NCBI RefSeq assembly: GCF_016432865.1
Contig: NC_067403.1
Location: 256,308,001-256,372,000 of the forward strand
DNA from: Antechinus flavipes
Taxonomy: Eukaryota
DNA: 64,000 nucleotides
Direction: 5' to 3'
Made by a program: the position numbers and the translations under genes. The notes below the pieces were generated by a model, which ran no database searches, was not told the DNA's origin, and worked only from the letters and a program-made list of their open reading frames with translations. This document shows positions 1 to 64,000 of the stretch, piece after piece (within the stretch, counting starts at the first letter, position 1; each line of letters begins with the position of its first letter).

Positions 1-2375
1 GAGGCCTGGGGGGCCTGGGCCGGGGAGGGGGGCCGCCCTCCGAGTGGACGTCGTTGATGACAGCAGCTGAGCGAGGCAGGCACAGGTAGCCCCCGTAGTG
101 GTTGATGCACTTCATCTCCCCCTTGCAGGCGTCGGGGATGGTCTCGCACTCATTCACATCTGGGGGCAGGGGGCAGCTCAGAAGCAGAGGCGCCCAGAGC
201 GGGGCAGCCCCTGTGGGAACCACTCCGGGAGACATCTGCCCCCCGGAGGGGGCGGGGCCGTGATGGGCCCTCACTTTGAAACCCGGGGGTCCCCTAGGTC
301 CACGACTCCCAGAGTGGTCACAACTCATGCAGGGGCGTGAGCGCAGGGACCCGAGCCAGCAGCCCCTGCGGAAACTGGGCTTGTCTTAATCTCAGCAGCA
401 GCAGGGACAGGGGAGAGGTCAGAGCCAGCTTCTTGGAGCCCATGGGGAGAGATGGGAGGGCGCCCCCAGGCCGGAGGCCCGCTTCCTGAGTCCTCACCCT
501 GCCTACGGGGGAGGACCCTCCCCCAAAGCCTTGAACTCCAGGCCTCTTCACAAGCGCCCTGTATCCTAGGCAGAGCCCCACCTATTCCCTACTGACCGTC
601 CCCACCCCAAGTAATGACCTCATGCCGGGAGAGGTCAGTGACCCCAGGAGCGAGGGGAGGGCTATCAGTGCCCAGCCATGACTCAGCCTGGGCTGGCGGG
701 GGCCAGAGAAGCCAGCTGGCAGCAATGGCCAGTACCTTTCAGAGCCTGGGGGGGGGGGGCATCCTGCAGGACCTGAAGTACCTTTCAGAGCCTGGGGGGG
801 GGGCATCCTGCAGGACCTGAAGCCCTCTGGTGCAGAAAGGACCAGAAAAGCTGCTGCAAACCTCTGAGAAATCAGCTGGCTTTGGGAGCCCAGACCAGGG
901 GCCCTGACCCGGCCCTGGGCCAGTGAGCTTCGAGGCCAGGGAAAATCAGTAGTCGTCAGTGTTCTATCTCAGTGCATCTCCAAGCTCCATCCCCCCATTA
1001 ACCTGGTCCCCACGTCCCACTGAGTCCTCCAAACTTCTCGAACTCAGCCCCTCCTTCCAGTCTTTTACAAACTTGTCCTTTTCCATCGATCAACCAACGT
1101 GACCAATCCCACCCCCAACATCTCCCTCCCTCGGCACAGACGTTGCTCCACTCCAGGCCCAGCTTCCCCTCCTGACCCAGCCTCTACACGGATGCCCAAA
1201 GCCAGGTTTCTAAGGGACCGCTACTCACCTCGCTCAAAAATACTCGCTGGCTCCCACCCGCCTCTCGGGCTCATCCCCCACAGGCCGCCATTATTATTAT
1301 CTCTGTCTCCATCCATCTTTGTTTATCCACCCACCATCCATTCACTCGTCCATCCAGCTGTCTGTCTATCCGCCCGTCTATCTGTCGGCTGTCTGTCTGT
1401 CTATCCGCCCGTCCGTCTATCTGTCCGCCCATCTGTCTGCTTGCCTGTCTATCTGTCCGCCCGTCTATCTGTCCGCCTGTCTATCTGTCGGCTGTCTGTC
1501 TGTCTATCCGCCCGTCCGTCCATCTGTCCATCCGACTGTCTAGAACTGTTTGGGTTTGGGTCAGGCTTTTACCCCCACTGGGGTTTGGGGGGATTTCTGA
1601 TCCCGGTTAATTCTGGTGCTTTGAGGTTCACCAACAACCTCAGGGGGTCAGTGGGGCTAGGGTTCCCCTGCCACAGACTAAGAAATGGGCCCAGAGGAGG
1701 CCAGGGGCTCGCTGCGGCTGACGGGGCCTGGAGGACCCTCCCTCCGTGACCCCCCGACCCCGGTCAGGTGTCTTCCCATTGGCTTCCTCCATAGGAGACG
1801 GAAGGGAGAAAGGCAGCGAGGGGAAGGCGGGGGAGCCCCCCAGAGGCTGTCCTCCCTGTCCCTCCCCCTGCCCTGGGACTCACCCTTACAGTGCTGACTC
1901 TCTGCGTCCCACTCGTACCCGTCCGTACACTCCTAGAGCGGCACAAGGGAAGCGAGAAGCCTGGTCACGGGCAGGGAGGCCCGAGCTTCACCGAGACAAG
2001 CTCATGGGTCCTCCAGGAACCCTCGGCTCAGGCGGGGTCATCTGCAGGGCCGGGACAGCCGAGAGGCGCCGGGGCCCCCAGCCCGGGACCCCCTCAGCTA
2101 CTCCCCCACCCCCCTGGGCTTCCCCGGGAGATGGGAGGGGTCCTCTCTGACCTGCCCTGTCTCCGCCCTTGCCCCAGCCTCACCTCAGGACACCCCGGGG
2201 TTCTCTCCCCCAGCCCCCCAGTTTCCTGCTGCTTCTCCCCACCCCCCAGGCCGCTCGCAGTTTCCCGGGGTCCCACCATGTAGCTGTCCGGCTCCTCGGG
2301 ATCCTGGGGAGACGCGGTGCCCAGAAGTAGCAGCAACAGCAGCTGCCCCCGGAGGAAGGAGACAAGAGGAAGCAT
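1..2375 (-). CDS. EFEMP2: EFEMP2 / fibulin-4, 5' part (first three coding exons; gene continues off the left edge)
   Basis: Coding exons 2277-2375 ([33 protein letters not shown], signal peptide), 1884-1932 ([16 protein letters not shown], 49 nt) and <1-159 ([37 protein letters not shown], cbEGF). All have GT-AG boundaries and match fibulin-4. Confidence 0.97.
731..820. repeat. Tandem duplication of a ~45-bp unit in EFEMP2 intron
   Basis: agtacctttcagagcct(G)n catcctgcaggacctga twice, differing only in poly-G length (12 vs 10). Confidence 0.9.
1300..1540. repeat. Compound tetranucleotide microsatellite (CTAT/CTGT/CCGT/CCAT)
   Basis: Directly visible; explains the repetitive ORFs 1099-1749 and 1319-1543. 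Confidence 0.9.
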
Positions 2376-2949
2376 CCTAGGGCCAAGGGAGGAGAGCCCG
2401 GCCTCAGTCCCCCAGTGGCCCTGCCCTGAAACCCCAAGTCTCCCTCGGGTCCCAGGCACCCCCCCCCCGCCGGGCCCAAATCTCCCCCTCGGCCGCTCAG
2501 CTGGACTCGGCCTCCCAGGGGAGGGTCCTGCCCCCGCCCATCACCCCTCACTCCCCCAGGCCCGGATGCTGGTCTCCCTCAGGAGGGGCCGGTGCTGCTT
2601 GGCCCCCAGCCCCATCCCGTGTGGCCCTTTCTGGGTCCCGCCCCCCTGCCCCCCATACCGCTGACACTCCTGCCCCGGGGCTTTCCTGGGCGCTGGGGAG
2701 GTCCCGATTCCCAGCCCCCCCCAGTTCTCCCTGCGGAGCAGGCTTCCCCCTGCAGCTCTTCCTGTAGGGTCCGGGCCCCCCCCAGTGCCAGCTGTTGCCA
2801 CCCCTCCCCAGGAGACAGAGAACGCTACATCCCACCCACCCCTCCCCCCGCCAGCTGTTCCCACTGGGTCCAGGTTGTTCTCCCCCATCCAGCTGTTGGT
2901 GCCCCTCCCCCAGCAGACTCCGGCCAGGCTGTGCTGCCCCCAGCTCACC

Positions 2950-3800
2950 CGAAGGAAGCGTGGCTGACCTTGGTCCCCAGTGCCATCTCTGCCCTCGGAC
3001 CTCAGCCTTCGGCCTGGCAGCTGAAGGCACAGGACCCCTGCAGTCAGCTCCGCTGGCTCTCCCCTCCCCGGGAAAAGGGGGCCCCCACCCCCGGCCCCTC
3101 AGCCCCCAGCCCAGCCTCGAGGGACCATCGTCCCTCCTCCCGCAGCCTGGGGTCCGCCAGGGCCGGGGGCTCCTCGCCAGGGCGGGGGCGGGGGAGTTCG
3201 GGCTTATCTTCTCCTCCCCAAACTTTCCAACCCTCCCCTCCCCCCACCCTCGGCCATTCCGCTGAGTCGGCAGTTTCCGCCCGGCGGGGGCCCCGGCATC
3301 CCGGCCCCCCGCCCCCGGCCCCCGCGCTCCCCACACTCACTTGAGGCTGGGGCGACCCCGAGCCCACCCCCGCGGCCCCCGGGGCTCCGGGCTGCTCCGA
3401 GCCTGTGGGCTTGGCGAGGCTCCGCTCCCTGGACAAGCGGCCCCAGGAAGCGGCCGCCCCCCGCCCCCCAGCCCGCCCCGGACACGACACGGATTCCTGA
3501 GCCTGAGCCAGGGGGAGGGCCCCGAGCCCGAGCGAGCCCACCGGCGGCCGCCCCGTCCGTCCCCCGCCCCGCCCTGCCCAGGCGCCCGGGCTGCGGAGCG
3601 GCGGCCAAGGCCGGGGAGGGGGCGGGGGTGGGGTGAGAGGGGGGTGGGGGCGGGGGGGGGCCCTGCCTCCCGGGATCCTTCGGGCGCCGCTCTCTGAGCT
3701 TCGGAGGAGCCTTAAACGCGGTCCGCGGCCCCGCCCCCCAGCCCGAGCCCTTCACTTAGCCCTAGAGAGCCTGGAGCCCCCCAGTGCTCAGAGCCGCCGC
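2950..3800. promoter_or_regulatory. EFEMP2 CpG island / promoter with GC boxes and G-rich tract
   Basis: Dense CpG, multiple GGGCGG/CCGCCC, G-run tract 3613-3660. Confidence 0.75.
3341..3520 (-). other. EFEMP2: Probable non-coding first exon of EFEMP2
   Basis: Strong minus-strand donor AA|GTGAGT (plus-strand actcac at 3335-3340) inside a CpG island; upstream end approximate. Confidence 0.6.
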
Positions 3801-4840
3801 CGGGTCACCCAGAATTCAGCTAGAGCCGGGATCCCTGAGCCCACAGTCTCGAAGGCTGGAGTACGACCCCCGGGCCCCCAAGCCGTCACCTTGAACCTGG
3901 GATGCCAGAGCTCCCCCCTCTCTTGGGTGACTCTCCCCCATTTCTCAACCTGAAGCTGAGAGACCCCGGCTCCCCCCTTCCCCCGAGCCGCTGCCCCCTC
4001 CCCCAGGGCGTCCCCCACGGCCCCTCCCGATCCCTGAATTTCAGGTGCGCCCCAAGTCTGCACCCGCAGGTCTCCCTCCCCCCATGCTCATCCTTCAGTT
4101 TGGGCCCCAGAGACCTTGTTCCGCCCCCCAAAATCTCCCTGAGAAGGAACTGGAAGATCCCAATTCTTGGCGCCCCAAGTTCCTGAGTCCCAGAGGAGAC
4201 CCCCGAGAACCTCCTTCCTCTGAGGTTCTTGCTCAAGTGCCGGTTCCTCCGCTCCAGGGGCTGAGCACCCAGATCTAGCTCGGAGGCCGGTGGTCAGAGA
4301 CTCGGGCTTCTGCCATCCAAATGCCCTCCGGCGACTAGACCAGCCCCACCCCCACTCCCAGCTGCTGCCCAAGGGTCTGCGCCCGTCTGTCCCATGAGCA
4401 TTTAGGAGCCTCCTTCCTGGGCAGGGCAGCCCGCCCCGGGGCCAAGGGCAGAGGGACAAGGGCCCCCCTCACTCCGCTCCAGGCTTTGTGCTCAAAGTCC
4501 CATCTTCCTCCACTCCCTGCACCTGGAACTAAGCCCTTGAGCCCCACCGTGTTCCGGACTCAAGCTGAGAGATCCCCACAGTTCCCCAAGAGCGGAAGTC
4601 AAGGAACAGCACGGTCCTCTAGCTTCTTTCCACACCTGGAAGCTCCGGGTGGCCCCCTTTGCCCAGCCTTGGCCCTGCCCCCACTTTTTCCCCACTAAGA
4701 GCCTAGACTGGCTTCCTCCCGTCCCAAGCTTGGGGCTAAAGGCTTGAGCCCAACCTCTGGGCCTGCTCTGAAAAGGCCCCGATAAGACACCAGAGGATCC
4801 AACGTTACTTCTACAAACGGGAATTCATTCTAGGAGGTCT

Positions 4841-4871
<31 letters not shown>
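4841..4871. repeat. (GACA)n microsatellite
   Basis: About 8 perfect GACA units. Confidence 0.95.
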
Positions 4872-4872
<1 letters not shown>

Positions 4873-4929
4873 TTCAGGCAGGGTCATGGCCAATGAATAG
4901 GAAATAAGCAGATGATGGGTAGGTGGATG

Positions 4930-5160
4930 GGGTGGCTAGGGGGCGCCATAGGGGATAGAACGCTGGGCCTAGAGTCAGGAAAATTCATCTCCCTGAGTTC
5001 AAATCTGGCCTCAGACACTCATTAGATGATGATCCTGTTTGCCTCAGTTTCCTTATCTTAAAATGAGCTGGAGGAAAAAAAAAAATCAAACCACTCTGTA
5101 CCCCTGCCAAGGGAACCTCAAGTGGGCTCCCAAAAGTTGGACGGGACTGAACAACAAACA
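4930..5160 (+). mobile_element. MAR1/MIR-type marsupial CORE-SINE
   Basis: tRNA-derived head with B-box gagttcaaatc, core gcctcagtttcc, MAR1-like tail aaaccactc...ggactgaacaaca. Confidence 0.75.
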
Positions 5161-5214
5161 CGAGTCCCCCTTCCCCAGGCTGCTGAGTCAGTCGCTCGCC
5201 AGAAAATGCCTCGA

Positions 5215-5682
5215 ACTGGTGAGATTTACATGAACTGATGCTAAGTGAGATGAGCAGAACCAGGAGATCATTATACACTTCGACAACGGTATTGTATGAG
5301 GATGTATTCTGATGGAAGTGGATTTCTTTGACAAAGAGACCTAACTGAGTTTCAATGGATAAATGATGGACAGAAGCAGCTACACCCAAAGAAAGAACAC
5401 TGGGAAACGAATGTGAACTAGCTGCATTTTTGTTTTTCTTCCCGGGTTATTTCTACCTTCTGAATCCAATTCTCCCTGTGCAACAAGAGAACTGTTCGGT
5501 TCTGCAAACATATATTGTATCTAGGATATACTGCAACAAATCCAACATATAAAGGACTGCTTGCCATCTAGGGGAGGGGGTGGAGGGAGGGAGGGGAAAA
5601 AAATCGGAAAAGAAACGAGTGCAAGGGATAATGTTGTCAATATAAAGTAATCATTAAATAAAAATTAAAAAGAAAAAAAAAA
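5215..5682 (+). mobile_element. 5'-truncated dasyurid-type L1 with poly(A) and 14-bp TSD
   Basis: L1 3' end (catgaactgatgctaagtgagatgagcagaacc...); perfect TSD agaaaatgcctcga at 5201-5214 and 5683-5696. Confidence 0.9.
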
Positions 5683-6272
5683 AGAAAATGCCTCGAGGGT
5701 CTCTCACCCTCCCAGGGACTTGCACCTCTCCTTCACTTCCCTGAGCATAGCCAGACCCCCTTTTCTGCCTTTTGCCAAATGAAATCCTGAGGCTCCAGTG
5801 GTTTCAGGTACGACTGCGTTGATTTTCATTGTTCGTGTGCTCAAACGTTTACTACTGACAATAGTTAATATGTTTAGAATTTAAAATATGTCCATTCTAA
5901 AGCTCATGCAAGGCCGGACTCGAGGGTCACCTCATGGGATAATACATTTTAGGAAATCGATCTCGGAGACTGTTCCTCCATTTCCCCCTCCAGGATCATT
6001 TCTTGGTTGTGGTGAAGGCACTTGTAGCTCAATGAAACCACAAGCTAGGCCATGAGGGTTACCTAAGACCGAGGGTCATGGTGGAAGCGGTTGGGTCCAA
6101 GCTGAAGACAAGTTCAGTCCGGGAACCTGGAAGGCAGGTTGCTCAAGTCAAACGGGCCAGAGTGGATCGATTCCGTGGAGAGCTACAACATCTGCTGGAA
6201 ATAACAGTGGAAAAGATGTCACATTCATCCTAAAGGTGCTAAAGCAGGAAGGTAATTGGAATAACAGGAAAG

Positions 6273-6846
6273 ACTACCCGGATGGTATCGAAAAGAGATC
6301 ATGAAAGAGGGACAAGGACCCACGTGTGCAAAAATACTTGTGGCAGTTCTTTGTGGGGGCAAAGAATTGGAAAATGAGTGGATACCCATCAACTGGGGAG
6401 TGGCCGAATAAATTGTGGCATATGAAAGTAACACGATAGGATTGTTCTATAAGAAATGATGAGCAGACTGATTTCGGAAGAGCCCAGAGAGACATGAACT
6501 GATGCTGAATGAAGTGAGCAAAACCATTGGCAACAAGAAGATTGTGGGATGATCCGTTATGGTGGACTTAGCTCTTCTCAGCAAGTCAGTGATCCAAGGC
6601 AATTCCAATAAACTTTGGATGGAAAATGCCATCTGCATCCAGAGAGGGAACCGTGGAGACTGACCAAAGCACACGATTTCTACTCTTCTTTTCTTGTTTT
6701 TTTTTTCTTTTTTATTCATGGTTTTCCCCTTTTATTCTGATTTTTCTCTCTCAACATGACTCATGTGAGAATATGTAAAAAAAAAATAATGTACATGTAT
6801 AATCTAAAAAAAATTTTTTAAGGGTAACTAAAAAAAAAAAAAAAAA
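6273..6846 (+). mobile_element. 5'-truncated L1 inserted in the RTE
   Basis: L1 ORF2 end plus 3'UTR and poly(A); TSD gaataacaggaaag (6259-6272) / gaataacaggcaag (6847-6860). Confidence 0.85.
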
Positions 6847-7329
6847 GAATAACAGGCAAGTTTAACCTTGGCACACAAAATAAAGCAGGACAGAGACTAA
6901 TAAACTTTTGTCGAGATAACTCCCTGGCCATAGTGACTACACATGGATATCACCAGATGGTCAGTATAGAAATCAGATTGATTATATGCTTGGCGGCTAA
7001 AGCTTGAGAAGCTCTTATATTGTCAGTTTAAGGAAACGAGATCTGGATCTGACTGTGAATTTCTTATTGCAAAATTCAGACTTAAATTGAAGAAAGTAGG
7101 GAAACCATCAGACTATATAGGAATCCTTTAGGAATTTGAAGTGAAGGTGATGAATAGATTTAAGGGATCAGATCTGATCGGTAGAACTAGGGAGAGAGGT
7201 TCGCAGTGTTGTATAAAAGGCAGCAACAAAAGCCATCTCAAAGAAAAAGAAATTCAAGAAAGTAAAATGGCTGCCTGACAAGGCGCTACAAATAGCAGGG
7301 AAAGAAGGACAGCCAAATGCAGAAAATAG

Positions 7330-7645
7330 CAAGGAGGGATGGCATTGTTGTTTGTCCTTCATTCTGGAAGATGTCCCAGATGGTGACGCCATGACATGCA
7401 AGTGAATTGGATTTATCTGAGGGAGTCTGTTGCAGAGTCAACAGCCTTCCTTTCTCCTTTGGATCCATCTGGGCCCAGTGGCCGGATCTAGTCATGTCTG
7501 CAGTGGGAGATCTTGGGTCTTTTTACTTTTTTGAAGTAATTGGGGTTTGATTTGCCCAGGGCCATCCAGTACATCTCAAAATTTGAAGTCAGGTCCTCCT
7601 GATTCCAGGGCTGATGTTCCACCCACTATACCATCTAGCAAAGAG
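7330..7645 (-). mobile_element. MAR1/MIR-like SINE fragments inside the RTE
   Basis: gttgtttgtccttcattctggaag... and reverse SINE head aggtcctcctgattccagg...accatctagc. Confidence 0.6.
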
Positions 7646-7677
7646 AAAGATTTTCTTTCTTTCTAATGAGGTTTAGA

Positions 7678-7830
7678 NNNNNNNNNNNNNNNNNNNNNNN
7701 NNNNNNNNNNNNNNNNNNNNNNNNNNNNNNNNNNNNNNNNNNNNNNNNNNNNNNNNNNNNNNNNNNNNNNNNNNNNNNNNNNNNNNNNNNNNNNNNNNNN
7801 NNNNNNNNNNNNNNNNNNNNNNNNNNNNNN
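7678..7830. other. Assembly gap (153 N)
   Basis: N run. Confidence 1.
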
Positions 7831-7874
7831 TATTTTCAAAATATATGCAAAGATAGTTTTCAACATTCACTCTT

Positions 7875-8487
7875 TTTTTTAAAATTTAATTTTATTTAAT
7901 AATAACTTTGTATTGATAGAATCCATGCCAGGGTAATTTTTTACAACATTATCCCTTGCACTCGCTTATATTTTGTTTTTTTCCCCTCCCTCCCTCCACC
8001 CCTGCCCCTCCCCCCCAAGATGGCAAGCAGTCCTATATATGTTAAGTATGTTGCAGTATATCCTAGATACAATACATATTTGCAGAACCGAACAGTTCTC
8101 CTGTTGCACAGGGAGAATTGGATTCAGAAGGTAAAAATAACTCGGGAAGAAAATCAAAAATGCAAATAGTTCACATTCGTTTCCCAGTGTTCCTTCTCTG
8201 GGTGTAGCTGTTTCTGTCCATCATTTATCCAATGAAACTCAATTAGTTCTCTTTGTCAAAGAAATCCACTTCCATCAAAATATGTCCTCATACAATATCG
8301 TTGTCGAAGTGTATAATGATCTCCTGGTTCTGCTCATCTCACTTAGCATCAGTCCATGTAGGTCTCTCCAAGCCTCTCTGTATTCATCCTGCTGGTCATT
8401 CCTTACAGAGCAATAATATTCCATAATATTCATATACCACAATTTACCGAGCCATTCTCCAATTGATGGGCATCCATTCGTTTTCCA
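7875..8487 (-). mobile_element. Young L1 3' end nested in an older L1 tail
   Basis: Poly(T) then reverse L1 3'UTR; perfect 15-bp TSD tcaacattcactctt at 7860-7874 and 8488-8502. Confidence 0.9.
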
Positions 8488-10657
8488 TCAACATTCACTC
8501 TTGCAAAACCTTGTGTTTCAAATTTATTCTTCTCCCCTTTCCCTCACCTCCTCTCCTAGACAGTAAGTAATCCAATATATGTTAAACGTGCATTTTCAGA
8601 AGATTTTCTTAATTAAGCAATGCAAAGAAATAGAAGAAAAGAATAGAATGGGGAAGACAAGAGATCTCTTCAAGAAAATTAGAGATATCAAGGAAATGGC
8701 ATGCAAAAATGGACACAATTTTTTTTTGAATGCAGGAAAGAGTTATTTTGCATTTTTGCAAGAACAGCACCTAGTGTAAACACACCTTTGAAACTCCAAA
8801 GGTGGTATCCTGATTCAAAAATGGGCATGATTAAAAACAATCACGGCAAATCAAGAAGAGGTAGCAAGAACATACAAAAGATCTACACAAGAAAGAGCTC
8901 ATCATGACTGTTAGTTTTGGTGCAGTTACTGATCTAGAGCCAGACATCTTGGAAAATGAAGTGGTAAGCTCACAACAAAGCTAGTGAAGATGACAGGATT
9001 TCAGGTGAGCTGTTTAAAGTCCTAAAAGTGCTGTACTCAATTTCCAAGCACATTTGGAAAACTCAGCATAGGCCATTGGATCGGGAAAAGATCAGTTTAC
9101 ATTTCAATTGTAAAGAATGACAACGCCAGAGAATGGTCCAATTCCCAAACAATTTTGACATTTTATATGCCAGTAAAATTAAGCTTAAGATTCTGCAAGC
9201 TAAGCTTCAGCAGTACACGAACCAAGACATAGCCGAAGAGCAGGCTAGTTTTCGTCAGGTAGAGGAACTAGAGACCAAATTGCCAACATTTGAAGGATTA
9301 TGGAGAAAGCAAGGGAGTGGCACAAAAATCAACCAACCAACCAAACAAAAAACCATCTCCTTCTGCTTCATTGACTACATTAAAGCTTTTGACTGTGTGG
9401 ATAACAACGAAATGTCGCAAGTCCTCAAAGAAATGGGAGGCCCAGTTCACCTTACTTGTCTCCTGAGGAAGCTGGATGAGGGCTAAGAAACAATAATTAG
9501 AACTGACCATGAAGGAACTGATGGGGTTAGGATTGGAAAAGAAGCAGGACAAGGCTGTAGACTGTCACCTTTTTTAATTTCCTTGCCAGGCCGGAAGAAT
9601 CAAATGGTTAGAATTCAGGTTGGGGGGAGAAATATCAACGATCTGAGATATGGAGACAGAAGCGAAGAAGAATTAAGAAGAAATAAAGAAATGAATAAAG
9701 ACATTAAGTCAGCTTAGTCACTGGAAAGTCAAATACTGAAGCCAAAGCATACTTTGGCCATGTGATGAGAACACGGGATTCACTGGAACAGACCAAAGAT
9801 TGGACAAGATTGAAGGCAAAAAAAGAAAGGGACGGCAGAGGATGAGATGGATATTTAGTGTCATGGAGATGAGGAACATGAATTTGGACAGACTTGGGGA
9901 GAGAGTGGAGGATAGAAGGGCGGAGGTCAATGGGGTCGCATGAAGTTGGTAGCTACTGGAAATGGAGATCTAGAGAGGGGGAGGGCTTGTTCACACTCAT
10001 GCAGATTAAAAAAAAAAACAACAAAAAAAACCAAGAGGAAAGATTTAAATTCAGAGCATCTGATTCCATGGCAACCAGTCAAGGTTGCCTTTCTCTACAA
10101 GATAGCTCGTTCTTCCATTCGCCATAAAAGATCTGAAAGAGGCTCTTTTGCACCCTCTGGTGTCCGAGGCTGGCACTGCAGGAAAGGAGGCTGGAGACTC
10201 AACAAGGATATTTGAATATTCACACGGGGAAGAGGCTATTTCGCCCAACACTCTCATTTTACAGAAGGGGAAACTAAGGCTCAGCGAGAGGCAGGGACTC
10301 TCCAAAGTCACACGGGTAGATTATGGTAGGATTCAAAAGCAACCCTCCAGACCCAGCACTCTCTGCAACGCAGAACCTCAGATCTGAAAGGGACCTCAGA
10401 GGCATCTTCCCTCTTACCTGGATAGGTAATTCCCTATAATCTCTTGACAAACAGTCATCAATCCTTGGCAAAGGAGGGTCAAGGGTGTGGTAGAGACAGC
10501 TAGAAAGGAATTTTCAAAATGATTGGGCATTTTTTTTTACCTTAGAAATGACACATGTAATAAATTAGAGACGGATTTATTATTTTGTAATTATCTAGAT
10601 TTAAGAAAATGACCCAAAAATGTTAATAGTATAGATAACACTTAAAAGGATGTCACA

Positions 10658-10800
10658 TGGGCAGCTAGGTGGTGCAGTGGATAGAGCACCAGCTCAGAAG
10701 TCAGGAGGAATTCTCAATTCAATCAAATTGATCTCAGACACTTCACACTTCCTAGCTGTGTGACCCTGGGCAAGTCACTTAACCCCAATTGCTTGGGAGG
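10658..10800 (+). mobile_element. WSINE1/Mar1-type SINE (representative; further copies ~12786-12930, 15156-15290, 18578-18725, 21473-21610, 21900-22010, 28753-28895, 50710-50860, 56810-56915 minus, 58960-59090, 60165-60290)
   Basis: gggcagctaggtggtgcagtggatagagcacc...ctagctgtgtgaccctgggcaagtcacttaaccccaattgc, most copies with an A-rich tail. Confidence 0.9.
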
Positions 10801-12149
10801 CGGGGAGTGTGTTACAGTTACATTTCTTGGAAAGCCGGTTGTTAAACACATTCAGCCCATCACTAAGGGGAACCCATCATTTTCCAGGACAGTTCTCCTA
10901 CTTCATTTTTGATTGGTACGAAGTCAGGAGATGAAAATCTGTCACTTTGTAACTTCTGCTCACAAAACTCATCCTTCTGTATCTCGGTTTCCTCATATGT
11001 CAAATTAGCATGTTAGACATATAAGACTGCCTGCCATCGAGGGAAGGGGGGGAAGGGAAAAGTTAGAACAGAAGTGAGTGCAAGGGATAATGATGGAAAA
11101 AATGACTCAGGCATGGGTTCTGTCAATCAAAAAAAAAAAGCTATGACAAAATTAATAAAAATAATTTTTAAAAATTAGCAGGTGAGATTCTATGTCCTTT
11201 GGGGGCTCTTGCACCTCTAAATCTACAGTCCTATCACGTGCCACGTGGGAGAAAGCGATTGCACCTTCCCAGGTTTCTCTTCTGAGCCTAAAGGTCCCTC
11301 GTGCCTTCTGCCGATGCTCCCATGAGGGAGAAGGCCTCCTCTGATCACTTCAGCCTCTCAGTGTCCTTCTGAAATGGGCAGCTTGGCGGGGGTGGGGTGG
11401 TGGGAAGGGGTGGGGATGGGGGGGTTACTTGGACCATCCCAATACAAGTCTACAGCTCTTGGAGTCAATGCTGGTGAGGTACAGGGACACGGGGTCTGGC
11501 AGCTGAGCATCCGAGCTGTGTGACTAAGCGGGTCAGGCTTCAAAACTGGCCCAAAATGAGCGACTAGACGAGACTGTCCCCAAGGTCGTCTCCGGGCCCA
11601 CCATTTCCATTTTGGCTCCAGTCTCTTTTCCGCCTCTGATGGTCCGTGTCCCATACTCTCAGGACTCTGCAACCAGAAGAGCAAGTTCAACAAATACTCC
11701 CCGAGAAAGGGGGGCCGCCCCTCCCTGCACGTGGCCCAGTCTCCAGAGTCGGGGAAGGAGACTTCGCTTCCGCCCCATCCCCATCCCCCACTGCCCACCC
11801 ACCGCCACTCATGGGTGAGACTAGGCCGAGAAGCACTGCACGTTCCCACCACCTCGTGAACCTCACGGAGCCTGAGCGGAGCAGCTCAGCTTCCCTTCCC
11901 CTCAGCAACCACAGCCACTGAAGGCTCCGAAGAGAAAGTTCTCACCACCAAAACCCTTGACATTTTCATTAGGCCACAAATGTTCATTTTAAACGCTGGG
12001 GTGACAAGAAGAGGCAGCCCCTCTGCCCCCGAAACTCCCCACGCCCAGGCCTTGCTTTCCGAGAGGGACCCAATGAAGAAGGCAACAGGCAGACAGTGCA
12101 CAACCAAACGCGTCAAGGAGACGGGCTCCGAGGGCAGGAGGGGGAAGCC

Positions 12150-12420
12150 CTGCGGCCCGAAGGGCGGTACCCGAAGGAAGCCCAGGAGCCAGGGAGGAAA
12201 GAGTTCCAGGGACAAGGGACGGCTACGGACAAGTCTCACAGTGAGGAGATGGGATGGCATTTGAAGAGTATTCATGGAGGTCATTTTCATTGGATGGAAG
12301 AGTACAGGAAGAGAATAAGGCAGGGAAACATAAAAAGGGGCAAACTATAAATGATTGGAAGTAGAGGGGAGCTATGGAAGATCAAAGAATGAGCGAATGT
12401 GGTCAGATCTGTGCAAAACC
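12150..12420 (-). mobile_element. Ancient L2-like fragment
   Basis: Purine-rich antisense-L2-type sequence (gagggggagctatggaagatc...gtggtcagatctgtgc). Confidence 0.5.
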
Positions 12421-13499
12421 CTTGACGTTGTCCCATGATTCAGTGTCAGTGAAGGAAAATTAAGCCAAAGAGAATCCGGGGCTCTCTGCTTCGGGGCCAC
12501 CTAGTCTGTCCATCTGACTCAGCGCTGAAGCTGCTTCTCCGGCTTTCTCCTGTTTTAGGGAGCAAGCCCTTTGAGAGCAGGGATCTTCTTGCTCGTCTAT
12601 TTGTATTGCAACGCCAGGACGGTGCTTTGCAGATGGCGAGCTCTTAATCAAGGTTTTTTCATTCATATTAGGTGTAAAATACCATGCTAGGCAATATTCA
12701 TCACCAGAAATATTTATTTATTCTTTTTTTTTTCACCACAAATGTTTAATACAAACAAGAGTATCTTAAAGAATTCACCAGCCACAGGGCAGCTGGGTGG
12801 TGCAGTGGTTAGAGCACCAGCCCTGAAGTCAGGAGGACCTAAGTTCAAATCTGGCTTCAGACACTTATTCCTGGGCAAGTCACTTAACCCCAATTGCCTC
12901 AGCAAAAAAAAAAAAAAAAAAAAAAAGAGTCAACGAGGAGACCCAATAACAAGAATTATTGTCAAAAGCAATGAGCTCACTCACTTTCTGAGGTGCCTGA
13001 GAAACAGGGGAAGCAGGACTTTGACCTCCTGATGCTCAGGAGAAGCAGAGTCTGGCGGCCCGCCTCGGGAGCCCCCCGGTCTGGCAGGGCTCTGAAGGAT
13101 GCTCAGCTAGGGATCCATATGTCACTCCAGCACCCCTCTCCCTCGGGGGCCTGCCACGCCTGGAAATGCTCTCCTGCCTCCTTTCCTTCTGGTAGAATTC
13201 CCAGCTTCCTTTGCAGCTCAGCTCAAGAGGACCTGCTACCAGAAGCCTCTTCTGATGCCCTCAACTGCCTGTGTGCCCCTGACCCTGAACTCACCTCGTA
13301 TTGATTTTGTATAGGGGAAATTAACAAAGCCGTCTCTGATCCAATTAAGGAGTTTTCTGAAGAATCTGATAACAGAATCTAAGCAACCTGGTAACAGCCA
13401 TGGGCTGTTGCGTGATGGCGACCCTGTGACCTGGTGACCTGTAAATAATCGTCAAGTTGACCTTTTAGTTTTTCTCTCATGTTTCTTATTTGTATTTTG

Positions 13500-14060
13500 T
13501 ATTTTTTTTGCCGAGACAATTAGGGTTAAGTGACTTGCCCAGAGTCACACAGCCAGGACATGTTAAGTGTCTGAGGCCAATTCTGGAGAACAATTTGGAA
13601 CGATGCTCAAAAAGCTATCAAACTGTACATCCCCTTTGACCAGCTACACCCGGGGAAAGAACTCTGGGAGAGGACTAAGAACCATTACATAGAATTCCCA
13701 ATCCCTCTGTTTTTGCCCACCTGCACTTTTGATTTCCCTCACAGACTAATTGTTCTCTATTTCAAAGCCCGATTCTTTTTGTGCAGCAAAATAACTGTTA
13801 GGACACGTATACATATATTGTATTTAATTTATACTTGAACATATTTAACATGTATTGTTTAACCTGCCATCTGGGGGAGGGAGTGGGGGGAAGGAGGGGA
13901 AAAATTGGAACAAAAGGTTTGGCAATTGTCAATGTTGAAAAATTACCCATGTATAGAACTGGTAAATAAAAAGCTATTAAAAAAAAGTGTCTGAGGTCAG
14001 ATTTGAACTTAGGTCCTCCTGACTCCAGGGTTGGTGCTCTCTCCACTGCACCGTCCAGCT
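13500..14060 (-). mobile_element. SINE (minus) split by a plus-strand L1 insertion (13577-13984)
   Basis: SINE halves 13500-13576 and 13985-14060; TSD aagtgtctgagg at 13565-13576 and 13985-13996. Confidence 0.85.
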
Positions 14061-16369
14061 GCTCTTCACATGTTTTTTAGAAAGTGCCACATGGACGGGC
14101 CGGATTTTTCTCCCCTTCCCTCCGTTCCTGAGCCGTGGGCGGACGACGTGGCTGCGTCCAGTCCAGCCGGGGCACCAAGTCGTGAGTCTGGCCCGGAGCT
14201 CCCTGCATTCCCCAGGTCCCAAAGGCCTCCTGATCTCCCTGCAGAGTCTCCATTGTTTCCTGAAGGAGCAGGAGGCAGCAGGAGGCGGTGGTCGTGGGCC
14301 CGGGGAGTAGCATCCACAAGGGCTGACGGAGGAGAGCCAGAGGGAGGTGACTGAGGAGACCAGAGGGCGTCAGGGTAGCCACGGGTGTGGTCCTGCCCCC
14401 ATAACCCCTAGCTTACCGCTGGCACACTGGAGAACAAAACCCGGCCGCCCCTTACTCAGAAGTACATCCTGTCAGACGATCTAGAGAAGGAAATGGCAAC
14501 TGTTGGCTCTCTGAGAAAGTGAGTGAGAAACCGCTCAGCCCGGCAGGAACCCGCTCTCTGGCTCGGGAGCATCACTGCAGCCTGCGGCCTTGTCCGGAAC
14601 AACTGCTCCAGAACCGGGTCCGGGGGGGTTGGGTGTTCCTGAAAACTGAGTGTAAAATCACACGTTCTCCTTCGCCCACAGTGGGGGAAGAAGGGGAGGC
14701 AGGAGCTTGTCAATTGGAGGGGGTTGGAGATGGCTGAAGAACTCTGATCCGAGCACTGAAGGCTGACTCCAGGGAAGTGGCGGCCTCCTGCCAGAGAGGA
14801 GCGCAGACCCAGACGCAGGAGGAGCCGGCGCTTTGGGACGAGGAGAACGGGGCATTCATTTTGCTTGCCACATTTTGGCTACGAGAGCTTTTTCTCGCTT
14901 TGAGGAGGGGGAGGATTGCATGGGGGGGGGGGGGGCGATTATTTATCCCTGAATAAGATCTCAAGAGCTACGTCGTCTCTAAGCATTTTACTTTTCTTAT
15001 TCTTATGTCCTTCTAGCAAACAGCATCCGGTTTATTCCATCATCATTTCTGCTTTCTTCTGCCTAATAATAATGATCATGTGCAGTCAGAAAAACCTGAA
15101 TAGTGTGGGACGCTAAGCAAGCCACTTAGCTGCTGGCCCTGCCAGAGCTGTGAGAGGGGCAGCTGGGTGGCGCAGTGGGTAGAGCACCAGAAGTCAGGAG
15201 GACCTGAGTTCAAATCTGGTCTCAGACACTTAACACTTCCTGTCTGTGTGACCTTGGGCAAGTCACTTAACCCCGATTGCTTCAACAACAACAACAAAGA
15301 GTTGTTGTGAGGCTGAAATGAGATAACATGAGAAAGGGCTTAGTTTTGCTCCTGGAACATAGTAAGTGCCATTTCCAACTTTGTATATGTTTAGCTCATT
15401 TTAGGCCCACAACAACCCTGTTATTATTCCCACTTTACAGAAGAGGAGACTGAGGCTGAAAGGGGTTAAGGGCCTTGCCTAGGGCCACAGAGCTAAGAGT
15501 TTGAGGCAGGTTCTAAATCCAGCGGTTCTCTGCTGCTTGTGAGATTCAGTATAAAATCTTGTATTTGCTTTCCCAAACTAATCCCCTCCTCCTTTTCCAG
15601 GCTTCTTGTGCTTTACTTCCTTCCACACGTTCCACGTCCTGGTACGCTGACCCACTTACTGTCCCTTGAACATAACACCGTCTCTGGACGCCACACTTTT
15701 GCCCAGGTGGCTCCCGTACCACGCATGCCCTCCCTCTGAGTTTTTCCACTTTTCAAAGTTGGGATCCCATTCTCTGCTGGAGGATTTCCCCCAGTCTCTG
15801 TAGCTAACGGAAACCAGACCTCCCTTCTAAATTTCCATTTACCCCCCTTGCATCCTCTACGTTCCTGTGTATAAATAGGGCCCGTCTTCCAGGGGACTGT
15901 GTGCTACTTGAAAGGCTGCGGGGCGTTGTGGGTCCTTGTTCCGATCCGTGTTCCGGGTTCTGGGGGTCTGTCCATCCCCATTTTCCAGCCCCGACACGCT
16001 CTGGTTCTCTGAGCTACTCCTTCCTGTTCCCCCCATCCCAGCACACTCTGCGGCTTCTCACCACTGACTCATCGGTGCCTCCAGAGACGTGTGTCACCGC
16101 CATGAGGCAGCTGGAGGTGTGAGCAGTAAACAGGAAGTCTCCCTTCTGTGCGGGCCCCCCTTTCTTCCCCTGCTGCTTCCCAGCAGTACCACTCACTGGC
16201 CTGGCCCGGGTCCAAAGCCGCAGCAGACTCTCCAAGCGGGAAGGGACCCGGGAGACCCTCGAGTCCAATTCAGACTTCACTGAAACGTCCCAGAGAAATG
16301 GCCGCCCGGCTTTGGCTTAAGAGAAGGTCCCTCTGGGGGATTTGGGTGGAAGGGGTCAATGTCGTGGCA

Positions 16370-18920
16370 GGTTAGGCAAGGGATAGTTTACCTCTCTGGT
16401 CTCTGGAGAAGGGAGGAACTTACGGCCAAAGAAGAACCAGAGGACATTAAGAAAGGCAAAATGGCCGACTTGGATTACAGGAAATTAAAAATTTTTGCAA
16501 ACAAAACCAAAAGAAACAAGATTAAAAGGAAAGGACAAAGCTGGGACTAGTCTTTACAGGCAGCACTTCTGATACAGGTCTCATTTTTTTAAAAATAACT
16601 TTTTATTGACAGAACCCAGGCCAGGGTAATTTTTTACAGCATTATCCCTTGCACTCACTCACCTCTGTTCCGATTTTTCCCCTCCCTCCCTCCACCCCCT
16701 CCCCCAGATGGCAAGCAGTCCTTTACATGTTAAATATGTCACAGTATATCCTAGATATAATACACGTGTGCAGAACCGAACAGTTCTCTTGTTGCACAGG
16801 GAGAATTGGATTCAGAAGGTAGAAATAACCTGGGAAGAAAAACAAAAATGCAAGCAGTTTACATTCATTTCCCAGTGTTCTTTCTTTGGGTGTAGCTGCT
16901 TCTGGCCATCACTGATCCATTGAAACTGAGTTAGATCTTCTCTTTGTCGAAGAAATCCCCTTCCATCAGAATCCATCCTCATACAATATCGTTGTCGAAG
17001 TGTATAATGATCTCCTGGTTCTGCTCATTTCACTTAGCATCAGTTCATGTAAGTCTCTCCAGTCCTCTCTGTATTCATCCTGCTGGTCATTCCTTACAGA
17101 GCAATAATATTCCATAACATTCATATACCACAATTTACTCAACCATTCTCCCATTGATGGGCATCCATTCATTTTCCCGCTTCTAGCCACTACAAACAGG
17201 GCTGCCACAAACATTTTGGCACATACAGGTCCCTTTCCCTTCTTTAGTATCTCTTTGGGGTATAAGCCCAGTAGAAACACTGCTGGATCAAAGGGGATAC
17301 ACAGTTTGATAACTTTGAGCCTAGTTCCAAATCGCTCTCCAGAATGGCTGGATGTGTTCACAATTCCACCCACAATGTATCAGTGTCCCCGTTTTCCCAC
17401 ATCCCCTCCAACATTCCCCATTATCTTTCCCTGTCACTCTAGCCAGTCTGACAGGTGTGTAGTGGTATCTCAGAGTTGTCTCCATTTGCATTTCTCTGAT
17501 TAATAATGATTTGGAGCATCTTTTCATATGTCTATAAATAGTTTTAATTTCTTCATCTGAGAATCATCTGTTCATATCCTTTGACCATTTATCCATTGGA
17601 GAATGGCTTGATTTCTTATAAATTAGAGTCAATTCTCTCTATAGTTTGGAAATGAGGCCTTTATCAGAACCTTTGACTGCAAAAATGTTTTCCCAGTTTA
17701 TTGTTTCCCTTCTAATCTTGTTTGCATTTGTTTTGTTTGTACAAAAACTTTTCAATTTGATATAATCAAAATTTTCTATTTTGTGATCAGTCATGATCTC
17801 TAGTTCTTCTTTAGTCATAAATTCCTTCCTCTTCCACAGGTCTGAGAGGTAAACTATCCAATGTTCTTCTAATTTATTTATAATTTCTTTCTTTATGCCT
17901 AGGTCATGAACCCATTTTGATCTTATCTTGGTGTACGGTGTTAAGTGTGGGTCAATGCCTAGTTTCTGCCATACTAATTTTCAATTTTCCCAGTAATTTT
18001 TGTCAAATAATGCGTTCTTATCCCCAGCACTGGGGTCTTTGAGTTTTCATTTCTAAAACATATAAAGAATTGTGTCAGATTTATAAGGATACAAGTCTTT
18101 CCCCAGTTGATAAATGGTCAAAGGAGATGAAGACATTTTTCAGATGATGAGATTAAAGCCATCTATAATCATAGGAAAAATACTCTAGATCATTATGGAT
18201 TAGAGAAATGCAAATTAAAACAACACCTCTCAGATTGGCTAGGATGACAGGAAAAGAGAATGTTGGAGGGGATGTGGGAAAACCGGGACACTGATGCATT
18301 GTTGGTGGAGTTGTCAAATGATCCAACCATTCCAAGAGCGATCTGGAATAAAGGGCTCTTTGCATACCCACTGACCCCGCGGTGCCATTACTGGGTCTGT
18401 ATCCCCAGGAAATCATAAAGGAGGGAGAGGGACCCACAGGTGCAAAAATGTTTATAGCTCCTCTTTTTGTAGTGGCCAGAAACTGGAAACTGAATGGATG
18501 CTCATCAGCTAGAGAATGGCTGAACAAGTTATAGTATGTGAAAGTAATGGCCTATTATTGTTCTGTAAGAAATGATGAGGGGACAGCGAGGTGGCGCAGT
18601 GGAGAGAGCACCAGCCCTGAAGTCAGGAGGACCTGAGTTCAAATCTGATCTCAGACACTTAACACTTCCTAGCTGTGTGACCCTGGGCAAGTCACTGAAT
18701 TCCAACTGCCTCAGCCTCCCCCATCGCCCACCCAGAAAAAATGACGAGCAGGCTGATTTCAGAAAAATCTGGAAAGACAACCATGAACTGACACTGAACA
18801 CAGTGAACAGAACCAGGAAAACACGGAGACAGCAACAAGTTGTGCAATGATCAGTTAGGGTAGACTTAGCTCTTCTCAGAATTCATTGGTCCGAGACAAT
18901 CCCGATAAACTAAAAACAAT
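16370..18920 (+). mobile_element. Older L1 ORF2/3' end, split by a younger antisense L1 and a SINE
   Basis: QGIVYLSGLWRREELTAKEE..DYRKLKIFANKT (16370-16580) continues after 18045 as SKTYKELCQIYKDTSLSPVDKWSK. Confidence 0.8.
16585..18045 (-). mobile_element. Young L1, 3' ~1.45 kb (ORF2 C-terminus plus 3'UTR)
   Basis: ORFs 17321-17527 and 16966-17373 are L1 ORF2 C-terminal (RECWRGCGKTGTLIHC-like; LCIPFDPAVFLLGLYPKEI..GEWLSKLWY). Confidence 0.92.
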
Positions 18921-19399
18921 GAATTAAAAAAGCAAAAGAAAAGGTCCCCTCCCTCCCCCAGCCTCAAGAATCCAGGCTTTCCCAAAAAGGGAGGGGAGGC
19001 AAGTTAATAGAATTTTTCAGAGCGGAGAAAAAGGTTTCCAGGACCCGGCACCTTGGGTCTGTGGAGAAAGACATGGAGCCTCTAGAGCTCAAGGCCCCCA
19101 TGCTGATCAGGAAGCCAGGAATCTCATCCAGTTAGTTCTTAAGTCCAGAAGACTTGGAAAGTGCCTTCTTAATTTAATTTTTTTGTTTTGTTTTTCGGTC
19201 ACTTTTACTTTCCAATATGTTCTCCCTCCCCACCCGATTACTGAACCTTTTGTAAGACATGCATACGTGTGGGTTGTCTAAATATATGCATGTGGCTCAC
19301 CAGTCTTGTCAAGTTGTCTCTTTAAGCTTTTTAGATCTTTCCTCGGTCTCAATTTGATCAAGGCAACACCCATTCACTAACCAAGGTTAGGAAGAAACG

Positions 19400-20750
19400 A
19401 GGGGAAAAATGGGTTCTTTCATCAAGTCAAAAAAAAAAAAATCATTGGGTGGGGCGGCAAGATTGGAGTTTCTGGTCATAACAGAAACAATTGCTCTTTA
19501 CCCTCACCCCGAGATAATCAGGGCCCAAACACTGACCCAGTGGGGCTTGGGATCTATTGTTGGCCTGTCTACAAGGGCCAGAGCGAGTTGGGTTTAAGGA
19601 AGAAATCCACCCTGTAAACCCCAGGATATCTCGCCAGGTTTCAGTGATCAAAATTGATATTCCTGCGCATGTGAGAGTGTGATTGCCTGTGTGGACAGAG
19701 GAAGAGGAGGGAGGCAGAGAGGGGAGGAAGAAAGGAGCTGCGCTGCCCAACTGGAACAGGCCAGCCGGTCTCATCCAACAGAAGGTAATGTCTCATCCAA
19801 CAGAAAGATGGGGGAGGAGCTGAGCGTGAGGTGACCCTAAAAAGCCAAACTCTCCAGGAAAAAGGAAAAAATAGCAACGAGGCGATGCACGTGAGCTGCG
19901 AGAGCGAGAACCGAGGCAGAAGAATCAGATGGGGGGAAGGGCTGGTAGTTCTGCAATCCGGCTCCCATGAGGGAACAATATTTATACATAGTATGAAGGG
20001 GCTAGAACCCTCCAGAATCCCTAAAGAAATAAAGGGAACAGGGAATAGGATAAAGTGAGATAGAGGTTAAGGGGAGTGGGATATGGCGAGTAGATCAATG
20101 GTAGTGGAATATAGAGGGAGGGGAAGGGGGGGAGAAAATAAGAGAGAGATCCATGGGGCGTTGGCGTTGGCAGGGAGGTTAAGTAATGGCGAGGAAAATC
20201 AACAGGTAGAAGTGAAGTAAAAGAATTAGCAAGGATAGGAAGTAACAGTGATCAGGAGTGGAGTTTATTAGGAAAAAAAAAAGTCTGGCCATCAGTTGGG
20301 GAACAGCTGAACAAACTACGGTTCATGGAGGTGATGGAATATTACTGTTCTATAAAAAGTGACGAATGAGCTGATTATTAAAAGGCCCGAAAAGATTTAC
20401 ACGAACTGAGAGAACAAGCAGAACCAGGAAGACACTGTATACAGTGAGAACAAGAATGGGCGATGACCGGCTAAGAAAGGCTCGGTTCTTCTCAGCGGCT
20501 CCGCGATCCGAAGCAATCCCAAGAGACTTTGGGCAGAAAATGCCATCTGCATCCAGAGAAAAGAACTATAGAGATTGCATGTAAATCAGCCCCTGCTAGA
20601 GTCACTTCTTTTTCTGTTGTTTTTTTTCTCTCCCATAGATTTTCCCCTTTTGCTCTGATTTTTTCTCTCTTTTCTCTGGAAAGTGCAAAAGCAAAAGCAT
20701 TTTTAACATGATTCATAAAGCAATGTGCATTAAAAAAGAAAGAAAAAAAG
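19400..20750 (+). mobile_element. Old, heavily deleted L1 (ORF1 remnant, inter-ORF purine tract, 3' end)
   Basis: Frameshifted RARELGL..PRIS near 19575-19635 resembles the L1 ORF1 C-terminus; 20290-20750 is an L1 3' end. Confidence 0.55.
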
Positions 20751-21649
20751 AGTTATAACTGCTGGTCTCAGATAAAATCAAACTTAACAAAAGATTCAGT
20801 TAAGAGACATCACATAGTTTTCCCAAAGTGTCCCATTATTGTAATGTAACTCTATATACATGTATTATTATATTGTATTATATTATGTCTATTTCATATC
20901 GTATCATTATTACAATATAGATAGTACTATATAATGTAACATATTATTGGCGCCCTATAGTACTGAACGCAGTCCAAGCCACGTTGAAAAGTCATTGGAT
21001 ATGCTGAAAAATTACTCATGTGTATATCTTGTAAATAAAAAGCTATAAATTAAAAAAAAAAGAAAAAAAAAGAAAAGTCATTGGGAAATATTTAACAAAG
21101 GAAATAAAAATATAATAAAAAGAGACGTCACATAAATGTCTTTATTTATTCATTCAAAGACAAACTTTCTATGTCAACCCTCATAATATTGTTTTAGATG
21201 TATGTGTATGTATGTCTATATGTAGGTAAGTATGTGTGTGTATGTGTGTGTATACAAACATATGTAATATACATAAATATATCCACATACCCACATAATA
21301 TCCATATTCGTGCTTTACTTGTAGCCTGTTTAGGGAAATGGGGAAGAGGAAAGAGGAAAAGAAAAATAAAGTCAAAAATGCCCAGCAGAGAAAGAAAGAC
21401 AAATAAAGAAAAGGACAGTTATAAATTTCATCTTCTATTGTCATCTATGCTTCCTTAAAAAGCAAATTTATTAGCTGGGTGGAGCAGTGGATAGAGCACC
21501 AGCCCTGAAGTCAGGAGGACCTGAATTCAAATCTGATCTCAGACACTTAACACTTGTAGCTGTGTGATCCTGGGCAAGTCACTTTACCCCAATTGCCTCA
21601 GGGGGAAAAAATAAAATAAAAATCAGAGAATTTCAACAGATTAGAAAAG

Positions 21650-22620
21650 GAGTCAGCAAACTTTTTCTCTAAAGACCAGATCTTTGCCAAGAGGCAAAGT
21701 CTAAGCTATTATGTAACGAGGGAGAAAACTCATTTCTACAAAAATTTTAAAAATACAATTCAAAATATCATAATAACAATAATAAAGATTGCTTTTTAAA
21801 ACAATTTGCTAATGATAATGGAGTTTTTGATGAAGATAACATTTTATCTAATTGGGGTTCAATATTTCTGTTCCCTATCATTTAAATTGATTAAAAATGT
21901 TCAGTGGAGAGAGCGCCAGCCCTGAGTTCAAATCTGATCTCAGACACTTAACACTTCCTGGCTGTGTGACCCTGGGCAAGTCACTTAACCCCAATTGCCT
22001 CAGGGTGAAAAAAAATTCATTTGTTAATGACTTGTAATGAGATTTTACATATTTCATCTTTGAAAATGTCTTCTCACACAAATTTTGCTGTCAATACATG
22101 ATATGGTTTAAGTGTATTTCTAAGTGAGAAAGTGTGTGTACAATTCTATTCAATTCTTTGCTTGATTTCTGTCTTTTTAACGTGTCATTGATCACTTTCC
22201 ACCGAGACTCCTCAACCGAATAGTTCGATGGATTCCGACATTTCTTTTGCTTTTGCACTTTCTAGAGTCCTGGGTGCGAATCCAGCCACTCATGTGTGAC
22301 CCTGAGATCTATAAAATAAGCTCGAGCGTATAAAGCACTCGCCTAGTGTGACTTTGCTGACCTTTCAGTTCTCTGGGTAAATGTGGTTTTGTCTTGCCAT
22401 TTTGGAAGCATTCAGAAGGGTCATCGAGGATGGAGCAAAAGCTAATCTTCGAAGCTGTTCAATGTTGAGCAACAGTGGTTGAGAGCAGCTATTCCCATTC
22501 AGGAAAAACCGCGGTTTTGGCCTAAAATTCAACCAATCGGAATAAAGGCATTTTCTCTTCTTGTTTTGACCCGCTGGGTGCTCATGAAGATGTACCCGTG
22601 GCACCTGAAACACTGTCCAG
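21650..22620 (-). mobile_element. hAT-Charlie DNA transposon remnant
   Basis: Terminal-like aggagtcagcaaactttttctctaaag at ~21651; minus ORF 22365-22613 carries FLNGNSCSQPLLLNIEQLRRLAFA, resembling Charlie transposase FLNEKNRPQPLLSNTEWLWKLAFA. Confidence 0.65.
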
Positions 22621-23689
22621 TTGTAACTGGGAGGGTACCCAGCAGCAGAGCAAAATGGGGAGGGCTCTTGGGTCCCAAAAGGAGGATGGGGGGGCTCTCC
22701 TCTTCCCTCTTTCTGTCCCCCCCAGGCCCTTCCACAATCTCGGTCCTTCTTGACCTTTTTCTCTCCGGCCGAGCTCCCCTATTCACCCTTTCTCCCCACT
22801 CCCACCCTCCCATGCAGCTGCTGAAATAAGATTTTTTTGAATTAAGCAAAGGAAAAAGGCAAAGCCGGAGAACGGGAACCGCATGGGTGAAATGGGCTCA
22901 GGGCCTAATGCCAGCCAAACTTGGGGCAGGGATCAGTTCTGGTGGGAAGGCCCCAGCTTGCCTCCCTTTGGTGGAGAGGTGGGGGGCCGGGGTTGCAGAG
23001 CGCTGCATTTGCTGTCATGTCTGATCATCCCGTCAGGGGCAAAGGCTTGCCTTGGATACAGGAGAACGTAGGGTGCCTGAAGAGGACTTTCCCCGGCCCT
23101 TTTGTCTCTAGCGTCTGCCTGGTATGTGACATACAGGACGCAGTTACTAAATGTTAAATGAAAAAAAAAAAAAAAACCACAAGAAGGAAGGGTTAAAGTT
23201 CAGGAGGAGATGAGTGCAATTCTATAGGAAATGAAGGACAGGGATAAGGGTATTTAAGCTACACATCACTCCAGAAGCCCGTACAGAACCTCAGCCTCCG
23301 AGGCTGTCGGACTGAACCCAGACTTGAAGAGAAAGCCCCAGGGGTCTGCTTGACCACAGCCGGACTGGAGGGCTCCCGACCTCTTGAGGCAGCCTCTTCC
23401 TCTTTGGGACCGCTCTGATGCCTCAGTTTACCTCTTTGTAACTTCCCTCTATTGTGTTGTGTACTGCCTTAGGTCAAGCACGACAGTTTTTTTCTTTTCC
23501 CCACAAAGACCCCTGATAATACCTGGATTCTGTTCAACAAAAATGGGTTGGCCAGGGAGCTCGCTTGTGGTGGGCTGGAGAGAAGCTGGGGAGCATTCAT
23601 TCTGCCCTTGAGGCAGGGGGGGGAAATCTAAGGAAAGTCTTTGAGAGTGGGGTGACATGGTCACATATGTTTTGTTTTGTTTGGTTAAT

Positions 23690-24065
23690 CTTTTTATTTA
23701 TTTTTATTGAAGCTTTTTATTTTCAAAACAAGCAAGAATAATTTTTCACCACTGACCTTTGTAAAACCTTGAGTTCCAATCCCCCCCCCTTTCCCCATCC
23801 CCTCTCCTAGATAGAAGAAATCCAATATATGTCAAATATGGTAAAAATATATGTAAATCCAATCTAGACATTCATATTTCTACAATTCTCTTGCTGCACA
23901 AGAAAAATCAGATCAAAAAGGAAAAAAAATGAGAAAGAAAATGAAATTCAAGCAAACAAGAAAAAGAGTGAGAATGTTCGGTTGTGAGCCACACTCAGTT
24001 CCCACAGTCCTCTGGGTGTAGATGGCTCTCTCCAGCAGAAGAGCACTGGAACTGGTGCTGATTGT
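23690..24065 (-). mobile_element. L1 3' tail
   Basis: Poly(T)/tttatt start, then reverse marsupial L1 3'UTR. Confidence 0.75.
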
Positions 24066-24089
24066 TTTTAATGGTTCATGTAACATGTA

Positions 24090-24800
24090 ACGAATAAATA
24101 TGATTTGATAAGCCACATGTGGTTTGGAAATAACTTGAGGGCTGTGAGGTGAAAGGAGTAGAGATAAGGAGGAATGAGAGAGGAGGTGACTCTCCTAGTT
24201 GTCCAGGAAGGGAAGGTCTGAATGAAGATGGCAGCCGCCTGAGTGGAGAGAAAGGTTTGGAAGGAAGAGCTACTTGCAAGGGAGGATTGACAGGATTTGG
24301 TGACCAAGTGGGCAGAGTCCAGGGCCAGCAGAGAGCAGAGGGGACCGTGGGGACCGAGGTGGAGGGGACAGCACAAACGTTTGCTCCTCTGATTCTGAGG
24401 CTCACAGGGAAGGGTGTGGGAGCTGAGGATGAGGGGATGCCCTGTGGAGCTCGAGACCAGACCCAAGAGAGCCCTCCTGACCTCTGACTCTCAGAGGACC
24501 AGGGTTTCTCGTAATTTCTCAATAAGGTAGGGAGGAGGGATCGAGAATAACACTGTGGTTGTGAGCAGGAGCCACTGGGAGTTTAGTGGCAGAAATAGGG
24601 AAAGTCGGAAGGGAGCCATGGCTGGAAAGGGAACGAGTCCCATTTGCACATGTTGGTTTGTGATGCCTGTTGGAACATCCGAGATCCGGATCAGGGCGAT
24701 GGGATTGGAAGTTGGGAGAGGCCGGGGCCGGATGCCCGAATCCACTGATCCTGTGCCTACAGATGCTGACCGAAGCCTTGGGAGCTGATGAGGCTCCCAG
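24090..24800 (-). mobile_element. Ancient L2 fragment(s) upstream of CTSW
   Basis: Typical antisense L2 text (ggattgacaggatttggtgaccaagtgg..., ggaacatccgagatccgg...gggattggaag). Confidence 0.55.
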
Positions 24801-24989
24801 AGAAAGAACAGCTCTGAGCACCCCCAAACAAAGGGCTCCCCCAGTGCCTCGTATGCCTCGGGATGAGAAGAGCGCCATTCCCTTCAGTCCAGCCTGGCCC
24901 TTCTCCTTCTCCTTGCTCTGCTCTGAGAGCAGTGGCCAGATGGGCCAGACTGTGGGACTGTCTGCTCTCTGGTCAGGGGGATGGCGGCC

Positions 24990-25400
24990 CGAGATCCTAC
25001 CATTTCTCAGCTGTGGTCACACACCGGGACCCCTCCCTGACCTTGTTGCCCACTGCCAGCTGCCCTAAGCAGTCAGGACTTTGCCCAGGGCCCGGTGGGA
25101 CTTTCCTCACACTGTGAAAGCTGGCCTACTGCCCCTGCCCGCTCAGCCCCCCAAGGCTGTGGCCAGGCTGCCTCTGCTGCTCGCCCCCGACCTTCCAGGA
25201 GCTGGGGGCCAGGGGAAGGAGCCTGGACCCTGTGGCTCCTGAGTGTGGGCTCTCACTCCCGCCCCGCGCTCCCCCACCCTGCTTCCTTTGAGGTTGGGGC
25301 TCCGACTGCCCCCCTCACAGGTGTCATTGGCTGGTTTCCTGGCCTCAGTCATCTCTGACTGCTCTCATCTCACCCCTCACTTGGCTCGCTGGCTTCGAGA
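24990..25400 (+). promoter_or_regulatory. CTSW proximal promoter
   Basis: Canonical kB site GGGACTTTCC 25097-25106 and RUNX TGTGGT 25012-25017, directly upstream of the ATG. Confidence 0.5.
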
Positions 25401-28400
25401 TGCTCTCCTCTCAGCTCTTCTGCCTCCTGGGGCTGCTGGCCACGGGGGCCCTGGCCTGGAACACCTCCCCCACACCGGGACAGGTAAGCCTGCCCCCCCA
25501 TCAGTCCATGGGTCCACTTTGATCAGCACCCCTTTTTCTCTTTCCATTGTATCCCAATTTCAGTTCTGTCCCCTGTCCATCCCAGACTGCGAACCTCTCC
25601 CCTGGCACTGGGGTCCCTCCCCTCAGTGTCCTGGTATCCCTCCCAGCTCCTCGTCCTCTGTCCAGATCCAATCCTACTATTTGGAGCCCCTAGCTCTCCT
25701 AACTTCCCAGCTCCCACTCTTTCCCTTGGTCTTCCACCACGTTCTGGAACAACATAGAGAAAATTCTGGGGACATCCTGAGGAAGGTTAAAAGCCCTGGG
25801 GGGGGGGGTGCTGGGCCTGGGCCCTGCCGCCGACCAGCTGGGAAAGCCCCTCCTCTGCCTGCGCCTCCACGAGGCAAAGCCCTTTGTGGTTTTTGGAGGC
25901 TTGGCCCGATTGGCGTCCCAAGCCCCTCAGCCCATCCCCTCTCCAGGGGCAGGCAGGGGTCTCCCTCCTCACCCACTCTGCCCCCAGAGCTTCCACAGCC
26001 CGCTGCCAGGCACCCGGGACCTCAGGGAGCAGTTCAAGGCCTTTCAGATCCAGTACAACAAGAGCTACCCTGATGCAGCAGGTGGGCCTCTGACATCCCC
26101 CCACTTCTGTGTACATGGATGGCACAGTGTAGACCCCCCGCACCCACGGGTGGCACATGCACCGCGCTCACACCTGTCTCCACTCGTTATGTGGGGGCTT
26201 CTCTAGAGCCATCACTTCCTTTGGTCCCCTTTGCTAACACTGGCCAGGAAGCCAGGAGAACCACATCCTTTTGGCTTTGGTTCTCTGTAAGAAGGAAGCT
26301 GGATTAGGTGGTGACTAAGGTGCCTCCCAGCTCCGACTTGTGGTCTGGGTTTTAAGTCCTCCTCCCTCCAGCTGGCATTTTGGGTTCCATGTTCTAGGGT
26401 CCCTCCCAGCTCTAACACCCTGAGATTCATGTTCAGAGGTTGTCTGGCCCCCAACATGCCCTCTCGCACAGGACCTCTTGCTCTAGGGCCCCCTCTTGGC
26501 CCCCGGAGCCTCCCCTGCACACCCGCATCCCCTCAGAGAGTCGGAGGGGGCTGGCCGTGTCAACGGCAAGCAGGGAGATTTCTGGGTATGACCCCTGCCT
26601 CTCATCAGCGGGGGCCCTTACCTAAGGGGGGAGACGCCCAGGCCCGGCAGGGACGCCCTCTCCCGCTGGGGTAGATATGCATTAGATAGCTGGATGGGTG
26701 GATAGACAGACAGAAGGATGGACAGATNNNNNNNNNNNNNNNNNNNNNNNNNNNNNNNNNNNNNNNNNNNNNNNNNNNNNNNNNNNNNNNNNNNNNNNNN
26801 NNNNNNNNNNNNNNNNNNNNNNNNNNNNNNNNNNNNNNNNNNNNNNNNNNNNNNNNNNNGGATAGATACGTGGATGAATAGATAGATGGACAGATGGATA
26901 GACAGATAAGATAGAACCACTGGAATTTCCAAAGCTCTATTAGGGAAGATCTTTAGTGACTGAGGTTCCCATGTAGAGATCTGACCAAACCTCACGAAAA
27001 TGGCTATCACGTGAGTATTACCTGATTATTAACCCCATTTTACAGATGAGCAAATGGAGGGTCAGGGAAGTGATGCTCCTCCAAACCCACAGGAACAGAC
27101 CAGAGAGGGTTCAACAATGGGGGCCGAGGGGAGAGATGAGCTATTGAGGGCTCTAACTCCTCTCACTTGGGCAGGGGCAGAAGGCACTGCAGATGGGTCC
27201 GTAGGGACAGTGGTTCAGTGGGTCTGGAGGGGACACCTCAAGGTGGGAAAGGATGCAGACGTTCTCACTGGGGGCAGAGGAAGATCCGGTGCTTCTTCCT
27301 ACCTAGTTGTCCCATAGGGCCCTCAAAATCCCTCTCTAGAACGAGAACGCCGCTTTAAGATCTTTGCTGACAACCTGGCTCAAGCCCAGCAGCTGACGGA
27401 GGAGCACCAGGGTTTGGCCCAGTTCGGAGTGACCCAGTTCAGTGACCTCACAGGTAAAGGGGATTCCAGTCAATCAGACTGCTATCTTGGGGATGGCCAG
27501 AGGCTGCAAGGCTGCCTAGAGAGCATCTGGGTCACCTCTCTGCCCCATTTTCCAGATAAGGAAACTGAGGCTTGAGGAGGTTGAGTAACTTGCCCATCAT
27601 CACATAGTTGATAAATGTCAGGGCAGGAATTTGGACTGAAGTTTTCCTGCTTCCAAATCCAAGTCTTGCCTTCAGGGAGCTTCTGGTCTACTAGACCCAC
27701 TTCCTATTGCCCCCATATCAAGGCTTTCAAGATTAAAGCCCCCACTCCCTTAGGGTCTGCTCCGGTCCCTCCTGGGAGGCACATGACGATTATTGTCCGT
27801 GTCTCATAACTGAGAAAACCGAGTCCCAGAGACGGGAAAGAACTTACCCAAGAGGAGTCAGGTTGGGGTAGCAAGGTGCTCCCCATGACAATCAAGCTTC
27901 CTAGATCTAAGATGAGAAGGATGAACCAGGAAGCCGCTCCCTCAGTAGCTGAATTCAGAGCCCAGCCCAGCAGGATCGGATAAGGACCCCAGAGTTGTAG
28001 GACTCAAAGATCCTCATGACCTTATGCTCCTCATGACCAAATCTCCTGCTTCCAGAGGCAAATAATAGGATCTCCTAGAAAGGGCCCTTAGGGTTCATCC
28101 TAAAAAATGAACTTCTATGCCCATAGATCTAGGAGCCACCACACCCGATTCTTCCATTTTAAAGAGAAACCATGGAGGGGAAGTGCCGATTCCAAGCTCA
28201 CCCGTCTTTCACTGCCCGCCACTGCTTCCTGTACATTTAAAGTGTCGAATTGGGAGCCTTGCGTTTATTTCTCAAAAGGAAGCATGATATAGCTTGAGAC
28301 CAAGAGAGAGTTTCTGTGGTCTCAGACCTGACCGGTACCTGCCGGGCCGGGCTCTGCCTTCACCACCAAGTGAGCGTTCCCTCTCCGAATGTAAAATAGA

Positions 28401-31400
28401 GAAAAGTTGCTCCCTAAACGTTGGCATCCAACCTCCCCCGCTCGGAATCAGACAAATCTAACCACAAAATAAACAACAAAGAGACCAGGGAGGTTGATGG
28501 GATCCTAGAAAATCTAGGTGTGATAGACCTGGAGAAAACTGAATAGGGACAGAAAGGAATAGCTTTCTAAGCGGTACATGGCACCTACACAAAGACTGAC
28601 CACGTATTGGGGCATAAAAACCTCACGATCAAATGCAAAAAGGCAGAAATGGTAAATCCTCTCTCTTCAGACCACAATGCAAGAAAGGGCCAAAGATTAG
28701 GTTAAAAATCAATTGGAAATGAAATAATCTAATTCTAAAGAATGAGTGGGTCATGGGGTAGCTAGGGGGCGCAGTGGCTAGAGCACCAACCCTGAAGTTG
28801 GGAGGACCTGAGTTCAGATATGGCCTCAGATACTTTTAACACTTCCTGGCTAGGTGACCCTGGGCAAGTCACTCACCCCAACTGCCTCAGCAAAGAAAGG
28901 GGAAAAAGTATGGGATGCAGCCAAAGCAATTCTTAGGGGGAATTTTATATTGTATATTTTATATACGAAAATAAAATTGAGAAAGAGTTCATCAATGAAT
29001 TGGACAGGCAACTAAAAAAGCTAGAAAAAGAACAAATTAACCCCCCCACACCCAATTAAATAAAAATTAGACATTCTGAAACTCAAAGGAGAGATTAACA
29101 GAAACTAAGAAAACTACTGAGCTCACAAACGTCAGCAGTGACTAGAAATGGAAAAGAACTGCGTCCACGGTCAGGGGCTTTGGGTCTAAGACCACCGAGG
29201 CCCCCATTTGTCTGCACAGAGGAGGAATTTCGCCGGCTTTACCAACCATCCCGGCCCGATTACTCGGGTCTCAGAGTGAAGACGGGAGGATACCCAAGAC
29301 TGCAGAGGCCGAAGGCGCGTTCCTGTGACTGGAGGAAGGCGAGAGTCCTGACTCCCGTGAGAGATCAGGTACCAGCTCCCGCTCCCGTTGCCAGCTTCCA
29401 TTCACCCTCCCATCCCAGCTGGCTCTGTCCCAGCCAGACCACCTTACTCACCTGCTCCTTCATCAAGAACTCTCCTCTCCTTCCCTCCTGGATGGACAGA
29501 GGGAGGCAGGGAACAGGGAAAGCAGCTACGGCAGAAAATGACCTCTTCCCACAGAAAAACTGCAACAGCTGTTGGGCCATTTCCGCCGTGGGCAACGTTG
29601 AAGCCTTGTGGGCCATCAAGTACCAGCAGCTCTTTGAGCTCTCTGTGCAAGGTATAGGGGCGCTGCTTGGGTAGGGGAGCATTGCTGGGGGAGGAGTCCT
29701 CCCTGGGCCTTCGTGAGTAGGCCTGTGGGAGCCTGTATAGACTCATCCATCCTAACTCCCAGCAACCCTTGCTTTCTCCTGAGTCTGTGCTCCCCCGGGC
29801 CCCCTTCTCTTCCTCGTATGCAATCCCCAATTCCGTCCAGATGGTCCCGGTCTCTGCATTCTGCTGCCCCTTCTCTCCTGATCTCCGCCATCACTCCCTG
29901 CTCTGCGTTACCATGGTCCTCCCTCAAACCAAAGTCCTCTCCCTCCTCACCTTCCCTTTCACCCTGGCCAGCCCTCCGCTCGCCCAGCTCTGCAGCCTCA
30001 GAGGCGCCCTCGCCTTCCTTCTCCCTCCTCCAGCATCCCCAAACGCTTGCTGAGTTTGATGTGTTCTCATTGACCCATTAATAAGCACCTGCCCATCACC
30101 CCCAGAGTGGGGAGGGGAGAGAAGCAATCGAAATGTCCAGAAGTAATTAAATACTGGATAGATGCAGGCGCAAGGTGATGGGGGCGAGGCCGAGGGAAAC
30201 GAGAGCTTCCGGGAACTAGCACTGAGGAAGTGAGGGCATCCTAGGCCCGGGCACAGCCTCTGCAAAGGGGGGTTGTTCTCGACTACAGGGGCTTCTTCCC
30301 CAAATTCTCACAAACACCTACGTACAAAGTCCCTCCGTGAGCTCTCGGAGCTCTGTACTTCTGTGGGTAGCACACAGTAGGTGTGTCGGTGTTTTCTCGA
30401 TTGGAACACGGACTAAGGGGGGAAAGGCTGGGCCTGGAGTTGGGAAATCTGGGTTTGGATCCTTGACCTCAGCGGCTCACTCAACGTCTCACCATGGCCA
30501 TCTTGGCCCCATCACCTGCCCCAGGAGGTTAATGTTGAAGGGCTGTAGAAATAGGGACTGGGGATCTGGGAGGAGTCCCGGGCAGCCCATTACCGGCTCC
30601 GGGGAACCCCGAAAGCCTGAGGAGAAAGCTCCCAAGTCAAGCTTCAGGCACTTCCTGGGGAGGTAACCAGGGCCCACTGAGGATGCAGCACGGGAGCCTG
30701 GGAGCCCCATGTGCTCACTGGCGAGGGGGACATGAAGGGCCCGGATTCGTTCCTCGGGCCCGCTCTCAGGAGCCCGCCCGGCCTACGGTGAAGTGATGGG
30801 CCAGCAAGGCTGGCTTCGGGGACCCACAGAGAGAACTGAGGGGCCCTCCCCCCGTCCCCGCAGAGCTGCTGGACTGCCGCCAGTGTGGAAAAGGCTGTGA
30901 GGGCGGCTTCGTCTGGGACGCCTACATGACCATCCTCAACCAAAGTACGTGCATCCTGCTCCCCGCTCCCCCCCGGGGGCCCAAAGCTCCATCTCCCTGG
31001 GACGGAGCCCAGACAGGGACTCCCTGGCTCAGCCTTCACAGCCAGGGGCCTCTGAGTCTCCTCCCTCCCAAACAGGTGGCCTGGCCGAGGAGCAGGATTA
31101 CCCCTACAGACCCCAGCTCTCCAAGAGCTGCCAAAACAAAGAAAAAAGGGCCTGGATCCATGACTTCCTGATGCTGAAACAGGAGGAGAACCGTGGGTGC
31201 CGGGCCCCTGAATCTGAGGCTGGAACACGGGGAAGGAGGCGTGGGGCCCCCGTTGGGAAGGCCAGCTGGGGCTGCCAGCTAGCCCACTGAGCCCCTGGAT
31301 GATTCAGCCGTCCCATCTACAAAATGAAGACGCCCCCTCCAGCACAGTTCTCATCCTATTGTACACTGAGGGGGGCTCAGTCCCAAACCTGGGGTGCTTA

Positions 31401-32302
31401 CCAGTTAGCTGCTGCCTCTGATCTGGGGGTGCTCAGAGGCGGAAGAGGGAAAAGGCCCCCAGCTGCCCCCCTTTAGTGAAAGCGTTTGGGGGAGTAGATA
31501 TGAGGGGGCGTCAGCCTGAACCAGCCCCAAGGGGGCTGAAAGGGGAGGGAAACTGAGGAGCAAAGTGGGAACCTTAAGTCAGGGTGGGGCTTTGGGGGTG
31601 CAGGAACCCCAGATCCAAGGGCTGGGGCAGGTCTGATTCTCGTTACCAGGAAACTCCTTCCCCTTCTGCAGAAATGGGGGGGCTGCTACAGGTCGTCCTA
31701 CCCCCTCTCCCTGTTCTAACAGCACCCTCTCCCCCAGACATGGCCCAGTATGTGGCAGAAAATGGACCCATCACTGTGACCATCAACTCGAGACTCTTAG
31801 GGGTGAGGAAAGAGCAGGGGGTGGGGGGCTGCCGGCTCCTGGACCCTCGACCCCCAAGGGCTCATGGTCTGTTCCCTCCCTCATCAGAGTTACAGAAAAG
31901 GGGTGATCAAACCAGGGAGCAACTGTGACCCCGAGTACTTGGACCACGTGGTGCTGCTGGTGGGCTTTGGCCAAAGTGAGTGCTCGGGAGACCCCGGGGG
32001 GCCTTGGCCGGAGCCGGCCCCCCGGCCCCCCCTCACTGCTTCCTAATCTCCCTAGCAGTCCACAACTTTACCTATTGGATCCTCAAGAACTCCTGGGGCA
32101 GCAGCTGGGGAGAAAAGGTGAGTGAGGCTCCAGGGGGGCAGGGGGTGGGGCTTGCTCCCCCCCCCCGCCATTGCACCTAACCAGGACCCTCCTCCAGGGC
32201 TATTTCCGGCTGCATCGGGGAAGCAACGCCTGCGGCATCACAAAGTACCCCCTGACGGCTCTGGTGCGAGGACAGAACGACCCCATGCGCTGCCCCAGCT
32301 GA
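25400..32302 (+). CDS. CTSW: Cathepsin W (lymphopain), 11 coding exons, 351 aa (350 aa with the distal acceptor)
   Basis: Exons 25400-25483, 25988-26081, 27340-27453, 29220-29368, 29555-29651, 30864-30944, 31076-31192, 31738-31802, 31888-31975, 32056(or 32059)-32117, 32198-32302; total 1056 nt, all GT-AG. Signal peptide, ERFNAQ-type pro-region, QKNCNSCW (Cys), [10 protein letters not shown] (His), WILKNSWG (Asn), [18 protein letters not shown]; synteny; AATAAA at 32367-32372. Confidence 0.95.
26680..26915. repeat. (GATA/GACA/GATG)n microsatellite spanning an N gap in CTSW intron 2
   Basis: Tetranucleotide repeats on both sides of the N run 26728-26859. Confidence 0.85.
26728..26859. other. 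Assembly gap (132 N)
   Basis: N run. Confidence 1.
28440..29150 (+). mobile_element. Internal L1 ORF2 (endonuclease end) fragment in CTSW intron 3, with a SINE inserted at ~28753-28895
   Basis: [35 protein letters not shown] and [10 protein letters not shown] remnants. Confidence 0.8.
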
Positions 32303-33585
32303 AGACTCCCTCGAGTCCTTCCCCCCCCAACGCTCATGGCCTACAAGGCATCCTGTACTTGCACTCAATAAAGCCCCTGGTTCACGGCTCTCAAGTGTCC
32401 TGGCAAATGGAGGTCGGGAAAGCTCCCAGAGAAGGGAGGAAGCAAGGGATTGTGGGAGCCAGGAAGGCCATGGCCATCTGGTCCGGCTCCCACTAGAACA
32501 GCTTGCTGAGGGGTCACTGACCCCGAGGGTGGGTGTCCGAGGAGGGGTCTCTCCCATCTTTATGGTGAGGAACACAGCGTGTGCGCAAGTGCAGCAGCCT
32601 AAGGCTGGCCACATTCTCCTGCTGGCAGTCCACTAAGACCCCCAAATCCTTTTCAGAACACATTACCGCCCCCCTCCCCCCCAGCTAAGGCACTACAGCC
32701 TCCAGTGCGGGGCCTCCTTGAATCAAGGGTTCAAATGGCATCTCCCACATTATTAGCCGTGCGACCTTGGGCGGGCCCCTTACCCTGTTTACTTGGGCTT
32801 CCTCCGCAGAAAAAGGCAGGGAGCCGAGCCCCTCCCTGAACCGTGGCCCCAGCAGTAGCGTTTAGCCACTGTCGGTGCCCGGGCCCCCCGCACAGACTTG
32901 GCTCTCGGGGGTCTCACGATTGCACAGGGTCACTTCCCCTCTGCTTGAAGGAGCCGGCCCTCGGGGCCTTCATTCAGCCCCGGGCCCGGTGTCGCGAGCG
33001 CTCTGCTGGAGACCCCAGCCGGGGGGACACCGGGCCCCGAAGGCCGCCCGAGTCCGGCCTAGTGCCCAGGCCATCCTGCCCCTGGCTTCCAAGGGGAAGG
33101 AAGCGACAGAGACAACCCACAGGAAGTCACGGGGAGCGGACGCGACGGAACCACAACTGAGAACGTGGAACATCAGACCTGGGGCTGGGGGTGGGGGCCC
33201 AGAGCAGCCCGAGGACTGCGGGCCCCGGCCTCTGAGCTCCAGGGGCCTCCCGAAGCCTGGGGCGCCCTCCCTGCCCCCCGCCGCTCCGGGCCCGAGGAAC
33301 CCCCGGGACCCCCTGGCCAGGCCTTGCCCCAGGTCTGCCAATTTATTATCAGCACAAAGGCCTCAGGAGCGCCCGCGTGGGGCTGGGCTTCCCTGCCCGG
33401 CCCGGCTCCCCGCTCCTCCCCCGCCCCGTTCCACGGGGCAGGAGGGGCCCGGCCGGGGCCCGGGGGGCAGGTGTCCTGGGGCTGAGGCCGGGAGGGGCGC
33501 GCCCTGGGCTCCCCGGCCGAGCGTGGAGGTGATGAGCGGGGCTGGCCAGAGGTCCCCCTCCCCCCTCCCCCTTTGGCAGCAGGGC

Positions 33586-33599
33586 CCAGCAGAGGGCGC
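33586..33599 (+). promoter_or_regulatory. Consensus CTCF core motif in the FIBP 3'UTR
   Basis: CCAGCAGAGGGCGC matches CCASYAGRKGGCRS at 14/14. Confidence 0.6.
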
Positions 33600-33626
33600 G
33601 CTGGGCGGCGTCCGGGCTGCGGGGCC

Positions 33627-36600
33627 TCAGTCGTGGTACATGCGCAGGAGGCAGCTGCGCAGCGTGACCATGTAGCGATCCCAGAGGGCCTGGTGCCTGC
33701 CAACGAGAGGAGCTGCTCAGAGAGGGGCGCCCGGCAGCCGGGGCCCAGCGGGCACGTGGGGGGCAGTGGGGCATCGGGGTGGGGGGGGCAGTGGGGTGGG
33801 GGGCAGCGGGGGGCCCTCACCGAAAGCCATCCAGGGAGTGGACGGAGGCAGAATACTGGTTCAGGAAGAGCCGGACGTCGTTCAGCGGCCACCGGTCCGA
33901 GCGGCACGGCTCTATAAACTTTGGGGAGACAGGAGACGCGATCTTTTCAGCCCCGACAAGGCGCAGTGGAGACAGGCAGGAGGGGGGCGGCCCCGGCACC
34001 GGGGGTCCCTACCTTCTCAACCAGGTCCACAAACAGGTCCCGCACGTCCTTGGTGTGGGTGAGCTTGGAGGCGATGTTGACCAGTCCTCGGGACAGGTTC
34101 TGTGGGGCCGGGAAGCCAAGGGCTCGGTCTGGCCCTCAGGACCCCAGGAGCCCCGGGCAGTGCCACCCCCCTCCCGTGGGGACCCCACACCCCCAGGGCG
34201 TGCACAGCCGAGCTGGCCACGGAGGTCTGGCAAAGGCCCCTGGGGCCCGGGGAGCCCGGCCCGGGCCCTGACCATGTGCGGGGAAAGCTGAGGAAAGTTG
34301 CTCCCCGAGCTGAGCCTCGGCTCCTGTGGTGGGGCAGGAGCTTGGAGGGCTCCGGGGGCTGCGGCCTGGGGGACACACCTTGAAGTTAGCTTCCATCTCT
34401 GGAAAGACACTGAGCTTCCCTCGGAGAGCGGTGCACACCAAGCTAAGAGGAGGGAAGGAGGGGGTCCTTCTGGGCCTGGATTTCCCACCCCGCCCCCCGG
34501 GGTCCCAGATCCCCTCCCTCAGCCCTGGATCCCCCCTCCCTGGTCCCGGCCCCCCCCTCCCTGGTCCCAGATCCCCTCCCCCAGCCCTGGACCCCCCCTC
34601 CCTGGTCCCAGATCCCCTCCCCCAGCCCTGGATCCCCCCTCCCGGTCCCGGATCCCCCCTCAGCCCCCAGGGCCTCCGATCCCCCGCCCCGGCCACCTCT
34701 TGTGTAGATCGAGCAGGTCCTTGTCGGCCACCAGCACCTTGAGCTCCTTCAGGTCCTGGAGAAACTCCTTGTCCAGGTCCACGTCCATGTCGTCCACCTG
34801 AGAGTCTGCAGGGGGCCCCGGGGAGCAGGGGGAGAGCTGGCTGAGGCCCTGGCGCCGCCCACGAGCAGCCACGGTGGCCAAAGCCCGCAGGGCAATGGGC
34901 CTCGGGCCCAGAAAAGCAGCCTCGCTGGCGGGAGGCGGGAGGCCCGGGCTCTAGGGCACAGTCATTCCAGGTCGGAGTCAGGAAGGTCTGGTTCAAATCC
35001 TGCCTCAGACAACGACTAGCAACATGCCTGGGCTTCAGATGGGAAAGGCTTCCCCCGATGATCCCGGGACTCAGAGCCAGAAGCCCTTTGTGGGGAGGGG
35101 GCCAGGAGGCTGCTTACCCCCCAGGTGGGAGGGGAAGGAGGAGGGGGGCTGGTGGTCACAGGGAGGGGGGTCCGGGGGCTGCTCACCCACAGCGCCAGGC
35201 GTCCAGTTCTGAATCATCAGTTCAGCACAGAAGGCCAAGTCCCCAAAGGTCAGATACTGAAGCTTCTTCTTGCCCGTCTCAAAGCGGTTGTTGGCGAAGA
35301 AGACCACGGCCGCGTAGTCCCTGGGGGGGCGGGCGCTTAGCCGGGCTCCGGAGCCCCAGGGCGCGCCCTCCCAGGTCCCCGGCCCTCACCTGGCTAGCCG
35401 GTCGGAGAGGAGGAAATGCTGCTGGATGTTGCCGGCCAGGGACCCCCGCATCTCCTCCACCACCTTGAAGACTCTTTTGAAGTTGTCGAACTGCGGGGAG
35501 AAGAGGCTGAGCGGAGGCCGGGGCAGGAGGCCCGAGTTCCTCAACCCAGCTGTCGGTGACGGCGCCAGGGGAGAGCTCCGCCGCGCAGAATTCGCGCTTT
35601 CCAGCTCTGACACTGGTCGGGTTTTTTCCCGTCCTTTTTAAAAATCAAAGTAACCAACGGCTGTTCTTTTTGTGGGTTTTTCACCAAACCATCGTGAGGT
35701 TCTGGGAAATGAACCGGTTCAGTGGGTTTCTGACCTGGAATTTGATTCAGCTCCCCCTTGGTTTTCAGGACTGAGGGTTCGGTTGAGAATTTTATCTTTT
35801 TCTGGGGTTTTTGTTGCTGTTGCTTGGTTTTCATTCTGGTTTTTGCCCAACTCACTGATCTGCTTGTTTAGAGGCAGAAATTCTCCCCAAGTGCTGCTCT
35901 GCACCCCCATGTTTTGAGACGTTTTGTCTCGGAGGCAGCAGGAGACCCGCTCTTGACGTGACCACGATGGGGGCTGGAAGCTGGGGGTGGGGGGCACTCG
36001 AACATCCCCACAAGCAGCATAGTCCCAAAGGGGGATGGGCTGCCCTCAGGAAGAGCCGGATGGGTTCTCACCCGCATGGTGGGGGGTAGGGAAGGCCTTT
36101 ATTCTGGTTGGGCTGGACTGGTCCAGCTCTCAGGCCTCTGGATTCTGACATCTCGTGGTCCTGGGCCACGTGGACCTGGTTTAAATGCTGCCTGGGGCAC
36201 TGGGTCACATGATCACTCAGCCTCAGTTTACCCATTTATAAAATAGGGCTGATGTAGGGAAGTTCACATGAGCACCATCAAAAAATGTCATCGTCAGCTG
36301 CTCTGGGACCCTGAGAAGGCCTGGCCATGCCCGGGGTGGGGGCAGGGCCGGGAGGAAGTTTCGCTGAAGACGGAGGCCTTGGGGCGGGATGCCCACTCAC
36401 GTTGGGCAGACAGAGCTGGGAGAACGTGCCCGGGGGAAGGGCGGACGCACCCTGCTCAGGAAAGGCTGAAAGGGGCTCAGGTTTACTTTTCCCCAACAAG
36501 CCTTTATGGAGTGCCTACTGTGTACCAGGCAGTGTGCTTGGTGCTTAACAAACATCACATCTGAACCTCACAACCTTGGGAAGAAGCACCGAGGCGGGCA

Positions 36601-37963
36601 GAGATAGGTGATTTGCCCGTGGGTCACACAGACAGTGACTGAGACTAGACGGGAACTCGGGGTTTCCCGCCCGCAGGCCCGCCGCTCTGAGTGCCTCCGC
36701 AGAGGAAACTGGGGCCCGGAGAAGGGAAGGGGTTTGTCTGAGTGGGTCGGTGGCCCCCCAGGCTGGTGCGGGAGCTGCTTCCTATGTGGTCTCAGCTGTA
36801 AAAAGTCAGCTGGGCTCAGAGCGGGAAGAAACCCACCATTTGGACACCAGCACCTGGTACAAAGCCCCACTCTTGCCACCCTAGTTCTGGCTGGGAAAGG
36901 GGGTTCAGACCAGCTGGCGAAGGGAGCCGAGTGCCGACTGCCCCGGACGGTACCGGGCAGATTACAGGGGCAGTGGGGAGGTGGGAGGGAAGCCAGAAGA
37001 GCCGGGGGTGACCCCGGTTAGGGGGAGGCTGCTGAAATGTCCCAAAGAAGAGGGAATGCGCTCCTGGCAGAGGAGGAGGCTGCCGGAGCCCCAAGAGCCC
37101 TGACCTGTCTCCGGCAGCTCTTGAGAGTCACCCCCGTCTTGGTGCTGATGTCATCCAGGTCCTTCTTGGTGCCCTTGGACAGCTTCTTTCCCAGCACCTC
37201 CCGGACAAAGGCCTCATCAAAGGCGTAGTACCTGGCGGGCAGAAGGGGGAGGTCTTGGAGGGACAGGAGGCGCAGGCTGCCTGGGAGAGGGGAAGGGGCT
37301 CCTGAGGGGGTGAAGGTCTGCCTAAGGGGTCTCCGAGAGGGCCCAGGGGATGTCGCAGGGAGGAGGAGGGGCTTGAAGGGGGAGCCCAGGCTGGGGATGG
37401 GGGCGGGGCAGCCAGGAGAGGGGAGGAGTAGAGCAGAGGGAGAGCCTAAGAGGGAAAGCTGGGGGCGGGATCGGGCCGCAGGGGGCGGAGCCCGCGGGGG
37501 AAAGCCCACCAGCTGGGGGCGGGGCGGGGCCGTGGGGGGAGGAGCTTCGGGCCCCCACCTCTCGATGAGCAGGGCCTGCCGGGACGGTGGGATCTGGAAG
37601 ACTAGCTGGTGCAGCAGCTTGGGCGGCGTATGCAGCAGGCGCTCGAGCATGTGGAAAGTGCGGTAGTGGTCCATGGTGTCGCTCTGCAGCACGCCCGCCG
37701 TGGCTCCCGTCTGCTCCAGGATGCCCGAGCGCACCCGCAGCCCCACGGCATCGCTCACTGCGGAGGAGAGGCGGCCATGGGGGCGGTCAGGGGGAGGGGC
37801 GAAGGAGGGCGCGCCCCGCCCCCGCCCCACCCAGCCTCCCTCCCGCCCGCGGATTTCCCAGCGCTTCCCCGCCCGCACCCGAATATCCGTCCAGCCAGAG
37901 CCGATACACGTCCTCGTCGATGAGGGTCGTGTTGCCCACGAAGATGTCCAGCTCGTTGGTCAT
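33627..37963 (-). CDS. FIBP: FGF1 intracellular binding protein, 10 exons, 357 aa
   Basis: Exons 37879-37963, 37559-37757, 37105-37231, 35390-35490, 35187-35320, 34697-34805, 34379-34442, 34013-34099, 33821-33918, 33627-33696; 1074 nt. [28 protein letters not shown]...[22 protein letters not shown]; AATAAA (minus) 33342-33347. Confidence 0.97.
34490..34690. repeat. C-rich (G-rich on the FIBP sense strand) ~20/41-bp minisatellite in FIBP intron 6
   Basis: ggtcccagatcccctccc(c/t)cagccctggatcccccctccct repeated about 4-5 times. Confidence 0.85.
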
Positions 37964-38200
37964 GGCGGAGCTGGGCGCCCGGACGCGCACCGGACTCGAC
38001 CCGGCCCCCGGAGCAGCCACCGCTTCCGGGTGCAGCGGGTCCTCCGCTCCGACACTCACTGCGAACCTTGGAGCACTTCCGGTGCGGAGGGGTGTTTGGC
38101 GGCCTCGGGGCGGAGCTCTTATTAGGCCCCGCCCCTAAGTGGGCGGTCCCGCCTCATCCCCTGGCCCTCCGCAGTCCTGCGGTTCCCGGAGGACGGGGAA
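37700..38200. promoter_or_regulatory. FIBP CpG-island promoter
   Basis: Ets/GABP-type CACTTCCGGT at ~38075-38084, GC boxes, high CpG. Confidence 0.75.
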
Positions 38201-38759
38201 ACCCCGGCGCGAGGGAATTCCCCCCCCCCCCCCCCCCCGCAGCTCCACCTCCTGGCCTCGTTCACCTCTCATCCCACAGCTCCCCGTTTCTTGTCCTCCT
38301 CCCCTTTGCCAGGCTCCCCTTTTCCCCAGCTCTCCCTTCCGTGTTCCCTCCCCCTTGATGCATCTCCCCTCCTATTGCACACCTCCCCCTGTCCCTTTCC
38401 CTATCTCCCCATCCTTCCTCCCACATCGCCCTTATGAAAATAAGTCAGGAAATCAATTAAAAGCATTTATTTAAAAATGGATTCGAGCATCTACTCCCCG
38501 CCAGGCACTTCGGGCAACGTCAAACACGGGAACAGCCTCTGCCCTCCCGGAGTTTTCTCAGAGAAACCCTGTTTGCCCATAGAGGTGGAAAATAATACCC
38601 GAGTTGTTACAGAGAATGGGGGGAGGGTAGCGGCGCTGTCGGAAGGCCTCGGGGAGGAGGTGAGGGGTGATGGGCAGCTGAGATTGTAAGGGACCTGGGG
38701 CTTTGAAGGAATGGGGGTGAGGAGAGAACGCGTTGCAGGGAAGGGGGGGAGTGCAAATC

Positions 38760-39090
38760 TCCGGAAAGGCTGGGAGCCAGCAAGTAGGCCCGCTTTCTCC
38801 TCACACATCCTCCTGCTCCTCCTCCCCACTTCCTTTTCCTTCTCTCTCCACCTCCTCTTCCCCAGTCTTCAGCTCCACATCCCCTCTTGTCCAATCTTCT
38901 CTTCTCCATTTTCTTTTCACCATCCCCCACTGGGGCCTCCTCTGCTCCCCACCCCATCATCCCTAGGTCCTATCTTCCTCCTCTCTCTCCACCTCTCCTC
39001 TTCCTCTTCCTCCTCCTCCTCCTCCGCAGAGCCTCCTTTTCCCCCCTCCCTCTAGTCTGTCTCATCACTTCTTCCTCCCCGCCCCCCACT
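38760..39090. repeat. Low-complexity C/T-rich (polypyrimidine) tract
   Basis: Mostly C/T on the plus strand, with (CCT)n and (CTT)n. Confidence 0.8.
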
Positions 39091-39689
39091 CCTGCCAATG
39101 CAGTGGGGAGCCCGGCTCTACTGGGGTGCTCAGCTTCCCGGTCCCACGGCAGGCTCAGCCTCCCAGCTTGGAGCTTGGGGACTGGGCTGTCCATCCAGGG
39201 CGGGTGGCTAGAGAAGGACCAGAACCTAAGGAAGGAGAAGTGGAGGCTGAAGAGGGGAGAGGGAGAGCGGAGGGACTAGGGCGCCTGGGCTTTGCTAGAG
39301 ATGAGATACCGTGTCCGGGAAGGGTCCCAGCGGGGTGGAGGTGAGGGGGGAGTGGGAATTTAGGGGTAGGGCTCAGAAAGAAATAGAACAGCCCGGCCCT
39401 CAAAGCGCAGCATCTTGGGGAAAGCAGAGGGAATTCTGGGTCTAGAGGTCCCTGAGATAACGGACTGAGGGAGGAGGGAGTGGGGGACAGGAGAACAGCG
39501 GCCGAGTTCGGAGGCACAGGAACACCCGGTGCCAGGTTGAGGCACTGAGGACCCATCCCGGGGCGGGCGCCGAGGGGTTGGAACTCCGACCAAAGGGAGC
39601 CCGACTAAATGCCCTGTGAGAATTGGTTCAGGAGTTGGGATGAGACCCCCCCCCACCCCCGCTCCATCCCCGCCCCCTCTCCCCCCACT

Positions 39690-41534
<1,845 letters not shown>

Positions 41535-43274
41535 GCGAGCCCCCCAGCCCCCGCCCCCGGGCTGCCAGCCCCTGCCCCTGCCCAGCTGGGACACGGCCCC
41601 GGGCTGCCAGCCCCCGCCCCTGCCAAGCCCGCGGCCCCAGCTCTGTCCAGCCCGGATGCGCCCTTGCCCTCGGGCAATAAAACTGCGAGAGATCCCAGCC
41701 CGCTGGCCTGGACCCTTCCTCTGTTTGGGGACCCAGAGGCGAGGGGGGTGGGGTTGGGGGAGCCAGACCCCTCCCGAGATCGGGGTGACTTTCCTGCCCA
41801 CCGAAGCCCCTGATGTAGGGGAGGGAGCAGGAACCAGGATGGCTGGTGCTTGGAGAGAGAGCCCCCGGAAACCTTGACATTTGTCCCCGGCCCCTGGGAG
41901 CCAGAGAAGATGGGGGGGGACAGCGGCCCCCAGGAGTTTGTAAGGGAGCCCAAGGTCCGGGGCTCAGAGGGGGCTGGAGAATTCCATGAGCACACTAGGC
42001 CAGGATCCAAGGCCTGAGGAGGAGCCCCCACCCTCTCCAGGCTCCTTCCTGCCCAGACCAGGATGTTTCTGGCCAAGACAATGGGGCAGGAAGCAGGTGG
42101 TGGGGTTTAAGGGCCAGATAAAGAGGAACCCGAGGTGACCCCCCCTCCCCCGGGGACTTCAGGGCCGGTGGAGGGGCGAGATGCTTTGATTTCAGGGAGA
42201 TAGCGGGTGTTCGGCACTGTCCCCCTTCCTGGCCAAGGTAGAGAGCGGCCGGTGGGAAAGGCGCCCCCCACCCACTTCCCAAGCTTCCTGGCATCTTCGC
42301 AAGTGCTCATGGACTTACTAAGAGAGTGAGTCCTCTTCCGGCCTAGCCACAAGCCGGCCACTCATCTGAGACTGAGTCCGGGCACTTTTCTAGGTCTCAG
42401 TCTCCCCATCTGTGAACCGAGGCTAGGTTAGATAACAGGGACACTTCCTTCCAGCCCCGACATCGGGTGTTCTTGTTCCAAGGTCACTCCCCGGTCTAAC
42501 GTTCCGCTCCCTCCCCGCTGTCCCATCCCGTGTTCCGTGGTGCAAGGACATTGGGGTTCTCAGACGCTCCCTAGTGGGTTCTCCGCGCTCAGATCCCCAG
42601 GTTCCAGGGAGACGCCACCCCAACTTCAGTCGTTTTATTCCATTTGGCCATTTGTACAAAAATAGTCTCTTTAGGAAAATAAATAGCAGCCTCTCAGGAA
42701 AAGGAGCAAGTTCGTGGGGGAGTTTGGGGGGAGCCTCTCTGAGCTCTGAGGGCCGGGGGCCACTCCAGCCCATCAAGGAGGCTCCTGCCAGAGGTGGGCC
42801 CTGCCCAGGGGGAGAAGGGCCCCAGAGCAAGGGGGCAGGGGAGGTCTATGTGCTCCATCACAGGGGCTGCTGGGAAGGGATTGGCTGTTTAGTGTTCTAG
42901 GGACTCCTGGAGCTGCAGGGGAAGGAGCCCAGGGTCAGGAGGCAGTGAGAGCTCAGAAGGGGTTAGGGCCTTGTAGGAAGATTAACAATAAGCCCCAGAG
43001 GCCGGCTCAGCCCTGAAAGTCTCAGCTGTGCGTCAGGGGAGAGCAGCAGCCCCAAGTGCTCCTGCCCACGGCCCCAAGTGCTCCTGCCTACAGCCGGAGC
43101 TCTGGCGCACAGTAGGCATTTAAATGTTCCTTGCCTTGAATAGCATCAGTCTCAGTCTGAGCCCCCGCGGGGGCTTTGTGGTCCCCAAGGTGCTCGGAAC
43201 ATGCTAAGACGAGGGATGCCCAGATTGGAGACGGGGCCAAACAAGAAGGGAACGGGAGGGGAGGTGGTGACCTC

Positions 43275-49019
<5,745 letters not shown>

Positions 49020-49074
49020 GTCTCGGCTAGTACTGAGTGGGTCCCAGGCTTCCCGGACTCCCCGCGTCCCTACT

Positions 49075-49400
49075 CGGATCTGACTCACTTGTTGCTCGGT
49101 CGCCTACTTGGCTTTTTTATGAATGAACATTTTTATGGAACGAACCATTTTCGTCTAGGGGGAGAATGGCTAGCCATCTTCCTGACTTTAGCTTCCAAAA
49201 ACAAAACCCTTTCCTGAATGCCATCTTTTAAGATTCCGGCTTCTCTCTTATCTAAATCTATCCTTTCTTTTTTAGAGAAAAAAACAAGGCCCGTGTTCCT
49301 CGGAGCTTCCAGTTCGTACGTACCCCCCGGGAGCCAACAGATTGGTACGGTCGAAGGCCTGATGACGTAGATGCCCATATATGGGGCAACTTCCTACGCC
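49075..49400 (-). promoter_or_regulatory. FOSL1 core promoter and serum response element
   Basis: AP-1 TGACTCA 49081-49087, TATA-like CATAAAAAA (minus) 49113-49121, ATF/CRE TGACGT 49363-49368, CArG CCATATATGG 49375-49384, Ets ACTTCCT 49389-49395. Confidence 0.85.
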
Positions 49401-51029
49401 ACGCCTGGGCTCAGTGAAGGATTCCCCCGACGCCAGACATCGCCGCAGGTTCTAGGGCACCTGGGCTCCGCCCCCTGACTCCCAGGCCCGGAGCGCAGCA
49501 GAGGGATGCGGGGCCCTCGCGCTGCTGGGGGTCGGGCCACGGACCTTCATTAAGCACGCACCCTGCGCCAGGCCCAGGGCTCGGGGAGACGCACATGAAG
49601 CCATCCTTGCCCTCAGGAAGCTTACGTTCTGCCGCGTACTTACCGGCACCCGGAGGAGTACATAGGGACTGATGGGGGGAGGCAATGGCGTAGGGATGCG
49701 AGTAAGGTCGCGGTTTTAGGGATTCGGCTGGATGAGCGGGAGCCTTAGGGAGGCCAGCGGGGGCCCGGCGCCCGAAAGGAGAGGGATTCCTGCCTCCGTG
49801 GAGCTTCCAGTCTGTGGGGGAGGGGCGGGATGCCGCAGTTACGGGGATCTGAGGAAAAGACCCGGTCACTGGAAGAAAGCTCCAGTGGAAAAAGGAGGGG
49901 AATTCACGCCAGCAGAGCCCGAAGGAAGAGAAGGCTTCTGAGAGCACAGGGGACGGGGACGCGTCGGGAATGGGGGGTTTCTTAGGCAGAGGCTGTGGGG
50001 ACACGAGCACGGGATTTGGGGAACAGCTCACAAAATGCAGAAAGGGAGCCCTGGCTCCCACACCCCCTGGCTTAGCTGGGTGTCGGGAATAGGGGGTCTC
50101 TTAGGGAGAGGCTGTGGGGACACATCCCCCTGGCGTTAGCTGGGTCTCGATTCACTCAGTTTCCAGCTTTGTGAAAGGAGGTTTTCGTCCGGGGGGGGGG
50201 GGGGCGGGGAGAGGGGGGAACTGGCCATGGACTCATTGAAGACCCTTTGGTTAAGCACCTCCTACGGGCGGGGCACCTTGCTAAATGCTGGGTACAAAAA
50301 GAGGCAAAAACACAATTTAAAGATGTCGAGGCGGAGAAATGCACCCAGAGCAAGCTATATCCAAGGCGAATAGGAAGTAATTTAAAAAGGGAAAGGCCTG
50401 GAGTTAAGAAAAGTGTCCTTTACAGGTAAGATTAGAATCGGGATTTAAAAGGCGCCCAGGAGGGCAGCAGTCAGAGAGAGGTTGGGCTTGTCAGGTTTGG
50501 GGGCCGCCACAGAGAATGCCCGGAGGCTACAGAGCCAGGGTCTCCGGCATGAAAAGAGCAGGAGGCTGGAGTCCCTGGCAGGGTCCAGGTGGAAGGAGCC
50601 TGGACAGGTAGGAGGGACTTTAAAAACCTTTAGAGCACCATAGACATGGGAGCTCCAGGTGGGAGCTAGTGAGCTGCCTGTCCATGCTTGGGGAAAAAAA
50701 TTAGAAAATTGGGGCAGCTGGACAGCTGGACAGTGCAGTGGATAGAGCACCAGCCCTGAAGTCAGGAGGACTTGAGTTCCAATCAGGCCTGGGGCATTTA
50801 ACACTTCTTAGCTGGGTGACCCTGGGTGAGTCACTTAACCCCAACTGCCTCTGCAAAAATAAATACATAAATAACCTTAATTAATTTCCAATTCTCAAAG
50901 GGAAAGGAGAAGGCAGCAGTGAGATCCTCTGATCCATCTTTCTGCCTATATAGAATAAGACAGAGACTTGTTTATACAGTGATCGATTCTGATGGAATTT
51001 TTTCAGCGGTGAGGTGATTCAGGCCGTTT

Positions 51030-51303
51030 CCAATGGCCTTGTGATGGAAAGAGCCATCTGCGCCGGAGAGACGCGCGGGGATCACAAGACTTTTTTGTTG
51101 TTGTTTGCTGGCATTTTGTTTCCTTCTCATTTTTTTTTTCTGCAGCACGATAATTGTGGACATATGCATAGGAGGATTGCACATGCTTAACATATATCAG
51201 ATTGCTCACTGTCTATAGGAGGGGGTGGAGGAAGGGACGGAGAAAAAAATTTGGAACCCAAAATTTTGCAAGGATGAATGTTGAAAATGATCTGTGCTTA
51301 TGG

Positions 51304-51345
<42 letters not shown>

Positions 51346-51800
51346 TCTAAAGACATTAGGATCTCCTTTTCCTCGCTAGGGGACCATCACCATTTGAATT
51401 GGTTTATAGGTTTAAAGATGAATCAGCTCATTTAGCCTCCCCTTTTTATAGAGGAAGAAACTGAGACCCAAGTCTTAAAACCCTCCCAGAAGCATATCAC
51501 CACACAGCATTCTCACTCTTTTTGTTGTTTGCCTGATTTTCTTTTGTTTCTCATTTTTTTGTTCTTTTTTGATTTGATTTTTCTTGTGCGGCAAAATAAC
51601 TGTATGAATATGGATGCATTCATTGGATTTAGCCTATATCTCTACCATGTTTAATGTATATCGGACTACTTGCCATCTAGGGGAGGGGGCGGGGGAAGGG
51701 GGGAAATTGGAACACAAGGTTCTGCATAGGGCTAATGTCGAAGAATTGTCCGCGCAGATGTTTTGAAAAATAAAAAGCTTTAATAAAGAAAAAAAAAAAA
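51030..51800 (+). mobile_element. Two L1 3'-end fragments with poly(A)
   Basis: L1 3'UTR text ending in A-runs at ~51307-51342 and ~51788-51802. Confidence 0.75.
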
Positions 51801-51801
51801 A

Positions 51802-53597
51802 AGAATACAGAGCATAGAAAATCTGGGCTGGGAAATATGTTAGAACATAAATTGTAAAGTTGGGAGGAGACTTAGAACATGGAATGCCAAAGCTGGAATG
51901 GACCTATGAATAGTCAGAGCTGGGAGAACCCTTATAAAAGAACATCAGCTTCTTGAGAGAGGTTAGAACATAGAACAGAGAATGTCAGAGCTGGGAAGGG
52001 TCTTAGTCAATCAGTAAGTCAGTCAAATCAATAAATATTTATGAAACCCCTACTAGGTGATGAGGAGACAAAGAAAGGCAAAAAACTCCCTCCCCTCAGA
52101 GAGCTCATCCATCTATTGGGCAGTGGCTTGGCCAAGGTCATACAGATAATAAATAAATCCGGGAGCTGGGCCTTGAACCCTGGTCCTAAAGGCAGTACTC
52201 TATTCATTATGCCATACTGCCTACAGAGTCTGAGGATTCTGGGCCTCTCCTCTCCCACCCCAAACCCAAAATAAGGCCGAAATGGCCCAACAACGATTCT
52301 TTCCCCGATTGCCTTCCGATCTCTGTGTTAAAATTCACTGTGGACCCACTGAATCGAGTCTCCCACACAGCTACCCAGGGAAGACTTGTCTCAGTGGTAG
52401 AAGCTCCAGAATGACCTAGGGGCCTACCTGCTCTCGAACCCTGGCAGAGGCCACGTTCGGGACAGAAGAACCAGGCAGATGTACTCTCAATTGCTGCCCG
52501 CGGACACACACAGGCTGACGCATCCGTGGCACCTCGTTCTCACCGAATCGGGCCCGACCACACACCAGGGCCCTAGAAATGCACCCCCAGCCCACCCTAC
52601 CCCCACCGAGGCAGGAAGTTGTGGGAGAAGCACAGAGGGACCATCATTCAGGAACCCTGGGTTCTAGCACTAGTTCTGCAGTCGACTTATTGTATAATCT
52701 TGGGAACTCAAAGATCAGGACTTTTCTCGTGTATAAAGGGCAGCTGGACTAGATGCCCCGCTGGGTTCTCCCAGTTCTGACATTCCCTAGTTAATGTTCT
52801 AAGAAGGGCCCTCCTAGCACTGACATTCTCTGTTCTAAGATCCCTCCCGTCTCTGTGTTCTCCGGTCCCTTCTAGCTTTAACATATGATGTCGTAAGGGC
52901 GTTCCCAACGCTGATGTTCTATGTCCTAAGGTCCCTGGCAGCTCTGATATTCTGTGTTCTAAGGTTCCTCCTAGTACTGCCATTCTGTATTCTAAATTCC
53001 CAATCAGTTCTGACATTCTATTCTAGGTTCTAAGTCCCTTCCTAGCACTGACATTCTCTGTTCTAAGAACATTCTGTGTTCTAAGATCTTTCCGAGCTCT
53101 GACATTCGAAGTCTCCTCTCAGTTGTGATTCTAAGGATGCAACTCCCAGCACTGACATTTTCTGGTCTAAGACTCCCTCCCAGTTTTGACATTTTTAGTT
53201 CTGGGTTCTAAGGTGCCGTGAAAATCCACCATTCTATCTTTTATGTTCTAAGAGTGTTCCTAGCTCTTACTTGTCTGTTCTAAGGTTTCTTCTAGCTTTG
53301 ACATTTTATGTTCAAAGGAGCTTTTTAGCTTTGATATTCTCTGTTCTGTGGCCTAAGAACAATCCCAGATGTCCTTCATTAGAATACAGAGCATAGAAAA
53401 TCTGGGCTGGGAAATACATTAGAACCTAGAATGTAGAGTTGGGAGGAGACTTAGAACGTGGAATGCCAGAGCTGGAATGAACAAAGAAAGTCAGAACTGG
53501 GAGAACCCCTATTAAAAAACATCAGCTCCTTGAGAGAGCTTAGAACGTAGAACAGAGAATGTTAGAGCTGGGAAGGATCTTAGTCAATCAATAAGCA
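51802..53597. repeat. Satellite-like ~35-40-bp unit arrays in alternating orientation
   Basis: Unit ttagaacatagaatgtcagagctgggaaggg on plus at 51802-52020 and 53381-53597 (a direct ~215-bp duplicate pair); reverse complement at ~52760-53350. Confidence 0.8.
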
Positions 53598-54359
53598 TCT
53601 ATTAAGTGCTTTTTAAATTAATTTTTTTAATTTTAATTTTTTATTTAATTACATTTTTATATTTAAATTTTTTTTGCTACCTTTTAAGTTCTGAACTGTT
53701 TCCCTCCTTCCCTCCCCCTCTCACACTAGAAAAGGCCGTCATTTGACATAGATCTATGTACATATATAAATATACATGTATAAAATATATATTTCATGTA
53801 AATATGTAAAATCCCATTCGCCATATTTGTTTATCAGTTCTTTCTCCGGAGGGAACATGGACTTTCAAGACAGAGATCATGGAACTTAGCGATGATCGAG
53901 TCCCACCTCTTCTGTTTACAAGTGAAAAAGCTAAGGTCCAGAGCAGGACAGGGCCCTGCCAGAGGACATGGCGGGGCGGTTCCACAGCCTGGGCCCCTGC
54001 CCACCCGTCTGGGATTATCCCCTCAGGTGTGGACAGGAATCAGAAGAATCCAGTGAAAGCCAACGTCAGAAAGAACTTCCAACGAGAATCAAATCGGCAA
54101 TTTTAATGGCACCAGAAGGGCTTCGGGCCCAAGAGGGGCCATTGGATCTGGTCAAGAGAAAGAGCACAGGGAGCCCTGGGGAGCTTCAAGGCTTGAGAGC
54201 ACTTGGGAGGCGCTGCCTTCTATCGATCTGTGAGCCTCGGCTAGGCTGTCTCTTGCCTTCTCCTTCTGGGCCCCAAAGGGAACCCCAAGATTCCTGGGAG
54301 CAGAAGGGATGGGCACAGGCACTTTCCCTCCTGGTTTTTCGGCTGATATCGCCTCCATT

Positions 54360-54640
54360 CATTTTTTAAAATTAATTTTTTTTTTAATTTTCAAAACATA
54401 GGCTTGGATACTATTCAACATTCACCCTTGCAAAGCCTTGGGTTCCAAATTTTTTCTCTCCCTTCCCCCATCCCCTTCCTTGGGAACAAGTAATCCAATA
54501 TCTATTAAATATGTGCGATTCTTCTATACGTATTTCTTACGTATAAGAAATTTTCTTATGTGTGAAAAATCACATCAAAAAGGAAAAAAAAAAAGAACGA
54601 AAAGAAAAAAGCAAACAAATAACCACAAAAGGAGTGAAAG
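54360..54640 (-). mobile_element. L1 3' tail
   Basis: Poly(T) then reverse marsupial L1 3'UTR. Confidence 0.7.
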
Positions 54641-54863
54641 TGCTACGTTGGGATCCACACTGAGCGCCACCATCCTGGAGCTGGCCAAGGTGGCCGTCTT
54701 CTCCATTCTTTCTTTGCTAAAGCCAAAACAAACTTCAAGCCCTCCCTCCTCCTTCACCATCGTGGTGGGGTCCCGGGCTCTAGAGAAATCGTCCAATTTG
54801 CCCCGGAAGAATCAAGACTTGGTTTATCGTTTTGTAGCTTGTTGAGGTAAAAGTATATCGAGC

Positions 54864-54894
<31 letters not shown>

Positions 54895-55229
54895 AAAAGA
54901 AGATCCTGTTGTTGAGCATTTACTAACAAAGCCCCAGCCCCAGGTTGGGAAGACTTGGAGGAGGACTTCCAAGTCCAACCTCAGGATCAGGCTATGGTCT
55001 GTTAGGAAGCGAAAGGCAATGGCCCGGGGCAGTTTGGAAAGCTCCGAGAGCCGCTTATTAAAAGTGGGAAAGGAGACTGAGGGGAGGGGATGTTGGGGGA
55101 GGGAGAATGGGAGTGGACGGGGGTCCTGTTGACACACAAATACAAACACAGGCCTTCTGCCTCCCAGCCAGTCACCGCATGTCCCTCTGGGAAAGCAAAA
55201 GGTTTTGAACTCCCCGGGATGAAAGGTCC

Positions 55230-55460
55230 TAATGGATGATCTGCTTGGCCAATAAATCTGCCACACCTCACGTCGGGAGAAACTCCAAGTGCCCGGGGGA
55301 AACTGAGTCACAGAGGGGGAGCAGCCCAGATTGGGGAGTGAGTCACAGAGGCCTGAGAAGGCACAGACACACCTTCCCGAGGGGACCTCCTTTCCCTCCC
55401 GCTCCCCCCCAAGCCCAGGCCCTCTTGGCCTGGAATGGCAAAGCCTGCGGCCGACCCCGG
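55230..55460. promoter_or_regulatory. Candidate distal FOSL1 enhancer (AP-1 x2 + TEAD)
   Basis: TGAGTCA at 55304-55310 and 55339-55345 (both followed by cagag), GGAATG 55432-55437. Confidence 0.5.
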
Positions 55461-57099
55461 GGAGGAGCGGGTCCCAGGGATGCGCCCAGAACAGGCTCCC
55501 AGCCCCCGGATGCTTCTCTTTGCTCTGAGGGGGAGGGGGAGGGGAGCCGCGAGGTACCAGCTGGCAAGCCGGCCCCTGCCACAGATGGAGAAAGCCAGAC
55601 AGCTGGCCATTCAGCCGTTGCCCTCCCCCCGGGGCCCGGGCAGACAGGAAGCTTCTGACTCCAAAGAAAAGGATTTTGGGTTTGGAAGGGAGTCAGGGCT
55701 CTGAAAGAGGCATTCTTTGGCTGAAACGCTGCCCTCTCGCCTCCTGCCCCTGCTCCCCGGCCGGCCGGCGCTGACCACTGCTCGGGGAAGGGCTGCCGCT
55801 CCTGCTGGTGGCAAGCTTTTCCCCCTCACCACGGCCCCCAGGAGGCCATTCCCTGATTCCCTGGTCCCACCCTCCCCTCCCCCATCCCTCCCTCACTTCC
55901 CCTCCATGGGGGCCAGACCTTCTGCCTTTCGGGACAGCGACCTGAGCACCTAAGGCAGGACGTGTCCCCGCCACAAATGCTGAGGGGAGGAAGGGTCCGG
56001 ACGGGGAGAGCCCCCCCGGGAAGCCTCCGTGACCCCGAGTTACCCCCCCACTGTCCCTAGGATGGGACTCCATGAAATGGGGAGTTTCCCCCAGGATGAA
56101 TCACCCCCATGTGTCAGGTTGCCAGGGGCTGAGGCGCCTGCCGCCACTCCCTCCCCTCGCCGAGCCCGAGTCAGAGGCCTGAGCCAGGGAAATTCCCCAT
56201 TTGGGGGCTCTGAACCCCGTCCAAACCCATCGCTTTCCCTCGAGTCAGTCATTTCCTGTTTCCTATAGCGCATCCCTGGCGTCCCTCCCGCCGGGACCGT
56301 GGAGCCCTTAACGGTGGGGGGGCAGGGGACGGCGGGACCGGGTCCCCCTCTGAAGGAAGGAGCCGTCCCGGGGAGGAGACAGAGGCGCCCTCCTTCCATT
56401 TCGGGGATGCCTTTGCCCGGCATTCAAGGCCTTGCCCAGCGTGGTCCTGCCTCAGTTTCCAGGCCTCTCTGTGAGTCGCCCCTGTCTGTTCCTACCCCAG
56501 TGGGCTGCGCAGGACAGTTCTGGGATCCCTCCCCCAGGGGTTTGCCGGTGCTGTTCCATCTGCCTGGCACCCTCCCTCTCTCTGCACCCTCCGCCTGCCC
56601 AATCCTTCCCGTTCTTAGTGATTTGCTACAGAACGGGGTTAAGTCATATTTTACATGTGTGGGTCACCCTGCCATGGGGGAGGGGCTGGGGGGAAGGAGG
56701 GGAAAAGCTGGAACAAAAGGTTTGGCCGTTGTCAATGCTGCATATAACTGGTGAATAAAAAGCTATATTAAAAAAAAAAAAAAGGAAAAAAAAGAGAGTA
56801 CCAACAACAACAGAAAAAACTGGCTTAAGTGACTTGTTCGGGGATACAGCAAAGGTGTCTGAGGCTGGACTTGAACTCAGGTCCTCCTGACTCGGGGGTT
56901 GCCCATTGTACCCTCTAACTGTCCATTCCCCATTCCTTAAACCCCAGCTCGATGCCTCTTCCTCCAGGAAGCCCTTCTTGATTTCCACGAGAGACAATGA
57001 CCGCAAAGGTGCAGGGCCGCATGTGTGCAGAATCCCCTTGGCCTGTAACGTTGGAGACGGAGGTTCTCTGGTCTCGGGCACCTTAGGCTCTTAAGCCCC

Positions 57100-58520
57100 G
57101 AGAATAAGGATGAGTAAAGGAACTGGGGAAATCACCAGGGAAGGAGAAAGGGAGGAAGTGACTCAGCACCCAAGGTGCCCACTGTGCGCGAGGCACTTTC
57201 TAGGCATGATTTTACCGGGGCCTCAGCACAACCCTGGGAGGCGGGGCACTTGTGACCCTTGTTTTAAAGATGGGGAAACCGAGGCTGAGAGAAATCCAGG
57301 GACTTGCACAGGGTCACACGGGTGTAAGGCTCAGGGGCCCCGGGTGGCCTCGGACCCAGCTTTGCTCACTGATCCAGCGGTGACTTTGATTGAACCCCCT
57401 CCCCCCTTCGTGCAGGGAGCCCGCCTCGGGGGGCGCACACGGAGCGGCTGGGGGGCTCTGCCTTTACCCGGCCCCTGGGCCCACGCGGGTGACCTCGTTT
57501 CCCTGTCCCCACAGCCCTGGGAGAGCGCGCAGATAACCTTATCTCTGACGAGGAAACGGAGCCCTGGGAAGGCCGGGCCCTTCCCGGAATCCCACACCCA
57601 GCTCTGTCACCCACACCTTGACCTAGAAGTCCAAGACCTGAGCCCAGGGTTCCAGTCCTGCCCCTCCCTCGCTCTCCGTCCCCTCCCTCCCTGAGCCTCA
57701 GTCGAGATCAGGAAAAATGGGCGGAGGATGGTGGGAATCAAGATTTAGGGTTTCTCCCCACGGGGGATGACGGGCCGGGGAAACTGAGGCACCGGAGCGC
57801 GGCCGGCGGGCGGGAGCAGAGAGGGAGCCCGGGGGCTGGGGCCGCGGGAGGTCTGGGGGAGGGAGCGTCCCCGACCCCCCGAGCCCGGGAGCGCGGCGCC
57901 GCAGCCTCTGCGCCCCGCGGGGAGAAGTCCGCGAGCCCCCGAGCGCCCGTGACTCAGCGCGCTTCCACCTCCCGCCGCCGCCAAGTCAAGTCAAGCCTGT
58001 GGCATCTCCGCTCCCCGGCCGAGGCATTCCGATCCCGTGAGGCTCCGGGGCTGACTCAGCCTTCGCACGCACCGCTCGGCCCCGGGAAGCGGCCGCCAAA
58101 GACCCCTCCCCTCGCCCCCCCCCCCCCCCCGGAAAGGGGCGAGCCCGGCAGTCAGGGGCGGCAGCGGCGCCCCAGGAGCCTCGGGGACCGCGCTCGGCAC
58201 AAGTCCCCGTCCTTCCCTGGTGACCCGCCCCGCCCCCACCCCTCGTTTCCCCGGAGCCAACAACGGTCCAGAGCGTCCCGGGAGAAGCTCCCCGATCCCG
58301 CCCGGGGCGGGGGACGGACCCGTGGGAATCGGCGCCTCGTGCGCGCGCAGTTTCCACACGCCAAAGTGGCCCAGAGGAGGGCAAGTTCTGCAAGGGCAGG
58401 AGCGGGACCGAAAGGCCACGAACCGAAAACAGAACGGTTCGGAAGCTCGGGGGCACGAAGGGCGAATGCTTCTGCAGCCAGAGGCAGAGCGAAGCCGCCA
58501 TGAGCTTTGACAAAAGTCCA
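57100..58520. promoter_or_regulatory. Orphan CpG island with AP-1/MARE sites
   Basis: High CpG 57720-58500 with no recognisable CDS; GGAAGTGACTCAGCA 57154-57168, TGACTCAGC 57950-57958 and 58052-58060, CATTCC 58025-58030. Confidence 0.6.
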
Positions 58521-59062
58521 ACAAATGGAGCCCGTGGGGACCGACCCAAAGGTGGGTTTAAGAACCTCAAAAAGAAGGTTATTTCCCCCCCAAAAAAACC
58601 AAACTATTGATGTGAAAAAAAAAACCTTCAAAATCATAAATAACCTCCTACATCTCGGGACACCATTGTGGACGATGAATTCTGCCCCAAGGTAGCCAGG
58701 ATGTTAAAAGATGGATAAACTCGCTGTTGGAGCCCTTGGGGGGGGGGGGGGGGGGAAGAGGCAAATTAATTGATTGCTAGTGAAGCTGTGAATGGTCCAA
58801 CCGATCTGGGGGGAAATTGGAATTATGCAAGAAAAGTCACAAATGGTTCAGTTCCCATGATCCCGAAATCCCGGGACTGGGCTGTTTCCGAGAGGTAGAA
58901 AATCTCCTGGTAGGCCAAAGAGCATTATTGGGGATAGACAAGATAGTGTCCGACAATTAGCCCCCAGAGTCAGGAGGACCTGAGTTCAAATTTGACCTCG
59001 GGCCCTTCATACTTACTAGCTGTGTGACCCTGGGCAAGTCACTTAACCTCAATTGCCTCAGC

Positions 59063-59093
<31 letters not shown>

Positions 59094-59628
59094 GGATAGC
59101 TGCAGGAATTCCGGTCTCTGAGGTGAAGAAGTATTATTGCATTCTTTCAAGGCAATTCCAATAAAATGGATAGAAAACACCAGCTGCATCCAGAAGATTG
59201 AATGTAAACCAACACCCATGATCAGCCCCTTTTTTTGTTTTGTTTTTTTCTTTCGTGGCTTTTCCCTTTTGTTTTGATTTTTCTCTCCCAATAGGATTCA
59301 TAAAAAAAGTATATTTAAAAAGTGAATGTGTGTGTGTGTGTGTGTGTATAAGCAGAAAAAAATAAAACAATAAGTAAAAAAAGAAATCGAACTGTACTCT
59401 CGGGAATGATGAATTTGAAAAATCCAGAGGATCGTGTGGGGAAAAAAAAGGAAGTGATGGCAAGGCAAGAAAACAGTCACAACAGTGTCACCGGGGAAGA
59501 GCACGGCATTCAAGGCCGGGATCATTGTTAGTTTTTATCCCACCACCTGTTAGGGGACACACTGTTTTGGGTGGGCGACTGTATTAGGTAAAAGAGTACA
59601 GTGGGGTCTTCATTAGAAAGTATCTGTT

Positions 59629-60104
59629 AGACGACTGGCGAGACTGACCTGAACTGATGCTGAGTGAAATGAGCAGAAGCAGGAGATCATTATATATCTC
59701 AATAACGATACTGTTTGAGGATGGATTCTGATGGAAGTGGATCTCTTCGATAAAGAGAAGATCTAACTCAGTTTCAATGGATCAAGGATGGACAGAAGCA
59801 GCTACACCCAGAGAAAGAACACTGGGAAATGAATAGAAACTGCTTGCATTTTTGTTTTTCCTTCCGGGTTATTTCTACCTTCTGAATCCAATTCTCCCCG
59901 TGCAGCAAGAGAACTGTTCGGTTCTGCACACATAGATTGTCTCTAGGATATAGTGTAACCTATTTAACATGTAAAGGACTGCTTGCCATCTGGGGGAGGG
60001 GGTGGAGGGAGGGAGGGGAAAAATCAAAACAGAAGTGAGTGCAAGGGATAATGCTGTAAAAAATTACCCTGGCATGGGTTCTATCAATAAAAAATTATTT
60101 AAAA
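59629..60104 (+). mobile_element. Young 5'-truncated L1 with 12-bp TSD
   Basis: TSD aaagtatctgtt at 59617-59628 and 60105-60116; an older L1 tail lies at ~59130-59460. Confidence 0.9.
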
Positions 60105-61559
60105 AAAGTATCTGTTGTATCTAAATAAAATGTTGTCAACAAAATTAAAAGATAAATAAATTTAATAGGCGCAGTTAGAGCACCAGCCCTGGGGTCAAAA
60201 GGACCTTCATTCAAATCAAGCCTCAGACACTTAGCGGGCATTAGCTGTGTGACTCTGGGCAAGTCACTTAACCCAATCGCTTTTCAAAAACTGTTTTAAC
60301 AGTAATTAAGGAATTAAAAATAATTAATAAATAATTCAATAAATTTTTAAAATAAAAAAAAATGTTTTAGTGATTCCCCCAAAAGGACCCCAAAAATATG
60401 TACTTATTCCATTTCTGTAAGGACTTGTGGTTTATTATCATTGTCTGCAGTTGCAGAGACTGAGGCGAATGACTTGCTCAGGGTCACACAGCTATTCATG
60501 TCTGAGATTCAATTTGAACTTGGGTTTCCAGAGTCCAGGCCCAGGGCTCCATGGATGTGTACATTGAGGTGACCTGAAGCTTTAGCATTTGGAGAGACCC
60601 CCTGGATCCTTGGTCATAGTCTCCATACTGGCATTTAAAGGGGGTCTGTGTGTTTTGGTGAGAATCTTGGGGATCCATCATTAAATTACTGCACGATCTC
60701 CCCGAGGAAGGTCAGCCATACTCGCCCATTCAGTTCCGGGCCTGGTTCGGGCCTTTGCAGCAGCTGCCAAGATCTGGGCTGCCTGTCCAAGCCCACGTAG
60801 GCCAGACAATGAGTGGCTTTCATCCACTTGGTCCTTTCTGGGTAGCTAGCTAGTTACCGGGAATGGCCTTGAGGAGGCTTGGCCACGTGCGGGAGGTCAC
60901 GGCACGGAAGATGTCGTGGTTTAAAGGGAAGGGAGCCCCACCCCCCCCGTGGGGATTCTGGGGGGAACGGAGCAGACACCTCTCCCGGGGAGCAGCCCTT
61001 TCTCAGCATTCAGCACAGGACGACCGAACGAGACGGGACTCCGTGGCTGCACCTTTCCAGGACGCTCACCGGCATTCTCCCGTCCCTAGTAAGCCCAGAG
61101 GCGACTTTATCTCCCCCTGCACCTTCCAGAGGCTTAACTCGGGGCAACACGATTCCCCAACCTCCGGGTACAAAATGGGCTGAGGGAACGCTGTCTGCGT
61201 AAACAGAAGGTAAGCTCCTGGAGGGCAGGCTCTAGTCGCTGCTCTTTGCGTCCCCGGCACCCGGCACAGAGCCTTGTGGGGATCACTGGGAACGTATTAA
61301 CTGACCCTTGAAGAAAACCGAGCTTCCCCCTAAGAGGCGGCTGCTAGAGCACGGAAAGAGCCCCAGATCTGAAGTCAGGGACCCCGGCAGCTGAGCTACT
61401 TGATCTCTGTGTTTCGGTTTCCTCATCTGTAAAATGGGGATGCTAGTTGTGCTCCCTACTCGGCAGGGCCGTGGTGGGGATGAAATGAGAACAGATGGCA
61501 AGCTCTCCACAAACCACTAGGTGCCCACGGGCACCGAAAGGCGGCGAGCGAAGCCGTCA

Positions 61560-61760
61560 CAGGAACCGAGTCAGTCAACAAGCATTTATTCAGGGCTCAC
61601 TAGGCACCAGGCACTGGGCTAAGTGCTGTGGGTACAAAGGAAAGCAAAAAATCCCTTGCCTCGGGGGCGCACATTCTAATGGAAGAGACAACATGTTAAT
61701 AACTAGAGACACAAAATATGTACAGTGTGAGGAGAAGGAAGGCAGTGAAGGTGCCAGGGA
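61560..61760 (-). mobile_element. L2 3'-end fragment
   Basis: Minus strand cagcacttagcccagtgcctggtgcctagtgagccctgaataaatgcttgttgactga, a typical L2 terminus. Confidence 0.7.
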
Positions 61761-62680
61761 AGGCAGGAGGCCGAGCGGAAGAGAACGAGCGCTCCGGGCT
61801 GGGGGCCCGGCCCGGAGTCCGGAGATGGTACCGCCCGGGCAACTACAGCCAGGCCGTGCTACCCGGGTCATGGGGGTCCGGGGGGATAGTGTCAGAAGTC
61901 CGGGAAGGGAGGAAGGGAGCAGGCTGGGGAGGGCCGTCATGCCGGAGGGAGCAGTCAATCTGCTCCTGGAGGTGATGGGAGCCAGGGAGGCGAATGAAGC
62001 AGAAGCGCGTGGTCAAGCCTGAGGCTCCCCAATCTTGGTCCGAGGCTAGCCCTTCACTTCCTCAGTCCCAGAAGGCCTCCTGACACCATTGCTCGTCACA
62101 TCTGACCTGAGCAACTGACACCTAAATCTGTAAACCAGAGGACCGGGAGGGGAGGGGCTGCTTTGTTGAAGCAATGAGAGGAGTGGGAGAGGGGCCCGGG
62201 GAATTGCAATCAGAGCAGGGAGCAGCAGGCACCTTCTCCAGGCCCTTGCCGGTGGCCCAGTCCACGGTCAGGGCTACGATTCCCGGGATGCAACACTCCA
62301 CCAACTCTTGGGTGCCAGCCAGGGATGGGGGCGGAGCAGCTCTAAGCAGGGGAGGGAACCCAGCCGAGGCTCTGGGCCAGCAACCTGAGCTCCAGGAAGA
62401 GGGTCCCTTTCTCCCTCCATTAACTAGGTCACAAGGGGGAAGGGAGATGGGAATGGGCCACGGCCCCACCTCCTCTCCCTTGCAGAGTGGCAACTGTGCC
62501 CTTTCCCTTTCCTGAGGCCCGAGGAGGCTGGTCCCCAAAGGCCGGAAGGCGGGCAGCCCTTAAGGGGGTGGGGGCCGAGCAGAGGGCCAGGTCTCAGCCC
62601 CGAAGTCCATCCCCTGGAAGGCCGGCCAGAATGATTGTCTGCGCCCTCCCCACCCCCGGGTGTCTGGGCTCCCACCCCAG

Positions 62681-63706
<1,026 letters not shown>

Positions 63707-64000
63707 CTATGTCATGGTTGGCCGCTTTGTTAAGGACCGTTTTTGTTACTAATTATAGGTGAGGACTTAAAACCCCCTCGACCCCAACTTCTCAAAGGAG
63801 ATAAAGCCTCGTTCTAAGAGCACAAAACCCGGAGGGATCTAGGCAAAGGTCAGCAGCCTGGGAGTCCCGTCGGGGCCACCTTGGCCGAGGCGCCCCGTGG
63901 GTCGCACTTCGCCCCAACCCGTGGAAAAAAGGCTCCTCCTACTGGGCTCTTCCCGGGCTCCGCCTCCCCTCCCCCGCCGGAGGGGGCGCTCGCCGCCGCT

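Follow-up and report, generated by a model that had tools for sequence, protein, structure and literature searches.

An ancient intron between the catalytic His and Asn codons of cathepsin W in Antechinus flavipes and the probable intronic origin of the placental insertion

By textbook accounts, cathepsin W (CTSW) differs from all other papain-like cathepsins in an insertion located between the catalytic residues His and Asn. A preliminary description of 64,000 nt of DNA from the marsupial Antechinus flavipes (the window in the following) had placed an intron at exactly this position, raising the question of whether the coding insertion of placental mammals might derive from an intron that other vertebrates still remove. 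Reviews on cathepsin W treat the His-Asn spacing, the exon count and the numbering of the catalytic residues, with no discussion of the origin of the insert. A statement linking the insert to an intron was not found in the searchable literature, the gene-structure papers of 1998-1999 lying outside that scope, and the evolutionary inference on the placental insert appears to be unpublished within it.

The window contains a complete CTSW gene on the plus strand, at 25.4-32.3 kb (Table 1). One stop-free stretch was searched against 1.8 billion representative proteins and retrieved marsupial and placental CTSW, and two follow-up protein searches brought in about 130 models from placentals, a platypus model and those of 12 additional marsupial species. 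The annotated A. flavipes cathepsin W isoform X2 (P0169, 350 aa) could be mapped to the window as 11 exons with exact translation, the C-terminus being identical to the window translation, and each of the ten junctions had one canonical GT-AG solution. Stop-free frames were observed for the exons carrying the propeptide motif, the NCNSCW active-site motif, YWILKNSWG and the C-terminal GYFRLHRG. Pfam searches with the exon translations gave matches to Inhibitor_I29 (I29) and Peptidase_C1, and C153, H287 and N307 were invariant columns in an alignment of 65 sequences. The CTSW clade of mammals and reptiles received 100/100 support in a maximum-likelihood tree, with marsupials as sister group to placentals. 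FIBP, the downstream neighbour on the minus strand, was also found there in the loci of elephant, mouse and Tamandua. Domains and catalytic residues, position in the CTSW clade and the FIBP neighbour all agreed, and the gene in the window is the CTSW orthologue in a conserved neighbourhood. A masked run (26728-26859) lies within intron 2, with GATA/GGAT-type simple repeats on both sides (window 26680-26920), and touches no exon.

Table 1. Positions of CTSW, its intron 9 and neighbouring features in the window (position 1 is the first nucleotide of the window).
Feature	Position	Strand	Remarks
CTSW coding region, 11 coding exons	25400-32302	+	Exact mapping of P0169
CTSW exons 1-6	25400-25483, 25988-26081, 27340-27453, 29220-29368, 29555-29651, 30864-30944	+	
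CTSW exons 7-11	31076-31192, 31738-31802, 31888-31975, 32059-32117, 32198-32302	+	
Coding exon 9, with catalytic His287 and the first base of the next codon	31888-31975	+	88 nt
Intron 9, phase 1, 10 codons past the catalytic His	31976-32058	+	83 nt; 80 nt with the proximal acceptor
5' splice site CAAA/GTGAGT	31976-31981	+	GTGAGT also in platypus, alligator and turtle
G+C-rich intron block aligning with the platypus intron	31989-32044	+	Best local alignment, score 31
Conserved 3' block TCACTGCTTCCTAATCTCCCT, with CTCAC (A at 32035) and in-frame TAA at 32044-32046	32033-32053	+	
Tandem (NAGNAG) acceptor TAG CAG	32053-32058	+	NCBI isoforms X1 and X2
Coding exon 10, with catalytic Asn307	32059-32117	+	59 nt; followed by GTGAGT
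CTSW stop codon TGA	32300-32302	+	
AATAAA, likely CTSW polyadenylation signal	32367-32372	+	65 nt past the stop codon; function inferred
Part of FIBP, tail-to-tail neighbour of CTSW	37018-37878	-	Pfam PF05427, E=2e-40

Exon 9 ends in GGC TTT GGC CAA A at 31975 and is followed by GTGAGT from 31976, so that codon 297, ten codons after His287, is split by intron 9. The coordinates given in the preliminary description, i.e. the donor at 31976, the TAA at 32044-32046, the A at 32035 and the acceptors at 32055/32058, were correct to the base, and the exon reached through the distal acceptor was 59 nt long, as had been described (32059-32117, then GTGAGT). Splicing after 32055 yields GFGQTVHNFT and splicing after 32058 yields GFGQIHNFT. 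In the NCBI annotation, TV versus I at this acceptor is the sole difference between isoform X1 (P0333, 351 aa) and isoform X2 (P0169, 350 aa). We infer splicing of intron 9 from the sequence signals, from the annotated proteins, which fit exactly, and from the compact linkers in models of 12 other marsupial species; presumably, the intron is removed constitutively via either of the two acceptors, which are 3 nt apart. Intron 9 itself is ordinary and already annotated. Within it, 20 of the 21 bases of 32033-32053 matched the alligator intron (L003 3936-3958) with one 2-nt indel, which was the top match in the alligator locus, and this block probably represents the branch-site and polypyrimidine region. 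The rest of the Antechinus intron has diverged from that of alligator, the 21-nt 3' block having been kept across the mammal-reptile split.

Retention of intron 9 would bring in the TAA at 32044 and truncate the protein ahead of the Asn. The distance from this codon to the last exon junction downstream is 71 nt, and such transcripts would therefore be expected to undergo nonsense-mediated decay. The same in-frame TAA could suggest that Antechinus CTSW is defective or mostly intron-retaining, with a truncated product devoid of the catalytic Asn. Such a reading is, however, at odds with the strong donor AAA/GTGAGT, with the pyrimidine-rich tract and the 3' block conserved in alligator, and with the finding that 11 of 11 exons are open and every junction is canonical; the same structure was also found in platypus and reptiles, and the short linker in other marsupial models. 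A defective or mostly intron-retaining gene is very improbable.

The age of the intron was investigated in loci mapped with annotated proteins, comprising a cathepsin W-like gene of platypus, the cathepsin W genes of alligator, turtle, elephant, mouse and Tamandua, and cathepsin F (CTSF) of Esox (pike). Read at the DNA level were one marsupial (Antechinus) and three placentals (elephant, the anteater Tamandua and mouse; none from Laurasiatheria). Nine intron sites were found from the propeptide (ERFNIN-motif) exon onward, eight of them common to 7/7 CTSW genes in position and phase, and seven of these eight were present in Esox CTSF. The ninth site (phase 1, 10 codons past the His and followed by a 59-nt exon) was observed in Esox CTSF, turtle, alligator, platypus and Antechinus; among the loci read, it was missing only in elephant, Tamandua and mouse. 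The homologous introns measured 97 nt in platypus, 134 nt in alligator, 143 nt in turtle and 112 nt in Esox CTSF, compared with 83 nt in Antechinus. Exon lengths around the site were 65, 91, 59 and 72 nt in Esox CTSF, 65, 91 and 59 nt in turtle and alligator, and 65, 88 and 59 nt in platypus and Antechinus. Esox CTSF thus confirmed the CTSF structure given in the preliminary description, i.e. a phase-1 intron 10 codons past the His and a 59-nt next exon. In human CTSF, the catalytic His and Asn are encoded by exons 11 and 12, according to a paper on fluke cathepsin F, which is in line with that structure.

In the maximum-likelihood tree, the reptile and platypus genes grouped with CTSW (clade support 100/100) and not with the CTSF of vertebrates or invertebrates. 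As the intron also occurs in CTSF, it is older than the CTSF/CTSW split and is the ancestral state. The claim of an ancestral intron was thereby borne out by fish CTSF and by the turtle, alligator, platypus and marsupial genes; when intron positions were mapped across CTSF and CTSW, as had been proposed, the insert was coding in no platypus or reptile CTSW and the intron was present in CTSF. These outgroups refute the converse reading, in which an ancestral coding insert was turned into an intron in marsupials by the gain of splice sites. Only the bare pattern of presence and absence between marsupials and placentals speaks for such an intronization, and its probability is close to nil, since the same intron, phase and 59-nt exon were found in platypus, alligator and turtle CTSW and in Esox CTSF, and the proteins of these same four genes are devoid of the insert. 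Elsewhere in the gene, Esox CTSF (L007) has a single exon of 201 nt versus 81 nt plus 117-126 nt in the CTSW genes, i.e. it is without one intron that CTSW has kept, and no large insert accompanies that missing intron.

In placentals, the two exons flanking the ninth site are continuous. The fused exon comprised 210 nt in elephant, 198 nt in Tamandua and 201 nt in mouse, versus 91 plus 59 nt in reptiles. The surplus at the old intron site amounted to 60, 48 and 51 nt, respectively; all three are multiples of three and free of stops. No GT...AG was present at the old intron boundaries in these three species, and the annotated proteins mapped exactly. As had been described for human CTSW, there are 10 coding exons in placental CTSW, one of which contains the whole insert, and the human insert sequence given in the preliminary description was identical to the linker of database entry P0147. 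The linker from GFG to YWILKNSWG consisted of 6-7 residues in marsupials, of 6 residues in platypus, alligator, turtle and Esox CTSF, and of 9-28 residues in the approximately 130 placental models, not one of which had a 6-residue linker. The His-Asn spacing is 39 residues in human versus 20 in Antechinus, the catalytic triad of human CTSW being C153, H291 and N330 (PMC11171618). By these comparisons, the insert is a placental novelty, placed on the same branch as the disappearance of the intron. Directly before YW, placentals have S-I-P or S-T-P, which agrees with K-S-I-P at the beginning of the downstream exon in alligator; on its 3' side, the insert thus seems to keep the ancestral exon boundary. 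Conservation was low in the insert, with a majority-residue fraction of 0.46 as compared with 0.82 for the remainder of the mature domain, and in hedgehog and Rousettus the insert has been reduced to 9 residues.

Apparent inserts were also encountered outside placentals, in the platypus entries P0013 and P0033 and the Tasmanian devil entry P0334. These were rejected as parallel events and regarded as old gene models reading through the intron, since their extra residues begin with G-D-T, G-E-L or S-E-F, which is the GTGA.. donor read in frame. The false insert comprises 14-28 residues in the three models, and the extra residues of P0334 are nearly the translation of the Antechinus intron. A comparison of proteins alone can thus be misleading, as old devil and platypus models mimic the placental insert. 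P0013 and P0033 also point to further copies of cathepsin W in platypus. In the platypus locus (L001), a second cathepsin W-like copy precedes the platypus gene in head-to-head orientation, on the minus strand at about 400-4500. The exons for His and Asn can still be made out in this copy, as can the intron, but its GFG part does not share the frame of the exon start, so that the copy may be a decaying paralogue. The turtle Emydura showed tandem cathepsin W and cathepsin W-like genes (P0034, P0195-P0199), and its isoform P0034 apparently uses another acceptor for the intron 9 homologue and is out of frame past GYGR.

Whether the insert descends from the intron was investigated by local alignment of each placental insert, with whole outgroup loci and dinucleotide shuffles as background. 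The four outgroup introns were compared with each other by pairwise local alignments, a MAFFT alignment of them being too gappy. The Antechinus intron aligned with the platypus intron at score 31 (p=0.002 against shuffles), the joint top score in the 27.7-kb platypus locus, the equal score being the same place on the opposite strand. With the alligator intron it reached score 30, the best match in the whole alligator locus. The Antechinus intron thus finds the platypus and alligator introns as its best matches, indicating that homologues of this intron can still be recognised after very long divergence. Placental inserts aligned with the outgroup introns at local scores of 10-17, which were equalled at tens to hundreds of places in the same loci and gave p values of 0.2-0.96 against dinucleotide shuffles. 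A faint echo of the translated intron in the human insert (G.W.E...P.PP), which had been pointed out earlier, is accordingly at chance level, the DNA of placental inserts being at background. Global alignments of insert and intron gave slightly raised z-scores of up to 2.6, for which shared composition would be a sufficient explanation and which probably reflect a common purine-to-pyrimidine polarity.

The composition of the insert was nevertheless like that of a short intron. In elephant, Tamandua and mouse, the 5' half of the insert is rich in G and purines and the 3' half is rich in C and pyrimidines, the halves differing by 0.64-0.90 in GC skew and by 0.30-0.42 in purine content. Compared with windows of equal length in the rest of the coding sequence, these differences ranked in the top 2-3% (GC skew) and in the top 1% or less (purines). 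The outgroup introns showed differences of 0.72-0.86 and 0.22-0.40, respectively, and the inserts equalled these as well as neighbouring short introns. Elephant has AAGG/GCAAGT at the position of the old donor, where the outgroups have GTGAGT; the match to GTGAGT was 4/6 in elephant, 3/6 in Tamandua and 1/6 in mouse, and 4/6 has a chance of about 0.04 at a fixed position. In each of the four outgroup introns, the exon frame stays open for the first 23-33 codons, and stops occur only within the conserved branch-site block, which lies in the 3' third. None of the four has a length that is a multiple of three. From the lengths and the 3' stops it follows that extra changes, e.g. a 3' deletion, must be assumed. 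An intron origin of the insert is hence suggested by position, reading frame, base composition and the putative donor relic, rather than by demonstrated homology.

The insert might also have arisen independently of the intron, by clean intron loss on the placental stem (recombination with reverse-transcribed mRNA or exact deletion) and unrelated growth of a loop by slippage or small duplication. The lack of detectable homology between insert and outgroup introns is in favour of this history, as are the repetitive parts of the insert (KSKS and RPRPR, and QPQPQPP in primates), which suggest slippage, and its variable length of 9-28 residues, which points to a plastic loop. That loss and growth share a site would then be due to the tolerance of the hairpin tip for insertions. 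In the papain family this tip varies in length and tolerates insertions, so that an independent insertion at this place is not particularly unlikely. Nevertheless, two rare events would be required on one short stem, about 2 codons apart, with the eight other introns unmoved. The purine-to-pyrimidine polarity (top 1-3% of coding windows in 3/3 placentals) and the elephant GCAAGT at the old donor would be left unexplained, and a search for a duplication source within each placental locus yielded none that was replicated across species. A candidate in intron 3 of elephant (L002 2981-3033; 46 nt, about 76% identity, score 28, p=0.005 against simple shuffles) was rejected as a chance match in G-rich sequence, because the inserts of Tamandua and mouse matched unrelated places. 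Intron loss followed by an unrelated insertion is therefore considered rather unlikely.

The insert was more likely made by de-intronization on the placental stem, i.e. by a loss of splicing that leaves an entire intron enclosed in an exon (Roy 2009, PMC2740785). The preliminary description had proposed that eutherians retained the intron in frame; this agrees with the finding that only placentals are without the intron and carry the insert at its exact site, but descent at the sequence level, at background score, could not be added to it. The ancient phase-1 intron persists in the CTSW of marsupials, platypus, alligator and turtle and in fish CTSF. In the proposed course of events, on the placental stem intron 9 alone would have stopped being spliced and its remains would have become coding. 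Loss of splicing would have fused exons 9 and 10, and the coding remains would have formed a weakly constrained and probably disordered loop of about 20 residues, the cathepsin W-specific insertion. Sequence recruited from non-coding DNA would be expected to be weakly constrained, as the insert is. Loss of the 3' third of the intron by a single deletion would be enough to end splicing and would leave an open segment near the observed size. A more specific version, which we put forward tentatively and consider unlikely in its full detail, is that one small deletion on the placental stem took out the branch site, the tract, the AG and the stops from an intron of 80-100 nt and left about 60 in-frame bases. 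The same mutation would then have ended splicing and given a protease of cytotoxic lymphocytes a new disordered loop, which would have been recruited later for a property specific to placentals, e.g. ER retention, processing or partner binding.

To place the insert in the protein, AlphaFold2 models of Antechinus and elephant CTSW were generated from alignments of 64-65 sequences. The Antechinus model showed strands 287-297 and 300-306 joined by a two-residue turn at a pLDDT of about 90. In the elephant model, strands 291-301 and 324-330 were joined by a loop, of which residues 304-317 had a pLDDT below 50. The compact, CTSF-like marsupial enzyme that had been predicted was thus supported by the 6-residue linker, as in CTSF, and by a confident tight hairpin in the structure model. 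According to the models, His and Asn would lie at the base of the hairpin and the insert at its tip. As the strands are about 11 residues long, the tip would be some 30 Å from the catalytic residues, and the insert is probably far from the catalytic site. It had been suggested that the insert could bear on why human cathepsin W has been hard to assay; its modelled position at the tip and its poor conservation argue against this explanation. A study of 2022 reported that wild-type human CTSW, but not the C153A mutant, rescued the block of influenza virus entry caused by CTSW knockdown, and it also lists candidate substrates. The structure of cathepsin W is still unsolved, according to a recent review.

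The gene structures give a dated and polarised account of the insert, in which an intron that predates the CTSF/CTSW split would have been made coding once, on the placental stem. The hallmark insertion would then be a late, weakly constrained add-on. Marsupials, monotremes and reptiles offer natural insert-free forms of CTSW, which are ready constructs for expression, crystallisation and activity work. As de-intronization is considered very rare, a well-polarised mammalian example with a visible effect on the protein would be a useful case of new protein arising from non-coding DNA.

Several known systems can be compared with the CTSW locus. The tandem acceptor TAG CAG of Antechinus resembles other NAGNAG acceptors in giving two annotated isoforms one residue apart. 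De-intronization was reportedly described by Irimia and colleagues in 2008. Surveys found it to be very rare, with none among 28,256 Cryptococcus introns (PMC2740785). CTSW resembles such cases in that the outgroups have an intron at the site, placentals have one continuous derived exon, and the additional segment is in frame, a multiple of three and free of stops, as required by the criterion of PMC2740785. It differs from them in age, since the surveys compared close relatives whereas the CTSW event is old and lies on the placental stem, and in that the similarity of insert and intron is at background. Imprecise intron loss by genomic deletion, in which a few codons are left or removed, has been described in Drosophila and plants. 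As in those cases, the intron of CTSW is gone and an in-frame change in length is left at its site; however, CTSW keeps 48-60 nt, i.e. most of a short intron and not a few bases, and its deletion step is inferred. Exitrons differ from the CTSW segment, for which an insert-free form occurred in none of the approximately 130 placental models and no GT...AG was present at the old boundaries, but the two have in common a coding, presumably intrinsically disordered segment inside an exon, at a site with an intron history.
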